Both the position numbers and the translations under genes were made by a program. 36,184 bases of DNA from Clostridia bacterium (GTDB taxonomy: Bacteria; Bacillota; Clostridia; HGM11514): NCBI GenBank assembly GCA_045586685.1, contig JAZNAU010000022.1, positions 1 to 36,184 of the forward strand, written 5' to 3'. Positions 1-36,184 of this stretch are shown in pieces. The notes beneath the pieces are model-generated. The model was given only the letters and a program-made list of their open reading frames with translations, searched no databases and was not told where the DNA came from. Numbering within the stretch: the first letter of the stretch is position 1; each line of letters begins with the position of its first letter.

Positions 1-276
1 GAGGAATTTTTATCCTACCTTTCCTCGTTCAAATTCACGGGCGATATATACGCCGTGCCGGAGGGCACTCCCGTTTTCCCGGGCGAGCCTATTATGAAGT
101 CGGAGGCCAAGCGGTCTTAGGAAGACAAAGTGGCCAAACAACTCCTTGGCTCACAGAACGACATGGCTACGATCCGACTTGAGGAATTTTTATCCTACCT
201 TTCCTCGTTCAAATTCACGGGCGATATATACGCCGTGCCGGAGGGCACTCCCGTTTTCCCGGGCGAGCCTATTATG
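1..276 (+). repeat. Exact 96-nt direct repeat (1-96 = 181-276) flanking the adapter; read-through of a short circular library insert
   Basis: GAGGAATTTT...CCTATTATG occurs identically at 1-96 and 181-276, separated only by adapter sequence. Confidence 0.95.
97..180 (+). other. MGI/BGI DNBSEQ library adapter with 10-nt barcode (sequencing artefact)
   Basis: 97-128 AAGTCGGAGGCCAAGCGGTCTTAGGAAGACAA, 129-138 barcode AGTGGCCAAA, 139-180 CAACTCCTTGGCTCACAGAACGACATGGCTACGATCCGACTT. These match the two standard MGI adapter arms as I recall them. Confidence 0.97.
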
Positions 277-1386
277 ACCGTAAGAGCTCCTGCAATCGAG
301 GCGCAGTTTATAGAAACCTACGTACTTCTTTGCTTAAACCATCAATCCCTGATAGCGACCAAGGCAAACAGAATTGTAAGAGCCGCACAGGGAAAAGCGG
401 TGATGGAATTTGGTTCCCGCCGTGCTCAAGGGTCTCACGGTGCGATTATGGGAGCAAGAGCTGCCTATATTGGCGGATGTGTGGGAACTGCTTGTGCAAT
501 CTGTGAACAATATTATAATATTCCTGCTCTTGGCACTATGGCGCATAGCTGGGTGCAAATGTTTGACAGCGAATATGAAGCATTTAAAAAATATGCCGAA
601 GTGTATCCTCAGAGCTGTACTTTGCTGATTGATACGTATAATGTATTAAAATCAGGACTTCCCAATGCTATGCGAGTGTTTAACGAAGTGGTGATTCCGG
701 CAGGATACCGGCCGGGCGGTGTTCGTATTGACAGCGGTGATATTACCTATCTTACCAAAAGGGTAAGAAAAATTCTGGATGAAAACGGATTCGAGGATTG
801 TCCCATTGTGGCGTCCAACTCTCTAGATGAAAAAATTATCGAAACCTTGTTGGCACAGGGAGCAAAAATTGACTCCTTTGGCGTTGGAGAACGGCTCATT
901 ACCTCCCGTTCAGAGCCGGTATTCGGCGGAATTTATAAGCTGGTAGCGGTAGAAGGAGAAGATGGAGAGTATATCCCGAAAATTAAAATTAGTGAAAACG
1001 TTGCTAAAATTACCAATCCCGGCTTTAAAAAGGTATATCGTTTGTTCTCTCGGGAAAATGACAAAGCAATCGCAGATGTAGTGACAGATTTTAGCGAAAC
1101 CATTGACGATACGAAGCCTTATGAAATTTTTGATCCGGAGCATACCTGGAAACGGAAAACAGTGACGAATTTTTACGCAAAGGAATTGCTAAAACCCATT
1201 TTCTTAAAGGGAGAATGTGTGTATGACAGTCCTTCTGTTCAGGAAATTCAGAAATTCTGTAAGGAACAGGTAGGAACCTTGTGGGATGAAGTGCTGCGGT
1301 TTGACAATCCCCATGAGTACTATGTGGATTTATCCCAGAAATTGTGGGATATTCGGGCAGATTTGCTGGCAAAACACGGGAAGTAA
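181..1386 (+). CDS. pncB: Nicotinate phosphoribosyltransferase, 5'-truncated
   Basis: Motifs EFGSRRAQG, GTMAHSW, LIDTY, GVRIDSGD, DSFGVGERLITS, YKLV, KITNPG. The ORF-track N-terminus MAKQLLGSQNDMATIRL is adapter-derived. Confidence 0.93.
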   Translation, partial: EEFLSYLSSFKFTGDIYAVPEGTPVFPGEPIMTVRAPAIEAQFIETYVLLCLNHQSLIATKANRIVRAAQGKAVMEFGSRRAQGSHGAIMGARAAYIGGCVGTACAICEQYYNIPALGTMAHSWVQMFDSEYEAFKKYAEVYPQSCTLLIDTYNVLKSGLPNAMRVFNEVVIPAGYRPGGVRIDSGDITYLTKRVRKILDENGFEDCPIVASNSLDEKIIETLLAQGAKIDSFGVGERLITSRSEPVFGGIYKLVAVEGEDGEYIPKIKISENVAKITNPGFKKVYRLFSRENDKAIADVVTDFSETIDDTKPYEIFDPEHTWKRKTVTNFYAKELLKPIFLKGECVYDSPSVQEIQKFCKEQVGTLWDEVLRFDNPHEYYVDLSQKLWDIRADLLAKHGK

Positions 1387-1394
1387 AGAGGGTT

Positions 1395-2339
1395 TTAAAA
1401 GGAGTCCCAATCTAATGAATGGAACGCATTCTTTGCAACAACAGTTTTGCCGTTTAAATAGTCAAGATTTCCTGCAGGTGTGGTAAAATCAAATTGCAGA
1501 CGATAAGAATACAATGCCTGATAGGTATTCTTTTGCTTGGGGGCACCGTACTTGACATCTCCCAATAAGGGATGGCCGATGGATGCCATGTGGGCACGGA
1601 TTTGATGGGTTCTGCCTGTAATCAATGTAATTTCTGCAAGACTGTAGTTTGCTTTTTCTTCTAAGACACGATATTGGGTGACTGCATTTTTTGCCCCTTC
1701 TCTGGGTGTGGAAAAGACAGTCACTTTGTTTTTATCGCAATCCTTGTACAGGTATCCTTGCAAGGTTCCTTCTTTGGGATTAGGAGTGCCATGCAAAATG
1801 CAAAGATATTGCTTTTGAATTTCTTTGTTCTTTATTTTTTGATTCATCACCCGTAGACCCTCTGCTGTTTTTGCAGCGATTACAAGCCCCCCTGTATTCC
1901 GGTCAATCCGGTTGCAGAGAGCGGGGGTGAAGGAATGTTCTTCCTGGGGGCGGTACTCTCCTTTATGATACAAATAGGCTTTGATGTAGTTCGCAAGGGT
2001 ATGAATCTGTTCGTTGGCATCCTCATGAACCACCAAACCGAAGGGCTTTTCTATCACCAGAATATGGTCATCTTCATATGCAACAGACAGGTCGGGAGAT
2101 AAGGTTTTGTAGGTTTCGTTTTTGAAGGGCTGAAGGAGAAAATCATCTCCTATATATAATTCAACTTTGTCCCCTTCTTTTAGACGGGTAGAAATTTCCG
2201 CACGCTTATGATTGACCTTAATCCGTTTTTTGCGAATATATTTATACATAGCAGAGGATGGCAGAGACGGAAAAGCTTTTTGTAAAAACTTGTCCAGCCG
2301 TTGATCTGCATCGTTTTGATTGATAAAAATGGTTTGCAT
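1395..2339 (-). CDS. RluA-family pseudouridine synthase (RluC/D-like, N-terminal S4 domain)
   Basis: S4-like QRLDKFL...IRKKRIKVN, KPFGLVVH, catalytic NRIDRNTGG, TGRTHQIRAH, GHPLLGDVKYG. Confidence 0.93.
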   Translation of the reverse strand: MQTIFINQNDADQRLDKFLQKAFPSLPSSAMYKYIRKKRIKVNHKRAEISTRLKEGDKVELYIGDDFLLQPFKNETYKTLSPDLSVAYEDDHILVIEKPFGLVVHEDANEQIHTLANYIKAYLYHKGEYRPQEEHSFTPALCNRIDRNTGGLVIAAKTAEGLRVMNQKIKNKEIQKQYLCILHGTPNPKEGTLQGYLYKDCDKNKVTVFSTPREGAKNAVTQYRVLEEKANYSLAEITLITGRTHQIRAHMASIGHPLLGDVKYGAPKQKNTYQALYSYRLQFDFTTPAGNLDYLNGKTVVAKNAFHSLDWDSF

Positions 2340-2426
2340 CAGTCACACTCCTTTTTTTCTATTATACTGCAAAAAAGAAGAAAAGGGAAGAAAAAAGAAT
2401 AAAATAAAAAATTTTTTAAAAAACTC

Positions 2427-2456
2427 TTGACAAAGGAAGAAAACAATGGTATAATG
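2427..2456 (+). promoter_or_regulatory. SigA promoter of rplJL
   Basis: TTGACA (2427-2432), 18-nt spacer, TG-N-TATAAT (2451-2456), AT-rich UP region. Confidence 0.85.
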
Positions 2457-2476
2457 CTAAAGTCGAATATGTTTTT

Positions 2477-2592
2477 CCATAGACAGCAGGAGCTTCGGAA
2501 AGAAGCGTAACCTATAAGATCCTGCCGAGGAAGATGTTCCGAAACAGTGATTGTTAAGGGGTTCTTTGTCTATGGGCAAAGAACCCCTATTT
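2477..2592 (+). ncRNA. L10 leader (ribosomal protein L10/L12 autogenous attenuator)
   Basis: AGACAGCAGG...CCTGCCGAGG core upstream of rplJ. CCATAGACA (2477-2485) is complementary to TGTCTATGG (2567-2575), which lies inside the terminator AGGGGTTCTTTGTC/GGCAAAGAACCCCT (2557-2588). Confidence 0.85.
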
Positions 2593-2719
2593 GATTGATT
2601 ACATCCCGTGATTGCCAACACGGTTTGTGAAGCCGATGAAAGTTCGGCATATAGAATTCCGTTCGCCAAAACGGGATTCCGCTCTTACTATAATCGTCTG
2701 TTAGGAGGTGAACAATCGT

Positions 2720-3250
2720 ATGCCAAATGATAAGGTACTGGAACAAAAGAAAGCACAGGTAGCAGAAATTGCTCAAAAGCTGGAACAGGCTTCTGCCGGT
2801 ATCTTTGTTGATTACAGAGGTTTGACTGTAGAACAGGATACAAAGCTCCGTAATGAACTGAGAGAAGCGGGTGTTGAGTACAAGGTTGTAAAGAACACCT
2901 TGGTAAAATTTGCCGCTGAACAGCAGGGCTTGAATGAATTGGATCCTTTCTTGAGCGGTCCTACTTCCATGGCTTTGAGTTACACTGATCCTGTTGCTCC
3001 TGCGAAGGTCTTATCAAAGTTCGCTAAAGAAAATGAAGTGTTTGAAATTAAAACAGGTTTCGTTGACGGGAAGGTAATCGGCCTCGACGAAATTAAGGCT
3101 TTAGCGGAATTGCCGTCCAGAGAGGTTTTGGTTGCAAAAGCTCTTGGTGGCTTAAATGCTCCGATTTCCGGATTTGCAAATGTGCTTAATGCAAATCTGC
3201 GTGGCCTTGCAATTGTTCTGAATGCAATTGCGGAGCAAAAATCAGCATAA
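2720..3250 (+). CDS. rplJ: 50S ribosomal protein L10
   Basis: VDYRGLTVEQDTKLR, KVVKNTL, LPSREVL. AGGAGGTG RBS precedes ATG 2720. Confidence 0.97.
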   Translation: MPNDKVLEQKKAQVAEIAQKLEQASAGIFVDYRGLTVEQDTKLRNELREAGVEYKVVKNTLVKFAAEQQGLNELDPFLSGPTSMALSYTDPVAPAKVLSKFAKENEVFEIKTGFVDGKVIGLDEIKALAELPSREVLVAKALGGLNAPISGFANVLNANLRGLAIVLNAIAEQKSA

Positions 3251-3278
3251 TGAAATTTGTAAATGGAGGTAACAAAGA

Positions 3279-3662
3279 ATGAGTGAAAAAGTAACTAACT
3301 TAATTGAAGAAGTAAAAAGCTTAACCGTTTTGGAATTGTCTGAACTGGTAAAAGCTCTGGAAGAAGAATTCGGTGTATCTGCTGCTGCTCCTGTAGCTGT
3401 AGCTGCTGCTCCTGCTGCTGGCGGTGCTGCTGGCGGTGCTGCAGAAGAAAAGTCTGAATTTGACGTTGTTCTGAAGGATGCTGGTGCTTCTAAGCTGAAT
3501 GTAATCAAACTGGTTCGTGAAGCTACAGGTCTTGGCCTGAAGGAAGCTAAGGAAGCTGTAGATGGCGCTCCTACCACTCTGAAAGAAGGAATGGCTAAGG
3601 ACGACGCTGAAGCTCTGAAAGCTAAGCTGGAAGAAGCTGGCGCATCTGTAGAACTGAAATAG
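3279..3662 (+). CDS. rplL: 50S ribosomal protein L7/L12
   Basis: [44 protein letters not shown]. Confidence 0.98.
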
Positions 3663-3673
3663 TTTCTGTTCCG

Positions 3674-3708
3674 GAAAGGGATGATTCTAAGGAATCGTTC
3701 CTTTTTTT
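3674..3708 (+). terminator. Intrinsic terminator of rplJL
   Basis: AAAAGGGATGATTC-TAAG-GAATCGTTCCTTTT followed by a T run. Confidence 0.8.
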
Positions 3709-3772
3709 GTTGAAAAAAAGAATAACTTTGGTATATCATTCGTACTATGGTAATAAATTCAAAATTTAGGGA

Positions 3773-3801
3773 TTGAAAAATGGAGCATAATATGTTATAA
3801 T
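3773..3801 (+). promoter_or_regulatory. SigA promoter of LTA synthase gene
   Basis: TTGAAA, 17 nt, TG-N-TATAAT. Confidence 0.65.
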
Positions 3802-3855
3802 GAAAAATGCGAGTTATTTCTTGCTGATTCGACAAATGAACCCAAGGTGAGAAGG

Positions 3856-5940
3856 ATGAACTTGAAAAAAACCTTATTCAACATTATTTTAAAATTAAAA
3901 CAAGTTTGTATACGTCTGGCAGAAACGAAAGCCTCAAAGGCAGTTTTGACTGTTGTTCGTAAAATAAAAGAGCATACTGTCATTCAGGCAATCTTGCTTT
4001 CTGTTGTGATTACATTTTATCTTGAAATGTGCGGACGGCAGGCAATGGGAAATGCTTTTGTTTACTTCATCGGTACATCGCCTTTTATGTTTCTGATGAA
4101 TGTAATGATTGTATTGCTTACCATGTGTATCGCGTTATTTGTACCTAAAAAGACGTTTGCTCTGTCTGTTTCATCCGTTTTTTGGGTGTCTTTAGGTACC
4201 GTTAACCGTATTTTGCTGACCACTCGGACAACGCCTCTTTCTGCGATTGATTTTGAAATTATAAAATCTGCTCTTGATGTAATTCCGGCATATTTAAGTC
4301 CTGTACAAATTGGGATGATTATTGCAGCAGTAGTTGTGGTAATTACCCTTTTGGTATTGTGTTACCGATTTACCAAAAAAAGAAAAAGCAATTTTAAACT
4401 GGCTTGCATTTTTTCTGCCGTGGTAGCAACGATAGTGGTTACCTTTATGGGATTGACGCTGAATACGGAAATTTTTGCCACAGATTTTAGAAATTTACCT
4501 CGTGCATACCGAGATTACGGATTTGCTTATTGCTTTACGGCAAGTATTCTGGAAACGGGGATTCATGAACCCATGGATTATTCTGAAACGGCTGTAGAAG
4601 AGTTACAAACACGTTTGGAGGCACTGGGAGACGGCAAAGGAGAGCAAACACCGGATATCATTGTGGTACAGTTGGAATCCTATTTTGATTTAAATTTGAT
4701 GAAGAATGCAAAATTCACGAAAAATCCCATTCCTGTCTATACAGAATTGATGAAAAACTATTCTACAGGAAAAGTAAAGGTACCTGCTTTGGGGGGCGGT
4801 ACTGCCAATGTGGAATTTGAATTGCTGACGGGAATGAGTCTTGATTTTTTCTCTGCCGGAGAATATCCTTATACCTCTATTTTAAAGGAGTCTACCTGTG
4901 AATCTATGGCATATAATCTGAAAGAACGGGGATATGCGACTCATGCCATTCATAATCATAAGGGAAGTTTTTATGACCGTCATTTGGTCTATGCAAATTT
5001 AGGATTTGATCATTATATTTCTGTGGAAAACATGGAACCTTTGGAATATACTCCCCGTAACTGGGAAAAGGACGGAATATTGGCGGATCAGATTTTGAAA
5101 TGTTTGGATTCTACGGAAGGTCAGGATTTTGTGTTTACCGTAACGGTGCAGGCACACGGAAAATATCCCACCAACCGCCGTTCCTTTATCCGTCATGTAC
5201 GTGCGGAACGAAATGAAAATGAAACCAAGGATGAGAAAAAACGACGTCATCAGATGGAATATTACGCCAACCAGATTTACGAAACAGATTTGTTTATCGG
5301 AGATTTGATTGAGAAGTTGGAAAAGCGGAATAAGCCAACGGTAGTGCTGTTATACGGAGATCATCTCCCCGCACTTGATTTATCAGAGGATGACCTGACG
5401 GATGGAAATTTGTATCAGACTGATTATGTCATCTGGGATAATATAGGTTGGAAAAAAGAAGACAAGTATATGCACTGTTATCAGATGAGTGCGAATCTGA
5501 TGGAACGTCTTGGATTTTCCAACGGTATGATTACCAAGTATCATCAGCTTTGCGAAAATGATAGCTATTATTACGAGAATTTAGGTGTTTTAGAATATGA
5601 TATGCTGTACGGAAAACGGTATATTTACGACCAACAGGAAATTCCTCATCAGCCTACCGACCTGATGTACGGTTTAGAGGAGGTTGTCATTACGGATGTA
5701 GTTTCCGCCGAAGACGGAACGGTGACGGTTTATGGTGAGAATTTTACTACCCACAGCAAAATCTTTATCAACGAAGAAAAACAAAATGAAACCGTGTATT
5801 GGGGCGAACAAACCCTTGTTCTTTCGGGAACATGGCTGGAAGAAAACGATATTATCAGAGTTGGTCAAGCGGCGACAGAGGTAATCGAATTGAACAGTTC
5901 GGAAGAATATCAATATTTGCCTCCTTGGAAACGGCAATAG
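3856..5940 (+). CDS. LTA synthase family (LtaS/sulfatase-like) membrane protein with C-terminal Ig/IPT-like segment
   Basis: About five N-terminal TM helices, PDIIVVQLESY, GGGTANVEFE (catalytic Thr), HGKY, YGDHLP. Start codon uncertain (3847 or 3856). Confidence 0.85.
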   Translation: MNLKKTLFNIILKLKQVCIRLAETKASKAVLTVVRKIKEHTVIQAILLSVVITFYLEMCGRQAMGNAFVYFIGTSPFMFLMNVMIVLLTMCIALFVPKKTFALSVSSVFWVSLGTVNRILLTTRTTPLSAIDFEIIKSALDVIPAYLSPVQIGMIIAAVVVVITLLVLCYRFTKKRKSNFKLACIFSAVVATIVVTFMGLTLNTEIFATDFRNLPRAYRDYGFAYCFTASILETGIHEPMDYSETAVEELQTRLEALGDGKGEQTPDIIVVQLESYFDLNLMKNAKFTKNPIPVYTELMKNYSTGKVKVPALGGGTANVEFELLTGMSLDFFSAGEYPYTSILKESTCESMAYNLKERGYATHAIHNHKGSFYDRHLVYANLGFDHYISVENMEPLEYTPRNWEKDGILADQILKCLDSTEGQDFVFTVTVQAHGKYPTNRRSFIRHVRAERNENETKDEKKRRHQMEYYANQIYETDLFIGDLIEKLEKRNKPTVVLLYGDHLPALDLSEDDLTDGNLYQTDYVIWDNIGWKKEDKYMHCYQMSANLMERLGFSNGMITKYHQLCENDSYYYENLGVLEYDMLYGKRYIYDQQEIPHQPTDLMYGLEEVVITDVVSAEDGTVTVYGENFTTHSKIFINEEKQNETVYWGEQTLVLSGTWLEENDIIRVGQAATEVIELNSSEEYQYLPPWKRQ

Positions 5941-6011
5941 TGGTTTTCCCTAAAACAAGTCGGGGGAAATTGTGCTGTTTCGACAAAGTTTTTTAAATAA
6001 GCGAAATGTCC

Positions 6012-6040
6012 TTTACAAGACGAAAAAAATGTGATATACT
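6012..6040 (+). promoter_or_regulatory. SigA promoter of uracil permease gene
   Basis: TTTACA (6012-6017), 17 nt, TG-N-TATACT (6035-6040). Confidence 0.7.
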
Positions 6041-6064
6041 TTTTTCGGCAGTATGGGGAATAAT

Positions 6065-6096
6065 AACCTTGTCTGTATAGGCAAGGTTTTTCTTTT
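6065..6096 (+). terminator. Leader (attenuator-type) intrinsic terminator upstream of uracil permease
   Basis: AACCTTGTCT-GTAT-AGGCAAGGTT followed by TTTCTTTT, lying between promoter and start codon. Confidence 0.7.
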
Positions 6097-6156
6097 GAAC
6101 ACAAAACAGAATTTCTGTTTTGAATAAAAAACAAAAGAATGGAGAGTGTAAGAAAT

Positions 6157-7575
6157 ATGGCAAAACAACAAGACGCAATTTATGACGCGAAACAGTTGGG
6201 AATCCTCAAAATGTTAATTTTAGGTTTTCAGCACACCTTTGCAATGTTTGGAGCAACAGTGTTAGTTCCTCTTTTGACAGGCTTGAACATTGCAACAACC
6301 TTGCTGATGGCGGGGTTGGGAACTTTATTGTTTCACCTGATTTCAAAGGGTAAAGTTCCTGCGTTTTTGGGCTCTTCCTTTGCATTTTTAGGGGGATACG
6401 CAGCGGTAGCGCCCTTGGATGGGGCAAACGGTATGACCAATGCAGAATTATTGCCTTATGCATGCTTAGGTGTTGCCTGTGCAGGCTTGGTATATCTGGT
6501 TCTGGCAGGGTTAATTAAACTGGTTGGTATTAAAAAAGTAATGCGGTTCTTCCCGCCTGTTGTTACAGGACCCATTATCATTGCTATCGGTTTAGGATTG
6601 GCAGGAAGTGCAGTTTCTAACTGTCAGCAGAACTGGCTGGTTGCTTTTATTGCACTTGCGATTGTAGTAATCTTTAATATTTGGGGCAAGGGTATGGCAA
6701 AAATTATTCCTATTTTGTTGGGGGTTCTTGGCTCTTGCATTATTGCTGCAATTTTGGCACTGGTATGGGGAAAAACCGTTGATGTAAACGGTGTAGAGTA
6801 CATTGCATTGGCAGGAAAAGAAAATATGCTGCTATTCTCTACTGCATCATTGCAAAATTTGATTGATGCTCCTTGGATTGGCTTGCCTGTTCAATGGAAG
6901 GGTACAGTGTTTGGCGGTATTGATTGGAGCAATTCTTCGTTGGTAATCAGCTCCATTGTTGCCATAATGCCTATTGCATTGGCTACCATGATGGAACATA
7001 TCGGGGATATCTCTGCCATTTCTTCTACTGTTGGAAAGAACTATCTGGCTGACCCCGGTCTTCACAGAACTCTGACCGGCGACGGCTTGGCAACCTCTTT
7101 GTCCGCATTGTTTGGTGGTCCTGCTAATACCACATACGGAGAAAACACGGGTGTATTGGCACTGTCTAAAGTGTATGACCCCAAGGTTATCAGAATTGCT
7201 GCAGTGGTTGCAGTTGTTCTGTCCTTCTCTCCCAAATTTGAAGCTTTGGTAGCTTTGATTCCTACAGCAATTATTGGTGGTATTTCCTTTGTACTGTACG
7301 GTATGATTTCTGCAATCGGGGTAAGAAATGTGGTAGAAAATCAAGTGGACTTTACAAAGAGCCGTAACCTGATTGTTGCAGCAATTATTTTGGTATCTGC
7401 GTTAGGGTTGGGAAGTATCAGCTTTGCTATCGGTAGCCTGACCATTACTCTTTCTGCTTTGGCAGTCGCTTCTATTGTAGGTATTGTAATGAATGCTATT
7501 TTGCCCGGAAATGATTATCAGTTTGAAATGGAGCCTGCCGAAGAGGCTCAGACGGGCGTGGATTTTAAAGTTTGA
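6157..7575 (+). CDS. uraA: Uracil/xanthine permease (NCS2/NAT family, UraA/PyrP-like)
   Basis: GFQHTFAMFGATVLVP, FLGSSFAF, EHIGD, NTTYGENTGV signature of UraA-type transporters. Confidence 0.88.
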   Translation: MAKQQDAIYDAKQLGILKMLILGFQHTFAMFGATVLVPLLTGLNIATTLLMAGLGTLLFHLISKGKVPAFLGSSFAFLGGYAAVAPLDGANGMTNAELLPYACLGVACAGLVYLVLAGLIKLVGIKKVMRFFPPVVTGPIIIAIGLGLAGSAVSNCQQNWLVAFIALAIVVIFNIWGKGMAKIIPILLGVLGSCIIAAILALVWGKTVDVNGVEYIALAGKENMLLFSTASLQNLIDAPWIGLPVQWKGTVFGGIDWSNSSLVISSIVAIMPIALATMMEHIGDISAISSTVGKNYLADPGLHRTLTGDGLATSLSALFGGPANTTYGENTGVLALSKVYDPKVIRIAAVVAVVLSFSPKFEALVALIPTAIIGGISFVLYGMISAIGVRNVVENQVDFTKSRNLIVAAIILVSALGLGSISFAIGSLTITLSALAVASIVGIVMNAILPGNDYQFEMEPAEEAQTGVDFKV

Positions 7576-7585
7576 TTTTAATTAT

Positions 7586-7622
7586 AAAAAGGAATCTGTC
7601 TGTATGGTCAGATTCCTTTTTT
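7586..7622 (+). terminator. Intrinsic terminator
   Basis: AAAAAGGAATCTG...CAGATTCCTTTTTT. Confidence 0.8.
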
Positions 7623-7725
7623 GATGAAAAAGGGTATAAAAAGAAAATAGTTGAAATTCACTACAATATATGATATAATTATTTTGTATTACTTTCCAAA
7701 TTAGGAAATGAATAGGAGAAATAAT

Positions 7726-8760
7726 ATGAAGAAAAAGTGGATTTTGCTGATTGTAATCGGCGCAGTTCTGTTCATGTTTTTACTGTTTAAGGGTATTTTT
7801 ATGCTTGCAGAATACAACGATAGCACCTCGGTAAAAAAGCAACAGGTTGTGGTTAACATTGCTGAGGGAAGCACAGTCAGTCAGATTGCCGACGAGCTGA
7901 AAAAAGCAGATGTCATCAATTCTAAATTTGTATTCAAACGTAAGGTGGCGGCATCAGGGTATGAATCATTGCAGTATGGAAAATTTACTTTGGATACGGG
8001 AATGTGTGTAGAGGATGTGGTTCTGATTCTGGCAACCCAGGGAGCTCAAAAGGAAAGTTTTTCCTTTGTAGTTCCGGAAGGATATTCGGTAGAGCAGATT
8101 TGTGCAAAAGCAGTGGAAAATAATATTTGTACAGAAGAAGAATTTTATCAGGTGTTGGATAACGAGCAATTTCCTTATGAGTTTATTAAAGAAATTCCTG
8201 AGGACAGACCTTATATCCACAAATTACAGGGTTTTTTATTCCCCGAAACCTACTCCTTTGATTCAGATACGAATGCTTATATTTTAATTGATACCATGCT
8301 GGCGGAATTTGACAAGCATTATCAGAATTTAAAGGACATTCCTTCGAAACATTCTTTGTATGATTTAATGACCGTTGCGGCACTGGTGGAACGGGAATCC
8401 CGTCTGGATGAAGAACGCCCTACCATTGCAGGAGTAATATACAATCGGATTGAAGAGGAAATGCTATTACAGATTGATGCCTCCGTTGTGTATGCTTGTT
8501 CCAATGGACTTTATGATATGGAGCAGGTGTTGTACGAGGATTTAGAAGTGGATTCACCCTATAATACCTATCAAAATACAGGGATGCCTGCAGGACCCAT
8601 TTGCAACCCCGGAATCGAGTCTATAAAAGCAGCGTTACTTCCTGAGCGGCATGAATATTTCTATTATCATACCAATGAGGAAAAACAGGACGGAAGCCAT
8701 ATTTTTACAAAAACCTTTGAGGAGCATACTTCCACTATGGTTTATGAAGAAACAGAATAA
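7726..8760 (+). CDS. mltG: Endolytic transglycosylase MltG (YceG)
   Basis: N-terminal TM, VPEGYS, LQGFLFPETY, AALVERES, LQIDASV, DSPYNTY, GMPAGPICNPG. Confidence 0.92.
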   Translation: MKKKWILLIVIGAVLFMFLLFKGIFMLAEYNDSTSVKKQQVVVNIAEGSTVSQIADELKKADVINSKFVFKRKVAASGYESLQYGKFTLDTGMCVEDVVLILATQGAQKESFSFVVPEGYSVEQICAKAVENNICTEEEFYQVLDNEQFPYEFIKEIPEDRPYIHKLQGFLFPETYSFDSDTNAYILIDTMLAEFDKHYQNLKDIPSKHSLYDLMTVAALVERESRLDEERPTIAGVIYNRIEEEMLLQIDASVVYACSNGLYDMEQVLYEDLEVDSPYNTYQNTGMPAGPICNPGIESIKAALLPERHEYFYYHTNEEKQDGSHIFTKTFEEHTSTMVYEETE

Positions 8761-8764
8761 AAAA

Positions 8765-8800
8765 CAAGGACGGCGCTCGGTCCGTCCTTGATTCTTTATT
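8765..8800 (+). terminator. Intrinsic terminator
   Basis: CAAGGACGG-loop-CCGTCCTTG followed by a T-rich tract. Confidence 0.75.
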
Positions 8801-8847
8801 TCTTTTGGTTTTAGAAATTTTTAAATGGACGGTTTTTTAGAATACTA

Positions 8848-8876
8848 TTGACAAAATCAGAAGAACAAGGTAAACT
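8848..8876 (+). promoter_or_regulatory. SigA promoter
   Basis: TTGACA, 17 nt, TAAACT. Confidence 0.65.
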
Positions 8877-8914
8877 AATACTATCAATGAATTAGCAACA
8901 AGGAGTGAATAAAC

Positions 8915-9778
8915 GTGATAAAAGACATAGCAAGACGTTTGGATTTTCCGGAGGAAGCAACTGCTTTTTTGGGAGAATGCTTTGATAAAATGACAGCCTT
9001 GGAAGACGGAGACGACCGGTTGGCATTGGCAATGGATGCTTATTTCGGGGATAAGGATTATGCTGAAATATTGAACAGTTTAGCAGAACAAACAGGCTAT
9101 CATCATTATTCGGTTGATATGGTTTTTTTGCTGATGTGTGCGGAGGCATTGCATGATATTTATTACATAAAAGAATTGCCCGATGAAATGTTCTGGGATG
9201 CTATGTCGGATTTGAGATGTAAGGTGGTAGAGTGTAAAGCCTGGTATGATATCTGGGGAACGTGTACGATCCAATGGCTTCGCGGTTATTTTCATATGGA
9301 ACGATTCGGTTTTGGAAGGCTTAATTATGATACCATTGAATTTCCTTACGACGATTATAAAGGTGTGCTGAAAAAGGGAGATACGGTTTGGACTTGTCAT
9401 GTACCTTCCAAAGGACCATTGCTGGTAGAAGATGTGTTGGAATCTTTTAAACGGGCGCATGCTTTTTATAAGGACGAGTTAAAGAATGGGATATTGCCTA
9501 TTGCATGCCGTTCCTGGCTTTCTTATACGCCTCATTATGATGTCTTTCCTGAAAATTCTAATCTTCGTAAATTTTATGATTTGTTTGATATTATTGATAA
9601 CGAAGAAGGGGCAGGAAGTAACATTTGCAGAATATTTAATGTGCTTGAAACGGATGATTACAGTACTCTTCCTGAAAACACTACCTTACAAAAACGGTTT
9701 AAAAAGTTTTTGATGGAGGGAAATATTATGGGAGAAGGCTTTGGAATGGTTTTATTTGATGGAGAAAAAATTTTATAA
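8915..9778 (+). CDS. DUF5596/GNAT-like acyltransferase domain protein
   Basis: FGRLNY, CHVP..GPL and CRSWL resemble the LGRLQF / HIP..GPL / CxSWL motifs of this family. AAGGAG RBS before GTG. Confidence 0.6.
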   Translation: MIKDIARRLDFPEEATAFLGECFDKMTALEDGDDRLALAMDAYFGDKDYAEILNSLAEQTGYHHYSVDMVFLLMCAEALHDIYYIKELPDEMFWDAMSDLRCKVVECKAWYDIWGTCTIQWLRGYFHMERFGFGRLNYDTIEFPYDDYKGVLKKGDTVWTCHVPSKGPLLVEDVLESFKRAHAFYKDELKNGILPIACRSWLSYTPHYDVFPENSNLRKFYDLFDIIDNEEGAGSNICRIFNVLETDDYSTLPENTTLQKRFKKFLMEGNIMGEGFGMVLFDGEKIL

Positions 9779-9794
9779 AAATTGTTAAAAAAGC

Positions 9795-9823
9795 TTGCAT
9801 TTGTAAAAAAAATGTGGTATAAT
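9795..9823 (+). promoter_or_regulatory. SigA promoter of rpsB-tsf
   Basis: TTGCAT, 17 nt, TG-N-TATAAT. Confidence 0.8.
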
Positions 9824-9844
9824 ATTTTGGCAATAATTTAGAAT

Positions 9845-9910
9845 ACACACATCTCGGGAGGAAAAACGGGTTGCCCAAAGGGTTTGTTTTTTCGAAGAGC
9901 GAGGTGGAGG
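9845..9910 (+). promoter_or_regulatory. Probable S2 (rpsB) autoregulatory leader
   Basis: ACACAC start, CATCTCG/CGAGGTG closing helix and internal GCCC-AAA-GGGT hairpin in the rpsB 5' UTR. Confidence 0.5.
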
Positions 9911-9936
9911 TATCAAAAAACAGGAGGTATGTAAAA

Positions 9937-10668
9937 ATGGCAGTTATTGCAATGAAACAACTGTTGGAAGCCGGTGTTCATTTCGGACACCAGACCAGAA
10001 GATGGAATCCTAAAATGGCGGAGTACATCTTCACAGAAAGAAACGGAATCTATATTATCGACTTGCAAAAGACGGTAAAGAAGATTGAAGAAGCGTATGA
10101 CTTCATCAGAGAAGTTGCTGCAAATGGAGATGATGTTCTGTTTGTAGGAACCAAGAAGCAGGCTCAGGATTCCATTAAGGAAGAAGCAGAACGGGTAGGA
10201 ATGTACTTCGTAAATGCAAGATGGCTGGGCGGTATGATGACCAACTTCAAAACCATCCGTAAAAGAATTGACAGACTAAACCAGATTAAAAAGATGGAAG
10301 AAGACGGCACCTTTGATTTGTTGCCTAAGAAGGAAGTTATCAAATTAAAGGGCGAACTGGAAAAATTGGAAAAGTTTTTGGGCGGTATTAAAGAAATGAA
10401 GCGTCTGCCCGGTGCTTTGTTCGTAGTGGACCCCAAGAAAGAACACATTGCCATCATGGAAGCAAAGAAATTGGGTATTCCTGTTGTTGCAATCGTTGAT
10501 ACCAACTGCGATCCGGAAGAAGTGGATTATGTAATCCCCGGCAATGACGATGCAATCCGTGCCGTTAAGCTGATTGCTTCCACTATTGCAAACGCAATTC
10601 TGGAAGGAAAGCAGGGGGAACAGTTTGCCGTGGATGAAGCAGAAGAAACAGAAGAAGCTGCTGAATAA
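9937..10668 (+). CDS. rpsB: 30S ribosomal protein S2
   Basis: [46 protein letters not shown] before ATG 9937. Confidence 0.98.
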
Positions 10669-10706
10669 TTCAAATCTGAAATTGAACCGAAAGGATTGTG
10701 AATAAT

Positions 10707-11588
10707 ATGATTACAGCACAGGCTGTTAAAGATTTAAGAGAAAAGACCGGTTGCGGTATGATGGAATGTAAAAAAGCATTGACCGAAACCGGCGGTGATA
10801 TGGAAAAAGCGATTGAATTTCTGCGCGAACGCGGAATGCAGGTTGCTGAAAAGAAGGCAGGAAGAATTGCTTCCGAAGGTCTGGTTTATGCATTGGAAGA
10901 AAACGGAATTGGCGTTCTGTTGGAAGTAAATGCTGAAACTGACTTTGTTGCGAAGAATGCAGAATTTGTTGATTTTGTAAAGGCTACTGCTAAAATCGTT
11001 GCAGAAAAGAATCCTGCTGACGTGGAAGCTCTGAAGGCTCTGCCTTTTGAATCCGAAACGGTTGCTGAAAAGTTGACTGCATTGATTGCTAAAATCGGTG
11101 AAAACATGAATATCAGACGGTTTGTTCGTCTGGAAGGCAATGTTTGCTCCTACATCCATGGCGGCGGAAGAATCGGCGTTATGGTAGTGGCAGAAGGTGC
11201 TCTGGAAGGAGAGGCTTACGAAGCTGCAAGAGATGTGGCAATGCAGATTGCTGCAATCAATCCTCCTTATCTGTCCAAGGAAACCGTTCCTGCGGAAGAT
11301 TTGGAAAAGGAAAAACGCATTATTACAGCTCAGATTAAGGAAGATCCTAAGAATGCTTCCAAGCCTGACAACATCATTGAAAAGATGTTGGGCGGGAAGA
11401 TCAGTAAGTTCTACGATCAAAATTGCTTACTGCAACAGGAATTTGTAAAGGACAGCTCTTTGAAGGTGGAAGCTTATCTGGCATCTAAGGGTGTTAAGGT
11501 AATCGACTTTGTTCGTTATGAAAAGGGAGAAGGTCTGGAAAAGAAAGAAGACAACTTTGCAGAAGAAGTTGCAAGCATGACCAAATGA
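10707..11588 (+). CDS. tsf: Elongation factor Ts
   Basis: VKDLREKTGCGMMECKKAL, EVNAETDFVAKN, IGENMNIRRF, SYIHGGGRIGV. Start is 10698 or 10707. Confidence 0.97.
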   Translation: MITAQAVKDLREKTGCGMMECKKALTETGGDMEKAIEFLRERGMQVAEKKAGRIASEGLVYALEENGIGVLLEVNAETDFVAKNAEFVDFVKATAKIVAEKNPADVEALKALPFESETVAEKLTALIAKIGENMNIRRFVRLEGNVCSYIHGGGRIGVMVVAEGALEGEAYEAARDVAMQIAAINPPYLSKETVPAEDLEKEKRIITAQIKEDPKNASKPDNIIEKMLGGKISKFYDQNCLLQQEFVKDSSLKVEAYLASKGVKVIDFVRYEKGEGLEKKEDNFAEEVASMTK

Positions 11589-11697
11589 GAAATAATTAAA
11601 TCAGAATCCCGTACAAATTGGACAGAACCAGTAAAAACGGACAACAGAAAAAAACATCCCCCTATGGTATAATGAAAATATCATAGGGGGAATTTTT

Positions 11698-12032
11698 ATT
11701 TCAAGAAGTTATCGTCACATTAAAGATTATGAAAAAGAAATTTTAAAACTTAAAGAAAAGGGTTTTACTAAAAAAGAAATAGGAAATCAATTAGGTTTTA
11801 GTAAGGATCAAATCTACAACTTTTTTGTAGGTACAATAGAAATCAACGAAAACTTGCAGCAGGAATAGCTATAAAACCCAAGGGGCGACCACCAAAGGAC
11901 TATGCTGTAAGTGAACAGGATAAAGTTGCAGAACTAAAATATATTCTCGCTCGCAAAGAAGCAAAAATTAAAAGTTTGGAGATGGAAAATGAACTGATGC
12001 GGGATTTTCTTTCGCTCACAGAAAGGAAGTGA
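11698..12032 (+). pseudogene. IS3 OrfA (HTH transposase) with lost start codon and frameshift
   Basis: Reads SRSYRHIKDYEKEILKLKEKGFTKKEIG..., frameshift near 11828, then ...KGRPPKD...LEMENELMRDFLSLTERK*. Presumed start is ATT instead of ATG. Confidence 0.75.
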
Positions 12033-12851
12033 GAACAAGCGTAAAATATATGGTTATCTACCATCACAAAGACAAGTATTCAATTAGTGAAATGTGTAGA
12101 TTTTTTAAAGTATCAAGAAGTGGATATTATGCTTATGTAGTCCGAATGGATATCCCGGCAAAAGACTTGCCATTGGCAGAAAAGATAAAAGAATGCCAGG
12201 ATAAGTGCGGGAAAACGTATGGTTATCGCAGAGTACAAATATGGCTCGAAAGACACGGAATACACTATAATCCTAAAACAGTCCTACGAGTAATGCAGAA
12301 ATACAATTTGTTATCTATTGTTAGAAGAAAGAAATATCGTAATTACGGAGAATATCTGCATCGTTATCCTAATTTACTAAACAGAGATTTTTAAGCAGAA
12401 AAATCAAATCAAAAATGGGTTACAGATATTTCTTATATCAAAACAAAACAAGGAACATTGTGTTTATCTGTAATTAGAGATTTGTTTGATAACAGTATTG
12501 TTGCTTACAGAACCGGAACGGAACAGAATATTAACCTTGTTCTTTCTACAATCAGAGCAGCAACTCCACAGTGACCAAGGCTTTCAGTATACTTCACACG
12601 CGTACTTTAAGCTAACTAAATCATACAACATTACACCATCAATGTCAAGGAAAGGAAATCCATATGATAATTCTTTAGCTGAAAATTTCTTTTCTATTCT
12701 CAAAACAGAATGTATTTACAGAATCAAACTCAAAACCTATGATGAGGCTCGCTTCATCATAGATGAATATATTCATTTCTACAATAACGAAAGAATACAA
12801 CTAAAAACAAAACTGACACCACAAGAAATGCGATGTCAGTATGATGCTTAA
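12029..12851 (+). pseudogene. IS3 OrfB DDE transposase, interrupted
   Basis: YGYRRV and PNLLNRDF, then in-frame TAA at 12392 before KWVTDISY. A frame change/deletion near 12555 precedes LHSDQGFQY, SRKGNPYDN, AENFFSILKTE. Confidence 0.85.
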
Positions 12852-12954
12852 AATTTAATATTTACTACCATAGGGGCTCTTTTTGTATTGTCTGTACAAA
12901 ATGGTGCAGTCCATGTACGGGGGGATCATTATTATTTAATGACATAATACGGAT

Positions 12955-13596
12955 TTAATCAACCGTTTCTGCGGTATATTTTGAAATTTCCGCTTTCATT
13001 CTGCACAGTTTTTTGTCGATTTTTGCCATATCGTCTGCAGTTTGCTTAATTTCATCTTGTAATGCTTTGGGAATTTGGATTCCCGATTTATAGTAAATTT
13101 TGTGTTCCAAGCCCGCCCACAAATCCATGGCAACGGTGCGAATCTGAATTTCAATTCTAACGGGCGTTACCCGGTCAGTGAGAAACACAGGCACCTCCAC
13201 AATCATATGATAGCTTCGATATCCGTTAGGTTTTGGATTTTTAATATAGTCTTTAATGGTTAAAACGGTAATGTCGTTTTGTCGTTTTAACTGTTCTGCT
13301 ATGGTATACACGTCCTCAATCAAGGAGCAGATGACTCGGATTCCGCCAATGTCATTTAAATGCTGTCTGGCATTTTCCAAGGTTGGCTCCAAACCCATTC
13401 GCCGTAGTTTTCCCATAATATTCCGAGGGCTTTTGTTACGGCTTGTGATATGTTCAATAGGGTTATAATCATGCAAAAAATGATATTCATCGTTGATGAT
13501 GTTGAGTTTCGTTTCCATTTCGTCAATCCCAAATTTGCTCATCAAAAGCAATCGGGTCCAATCTTTTTGTGATTCTAAGTCGATCGTTTCCGGCAT
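12955..13596 (-). CDS. Small alarmone synthetase / GTP pyrophosphokinase (RelP/RelQ, YwaC/YjbM-like)
   Basis: NPIEHITSRNKS, DIGGIRVIC, KDYIKNPKPNGYRSYH, EIQIRTVAMDLWAGLEH. Confidence 0.92.
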   Translation of the reverse strand: MPETIDLESQKDWTRLLLMSKFGIDEMETKLNIINDEYHFLHDYNPIEHITSRNKSPRNIMGKLRRMGLEPTLENARQHLNDIGGIRVICSLIEDVYTIAEQLKRQNDITVLTIKDYIKNPKPNGYRSYHMIVEVPVFLTDRVTPVRIEIQIRTVAMDLWAGLEHKIYYKSGIQIPKALQDEIKQTADDMAKIDKKLCRMKAEISKYTAETVD

Positions 13597-13691
13597 GTTG
13601 ATCCCTCCTTTGTATTTTTACTTTCATTATACTGCATTTTTTCAGGAAAAACAAGTAAAATCAGAAAAGTTCATAATTGTTTACATTAAGG

Positions 13692-15128
13692 TCATATTGA
13701 TCTGGAGTAAAGTTTGTTAAGACGTTTCCAAAAGTGTCGATCAATGCTGTTCATTTGTTCTCGTGTCATTCGATATTGCCAGTTTCCGTCTGCTTTTCCG
13801 GGAATGTTTAGACGTGTGTCGGAGCCGTATTTTAACAAATCTTGTACAGGCAAAATTGTAAGACCTGCCCCTGATACAAACAGACTGCGGATCACATGGT
13901 CATATCCCCGTTCCCAGTCAGAATCAGTATAACCGCAGTATTCCAGCAAGTTTTTCTTGTTTTGCTCATCCAATTCCCACAGAAATCCGAGTAATGTATT
14001 GTTATCATGGGTGCCTGTATAAGCAACCGTGTTCTGATGATAATGGTGGGGGCGGTGAATGGAGGAGTCATCTCCTAAAAATCCGAATTGCAAAACTCTC
14101 ATACCCGGAAAACCGCTACTCTTTACCAGTTGTTCTACCTGAGGGGTAATTTCCCCTAAATCTTCTGCCACAATCAGTTTTTCCCCTGCAATTTCTTGAA
14201 ATTTTTCAATCAATTTCATACCGGGGCCCTGTTCCCAATGCCCGTTTTTGGCAGAAGGGGCGTCGGAAGGGATTGCCCAGTAGGATTCAAAACCGCGGAA
14301 GTGGTCTAACCGCACTCCGTCAAACATAGTAAGCATATGACGTATTCGGTCACACCACCAGCGAAATCCATCTAGCTCCATTGTCTCCCAGCAGTACAGG
14401 GGATTGCCCCAGTGCTGTCCCTCAGGAGTGAAATAATCAGGAGGAACTCCCGCAACCAAGGCAGGATTTCCGTCTTTATCCAGTATAAACTGCTCCTGAT
14501 GAAAATAAACATCTGCACTGTCACGCGCCACATAAATGGGAATATCTCCTAAAATCTGAATTCCTTTTTTGTGGGCATAGTCCAATAGTTCATTCCATTG
14601 ACGAAAAAAGTGAAACTGAATAAATTTCCACAAAAAGAGGGTGTTGGAATCTCCCTCCTTCACTGTCCACTCGTTCCAATGCTTATTGTCGTTTGCCGCT
14701 TTCAAACTCATAAATCGGCAAAATTGTTCTAAATAGGGATTGCTTTTTATAAAGTGCTCGATCTCTTCTTTGTTTTGTGCCCGACGAGCGGCTGTGTTCA
14801 AAAGTTCTAACCGATTATGATACAGACGTACATATTCACAACTGTAGGGAAATTGCTGACGGTGATGTTGCAGTTCTTCCTGTGTGAGCAAGCCTTGCTC
14901 GTAAAGTTTGGGCAAATCTACAAAATAGGGATTCCCGCCAAACGCCGAATGGGATTGATAGGGCGAGTTGCATGCATCAATGGGGCAAAGAGGAAGTACC
15001 TGCCACCAAGAGAAACCGCAGTCTGCCAAAAAGTCAATCCATTCTTTTGCTTCATTTCCAAAACTCCCTGTGGAATATTCGCCAAACAGAGAGGTGATAT
15101 GCATGAGTACACCGCTGCTTCGTTTCAT
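13692..15128 (-). CDS. malQ: 4-alpha-glucanotransferase (amylomaltase, GH77)
   Basis: RSSGVLMHITSL, WQVLPL, GDIPIYV, GVPPDYF, WGNPLY, RLDHFRG, AEDLG, YTGTHDN. Confidence 0.95.
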   Translation of the reverse strand: MKRSSGVLMHITSLFGEYSTGSFGNEAKEWIDFLADCGFSWWQVLPLCPIDACNSPYQSHSAFGGNPYFVDLPKLYEQGLLTQEELQHHRQQFPYSCEYVRLYHNRLELLNTAARRAQNKEEIEHFIKSNPYLEQFCRFMSLKAANDNKHWNEWTVKEGDSNTLFLWKFIQFHFFRQWNELLDYAHKKGIQILGDIPIYVARDSADVYFHQEQFILDKDGNPALVAGVPPDYFTPEGQHWGNPLYCWETMELDGFRWWCDRIRHMLTMFDGVRLDHFRGFESYWAIPSDAPSAKNGHWEQGPGMKLIEKFQEIAGEKLIVAEDLGEITPQVEQLVKSSGFPGMRVLQFGFLGDDSSIHRPHHYHQNTVAYTGTHDNNTLLGFLWELDEQNKKNLLEYCGYTDSDWERGYDHVIRSLFVSGAGLTILPVQDLLKYGSDTRLNIPGKADGNWQYRMTREQMNSIDRHFWKRLNKLYSRSI

Positions 15129-15161
15129 ATTGTCCTCCTATATAAAGTTAATGCTAATTTA

Positions 15162-15190
15162 ATTGTAATCTTTTTTTCCTGCTTTGTCAA
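15162..15190 (-). promoter_or_regulatory. SigA promoter of malQ
   Basis: Minus strand TTGACA, 17 nt, TACAAT. Confidence 0.7.
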
Positions 15191-15210
15191 TGCTGTTTCT
15201 GCTGTAATTA

Positions 15211-15249
15211 AATGGGAGGGAAATTTCGTTTTAAAATTTTCCTCCCATT
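15211..15249 (-). terminator. Terminator hairpin after ispA
   Basis: AATGGGAGGGAAATTT / AAATTTTCCTCCCATT inverted repeat. Confidence 0.65.
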
Positions 15250-15261
15250 GGTATTTTCAGT

Positions 15262-16116
15262 TTATTGTTTCCTGTTCATGAGCTGTTCTGCAAGAGTAAT
15301 AAAAAAGTCAGGTTCCCTTAGTTTTTTTGCGGCATTGACGGATTTTTCGGTATATTCTTGCGCTAATGCAAAGGAACGTTCTAATCCATACATGGTCACA
15401 AAAGTAGTTTTTTTCTGCTCTGCATCACTGCCGACAGGTTTTCCAAGGCTTTCTGTTCCTGTTACATCCAGAATATCATCTTGAATCTGGAAAGCAAGTC
15501 CTAAAGCGTCTCCATAGGCGTTTAGCTGCTCCAATTCTTGTTCCGTAGCGCCTGCGGCGATACCTCCAAGCAACATTGCCGCCTGAAGAAGGGCACCTGT
15601 TTTATGGCGATGTAAAAAGGTCAGGGTTTCTTCTGAAATATCCTTCCCTTCCGATTCCATATCCACCACCTGACCCCCTATCATTCCTTCCATTCCGGCA
15701 AGGTGAGAAAGGGTTTGAATTCCTTTTATAATACGGTCTGCAGGCAGGTCAGCTTTGGCGGCTGTTTCAAAGGCGAGGGTCAGAAGTCCGTCCCCTGCCA
15801 GTACTGCCATTGCCTCCCCGTAAACCTTATGGCAAGTGGGTTTTCCCCGTCTAAAATCATCATTGTCCATACAAGGAAGGTCGTCATGAATTAAGGAATA
15901 AGTATGAATCATCTCCAAAGCACAGGCAAAGGGGAGAGCATCCTCTTTGTTTCCTCCGCAAGCCACACAGGCGGCAATCGTCAGGGTGGGACGAATCCGT
16001 TTTCCTCCTGCGGACACTGCATGGTTCATTGCTTTCAATATGGTTTCGTGAGGACCGGAAAGAGGTTTGAGATACTCTGTTAATGCAGATTCAATTAGTT
16101 CTTTATACCGATTCAT
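15262..16116 (-). CDS. ispA: Farnesyl/geranyl diphosphate synthase (polyprenyl synthetase)
   Basis: GGKRIRP, YSLIHDDLPCMDNDDFRRGKPT, HKTG, FQIQDDILD. Lies downstream of xseB. Confidence 0.93.
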   Translation of the reverse strand: MNRYKELIESALTEYLKPLSGPHETILKAMNHAVSAGGKRIRPTLTIAACVACGGNKEDALPFACALEMIHTYSLIHDDLPCMDNDDFRRGKPTCHKVYGEAMAVLAGDGLLTLAFETAAKADLPADRIIKGIQTLSHLAGMEGMIGGQVVDMESEGKDISEETLTFLHRHKTGALLQAAMLLGGIAAGATEQELEQLNAYGDALGLAFQIQDDILDVTGTESLGKPVGSDAEQKKTTFVTMYGLERSFALAQEYTEKSVNAAKKLREPDFFITLAEQLMNRKQ

Positions 16117-16354
16117 CCTCTTCACCTTCTTCTGCAGAAAACAGTTTTGCCTTCATGTTTCCTTGACTATCTTTGGTTAAAATTGCAATTTTTTGCTGTG
16201 CATCCTCCAGTGCGTTGGAGCAAAAACGGGTCAGCTCTACGCCCTTTTCAAATAATTTCAAAGAGTCATCCAGAGGAATTTCTCCGCTTTCTAATTGTTT
16301 TGTAATTTGTTCTAATTCAAGCATTGCCTGCTCAAAGGTCCTTTCTTTACTCAC
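16103..16354 (-). CDS. xseB: Exodeoxyribonuclease VII small subunit
   Basis: TFEQAMLELEQI, LESGEIPLDDSLKLFEKGVEL. Synteny with xseA. Confidence 0.93.
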   Translation of the reverse strand: MSKERTFEQAMLELEQITKQLESGEIPLDDSLKLFEKGVELTRFCSNALEDAQQKIAILTKDSQGNMKAKLFSAEEGEEDESV

Positions 16355-17562
16355 TGTGTCGCCTCCGTTTTTTTAATTTTTGTGACAGTACAATCCGCTG
16401 TACCGTCTGCAAATGTTAAGGAGATTTCCTGTCCCTGTTGTAATTGGTCTGCACGAGAAATCAGAACTCCTGCATTGTCGGCTGCTGTTGTATATCCTCG
16501 TCTTAATACGGATAACGGGCTTAACGCTTGCAATTTTTCTGCTAAGGCTCCCAATCGTTCCCGACGTAAGGTGTGAGTTTGTTGGGTTTCTCTGTTCAGT
16601 CGTTGTACCACTCTGTCTAAATCCAACTGCCGCCTCTCAATTTGCTCCAAGGGATTGGTATAGATTCTTCTGTTCGCAATGCTTTTGAGCAATTCCTTTC
16701 GTTGTTCCATTCCGGTCATATAAGCTTTATGAAGCCGTAGATAGTATCCTGCAAACCGTTCCTCCAATTCTGATTGAGAGGGAACTGCCAGCTCTGCTGC
16801 GGCAGAAGGGGTGGGAGCACGTAAATCTGCCACAAAATCAGCAATAGTAAAATCTGTTTCGTGTCCTACTGCAGAAATAACGGGGATACGGCAATCGGCA
16901 ATGGCTCTTGCCACTCCTTCGTCATTAAATGCCCATAAATCTTCAATCGACCCGCCACCACGACCTATAATCAGGACATCTGCCCATCCGGTAGTGTGGA
17001 AATAATGAAGTGCCTGAATTAAATCGGAAGGTGCTTCTGCTCCCTGTACCAATACGGGATATAAATAAACATCCGCCAATTTATAACGGCGGGATAAAAC
17101 ATTGATGATATCACGGATGGCCGCTCCTGTAGGGGAGGTAATCACCCCAATCCGACGGGGGAAGGAAGGGAGGGGCTTTTTTCGTTCCTGATCAAACAAG
17201 CCTTCCGTTTCCAGTTTTTGTTTTAACTGCTCATAAGCTAGATATAGCGCACCGATACCGTCAGGTTGCATTTCCTCTGCATATAACTGATACTGACCAT
17301 CACGTTCATATACGCTGATTCTTCCTGATACAATAACCTTCTGACCGCTTTCCGGATGAAAATTCAGGTAGGATACGTTAGTTTTAAACATGACTCCCCG
17401 CACGACGGAGGATTCATCCTTTAACGCAAAATACAGATGACCGGAATAATGGAGCTTACAGTTGGAAAGCTCTCCCTTTACTGTAATCCGCCCTAAGAGA
17501 GGATCACAGTCGATCATCCGTTTTAAGTATCGGTTCAGCTCGGTTACAGTGATTACTGCCAT
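16351..17562 (-). CDS. xseA: Exodeoxyribonuclease VII large subunit
   Basis: GELSN, SGHLYFALKD, GVITSPTGAAIRD, GRGGGSIEDLWAFN, SAVGHETD, RAPTPSAAAE. Confidence 0.97.
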   Translation of the reverse strand: MAVITVTELNRYLKRMIDCDPLLGRITVKGELSNCKLHYSGHLYFALKDESSVVRGVMFKTNVSYLNFHPESGQKVIVSGRISVYERDGQYQLYAEEMQPDGIGALYLAYEQLKQKLETEGLFDQERKKPLPSFPRRIGVITSPTGAAIRDIINVLSRRYKLADVYLYPVLVQGAEAPSDLIQALHYFHTTGWADVLIIGRGGGSIEDLWAFNDEGVARAIADCRIPVISAVGHETDFTIADFVADLRAPTPSAAAELAVPSQSELEERFAGYYLRLHKAYMTGMEQRKELLKSIANRRIYTNPLEQIERRQLDLDRVVQRLNRETQQTHTLRRERLGALAEKLQALSPLSVLRRGYTTAADNAGVLISRADQLQQGQEISLTFADGTADCTVTKIKKTEATQ

Positions 17563-17566
17563 AGGC

Positions 17567-17986
17567 TCACTCCTTCAGCACTCCTGCTAAAATTCCGTTA
17601 ACAAAGGCGCCTGCCTCCGGATTGTCATAGCATTTTGCCAGCTCTATGGCTTCATTTACGGAAACCGCTTGGGGAATATCCTCCCGATATTTTATCTCAT
17701 ATACCGCAATCCGCAAAATCGCACGCAGGGGTGCGGAAAGACGCCCTATCTCCCAACGATGGCTGTTGCGGTTAATAATTTCATCAATTTCTGTTAAATG
17801 CTCCCATACGCCTTCCAATTCTTCACGGACAAAATCCATATCTTGAGATTCTAATACAATCGCATCTTCTTCCTCCAGGTCGGAAAAGCATTGAAATTCG
17901 TTCCAAATTTCCTGAGGTTGTTTTTTACGCAGGTCGCACTGATACAACAGCACTAATGCTTGCTCACGGGCATTTCTTCTGCTCAT
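17567..17986 (-). CDS. nusB: Transcription antitermination factor NusB
   Basis: MSRRNAREQA, WEIGRL, ILRIAVYEI, NEAIELAK, FVNGILA. Confidence 0.95.
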   Translation of the reverse strand: MSRRNAREQALVLLYQCDLRKKQPQEIWNEFQCFSDLEEEDAIVLESQDMDFVREELEGVWEHLTEIDEIINRNSHRWEIGRLSAPLRAILRIAVYEIKYREDIPQAVSVNEAIELAKCYDNPEAGAFVNGILAGVLKE

Positions 17987-18167
17987 AGCTAAATGTTCCT
18001 TTCATTTACAAAATGTTCCTTCCATTATTGTATCATAAACATAGGCTTTTGTACAAGGTTTTTTATGAATTTTTGAAGAAATTTAACAGAATCGAAAAAA
18101 AGGTTTTACTTTTTTGGGAAAAAGGTGTATAATTATTGGTAAGAAAACCAAAAGGATGTGTAAACTT

Positions 18168-18782
18168 ATGACAAAACAGGATAAAACAAAAAAATTGGTG
18201 ATGATAGCAATGTTTTGTGCCATTATGGGCGTTATGGCTGTCACCAATATCGGAATGATACCCTTGGGCTTTATGAATGCGACAACGTTGCATATTCCTG
18301 TGATTCTTTGCGCGGTTTTATTGGGACCAAAAAGCGGAATGCTGATGGGTTTTGTGTTTGGGCTGATTAGTCTCTTAACCAACACCTTCCGTCCGAATAT
18401 TACCTCTTTTGTATTTTCTCCCTTTTATCAGTCGGAATACGGTAATCCGGTATTTAGCTTGTTGATTTGCTTTGTTCCCAGAATTCTGGTTGGTCTGGTT
18501 TCTGCTTTATGCTATCAAGGATTGAAGAAAACAAGATTGCCTTCCCTTGTTTCTTTGGGAATCACCGGATTTTTAGGTTCTATTACCAATACCATTTTTG
18601 TAATGGGTGGCATCTGGCTGTTGTTTGGAGAGGGTTATGCGGCAGCCAAAGGATTGGCGGTCAATGCATTGGGAAACGTGATTGGATCTGTTGTGTTGAT
18701 TAACGGTGTTCCTGAGGCGATAGTGGCGGCAGTGTTAACAGCGGCAATCGGAAAAGCATTGCAAAAATTCTTGCAGAAATGA
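18168..18782 (+). CDS. ECF transporter S component (PanT-like)
   Basis: About six TM helices, IGMIPLG, ATTLHIPVI, LGPKSG, PRILVG, TNTIFV, NGVPEA. Confidence 0.8.
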   Translation: MTKQDKTKKLVMIAMFCAIMGVMAVTNIGMIPLGFMNATTLHIPVILCAVLLGPKSGMLMGFVFGLISLLTNTFRPNITSFVFSPFYQSEYGNPVFSLLICFVPRILVGLVSALCYQGLKKTRLPSLVSLGITGFLGSITNTIFVMGGIWLLFGEGYAAAKGLAVNALGNVIGSVVLINGVPEAIVAAVLTAAIGKALQKFLQK

Positions 18783-18791
18783 GGAATCAAG

Positions 18792-19655
18792 ATGAAAATT
18801 ATTGAGGTGATTAAAGGAGAGAAACCAAGTCTTTCCTTTGAGGTGTTTCCTCCTAAAACGGATACTGCTTTTGACAGTGTGTTTAAAGCCACGGAAGAGT
18901 TGGCAGCCTTAAAGCCCGATTTTATGAGTGTAACCTACGGGGCAGGGGGAGGCACTTCTGCGTACACGGCACAGATTTCGAAAAATTTACAAGACAAGTT
19001 TGGAGTTCCTACACTGGCACACTTAACCTGCGTTTCCTCTACAAAAAAAGAAATTCAGAATCAACTTCATAGGTTAAAAGAGTACGGTATAACCAATATT
19101 CTTGCATTGCGGGGGGATATTCCTGAGGATATGGAGAAAGAAAATCTGGAATACCATTATGCAGGTCAGCTGATTGAGGAAATTAAAGCGTTTGGTGATT
19201 TTTGTATTGGCGGAGCTTGCTATCCGGAAAGTCATCCCGAAAGCGAAACCTGTGCAAAAGACGTGGCATATTTAAAGAAAAAGGTGGAGCAGGGTTGTGA
19301 ATTTCTGACGACACAGATGTTTTTTGATAATAACATTCTTTATAATTTCTTGTATCGGATTCGGGAGGCGGGGGTTACTGTTCCGGTTGTGGCAGGAATT
19401 ATGCCTGTGACCAATGCAGCACAGATGAAACGGATTTGTTCCATTTCCCAAACTGCCCTACCTCAGCGGTTCATTCGTATTGTTGACCGTTACGGCGACA
19501 AACCAGAGGCAATGAAACAGGCGGGAATTGCCTATGCTACCGAGCAGATTATTGATTTGTATGCCAATGGCATCAATGCAGTTCATGTGTATACTATGAA
19601 TAAACCCGATGTTGCAGCCGAGATTCAAAGAAACATTAGTGAGATTATTAGATGA
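18792..19655 (+). CDS. metF: 5,10-methylenetetrahydrofolate reductase
   Basis: SFEVFPPK, SVTYGAGG, AHLTCV, LALRGD, ACYPESHPE, TQMFFDN, HVYTMN. Confidence 0.95.
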   Translation: MKIIEVIKGEKPSLSFEVFPPKTDTAFDSVFKATEELAALKPDFMSVTYGAGGGTSAYTAQISKNLQDKFGVPTLAHLTCVSSTKKEIQNQLHRLKEYGITNILALRGDIPEDMEKENLEYHYAGQLIEEIKAFGDFCIGGACYPESHPESETCAKDVAYLKKKVEQGCEFLTTQMFFDNNILYNFLYRIREAGVTVPVVAGIMPVTNAAQMKRICSISQTALPQRFIRIVDRYGDKPEAMKQAGIAYATEQIIDLYANGINAVHVYTMNKPDVAAEIQRNISEIIR

Positions 19656-20236
19656 GTACGGTATTGGAACGGGGAACAGATGTGCTGACGGAGGTGTCGG
19701 TTCCAACGTCCGAGCTTGCCCTTCGGCTTGGCACAAAGGAAATCACCGCAGAAACAATGGAATGTATTGAACAACTCCAACATGTATCAGATTGTCGATA
19801 TTGTTATGTGCGGGTGCCGGTCACCTTTCTTTCTCCCAAACAGTTTATGTTGGGGGATTTTATGGTTACCAGTCAGGCTTTGGGAAACTATTTAAAAGAA
19901 TGTAAGCAATGTTTTCTTTTTGCTGCAACCATCGGGCCAGGTGCGGACAGGTTGATTGCCCGTTTGGGAGTCACTTCTCCTGCACGACAATTTATTACAG
20001 ACGGAGCGGCTTCCGCTTTAATTGAAGGGGTATGTGACCATGTTTGCGAAAAGCTTTCAAAAAAGAATCAATGCCGACCAAGATTCAGTCCCGGGTTTGG
20101 AGATTTTTTGTTGGATTGTCAGCCTGATCTGTTGCGGTTGACAGGGGCGGCAAAGCAAATTGGATTGACTTTAACGGAGGCTTTGTTTCTAACACCGTCT
20201 AAGTCCGTTACGGCGGTTATTGGAATAGATGCATAG
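19652..20236 (+). CDS. Stand-alone methionine synthase (MetH) SAM-dependent reactivation domain
   Basis: FAATIG, RPRFSPGFGD, LTPSKSVTAVIG. Lies between metF and a MetH lacking its C-terminal domain. Confidence 0.85.
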   Translation: MSTVLERGTDVLTEVSVPTSELALRLGTKEITAETMECIEQLQHVSDCRYCYVRVPVTFLSPKQFMLGDFMVTSQALGNYLKECKQCFLFAATIGPGADRLIARLGVTSPARQFITDGAASALIEGVCDHVCEKLSKKNQCRPRFSPGFGDFLLDCQPDLLRLTGAAKQIGLTLTEALFLTPSKSVTAVIGIDA

Positions 20237-20283
20237 CACGGGCAAACTTAGTTTGCCCATTTTTATAGGAAAGGAAAAGTCAC

Positions 20284-22632
20284 ATGGATATCAGAGAAAC
20301 AATAAAAAAATCCAGAATTTATTTTGACGGCGGTATGGGAACCATGCTTCAGGCAGCAGGCCTTGGTCCGGGAGAAAATTCTGCAACGTGGAATCTGACC
20401 CATCCGGAGGAGGTCACATTGGTGCACCGGGCTTACTTAGAAGCGGGTTGTAACGTAATATGCGCTAATACATTTGGAATCAACCCTTTGAATGATGATA
20501 ACTATGAACTGCTTATTAAAGCGGGGATTTCCTGTGCAAAAGAGGCAGCGAAAGAATTTCCGGACAGCTTTGTAGCATATGATATGGGTCCCAGCGGAAA
20601 AATGTTGGAGCCTTTGGGGGATTTATCTTTCGACCATGCGGCAGAAAGCTTTTGTAAGCTGGCAAAATCGGCACAGCAGGCAGGAGCCGATTTGATTTTT
20701 ATTGAAACCATGAACGATTGTTATGAAACAAAGGCGGCTGTGGTGGGGGCAAAAGAGGGATGCGATTTACCCATTTTTGTATCTAATGTATATGACGGAT
20801 TTGGGAAATTGATGACTGGAGCCAGTCCTTCTGCCATGGCGGCAATGTTGGAGGGTTTGGGTGTAGATGCTTATGGCATGAACTGTTCTTTAGGACCCCG
20901 TCAGATGATTCCTGTGGTACAGGAATTAACCTCTGTTTCCTCTCTGCCGGTGATAGTAGTTCCCAATGCAGGACTTCCCAGAGTGGAACAGGGAAAAACG
21001 GTTTATGACATTTCTCCCCAAGAGTTTGGGGAGCTAATGGCGGAGATTGCCAAAATAGGAAGTGTGTTGTTGGGCGGTTGTTGTGGAACAACCCCTGAGC
21101 ATATCAGATTAACGATAGAGTCCACCAAAAATATTCCTTATACATATCCTGAAAAGAAAGAAAAAACCCTTGTGTCTTCTTATACCCATAGTGTAGAAAT
21201 CGGAAAAGAGCCTATTTTAATAGGAGAGCGAATCAATCCTACCGGAAAACCAAAATTAAAAGAAGCATTAAAACTGAGAAATTTAAATTATATATTAAAT
21301 GAAGGAATTCGTCAAAGCGAGCAAGGGGTTCATATTCTGGATGTAAATGTGGGGCTTCCTGAAATTGATGAAGCGGATATGATGAAGAAATGCGTGACTC
21401 AGCTTCAGGCAGTGTCCGATTTGCCCTTGCAGATTGATACCGGGGACCCTCTTGCATTGGAGCAAGGGGCACGTTATTATAATGGAAAACCCTTGATTAA
21501 CTCGGTGAACGGGAAACAATCCAGTATGGAAACGGTATTTCCTGTTGTGAAAAAGTACGGGGGAGCCGTGATTGCACTGACCATGGACGAATCAGGTATT
21601 CCCGATACGGCGCAGGGAAGATTTGAGATTGCAAAAAAAATTGTAGAGTGTGCAAGCAAGTGGGGAATTGACCGGAAGGATATTATTGTGGACCCGCTGG
21701 CGCTGACTATCTCTTCTAATCCTGATGGTGCACGAGTCACGTTGGAGTCGGTTAAATTGATCAGAGAAGGGCTTGGTGTTTCCACAAGCTTAGGAGTGTC
21801 CAATATTTCTTTCGGTTTACCGGAACGGGAAACGGTGAATACCGCCTTTTTTGTTATGGCATTGGAGCAGGGGTTGAGTTGCGCCATTATGAATCCGTTT
21901 TCAGAAGGAATGATGGGGGCTTATTATGCTTTCCGTGCTTTGCGTGAAATGGACTTGGGATGTAAAGACTATATTGCTTCCCGTACCAAGGCGGAAATAG
22001 ACACGAATGCGTCAAATAATTTAGAAGGTTCAGTATTGAAAGGCTTGTCTAAACAGGCACAGGAACAGGCAAAAGAATTGTTGCAAACCGTACAGCCTCT
22101 TTCTATTATTGATGAGCACATTATTCCCGCTCTTAACAAAATCGGAGAAGAATTTGAGCAGAAAAAGGCATTTCTACCCCAACTTCTCATGAGTGCAGAA
22201 GCGGCATCTGCTGCTTTTGAAGTGTTGAAAGAGGCAATGCCTAAAAACGAAGCCGATCAAAGTAGACAGGTGATTTTGGCAACGGTACAGGGAGATATTC
22301 ACGACATCGGAAAAAATATTGTAAAGGTTCTTTTGGAAAGCTTTGGGTTTTATGTCATTGATTTAGGACGAGATGTTCCTCCTGAAACTGTTTTGGAAGC
22401 AGTGCAAAGTTCTAATTGCCGTTTGGTGGGATTAAGTGCCTTGATGACCACCACTGTGCCTTCCATGGAACAAACCATCCGTTTGTTAAAAAAACACATT
22501 CCTGATATTACCGTTATGGTAGGAGGAGCAGTGCTGACTCAGGATTATGCAGATATGATAGGTGCTGACTTTTATGGTGCAGATGCCATGTCCTCTGTTC
22601 GTTATGCGGAGGAGTTTTATAAAAAAGTGTGA
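20284..22632 (+). CDS. metH: Cobalamin-dependent methionine synthase (Hcy-, pterin- and B12-binding domains; split type)
   Basis: FDGGMGTML, MNCSLGP, PNAGLP, GGCCGTTPEHI, IGERINPTGK, DVNVG, GVSNISFG, GDIHDIGKNIV, SALMTTT. Confidence 0.95.
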   Translation: MDIRETIKKSRIYFDGGMGTMLQAAGLGPGENSATWNLTHPEEVTLVHRAYLEAGCNVICANTFGINPLNDDNYELLIKAGISCAKEAAKEFPDSFVAYDMGPSGKMLEPLGDLSFDHAAESFCKLAKSAQQAGADLIFIETMNDCYETKAAVVGAKEGCDLPIFVSNVYDGFGKLMTGASPSAMAAMLEGLGVDAYGMNCSLGPRQMIPVVQELTSVSSLPVIVVPNAGLPRVEQGKTVYDISPQEFGELMAEIAKIGSVLLGGCCGTTPEHIRLTIESTKNIPYTYPEKKEKTLVSSYTHSVEIGKEPILIGERINPTGKPKLKEALKLRNLNYILNEGIRQSEQGVHILDVNVGLPEIDEADMMKKCVTQLQAVSDLPLQIDTGDPLALEQGARYYNGKPLINSVNGKQSSMETVFPVVKKYGGAVIALTMDESGIPDTAQGRFEIAKKIVECASKWGIDRKDIIVDPLALTISSNPDGARVTLESVKLIREGLGVSTSLGVSNISFGLPERETVNTAFFVMALEQGLSCAIMNPFSEGMMGAYYAFRALREMDLGCKDYIASRTKAEIDTNASNNLEGSVLKGLSKQAQEQAKELLQTVQPLSIIDEHIIPALNKIGEEFEQKKAFLPQLLMSAEAASAAFEVLKEAMPKNEADQSRQVILATVQGDIHDIGKNIVKVLLESFGFYVIDLGRDVPPETVLEAVQSSNCRLVGLSALMTTTVPSMEQTIRLLKKHIPDITVMVGGAVLTQDYADMIGADFYGADAMSSVRYAEEFYKKV

Positions 22633-22642
22633 ATAGAAAATG

Positions 22643-22672
22643 AAAAAGAACGCATATACTGCGTTCTTTTTT
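22643..22672 (+). terminator. Bidirectional-type terminator after metH
   Basis: AAAAAGAACGCA-TATAC-TGCGTTCTTTTT. Confidence 0.8.
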
Positions 22673-22751
22673 GCAGAGCCTTCTCAGGGTTCGATTCCTT
22701 TTGAATCAATAAAAAAAGCAAAAACGCAACTCTGTACGTTCTTGCTTTTTT

Positions 22752-22826
22752 TGGTGACCCGTGGGGGAATCGAACCCCCGTTATCGCCGTGAAAGGGCGG
22801 TGTCTTAACCGCTTGACCAACGGGCC
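22752..22826 (-). tRNA. tRNA-Glu (TTC)
   Basis: GGCCCGTTGGTCAAGCGGTTAAGACACCGCCCTTTCACGGCGATAACGGGGGTTCGATTCCCCCACGGGTCACCA folds as a cloverleaf with encoded CCA. Confidence 0.97.
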
Positions 22827-22846
22827 ATTTGATATGAACACATAAT

Positions 22847-22875
22847 ATTATAGCATATCTTTGTTGGTTTGTCAA
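22847..22875 (-). promoter_or_regulatory. Consensus SigA promoter of tRNA-Glu
   Basis: Minus strand TTGACA, 17 nt, TATAAT. Confidence 0.88.
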
Positions 22876-22928
22876 TCTTTTTTCATAAATTTTCTAGATC
22901 CTAAGAAAAAAACAGGATTTCCGCTATT

Positions 22929-23570
22929 TTATACATTTTTAGGAAGTGCGGTTCTTAAGTCTGACAGATGCTCATCCATACTCACCTTGCCGAGTGACCA
23001 GGTTCCCTGCGTATAAATCAGTTCCGTCACAGATGCATTGGATGCCCAAGGAATTTCATTTAATTCCTTCAGTTCCTTTCCCTGTGCAATACATTGTGCC
23101 ACTCTTACAGGGGTAGCATGAGTGGCAATTACCACTGTTTTTCCTGGGTTTTTCTCTGCAATCTGTTGCAGCGTTCTCATGACACGTTCTTTTAACTCTT
23201 TTACACTTTCGCCTCCGGTGCAAATAGCATTTCCAATATCGGTAAGCCACATGTCGTAATCTTCTTTAAAATCAGAAATCAATTGATTAAAAGGATAACC
23301 CTCCCACTCACCTGCAAAAATTTCACGCAAGCCCGTTTCTTTGACAATTTCCATGCCCAATTTATCTGCCGTAGCTTTTGCTGTCTGATAAGCACGTTTT
23401 AAATCACTGGCATAGATACCGTCTACCGAATACTGAGAGATGATAAATTCCGCAGTCAGCTTTGCTTGGTTGTGTCCTTTGTCGGACAATTCAAAATCTC
23501 CGTGTCCGGCATACAGTCCTAACTCATTTGCCTTGCTTTCGCCATGTCTGATTAAAAGTAATGTTGTCAT
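22929..23570 (-). CDS. Histidine phosphatase family protein (CobC/GpmB-like)
   Basis: LIRHGES, SDLKRAYQTA, LREIFAGEWEG, GGES, ATH. Confidence 0.92.
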   Translation of the reverse strand: MTTLLLIRHGESKANELGLYAGHGDFELSDKGHNQAKLTAEFIISQYSVDGIYASDLKRAYQTAKATADKLGMEIVKETGLREIFAGEWEGYPFNQLISDFKEDYDMWLTDIGNAICTGGESVKELKERVMRTLQQIAEKNPGKTVVIATHATPVRVAQCIAQGKELKELNEIPWASNASVTELIYTQGTWSLGKVSMDEHLSDLRTALPKNV

Positions 23571-23588
23571 GAATTTACATACTCCTTT

Positions 23589-25241
23589 TTACAGTTTTGA
23601 TGCCATTTTCAACGCATCGTCAATGTGGGGACAGAAGTGGTCAGCCCCTACTGCATCATAAAATCCGGATTTTTGCATAACGGAAAGAGGCTGAGGGTTT
23701 ACATGAGAAAAAATGAGGGAAATACCTTTATTGTTACATTTTTTTCGTAATATTTCCAATGAATTCATTGCAGTTGCATCTAAAGCCGGAACACTTCTCA
23801 TCCGAAGCACCAGACATTTTGTAAATTCTTTTACGGTAATATCCAAAATCTTGTCAGCAGCACCAAAAAACAAAGGGCCGCTCAATTCATATACGCGAAT
23901 ATGTTGAGGAACATCACGTAATTCCAGACTGTCTTCATCTTGTTCCACGTATTTCCAGCCTGTCACTTCCGTTTCTTCACTCATCCGTTTCATAAAAAGC
24001 ATTGCTGCCAGAATCATGCCAACTTCAATGGCAATCACCAAGTCAAACAGAACCGTCAGTACAAAGGTAACAACCATGACAATGCTGTCGCTTTTGGGAG
24101 CGGATTTTATGACAGAAACAAACTGTCTCCACTCGCTCATGTTATAGGCAACCATAAACAAAATTGCCGCTATAGCAGGCATGGGAATCAGTCCTGCATA
24201 AGGCATCAAAAAGAGTAATACCAACAAAAGAACAACTGCGTGCACCATTCCGGCAATGGGGGTTCTACCACCATTTTTCGCATTGGCAGCCGTTCTTGCA
24301 ATGGCACCCGTCGCAGGGATTCCACCAAATAAAACAGAGGCAATATTTCCGGCACCCTGTGCCACCAGTTCCATATTTGAATTGTGCCGGGAATTTATCA
24401 TACTATCTGCAACCACACAGGAAAGCAAGGACTCTATTGCCGCCAAAATGGCAATGGTAACCGCATCGGGAAAGACTTGTCCGATTTTTGCAAAACTAAA
24501 ATTCATACCGGAAAAATGAATCGTAGGCAATCCTGCAGGAATGGTATAAAGCTCCCCGATTGTAAATACACCCTCGTCAAGACCGGGGATGAATTTCACC
24601 ATAAGAACACCTGCAATGACTGCAATTAAGGAAGGAGGAATCCTCTTTTCCAATTTGGGATATACAATCAGAATTGCAAGGCAAACCACCCCAACAAGCA
24701 ATGTTTGCCATTGAAAGGTTCCCATCGCTTCTATGTTTGCATGAATTTTTTCCAAAGTTTCAACAGGTTTTACTCCTTCCCCATAAGTAAGACCTAAAAA
24801 ATCCTTGATTTGACCAATCAGAATGGTCACCGCAATGCCGGCGGTAAATCCGGTGGTAATGGTATAGGGAATAAACTTGATCAATGAACCAAGCTTAAAA
24901 ATCCCCATTAGAATCAGCAGAATTCCTGCTATCATTGTTGCAAGGAACAAACCGTCCATCCCTTGGGTGGCAACAATTCCCGCTACAATGGTAGCAAAAG
25001 CCGCAGTAGGCCCTGCAATCTGAATACGGCTTCCGCCTAAGAAAGAAACCACAAATCCTGCCGCAATAGCAGTATATACCCCGCAGGCAGGTTCTACCCC
25101 TGACGCCAGCGCCAGAGCGATAGAAAGAGGCAGCGCAATAATTGCCACAATAATCCCCGCAATCAGGTCTTTTATAAATTGTGCTTTGTTATATTGTTTC
25201 ATGGCAGAAAACAATTTTGGTGTTAAGTAAAAATTTTTCAT
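23589..25241 (-). CDS. SulP/SLC26 anion permease with STAS domain
   Basis: DLIAGIIVAIIALPLSIALA, IAGPTAA, ESLLS, GGIPATGAIART, C-terminal GPLFFGA...LDATA (STAS). Confidence 0.93.
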   Translation of the reverse strand: MKNFYLTPKLFSAMKQYNKAQFIKDLIAGIIVAIIALPLSIALALASGVEPACGVYTAIAAGFVVSFLGGSRIQIAGPTAAFATIVAGIVATQGMDGLFLATMIAGILLILMGIFKLGSLIKFIPYTITTGFTAGIAVTILIGQIKDFLGLTYGEGVKPVETLEKIHANIEAMGTFQWQTLLVGVVCLAILIVYPKLEKRIPPSLIAVIAGVLMVKFIPGLDEGVFTIGELYTIPAGLPTIHFSGMNFSFAKIGQVFPDAVTIAILAAIESLLSCVVADSMINSRHNSNMELVAQGAGNIASVLFGGIPATGAIARTAANAKNGGRTPIAGMVHAVVLLLVLLFLMPYAGLIPMPAIAAILFMVAYNMSEWRQFVSVIKSAPKSDSIVMVVTFVLTVLFDLVIAIEVGMILAAMLFMKRMSEETEVTGWKYVEQDEDSLELRDVPQHIRVYELSGPLFFGAADKILDITVKEFTKCLVLRMRSVPALDATAMNSLEILRKKCNNKGISLIFSHVNPQPLSVMQKSGFYDAVGADHFCPHIDDALKMASKL

Positions 25242-25282
25242 TTGCAGACTCCTCTATGTATAATAGTCATTTCCAAACATAA

Positions 25283-25311
25283 AGTATATCATAGTTGGTT
25301 CCGTTTGTCAA
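25283..25311 (-). promoter_or_regulatory. SigA promoter of SulP-phosphatase operon
   Basis: Minus strand TTGACA, 17 nt, TATACT. Confidence 0.75.
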
Positions 25312-25398
25312 TGAATGAACTTACAAACAAGCACACATTTTTGTCCATAAAGTGTTACAAAATAATTAAAAAATTCCACCATTATTTTTGAATGTAAA

Positions 25399-25433
25399 AG
25401 AGACGATAACTTCATTTCTGAAATTATCGTCTC
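25399..25433. terminator. Inverted repeat near the compositional boundary
   Basis: GAGACGATAA...TTATCGTCTC. Confidence 0.55.
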
Positions 25434-25561
25434 AATTTACCTGTATTAAATATCATTTGTTCAAAACCGCTTGGCATCTACCCTTTTTGTTTCAAAACAA
25501 ATTTTTGTAAAAAGCCCCCAACAATTGAAACAAGAGAATGATTTAGATGTGATACATTCGA

Positions 25562-26989
25562 CTATAATTCTATTTTTGACAATCCTGCCTCTGATGTTTC
25601 CTTATAAGATTTGTGCATATCAATTCCTGTTTCCTTCATGGTTTGTATTACTTTATCAAAAGAAATTTTTCTTGTATCCCATAAAAAGCTCGCTAAACTC
25701 ACAGCATTTATTGCTCTCATCGCAGCTACGGCATTCCTTTCAATACAGGGAATTTGAACAAGACCGCATATAGGATCACAAGTAAGACCAAGATGATGTT
25801 CAATTGCAATTTCAGCGGCATATTCAATTTTTTCTATACCTAATCCAAAAAGTTCCGCAAGCGCCGCTGCGGCCATAGCACAAGCACTTCCAACCTCAGC
25901 CTGACAACCACATTCTGCACCGGAAATAGAGGCATTTGTTTTAATCAGATTCCCTATTATTCCTGCAGTCATCAATGCTCGAACTATACTCTCATCTGTA
26001 AAACTATTTTTTTGTTGCTGATAGTAAAGCACCGCCGGAACGATGCCTGCCGCACCGCAGGTGGGGGCTGTGACAATAGTTTCTCCTGATGCATTTTGCT
26101 CTCCGACAGCAAAAGCATAAGCACAAACCATTCTGTTTTCTCTGGTTTCAGCTGTTTCGTCTATGTGTTGATTATCAAACAGAATTTTTGCTTTCTTTTG
26201 AACGTTAAGACCACCGGGCAGTTCTCCGAAATCTGCTAATCCGCTTTTTATACAATTTTTCATTACATTCCAAATTTTTGTCATGTAGTCCATAAAATCA
26301 TCATCTTCGTTTTCCAATGCATATTCCCACAATCTTATATTTTTCTTTTGACAGTAGTTAGATATATCATAAAACTTACTTTGTTTATAAACTGTTTTTG
26401 GAGTTTCAACATCTTGATTTTCAAAGACTATACTTCCTCCGCCAACGCTTAAAACTCTGTTTTTACAAATTTCTTTTTTGTCTTTATATGCAATCAAATC
26501 AAATGTGTTGGGATGAGGTATATTTGCAGTTATAAAATCAAACTCTACATTGCACTTGTAGGGAAAAAATGTCTTTTTTATAACCGCATCTGTACCATGT
26601 CCTTTTCCTGTTTTTGCTAACGAACCATAAAGAACAACCTTAAAACTATCTGCATCATAGTTTTTTTCTTTAAAAATTATACATGCTTTTTCCGGACCAA
26701 TAGTATGAGAACTTGATGGTCCCCTTCCAATTTTATACAATTCTGTTATGGACTCCATGCCACTACCTTCTATATTAGTAGTTAAAACATTATTGTCAAA
26801 AAAGCATTCTACCGGCACATTAAATATTTTAGCTAAATTTATTAAGTTCTGTCCTGATGGATTTGATAGACCGGATTCCCACTTAGAAACCGCTCTATCA
26901 CTAATGCCTATATATTCACCTAACATTTTTTGAGACATTTTGTTTTTCACTCTTAGTTCTCTAATTTTTGAGTTATTAAAATTTTCCAC
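25562..26989 (-). CDS. XRE-family HTH fused to single-chain [4Fe-4S] L-serine ammonia-lyase (SdaA-type)
   Basis: aa 1-65: IRELRVKNKMSQKMLGEYIGISDRAVSKWESG (HTH_3). From aa 78: MESITELYKIGRGPSSSHT, LYGSLAKTGKGHGTD, TAPTCGAAG, GAECGCQAEVGSAC, HHLGLTCDP..GLVQIPCIERN, YKETSEAGL. GAGGTG RBS before GTG. Confidence 0.9.
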   Translation of the reverse strand: MENFNNSKIRELRVKNKMSQKMLGEYIGISDRAVSKWESGLSNPSGQNLINLAKIFNVPVECFFDNNVLTTNIEGSGMESITELYKIGRGPSSSHTIGPEKACIIFKEKNYDADSFKVVLYGSLAKTGKGHGTDAVIKKTFFPYKCNVEFDFITANIPHPNTFDLIAYKDKKEICKNRVLSVGGGSIVFENQDVETPKTVYKQSKFYDISNYCQKKNIRLWEYALENEDDDFMDYMTKIWNVMKNCIKSGLADFGELPGGLNVQKKAKILFDNQHIDETAETRENRMVCAYAFAVGEQNASGETIVTAPTCGAAGIVPAVLYYQQQKNSFTDESIVRALMTAGIIGNLIKTNASISGAECGCQAEVGSACAMAAAALAELFGLGIEKIEYAAEIAIEHHLGLTCDPICGLVQIPCIERNAVAAMRAINAVSLASFLWDTRKISFDKVIQTMKETGIDMHKSYKETSEAGLSKIEL

Positions 26990-27234
26990 TATTTCACCTC
27001 ATAAAAAACCATTCTATCAATATTATAAGCAAAAACATTCCAACTATAAAGGCAAATTTAAAATTTATTTTATCTTTGCCTCAACCGACAGTTGATATTT
27101 GGCCTAAATTGACAAATTTGGATATCGCGATGTCTCTGGTTCATGTCTGTTTTAAGACAGCTTAACATTTATCCTTTGGTTTTAAAATCAATTTTCCAAA
27201 AACACTCAAACCATAAAAAAGAGAGCTATTTGAG

Positions 27235-27284
27235 GTCATCCAAATCATTTGCTTCTTTTGGAAGAACCAAATGGTTTAGATGAC
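27235..27284. terminator. Long imperfect hairpin directly after the histidine kinase stop
   Basis: GTCATCCAAATCATTTGCTTCTT / AAGAACCAAATGGTTTAGATGAC, 20 of 23 positions complementary, 4-nt loop. Confidence 0.55.
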
Positions 27285-27286
27285 AT

Positions 27287-28636
27287 TTATAATTCTATTC
27301 TAAATTCCGTTCCCTTCCCAACTTCACTTTTTACAGTAATCTCTCCACCATGGAGTTCGATTATGCTCTTTACCATTGAAAGACCTAATCCGCTGCTGCC
27401 ATATTCGTCATTACGGACATCATCAACACGATAGAAGCGAGTCCATATTTTATCAATATGTTCTTCGGATATTCCTACGCCGTTATCTGCAACAACAATT
27501 TCTGTTCTATCACCAATTCTTGAAGCCGAAACGTTAACATGACCTGATTTATTACCATACTTGATTCCGTTGCTGATAAGATTTGTAATTGCAGAAAGGA
27601 GCAAAGATTCATCTGCATCTACAATCGTTCCATCGGGTACATTTGAGAAAAGCAATATTTCTTTTTGTAATGCAAATTCCTTCATACTGTCAATAGCAAC
27701 ATCAATAATTACACCAAGGTCAACCTTTTCCTTATTGAACTTCTGTCTGTGCTGATCTATCCTTGCAAGAAGCAAAAGTCTTGACACAAGCTTTGAAACC
27801 TGCTTTGATTTGTCAACGATAGTTTGTGCAAGTTCCTTTTCTTTTTCATCCTTTGCAATATCTAAAAGATACTCGCCCTGCGCAAGAATAACACTGATAG
27901 GTGTCCTCAATTCGTGAGACGCATCCGATGTAAACTGCTTTTCTTGAATAATAAGATTTTCAATTTTATCAAGCATATTATTAAGTGTGACCGACAAGTG
28001 ATGTAATTCATCTTCTTTGCTATCTGTCGATATTTCAATTCTTCGTGTGATGTCTTTTTGATGCGAAATATCATTTGCTGTTTTTACGATATTGTTTACA
28101 GGTCTGAACGCTCTTTTTGTAATGTAGTATCCGCCAAGGGCTGTTAAAAGTAAGATTAGTGGAATCAAAATAAGCATAATTACAATAGCAGACCTACCCA
28201 AAAGCATTGTGGAATTAACCGATTCCACACCTCGTATCCAAAATCCGCCACGCACACCGGGTGGAGTTGGAGTTTTAGTATCATAAACAATATATTCTTT
28301 TCCGTCAATACTTTCTCTACGGGGAATACCTTCTTCAAAAGGAATATTTACAACATCATAAATATATTGACCTACAATGTATTTTCCGCTTGCTTCGTAT
28401 ATGGATACATTCTTGAATTCTTCTTTACTATCAACCAAATCAAAAACATCTCTTTGCATTTTAGACAGTTTTTCTGTTACCTGTGTAACCTGCAAGATTA
28501 CATCCTTTTCTACGCTATCTATTGAAAGCTGATAGGATAATCCTCCAACTAAAGAAAGCACAACAAAAATAAGCACAAACATAAGAGACGTGTACCATAT
28601 TGTTATTCTTGTTTTTATAGAAGTTATCTTTTTCAT
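27287..28636 (-). CDS. Sensor histidine kinase (2 TM, HAMP, HisKA, HATPase)
   Basis: FTSDASHELRTP H-box, NLISNGIKY, DNGVGI, RFYRVD, GLGLSMVK. Confidence 0.95.
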   Translation of the reverse strand: MKKITSIKTRITIWYTSLMFVLIFVVLSLVGGLSYQLSIDSVEKDVILQVTQVTEKLSKMQRDVFDLVDSKEEFKNVSIYEASGKYIVGQYIYDVVNIPFEEGIPRRESIDGKEYIVYDTKTPTPPGVRGGFWIRGVESVNSTMLLGRSAIVIMLILIPLILLLTALGGYYITKRAFRPVNNIVKTANDISHQKDITRRIEISTDSKEDELHHLSVTLNNMLDKIENLIIQEKQFTSDASHELRTPISVILAQGEYLLDIAKDEKEKELAQTIVDKSKQVSKLVSRLLLLARIDQHRQKFNKEKVDLGVIIDVAIDSMKEFALQKEILLFSNVPDGTIVDADESLLLSAITNLISNGIKYGNKSGHVNVSASRIGDRTEIVVADNGVGISEEHIDKIWTRFYRVDDVRNDEYGSSGLGLSMVKSIIELHGGEITVKSEVGKGTEFRIEL

Positions 28637-28637
28637 A

Positions 28638-29309
28638 TCAATCTTCCTTAATTACATACCCAACATTCTTAATCGTGTGGAGTAGTTTTTTCTCAAAGTT
28701 ATCGTCAATCTTCTTGCGAAGATGGTGGATATATACCTTTATAACATCACTTGAGCCTTCATAATCATAGTTCCAAATGTTTTCTTCAATCTTTTCCTTT
28801 GAAACGATAATGCCTTTGTTTCGCATAAGGTATTCAAGCACAGAGTATTCCTTTGAAGAAAGTTCAATTACTGCATCTCCACGCTTTACAACTCTTGTGG
28901 TTGTGTCAATACTCAAATCTGCAATTTCAAGTATAGTGCCTGTAACAATCTCTTTTACACGGAGCATTACTCTGATTCTTGCACAAAGAATGTCAAAAGA
29001 GAAAGGCTTGGTAAGATAATCATTTGCACCTATGTCAAGTCCGTTTATTATATCTTCATCCGAGTCCTTTGCCGTAAGCATTAAAACGGGAGTGAGAATT
29101 TTCTTATCACGCATAATGCGTAAAACATCAAATCCGTTAATTTTAGGCAGCATAACATCAAGTATAACTCCGTCATACTTGGTGTTCTCTATATAATATA
29201 AAGCATCCTCGCCGTCAAAGCAATTATCAACTGTATATCCTATTTTTGTAAGTCTCTCTGTTAATGTCTTATTAAGATGCTTTTCATCTTCAACAACCAA
29301 GAGTCTCAT
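28638..29309 (-). CDS. OmpR/PhoB-family response regulator
   Basis: MRLLVVEDE, LDVMLP, LTAKD, GANDYLTKPF, VYIHHLRKKID, TIKNVGY. Confidence 0.95.
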   Translation of the reverse strand: MRLLVVEDEKHLNKTLTERLTKIGYTVDNCFDGEDALYYIENTKYDGVILDVMLPKINGFDVLRIMRDKKILTPVLMLTAKDSDEDIINGLDIGANDYLTKPFSFDILCARIRVMLRVKEIVTGTILEIADLSIDTTTRVVKRGDAVIELSSKEYSVLEYLMRNKGIIVSKEKIEENIWNYDYEGSSDVIKVYIHHLRKKIDDNFEKKLLHTIKNVGYVIKED

Positions 29310-29389
29310 AAATTCACCCCTTTTGCCTTTTAATTGTAACATATTATCATTTAAAATTCAACAAGACTGATTTTCTTACGTTAAAGATT

Positions 29390-29418
29390 TAAGGTGTGAC
29401 GGTTGTCGTCACACCTTA
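29390..29418 (-). terminator. Hairpin between CotH gene and response regulator
   Basis: TAAGGTGTGACG-GTTGT-CGTCACACCTTA, perfect 12-bp stem. Confidence 0.7.
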
Positions 29419-29423
29419 TTCAT

Positions 29424-31031
29424 TTACTCCTTTGATGAGCTTTGATTATTTTCTTCTGGCATTTTCCTGTCAGCATTATTTCGGTTTCCGCCAAAGCCAC
29501 CCATCATAAACTGTCCTAAATCAGAAAGATTCAGATGCGATGCATCAACAAGCTTTGTTGAGTCAGCCTTCTGCCCTTCTGATGTTGACGGTATTGTTCC
29601 GTCAAGCTGTCCCTTTATGCTTTCTGCACGAAGCATTGCTGCATCGTATAACACCTCTATACCCTTTACATATTCCTCATAGGTGTACATACTGTTGGGG
29701 TCAGCCTTTACAAGCTGGTCTATCTGGCTTGTAATTCTGTTATATGTTTCTTCAAATTTTCCGCCGTACAGATATTCATTCACAAGCTTATTGTAATATT
29801 CGTGGTAGCGTTCCAGATATTCTTCATTTTCAAAAACAAAATCGAAAAGCCTTGTTCCCTGCCACAAATCGTCAACAGGCTCATTTATAACCGTTGTTCC
29901 GTCTCCGCGATGCATTCCTCCAAAGGAAAGGTTATAATCCCATGGCAATATGCTGATTTGACCATTTGCCTCATACAGATAATAATTATGTGACATAGAA
30001 CCGCTTAAACTATCATCATTGACAGAAAAATTATGAACTGCCATATATTTAAGCACTTGGTCCACATCAATATACTTTTCAATATCTGTTGAACTATGCA
30101 CATTCTTTAAAGCCTTAACAACTCTTTCGTGGTCGGCCTTTGTGCTGTCATTAACTTCACTGTCCCATATTGTCTGGTAGCTGTCCAAATTATCATCGGT
30201 GTAGTTTAAATTACTGCCTCCGCCCATACCGCCAAAGCCACCGCGTCCTTCTTGTCCGCCATCGTCCGAGCTTGACATCTTGGGTCTGTTTTGCCCTGCA
30301 TTGTCAAAATTATCGGGCATTTTAAACCCACCTTCAGGTGGTATGGGAAAGTTAAAATTACCTTCTTGCTTTTTTCCGCCATTGTTACTGCCAAACCCCA
30401 TACTGTCAGGCTTGTACAAATATCCCTTTTCCATGCCATAGTTACGAAGCATAAAGCTGTCTTCAACGGCTTCAAGTGCAAGATACACGCCCCAATATTC
30501 GTTATTTACCGATATTTTTGCAAAGTTATATAACGACGCATCCACACCCATATATTGAAACATATCGTAGATGATAGCTTCCTTCATATTCGTTGTATCC
30601 GCATAGCTGTTATTTAAAACTAATTTATCAAGTCCAAAGCACGTCTGTCCGTCAACGAACTGGTCAAATTCAAGTTTAAAGCTGTATCTGTTATTATCAG
30701 GGTCATTTGCAATAGAGGAAAGACTTGTGTTGCCCTTAGGCCTGATACCAACCTGCTTAAACGTAGTGCCGTTTATAATAACATCACACTCGTAATACAC
30801 TTCCTGTATTGCATTACTTAGACTCTCGTTCCACTTTTCATCATCCATAATGATATCAATATCAAGAATATCACTGGTATCAAATAGCTTGTCCTCATAT
30901 TCCATGCTGTAACCAGAGGTATTTACAACAGGCAAAAGCTTATCATAAAAGCACATTGCAAGGATACATAAAATTAAAACAACAGATATAAGTATAATCG
31001 TTATTTTTGCAATATGTTTATTGGATATCAT
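29424..31031 (-). CDS. CotH kinase family protein with N-terminal membrane anchor
   Basis: GIRPKGNTS, SFKLEFD, KLVLNN, GVYLALEAV, GYLYK, NDDS, HNYYLY, LPWDYNLSFG. Contains a Gly/Pro/Met-rich insertion. Confidence 0.88.
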   Translation of the reverse strand: MISNKHIAKITIILISVVLILCILAMCFYDKLLPVVNTSGYSMEYEDKLFDTSDILDIDIIMDDEKWNESLSNAIQEVYYECDVIINGTTFKQVGIRPKGNTSLSSIANDPDNNRYSFKLEFDQFVDGQTCFGLDKLVLNNSYADTTNMKEAIIYDMFQYMGVDASLYNFAKISVNNEYWGVYLALEAVEDSFMLRNYGMEKGYLYKPDSMGFGSNNGGKKQEGNFNFPIPPEGGFKMPDNFDNAGQNRPKMSSSDDGGQEGRGGFGGMGGGSNLNYTDDNLDSYQTIWDSEVNDSTKADHERVVKALKNVHSSTDIEKYIDVDQVLKYMAVHNFSVNDDSLSGSMSHNYYLYEANGQISILPWDYNLSFGGMHRGDGTTVINEPVDDLWQGTRLFDFVFENEEYLERYHEYYNKLVNEYLYGGKFEETYNRITSQIDQLVKADPNSMYTYEEYVKGIEVLYDAAMLRAESIKGQLDGTIPSTSEGQKADSTKLVDASHLNLSDLGQFMMGGFGGNRNNADRKMPEENNQSSSKE

Positions 31032-31070
31032 ATTCCTCCTCCTTTTCCTTAAGATTTTTTCAGCCTTGCA

Positions 31071-31634
31071 TCAATAGTTCTTTCTTCTGTAGAAAATAAC
31101 AAAGATAAAAGCTAATACCAAAAGAACAACAGAGGTTATGGGAGCCGAATTTGTTTTGACAAAGCCTGAAAATCCCTGTGGCTGTTCTTCCTGAGCAGCT
31201 TGGTTAAAGCCTTGTAAATTACCTGGGAATCCGCCCATGTTTGCGGGATTTAATTCTCCAAACTGTTCATTTCCACCCTTTTCCTGGTTTGACTCATCAC
31301 CTATTTGTGATTCCTGCTGATTTGATGTTTCATCATTATCATTTGAAGTTGGATTTGTCGTTTCTGTAATTTGATCAGGGTTGCCCTGAAAAGGATTAAA
31401 TTCTCCGTCATTCTGCGGAGGTGTAAAGCCCTCCGGCGGAGCAAAATCACCTGAAGGCATTCCCCCGCTTGGCATATCAGGTGGTGTTCTTCCTTGCATA
31501 TTGCCGCTTGGCGGCGTTTTCTGTGATGCCTCCAAGCCAGAGCCATCAGTTACAACTCTTGTATTTTCAGCCATTGCAACTATACTGAACATCAGGCAAA
31601 GTGCAATAACCATTAAAATTGTTTTTTTCAGCAT
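31071..31634 (-). CDS. Secreted, intrinsically disordered protein with C-terminal TM anchor
   Basis: Signal peptide MLKKTILMVIALCLMFSIVAMA, P/G/S/T/Q/N-rich body, TM ITSVVLLVLAFIFVIFY plus RRKNY tail. AAAGGAG RBS. Confidence 0.8.
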   Translation of the reverse strand: MLKKTILMVIALCLMFSIVAMAENTRVVTDGSGLEASQKTPPSGNMQGRTPPDMPSGGMPSGDFAPPEGFTPPQNDGEFNPFQGNPDQITETTNPTSNDNDETSNQQESQIGDESNQEKGGNEQFGELNPANMGGFPGNLQGFNQAAQEEQPQGFSGFVKTNSAPITSVVLLVLAFIFVIFYRRKNY

Positions 31635-31652
31635 TTTTAGTCTCCTTTCGCC

Positions 31653-32324
31653 TTACGACATATACTCGCCGTTATAGGAAACTAAAACTGCATTTGTTAC
31701 ACCCTCACAAGCCGAGATTTTATTTACAAAGGCTGTGTTGTCGTCCTTGATTCGTACTTCATAGGTAAGCTCAACGCCTAATTTGTTTACTGATTTTGAT
31801 TTCAAAAGGCTCTTTTTAGCCTCTTCTTTAATAAGTTCATAAGCTGCATTTTCTGTTTCTCCGTTCTCGCAGCTTACTACAAGAATGTACGGAGTATCGC
31901 CGATTTTTCTTGTTGAGAAAACAACAATAATAATACCGATAATAACAGAGCCGATAATAGCAAGAGGCAAAAGCCCTGCACCAAGAACGATACCTACCGC
32001 TATTGACCAAAACAAAAATGCTATATCCATAGGCTCCTTAATTGCTGTTCTGAAACGAACTATAGAAAGAGCACCCACCATACCAAGTGATAATACAACG
32101 TTGGATGTTACTGCTATAATTACAAGGCTGGTTATCATTGACATTGCTATAAGCGATACACCAAATGAATCTGAATACATAACACCCTGATAGGTTTTTT
32201 TGTAAATCAAAAAAATAAACAGCCCCAATACAAAGGCAAGTCCCAGTGCTAAAAGCACATCTAATGTTGAAAAAGAATTAATGTTTGATAAAAAGCTTGA
32301 TTTAAATACATCTGAAAAAGTCAT
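31653..32324 (-). CDS. DUF4956 domain membrane protein (MgtC/SapB-like N-terminus, C-terminal ACT-like domain)
   Basis: SNVVLSLGMVGALSIVRFRTAIKEPMD, FLFWSIAVGI. Adjacent to VTC gene. Confidence 0.85.
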   Translation of the reverse strand: MTFSDVFKSSFLSNINSFSTLDVLLALGLAFVLGLFIFLIYKKTYQGVMYSDSFGVSLIAMSMITSLVIIAVTSNVVLSLGMVGALSIVRFRTAIKEPMDIAFLFWSIAVGIVLGAGLLPLAIIGSVIIGIIIVVFSTRKIGDTPYILVVSCENGETENAAYELIKEEAKKSLLKSKSVNKLGVELTYEVRIKDDNTAFVNKISACEGVTNAVLVSYNGEYMS

Positions 32325-32353
32325 GATTTCTTACTTCCTTTCGTTATGTTTGA

Positions 32354-33019
32354 TTATATTCTTACTGCCGCATATTTTGAGAAGGCGGCACTTCTTCTTG
32401 ATTTAACCTGAACACAGTCTCGGATAATCTGCGGAAGATATTCATCCCACTTTACCTCTAAAATTGAGTCGTGATAGGTTTGCAGAAAAGGTAAATCCTT
32501 ATTCAGAAATTCCTTTACATTGTTGCTGCCGCATATATCCCTGTCAAGTGTTACCCTGACATTTCCTGCGGGATACACAAAGCATTCCCGATTATACGCA
32601 ACAATACATTTGGGGCGAAGAAGCTGATATTTCATCTTTGAGTATAGCTCTCTCATCAGTTCATTCTCACTATCCCGCATAAATTCAATATCGCCGTCAA
32701 TAATCTTTTGACATTCTTCTTTAGTAATCCTACAACTTATTTTGTTGCATAAACCGTTTATCTTGCTCTTCTTCTCCAGTCGGATAAAGGACGTGTCCGT
32801 GCCGTAATACCTGATACGAAATTTTTCCCGTTTGTTGACTCCGTCAATCTTTTCCCTAAGAGCCTTGTCCATATAATTATCAAAATACAGACTTTTAACA
32901 AAATATGTTCCATCTGCACCACAATTCATATCGTGTTTTGCAACCGCAGAAAGTCTTGTTCTTAGACCATATATATCTGCAAGATTTATCTGATGCTTGT
33001 ATTCGTGTCTGAATTTCAC
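32354..33019 (-). CDS. VTC (polyphosphate polymerase, CYTH/triphosphate tunnel) domain protein
   Basis: RHEYK, SLYFDN, REKFRIRYY, LEKKSK, YNRECF, VRVTLD, ILEVKW, FSKYA. GGAGGTG RBS before GTG. Confidence 0.88.
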   Translation of the reverse strand: MKFRHEYKHQINLADIYGLRTRLSAVAKHDMNCGADGTYFVKSLYFDNYMDKALREKIDGVNKREKFRIRYYGTDTSFIRLEKKSKINGLCNKISCRITKEECQKIIDGDIEFMRDSENELMRELYSKMKYQLLRPKCIVAYNRECFVYPAGNVRVTLDRDICGSNNVKEFLNKDLPFLQTYHDSILEVKWDEYLPQIIRDCVQVKSRRSAAFSKYAAVRI

Positions 33020-33074
33020 CTGTTATCACCTCCATAGCCTATGTAATCCAAAGGTATTTCTCTATTTGATAGTT

Positions 33075-33106
33075 ATTATAAAAACCCAATGTTAAAGTAA
33101 AGTTAA
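33075..33106 (-). promoter_or_regulatory. Promoter of VTC operon with OmpR/PhoP-type direct repeat
   Basis: Minus strand TTAAC-TTTACT-TTAAC (11-bp period, 33106-33091) covers the -35 position. TATAAT at 33080-33075. Confidence 0.55.
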
Positions 33107-33119
33107 TCTAATAAAAAAA

Positions 33120-33146
33120 GCTGTAGCAAAATGATTTTGCTACAGC
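33120..33146 (-). terminator. Intrinsic terminator after AraC gene
   Basis: GCTGTAGCAAAAT/ATTTTGCTACAGC stem followed by a T7 run on the minus strand. Confidence 0.8.
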
Positions 33147-33163
33147 CCCCTTGTTTAATATTG

Positions 33164-34006
33164 CTACAAATTATGCTTTGCAATTCCTGACGGCGGATAG
33201 CCCTCATACTTTTTAAACAAGCGTGCAAAGTTTGCATAATCCTTAAAGCCTGTCATATAACAAGCTTCCTTCACTGATTTGCCCAGACATATATACTTTT
33301 TAGCTTCCGTAAGCTTGCGGATAATTATATACCTCTTTATACTTGTTCCTGTTTCCTGCTTAAACAGCCTGTTAAGGTAATCTCCGTCGATGTTATATTC
33401 CTTTGCTATATCCGAAACCGTTACTTTTTTAAAATTATGTTCAATAAATTTTAAAACGTTATCCACATAAGATACGTGTTCATCATCAAGATATTCCGTT
33501 TTTTCATTAGTGCTGAATACCTGTTTTAAAAACGCAAGCAGGGATAAAAACACAGAAAATGCCTGCAGGTAGTTTCCACGGTTCTTCAGGGCGATATATT
33601 CTTTTATTAAACTCACATAATGATTGCTTTGTTCCAAAGACAAATTTACCATTTTGAGCTTTTCCGAATTATCGTTGGTGAGCCACATAAGTTCATCCTG
33701 TGAATCAATAATTTTTGCAATCATATCAACTGTGTACTGGTCTATATTTATTATACAACGCTCATATTTTATGCCTTTGTTTACAAGAGCTTTGTGTGTA
33801 TAAAAACGCGGAATTACTATAAGGTCCCTTTCTTTGCACTTATAAAATTCGCCGTTAATCATAAAACCCTTTGCGCCATTTATATTATAATATATTTCAT
33901 AATGTCTGTGAAGATGGGGAACATTGGTATAGGATGCATCCTTTTGTCCATGTCCCACAACAATATTTTCTGCTTGCTCCTTGTATTCCAGGTCTATGTT
34001 ATACAA
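33164..34006 (-). CDS. AraC-family transcriptional regulator (cupin plus double HTH)
   Basis: PHLHRHYEIYY cupin, YLNRLFKQETG, GFKDYANFARLFKKYEGYPP. Likely TTG start at 34006 after GAGGTG. Confidence 0.9.
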   Translation of the reverse strand: MYNIDLEYKEQAENIVVGHGQKDASYTNVPHLHRHYEIYYNINGAKGFMINGEFYKCKERDLIVIPRFYTHKALVNKGIKYERCIINIDQYTVDMIAKIIDSQDELMWLTNDNSEKLKMVNLSLEQSNHYVSLIKEYIALKNRGNYLQAFSVFLSLLAFLKQVFSTNEKTEYLDDEHVSYVDNVLKFIEHNFKKVTVSDIAKEYNIDGDYLNRLFKQETGTSIKRYIIIRKLTEAKKYICLGKSVKEACYMTGFKDYANFARLFKKYEGYPPSGIAKHNL

Positions 34007-34047
34007 TGTAAACACCTCAAACTGAAACAAAAAATTTTGTTTTTTTA

Positions 34048-34980
34048 TTATTTTATTGCTAATTTTACAATCCTGTCAACCAACTGAGAAAAGCTTATTC
34101 CCACATACCTTGCGGAATCGGGAACAAGGCTGGTTTCTGTCATACCGGGTATTGTGTTTATTTCAATAACATACACATTGTCATTTTCATCAATCATAAA
34201 GTCAACCCTTGAAATTCCTCTGCAGCCTGTCTTTTTATATGCCTCCGCAGCGTAGTGTCTTATTCTTTCCTCTGCGGTTTTGCTTATTCTCGCCGGTATA
34301 ATATGCTGGCTCATACCCGGAGTATATTTTGATTGATAATCATAAAATTCATTTGATGCTGTTATCTCTATAATCGGCAACACTTCAGGATTATCATTAC
34401 CGATAACAGGAACACTTACTTCCGTACCTGCTACAAACTGCTCTGCCAACAGGCTATCATCATATTTTAAAACCTCTGTTATTGCATCAGATATATGTCC
34501 TTCTTCACGAACAATAACCACGCCTATACTTGACCCCTGACAAGGAGCTTTAATTACCATTGGTAACCCAAGTGCATTCATTAATTCTGCCGCTACCTTT
34601 TTTACATCTGCGCAATCTTCTCTCTTATATTCCACAGATTTAGGTGTAGGAATATTGCCCTGCAACAGGATTTTTTTGGTAAGGGTTTTGTCCATACATA
34701 TTGCACTTGCAGCAAGACCCGGGCCTGTGTAAGGAATGCCCATCCATTCCAGCAATCCCTGTATGCAACCATCCTCGCCGCCTTTTCCATGCAATGCAAG
34801 ATATGCAACATCAGGCTTTATTTCCGATATTTTTGCTATATTATCCGGCTTTATATCCAAAGTTTCAACGGTATATCCTGCTTCCTCCAGGGCTTTTGCC
34901 ACCGCAGCACCGCTTTTTAATGAAACCTCTCTCTCTGTAGATATTCCTCCCATTAAAACAAGCACTTTTTTATTATCCAT
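34048..34980 (-). CDS. ddl: D-alanine--D-alanine ligase
   Basis: GGISTEREVSLKSG, LHGKGGEDG, MDK, GSSIGV, FYDYQSKY (Tyr, D-Ala-D-Ala type), RVDF, EINTIPGMT. Confidence 0.95.
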   Translation of the reverse strand: MDNKKVLVLMGGISTEREVSLKSGAAVAKALEEAGYTVETLDIKPDNIAKISEIKPDVAYLALHGKGGEDGCIQGLLEWMGIPYTGPGLAASAICMDKTLTKKILLQGNIPTPKSVEYKREDCADVKKVAAELMNALGLPMVIKAPCQGSSIGVVIVREEGHISDAITEVLKYDDSLLAEQFVAGTEVSVPVIGNDNPEVLPIIEITASNEFYDYQSKYTPGMSQHIIPARISKTAEERIRHYAAEAYKKTGCRGISRVDFMIDENDNVYVIEINTIPGMTETSLVPDSARYVGISFSQLVDRIVKLAIK

Positions 34981-35072
34981 TTTATACTACCTCTTTAATA
35001 TGTATTATACTTATATGTTTATGTTATCTATTAATAATTATTATACATCAATATCTCATTATTTTCAATATA

Positions 35073-35101
35073 AAAAAGGAAACTCTGCAGAGTTTCCTTT
35101 T
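35073..35101 (-). terminator. Terminator palindrome
   Basis: AAAGGAAACTCTGCAGAGTTTCCTTT with A/T runs on both sides. Confidence 0.75.
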
Positions 35102-35702
35102 ATACAATCTTTTCAAAGTCATCAGGCCCATGCTTGCATAAGGGGCAAACAAAATTATCGGGTAGTGTTTCTCCCTCATAAACGTATCCGCAAATTGCAC
35201 ATCTGTACCCCTTTACCTTATTTTGAGGCTTTGGCTTAACCCTTGCATGATAGTCCTTGTATGTCATTGATTTATCATCATTCAAAATCTGAGCTTCCAC
35301 AAAATCCGCCACAAACATATAGTGAGTGCCTAGGTCAACTGTTTCCACAACCCTTGCGCTTACATAAGCGTTGGAATATTCAGAAAGGTACAAAAGACCG
35401 TTTTCACTGCGTTTTACATTCTTAAATTCCACAAATTTATTAACCTCTTTACCGCTTTGAAAACCAAAGTTTTTAAAAACGTCAAAGGTAGCATTTTCCG
35501 AAAGTATGCTTACGTTAAAAATCCCCGTTTTTCTTATCATATCTGAGGTTTTGTTAGTCTTGTTAACAACCACAGCTACTCGGTTAGGGTTGCTGGTTAC
35601 CTGACTGAAGGTATTTATAATACAACCATTGTCGAAATCATTTTCTCTAGCAATCAATACGTATAATCCGTAAGTAATTTTAAACAACGCATTAGTATTC
35701 AT
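35100..35702 (-). CDS. Flavin reductase-like domain plus C-terminal rubredoxin (high-molecular-weight rubredoxin type)
   Basis: ITYGLYV, NGCIINT, FGFQSG, DLGTH. C-terminal CAICGYVY...CPLC. Confidence 0.88.
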   Translation of the reverse strand: MNTNALFKITYGLYVLIARENDFDNGCIINTFSQVTSNPNRVAVVVNKTNKTSDMIRKTGIFNVSILSENATFDVFKNFGFQSGKEVNKFVEFKNVKRSENGLLYLSEYSNAYVSARVVETVDLGTHYMFVADFVEAQILNDDKSMTYKDYHARVKPKPQNKVKGYRCAICGYVYEGETLPDNFVCPLCKHGPDDFEKIV

Positions 35703-35759
35703 AAAGCACTCTCCTTCGTAAATATTTTTCTCAGATTTTTTTAAAATATCCCAAAAACA

Positions 35760-36184
35760 TCAGCCTTTAATAAATTTATCCATTAAAGTATAGCCAGTTT
35801 CTATATATTCACCTTTTTTTCCATTTTGTTCAGTATATGAAAGACCGCAATTTTTCGGTGCATTACTGCGGTATATTGCATAAGGTACAGGGTCTGACGT
35901 ATGTGTACCAATATCTATCGGCGTAGGGTGGTCGGGCATTATTAAAAATGCAAAATCCTCACCACTTTTCACCAAAGCATCATATACAGGCCCTACAACC
36001 TTTTCGTCAATCAATTCTATAGAAAGTTTTTTTGCTTCCTCGTCAAAATGATGTCCGCTTTCGTCAGGTGCCTCCATATGTATATATACAAAATCATTTC
36101 TCTTAAGTGCTTCTATTGCTGCCGCTGCCTTTCCGTCAAAGTTGGAATCTACGTTACCTGTTGCACCTTCAACATCAATATTTT
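35760..36184 (-). CDS. Cofactor-independent phosphoglycerate mutase (ApgM family), 5'-truncated
   Basis: Frame is open to the window end: VEGATG..DSNFDGKA..DFVYIHMEAPDESGH, PDHPTP, THTSDPVP. Confidence 0.88.
   Translation of the reverse strand, partial: NIDVEGATGNVDSNFDGKAAAAIEALKRNDFVYIHMEAPDESGHHFDEEAKKLSIELIDEKVVGPVYDALVKSGEDFAFLIMPDHPTPIDIGTHTSDPVPYAIYRSNAPKNCGLSYTEQNGKKGEYIETGYTLMDKFIKG

Follow-up and report, generated by a model that had tools for sequence, protein, structure and literature searches.

The yeast VTC complex combines the catalytic tunnel domain of Vtc4 with a membrane channel formed by Vtc1, Vtc3 and Vtc4. According to passages of a preprint on this complex (bioRxiv 2023.01.27.525886), mutating the triphosphate and Mn ligands of Vtc4 lowers polyphosphate (polyP), and K458 is the lysine that distinguishes active Vtc4 from inactive Vtc2/3. 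In bacteria, a trio of cotH, PPP and DUF4956 genes is already in print as an accessory of Gram-positive pel operons. Sections of the preprint on the S. intermedius trio (SIR_1594, SIR_1593 and SIR_1592, respectively) describe the first product as a secreted kinase resembling CotH, the second as a VTC-like polymerase of the cytoplasm and the third as a 4-TM protein with an ACT domain, assigned to the MgtC family. Deletion of these homologues caused no Pel or aggregation phenotype. CotH itself is a spore-coat kinase in B. subtilis.

Here we analysed a stretch of 36,184 nucleotides from a gut Clostridia bacterium (the window), in which an ORF check placed a cassette of six co-oriented genes on the minus strand (27287-33019). 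These encode, in order, a VTC enzyme, a DUF4956 protein, a low-complexity protein (P3), a CotH-family kinase, an OmpR-type regulator and a histidine kinase, with intergenic gaps computed from the ORF coordinates of 29, 18, 39, 81 and 1 nt. This layout agrees with the six genes, and the 18-39 bp spacing of the first four, given in the first-pass annotation, and its VTC, DUF4956, CotH and OmpR/histidine kinase identities were confirmed by Pfam search. Upstream, the cassette boundary is marked by the predicted terminator hairpin of an AraC-type gene (33120..33146, minus strand), a 12-bp stem followed by a T-run; of 80 related loci, only 4 have AraC homologues.

The VTC gene (32354..33019, minus strand), with a GTG start behind GGAGGTG, encodes a soluble Vtc4-like triphosphate-tunnel enzyme of 221 aa. 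It consists of the VTC domain only (Pfam VTC, E = 1.1e-40) and carries neither an SPX domain nor a membrane segment. The top 11 listed PDB fold matches to its AlphaFold model (pLDDT 96.4) were all Vtc4, Vtc3 or Vtc2 (E = 8e-15 to 1e-12), with Vtc4 the best, and the fold search placed other tunnel enzymes (hydrolases and cyclases) at E = 3.8e-8 or weaker. Profile alignment paired K8, R68, R70, K84, Y142, R144 and E188 with K200, R264, R266, K281, Y359, R361 and E426 of Vtc4, and these residues are invariant or nearly so in 88 diverse VTC homologues (37-58% identity), so that the active-site motifs are intact as first claimed. Because Vtc4 is the best fold match and the alignable triphosphate and metal ligands are conserved, the sequence and model point to this putative polyphosphate polymerase as the closest bacterial analogue of yeast Vtc4. 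A direct attempt to match VTC S214-K215 to Vtc4 S457-K458 gave no match; the pair, invariant or nearly so in the 88 homologues, fits S457-K458 by spacing only, because it lies 19 residues past the Pro aligned to Vtc4 P438. Some VTC homologues bear long, very basic N-terminal extensions.

The adjoining gene (31653..32324, minus strand) encodes a membrane protein of 223 aa that exceeds the Pfam gathering score for DUF4956 (E = 3.1e-11). Five predicted helices are followed by a C-terminal ACT-like domain, modelled as beta-alpha-beta-beta-alpha-beta (pLDDT 77), which in the fold search came closest to the C-terminal domain of MgtC (2lqj, E = 1.5e-3). Sequence similarity to MgtC is itself weak (30 bits against a cut-off of 214 in NCBIfam, 15 against 31.4 in Pfam), and the protein appears to be a remote MgtC look-alike that is the constant partner of VTC. 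In cassettes beyond the window's own clade, DUF4956 is more conserved (58-68% identity) than VTC (51-62%) or CotH (36-48%). The first-pass annotation had proposed that VTC and DUF4956 form a split equivalent of the VTC complex. The two genes are indeed tightly linked, but no similarity of DUF4956 to the channel domain or helices of the Vtc1 type could be detected, and the assignment of DUF4956 as a Vtc1-type membrane domain was rejected in favour of a five-helix, MgtC-like protein with an ACT-like C-terminal domain. In one metagenomic lineage the membrane part of DUF4956, minus the ACT-like domain, is fused directly to CotH.

A census of 80 related loci carrying VTC homologues found a DUF4956 homologue in 79; the sole exception, L017, is a locus whose sequence stops at the VTC gene. 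In 73 of the 79, DUF4956 starts less than 250 nt from the VTC stop, and the co-occurrence of the two genes is far beyond chance. In 67 cassettes the sequence continues for 1.5 kb or more past DUF4956; CotH follows within 900 nt in 49 of these and a Cthe_2159 protein in 12, and three more have CotH slightly beyond that distance. The conserved core is thus VTC-DUF4956 followed by a membrane-anchored ectoprotein, CotH in most loci, and flanking genes differ from locus to locus. The neighbourhood therefore recurs as had been anticipated, and, equally, no functional characterisation of it was found in the literature searched.

The CotH-family atypical kinase (29424..31031, minus strand; 535 aa) is signal-anchored and matches Pfam CotH with E = 1.8e-58. 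It aligns to B. cereus CotH 5jd9 (E = 2.4e-9), with its kinase domain interrupted by a G/N/D-rich insert at about 208-292 (about 85 residues). The motifs noted earlier are present: across 47 CotH proteins from cassettes, K99-G100-N101, N338 and D365 never vary, and conservation of D340 reaches at least 90%. The kinase domain is predicted to be extracytoplasmic, as first proposed; a basic N-terminal stub lies ahead of the anchor, and 35 of 51 complete relatives have a second, C-terminal TM and then a KRRK-type tail. CotH proteins of the window's clade have no C-terminal TM.

P3 (31071..31634, minus strand; 187 aa) matched no Pfam family. Inspection of its N-terminus suggested a signal peptide (KK, a hydrophobic stretch, then VAMA|E), followed by a low-complexity ectodomain of 138 residues rich in G/P/N/Q/E (21 acidic, 5 basic), a C-terminal hydrophobic segment at 161-184, predicted as a TM, and an RRKNY tail. 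The anchored, low-complexity character described in the first pass was thus upheld, but membership of the module was not: P3 homologues occur only in the six nearest of the 80 loci, and the L007 CotH has a C-terminal tail with which P3 residues 113-187 can be aligned (E = 1.8e-4). P3 is a lineage-specific, detached version of the C-terminal tail borne by most cassette CotH proteins.

In 12-14 loci the place of CotH is taken by a Cthe_2159 beta-helix protein, which is unrelated to CotH and is not a kinase; members of this family are reported to bind polygalacturonic acid. Cassette proteins of both types have in common an N-terminal stretch made up of the motif MSTHKHIDKIC, a TM helix and FMNGE, in that order. 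This anchor follows the cassette clade, not the ectodomain type, and the ectodomain type was swapped at least three times on the VTC+DUF4956 tree. The N-terminal stub of the ectoproteins is K/H-rich, and a C-terminal KRRK-type tail is present in 45 of 64 complete proteins. Since a non-kinase has replaced CotH at least three times independently (12 of 67 cassettes), the VTC-DUF4956 core would not be there to feed a kinase, which weakens the earlier suggestion that CotH takes its phosphoryl groups from polyP.

The cassette promoter has a -10 hexamer, TATAAT (33075..33080, minus strand), read from the sequence and conserved in position in L001-L005. Its -35 region is overlapped by a direct repeat, TTAAC-N6-TTAAC (33091..33106, minus strand), with 11-bp periodicity. 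The repeat is kept in L001-L005 at equal distance from TATAAT although the flanks have diverged, L006 and L008 carry variant half-sites, and we regard it as a candidate binding site for the OmpR-type regulator. Directly 3' of the CotH stop codon lies a hairpin with a 13-bp stem (29390..29418, minus strand), possibly a terminator or attenuator ahead of the two-component genes; this function is only inferred because the T-tract is weak. A consensus scan also revealed a promoter-like site, by pattern match only (TTGAAT, 17 nt, TACAAT with TG; 29333..29361, minus strand), which lies ahead of what is likely the true start of the regulator. With this hairpin and promoter-like site between CotH and the regulator, the two-component genes may form a separate transcript.

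For the response regulator (28638..29342, minus strand; Pfam Response_reg and Trans_reg_C), the second Met (MRLLVVEDE, about 29309) is the probable start. The sensor histidine kinase (27287..28636, minus strand; Pfam HAMP, HisKA and HATPase_c) has hydrophobic segments at 9-39 and 140-158 flanking an outside loop of roughly 100 residues, homologues of which were found only in the four nearest loci. The nearest NCBIfam models are the heavy-metal cztR/silR/copR subfamily for the regulator (222 bits, under the cut-off of 279) and the heavy-metal sensor subfamily for the kinase (214 bits, under 293). Of 81 VTC genes, 39 have two-component genes no more than 5.5 kb away; in a gene-order census of 79 VTC genes, the two-component genes occur in three different arrangements.

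Our preferred reading, held tentatively and at rather less than even confidence, is that of an envelope cassette complete in itself and controlled by a two-component system, in whose core the eukaryotic VTC polyphosphate synthase-translocase has a split prokaryotic equivalent. In the sequence of steps that we infer, the OmpR-type regulator would bind TTAAC-N6-TTAAC at -35 and turn on VTC-DUF4956-P3-CotH. The Vtc4-like tunnel enzyme, judging from its conserved catalytic residues, would convert ATP to polyP at the inner face of the membrane. DUF4956, probably an oligomer, would present an invariant basic RFRxxxK stretch to the cytoplasm, tether the enzyme and pass the growing chain outward. Outside, the polymer would be handled by a protein docked via the cassette-specific signal anchor, here the CotH kinase and in other lineages the Cthe_2159 beta-helix. 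The acidic low-complexity segments of P3, the CotH insert and the CotH tail would be the likely acceptor or scaffold, and the end product would be a polyanionic polyP or phosphoprotein layer on the cell surface. Such export is plausible from the sequences. Against it, DUF4956 lacks Vtc1 similarity, a pore made from a 223-residue protein would require oligomerisation, and the junction in the DUF4956-CotH fusion does not fit easily with a topology that puts CotH outside the membrane and the ACT-like domain inside. Moreover, MgtC, the sole known look-alike of DUF4956, is presented in part of a preprint as regulating ATP synthase and PhoR and not as a channel.

A regulatory role of MgtC relatives also favours membrane-tethered but intracellular polyP synthesis, which we consider unlikely. 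The VTC product would then remain cytoplasmic, DUF4956 would be an MgtC-like tether or an allosteric regulator acting via its ACT-like domain, and the only coupling of the bitopic ectoproteins would run via their membrane anchors and the short basic stubs in the cytoplasm, which might bind inner-face polyP or signal envelope state to the enzyme. The conserved basic cytoplasmic ends of the ectoproteins and the basic extensions of some VTC homologues fit this arrangement, and the S. intermedius preprint proposes a cytoplasmic product because the other VTC subunits are missing. Left unexplained, however, are a third gene whose product always has an extracytoplasmic enzyme-like or polyanion-binding domain, the interchange of two unrelated ectodomains and the fact that the membrane helices of DUF4956 are so highly conserved. 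It is more doubtful still that VTC is a triphosphate-tunnel hydrolase or a nucleotide/polyphosphate sensor regulating DUF4956, with CotH a conventional ATP-dependent kinase of surface or secreted proteins. Bacterial CYTH/TTM proteins with solved structures, the weaker fold matches here, are mostly triphosphatases or cyclases, and the full-text literature searched held no bacterial VTC-domain protein of measured polymerase activity. Yet the model is far closer to Vtc4/3/2 (E about 1e-14) than to those enzymes, the aligned Vtc4 ligand set is conserved together with an invariant Lys where spacing places K458, and a kinase outside the cell would be without ATP. We give very little credence to a Pel accessory or spore-coat function, in which CotH would have a matrix glycan or coat proteins as its substrates and the presence of the polyP genes would be incidental. 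In Streptococcus, Bifidobacterium and some Clostridia the trio does lie downstream of pelG, one preprint did not find it outside pel operons, CotH has its spore-coat role in B. subtilis, and Cthe_2159 proteins bind cellulosic and pectic polymers. However, no pel-type genes were found anywhere in the window or among 107 upstream neighbours in 59 related loci, Pel was unaffected by the S. intermedius deletions (which speak neither for nor against a polyP role), cassette CotH is membrane-anchored where the coat kinase is soluble, and an archaeon (L022) carries the cassette twice.

On the preferred reading of a split, exporting VTC counterpart, the cassette may represent a second bacterial route for polyP synthesis and placement at the cell surface. 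DUF4956 resembles the MgtC/SapB family in its approximately five N-terminal helices and ACT-like cytoplasmic domain, but scores far under the family cut-offs, and we know of no MgtC/SapB protein paired with a VTC enzyme. Our CotH belongs to the same Pfam family as Bacillus CotH and conserves the residues that align with both catalytic aspartates; unlike the Bacillus kinase, it is anchored with its domain predicted outside, carries the insert, does not adjoin CotB/CotG-like substrates and is interchangeable with a non-kinase in related cassettes. The pel-operon trio brings together the identical three families, whereas the window's trio is unattached to any pel operon, comes with a two-component system and a promoter repeat of its own, runs VTC-DUF4956-(P3)-CotH, and includes a CotH with low-complexity inserts and no FN3 domain. 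As in the yeast VTC complex, the enzyme has the common tunnel fold with identical triphosphate and metal ligands where alignable, and is genetically tied to a membrane protein with conserved basic residues on the cytoplasmic side. The cassette differs in its free-standing enzyme, lacking SPX domain and membrane segment; in a separate DUF4956/MgtC-like partner in place of Vtc1-type helices; in its third, surface-anchored protein; in control by a two-component system rather than inositol pyrophosphates; and in its target, which would be the cell exterior and not the vacuole.

The cassette consists of six consecutive minus-strand ORFs spanning 27287-33019 and separated by gaps of 29, 18, 39, 81 and 1 nt: VTC (32354-33019, 221 aa), DUF4956 (31653-32324, 223 aa), the low-complexity membrane-anchored protein P3 (31071-31634, 187 aa), CotH (29424-31031, 535 aa), an OmpR-type response regulator (28638-29342) and a HAMP/HisKA/HATPase histidine kinase (27287-28636). 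The first-pass annotation had read six co-oriented genes of these families from the sequence, and all were recovered, with every Pfam assignment at or above the gathering score and P3 alone without a Pfam family. The three families whose profiles it had pointed to were matched with 140.1 bits for VTC (PF09359, cut-off 23, E = 1.1e-40, residues 3-217), 43.7 bits for DUF4956 (PF16316, gathering score 30.6) and 199 bits for CotH (PF08757, cut-off 23.8, profile positions 1-320 of 322). A strong hairpin followed by a T-run (33120-33146) terminates the upstream AraC-type gene, and the cassette therefore has its own start. An ORF Pfam scan found housekeeping genes in the remaining window. Close relatives belong to uncultured gut and rumen Clostridia. 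Elsewhere, the minus-strand gene at 25562-26989 encodes an L-serine dehydratase (alpha chain and a short part of the beta chain) that begins with an XRE-type helix-turn-helix domain; unusually, a metabolic enzyme is here fused to a DNA-binding domain. In a stretch of low GC content (0.33), two short plus-strand ORFs at 12029-12851 with HTH_21 and integrase-core (rve) fragments resemble a disrupted IS3-type transposase, and a 213-aa protein at 12955-13596 (minus strand) with a RelA_SpoT synthetase domain only is a small alarmone synthetase.

A whole-library search with VTC returned 4271 homologues (E <= 1e-3), and residue conservation was scored in 88 full-length homologues of 37-58% identity. 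Fifteen residues were invariant (R4, E6, Y45, K66, R68, R70, Y72, E82, K84, K93, R144, D159, E188, K190 and K215). The profile of these homologues matched yeast Vtc4, the VTC complex's polyphosphate (polyP) polymerase, in the PDB (E = 1.7e-11), and the profile alignment placed K8, R68, R70, K84, Y142, R144 and E188 on Vtc4 K200, R264, R266, K281, Y359, R361 and E426, each window residue being invariant or at least 90% kept in the 88 homologues. The tunnel-enzyme motifs described as intact in the first-pass annotation are thus preserved at every aligned triphosphate/Mn ligand. According to the accessible part of bioRxiv 2023.01.27.525886, these Vtc4 residues together with S457 and K458 are required for polyP synthesis, and K458 is the sole ligand position that differs between Vtc4 and its inactive paralogues Vtc2/3. 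S214 is at least 90% kept and K215 invariant, with the spacing after the aligned Pro expected for S457-K458. Because HMMER left this stretch unaligned and Vtc4 was not among the PDB matches of the C-terminal 68 residues in a search aimed at placing it, conservation and spacing are what make S214-K215 the putative counterpart. The AlphaFold model of VTC (pLDDT 96.4) has a closed beta-barrel tunnel fold closest to Vtc4 in a Foldseek search of the PDB; the 11 best matches listed were VTC tunnel domains (E = 8e-15 to 1e-12; query-normalised TM-score 0.64-0.76), and among the matches listed, bacterial, archaeal and plant triphosphatases/cyclases ranked below them (E = 3.8e-8 or weaker). Close VTC homologues are very abundant, with at least 8000 candidates in each near-length search, the relatives returned all being close (82-100% identity). 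Six homologues of 409-496 aa (P0349, P0360-P0362, P0379 and P0380) carry a very basic, disordered N-terminal extension of 190-270 residues, rich in K/R/P/Q and without a Pfam family, a type that could bind polyphosphate.

All 71 aligned cassette homologues of DUF4956 matched PF16316. The model of the window protein (pLDDT 77) comprises five helices (20-44, 52-71, 74-94, 98-115 and 119-137) and a C-terminal beta-alpha-beta-beta-alpha-beta domain (145-216), called ACT-like below. Foldseek gave no match for it at E <= 1e-3; the top match was the C-terminal domain of M. tuberculosis MgtC (E = 1.5e-3), followed by ACT and NikR domains. DUF4956 scored 30 bits against NCBIfam PRK09977 (MgtC; cut-off 214) and 15 bits against Pfam MgtC (cut-off 31.4, E = 0.033), the latter matched at E <= 0.1 by 13 of the 71 homologues, and its link to MgtC in the Atlas was weak (score 0.76). 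Since the sequence links are weak, we name DUF4956 MgtC-like and place it outside the MgtC family proper. The DUF4956 profile found no relative among PDB sequences, and no relation to the Vtc1-type three-helix channel domain was detectable, its matches being DUF4956 and, weakly, MgtC. The best-conserved stretch is NVVLSLGMVGALSIVRFRTAIKEP, in which R90, R92 and K96 are invariant; by inspection under the positive-inside rule rather than by a predictor, it would end on the cytoplasmic side. Complex prediction from one alignment of DUF4956 and one of VTC scored 0.00 without control runs and is uninformative either way.

The association of these genes was followed in a locus scan of one genome per species with 20 closer VTC sequences as the query, which gave at least 597 confirmed relatives among at least 600 matched stretches. 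We analysed the best 80 of the at least 597 loci, each with at least 51% identity to the query in its best aligned segment; nearly all are from Clostridia, together with one archaeon. A DUF4956 homologue was present in 79 of these 80, the exception (L017) ending at the VTC gene. It starts no more than 250 nt downstream in 73 of the 79 VTC genes with room, and the other six VTC genes have DUF4956 within the cassette at a different spacing or order (L009, L018, L073, L048 and twice in L022), with an overlap in L009, L018 and L073 in the ORF calling used. In the 67 cassettes whose sequence runs on for at least 1.5 kb past DUF4956, the third gene within 900 nt encodes CotH 49 times and a Cthe_2159-family protein 12 times. 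CotH lies slightly further in three of the remaining six (L004, L043 and L052), and neither family was found in L032 (MatE), L057 (a 1200-aa GH130-containing protein) or L058. The flanking genes are unrelated between loci. Co-occurrence across genomes, on which the first-pass proposal of a functional module had depended, is borne out in these loci. The archaeal locus, L022 on the chromosome of the methanogen Methanimicrococcus stummii, holds two cassettes side by side (DUF4956-CotH-VTC and VTC-DUF4956-CotH) with a VTC 52% identical to that of the window, which hints that gut Clostridia were the source of a transfer. Phosphate-related genes make up three of the 107 upstream neighbours, namely an inorganic pyrophosphatase (L005:8175-8708), a PstS-like PBP_like_2 protein (L006:4656-6134) and a CBS-containing DHH-family protein resembling family II pyrophosphatase (L079:6127-7785), and may be there by chance.

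The window CotH retains its kinase motifs, as had been noted at first pass: in an alignment with B. cereus CotH (5jd9), D340 falls on chain position 224 and D365 on 247. Across 47 cassette CotH proteins D365 never varies, and D340 is at least 90% kept. The available text of PMC7821199 gives D228 and D251 as the catalytic aspartates of B. subtilis CotH, from which we infer an offset of four residues between the two numberings. Its alternative in third position, Cthe_2159, belongs to a beta-helix, polysaccharide-lyase-like family that binds cellulose and polygalacturonic acid (bioRxiv 401869, in the part accessible). The two ectoproteins share an N-terminal module, an anchor motif of about 30 residues in which MSTHKHIDKIC (MISNKHIAKI in the window CotH) is followed by a membrane helix and FMNGE-LG. 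The anchor type tracks the cassette lineage rather than the ectodomain: the Cthe_2159 protein of L006 lies within the window's clade and its four closest anchors are those of CotH proteins in that clade, and the closest anchor to that of L069 Cthe_2159 likewise belongs to a CotH. On a VTC+DUF4956 tree (79 rows, quick IQ-TREE), 4 changes of the CotH/Cthe_2159 label are required, and well-supported branches force at least 3 of them; shuffled labels needed a mean of 13.1, and none of 500 shuffles came down to 4. The conserved unit is VTC-DUF4956 plus an anchor bearing a swappable ectodomain. A second, C-terminal membrane helix with a KRRK-type tail is present in most of the complete proteins (35 of 51 for CotH, 10 of 13 for Cthe_2159), which predicts two intracellular ends and an enzyme domain outside. 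CotH and Cthe_2159, the alternating third-gene families, are both listed in the accessible part of bioRxiv 401869 among the Pfam domains unique, within fungi, to anaerobic gut fungi, and Cthe_2159 is there inferred to derive from rumen Clostridiales.

CotH of the window clade lacks the C-terminal helix and P3 stands in its place; residues 113-187 of P3 align to the C-terminal tail of CotH from L007 (E = 1.8e-4), and P3 is thus a CotH tail that has become detached. The first-pass annotation had counted P3 as a member of the module; it is present in the window, and its homologues are confined to the six nearest of the best 80 of at least 597 loci, so its membership holds for this clade only. The tails, P3 and inserts within both ectodomain types share an acidic composition rich in G/P/M/F/N/Q. 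Fused proteins were considered as evidence of physical coupling and rejected: the two complete VTC/DUF4956 fusions (P0425 and P0486) are weak evidence because they are read-throughs of adjacent genes, from one contig each, and several 'DUF4956-CotH fusions' (P0391, P0396) are deletion chimeras in which the kinase domain is partly or wholly missing. A separate metagenomic lineage (P0436, P0483, P0464 and relatives) joins DUF4956 helices 1-4 and half of helix 5 directly to CotH, with its anchor and full-length domain, having lost the ACT-like domain; one of its 90%-identity clusters represents 662 member sequences. The junction would place CotH on the side of the ACT-like domain and conflicts with the predicted topology of the unfused proteins.

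Upstream of VTC, a 16-bp TTAAC-N6-TTAAC repeat (33091-33106), a candidate operator, lies about 10 nt from a TATAAT (33075-33080). The arrangement is retained in L001-L005 though the surrounding sequence diverges; in L006 and L008 the half-sites vary. Such a geometry would be expected of an OmpR-family activator, and the cassette's own regulator is the putative ligand of the repeat. Between CotH and the regulator, which most likely starts at its second Met, lie a hairpin with a 13-bp stem and a promoter-like site, and the two-component genes may therefore form a separate transcript. Heavy-metal sensing was set aside as unsupported, since the top NCBIfam matches of regulator and kinase, both to the heavy-metal (CusRS/CopRS-type) subfamily, scored below the cut-offs (222 bits against 279 and 214 against 293, respectively). 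Of 81 VTC genes, 39 have two-component genes no more than 5.5 kb away, a lower bound because many loci are incomplete. An earlier gene-order census of 79 VTC genes, its positional counts likewise minimal, placed them upstream and divergent in 14, upstream and co-oriented in 11, downstream in 9 and otherwise in 2, and recorded none for 43. The outside (sensor) loop of the kinase has recognisable homologues in only the four nearest of the best 80 of at least 597 loci, so the systems of more distant cassettes are not callable as orthologous.

Full-text literature searches, with subscription journals outside their coverage, turned up no activity measurement on a bacterial member of the trio of VTC ('PPP'), DUF4956 and CotH, in keeping with the earlier remark that functional characterisation was lacking. 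In bioRxiv 768473, cotH, 'PPP' and DUF4956 appear as accessory genes of Gram-positive pel operons, and PMC11677781 mentions the trio within C. perfringens NELoc-2. The accessible part of bioRxiv 2024.04.20.589940 reports that trio deletions in S. intermedius left Pel and aggregation unaffected, and that the trio was not encountered outside pel operons. Here, pel-type families were absent from the window ORFs scanned (8 + 26 ORFs) and pel genes from 107 upstream neighbours in 59 related loci, and in neither does the cassette lie downstream of pelDEA(DA)FG, the position of a pel-operon accessory. The N-terminal anchor predicted for cassette CotH argues against a spore-coat location. We consider a role accessory to Pel or to spores very unlikely, and the trio found here outside pel operons corrects the printed impression of pel-only occurrence.

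Two further readings concern the polymer itself. VTC could make polyP that stays inside the cell, with DUF4956 as an MgtC-like regulator; the part of bioRxiv 2024.04.20.589940 available suggests that the S. intermedius polymerase product remains cytoplasmic. The third-gene enzyme domain is predicted outside, and we regard intracellular polyP as rather unlikely. That VTC is a tunnel enzyme other than a polymerase, as its lower-ranking triphosphatase matches might suggest, is improbable given the conserved Vtc4 ligands.

Our preferred reading, a tentative one, sees in the cassette a prokaryotic analogue, in split form, of the VTC synthase-translocase. VTC would make polyphosphate at the membrane and hand it to, or through, DUF4956; outside, it would be handled by whichever ectodomain sits on the conserved anchor, with the acidic low-complexity segments as acceptor or scaffold. 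That a kinase is interchangeable with a beta-helix of a polyanion-binding family argues that their common substrate is a surface polymer, and is evidence against the core existing to feed the kinase with a phosphoryl donor. The donor idea of the first-pass annotation survives, as an unlikely prospect, solely for those cassettes that bear CotH, as a special case. Its fullest form, equally doubtful, has VTC+DUF4956 as a polyP synthase-exporter that evolved independently of PPK1/PPK2, with a CotH docked by way of the shared anchor using emerging polyP rather than ATP on acidic P3 tails outside the membrane, and the beta-helix capturing the same polymer in other lineages.

Bacterial polyphosphate is generally ascribed to PPK1 and PPK2, and an enzyme of the Vtc4 type, if widespread and obligately paired with a membrane protein, would add a route beyond them. 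The cassette would possibly be the first bacterial polyP export system, and it would bear on how extracytoplasmic kinases obtain a phosphoryl donor: a polyP-fed CotH, if true, would solve protein phosphorylation in an ATP-free compartment. Compared with the eukaryotic VTC complex, the window enzyme is a VTC domain only, without an SPX domain or membrane segment, and in place of a protein resembling the Vtc1 channel helices its partner is DUF4956.
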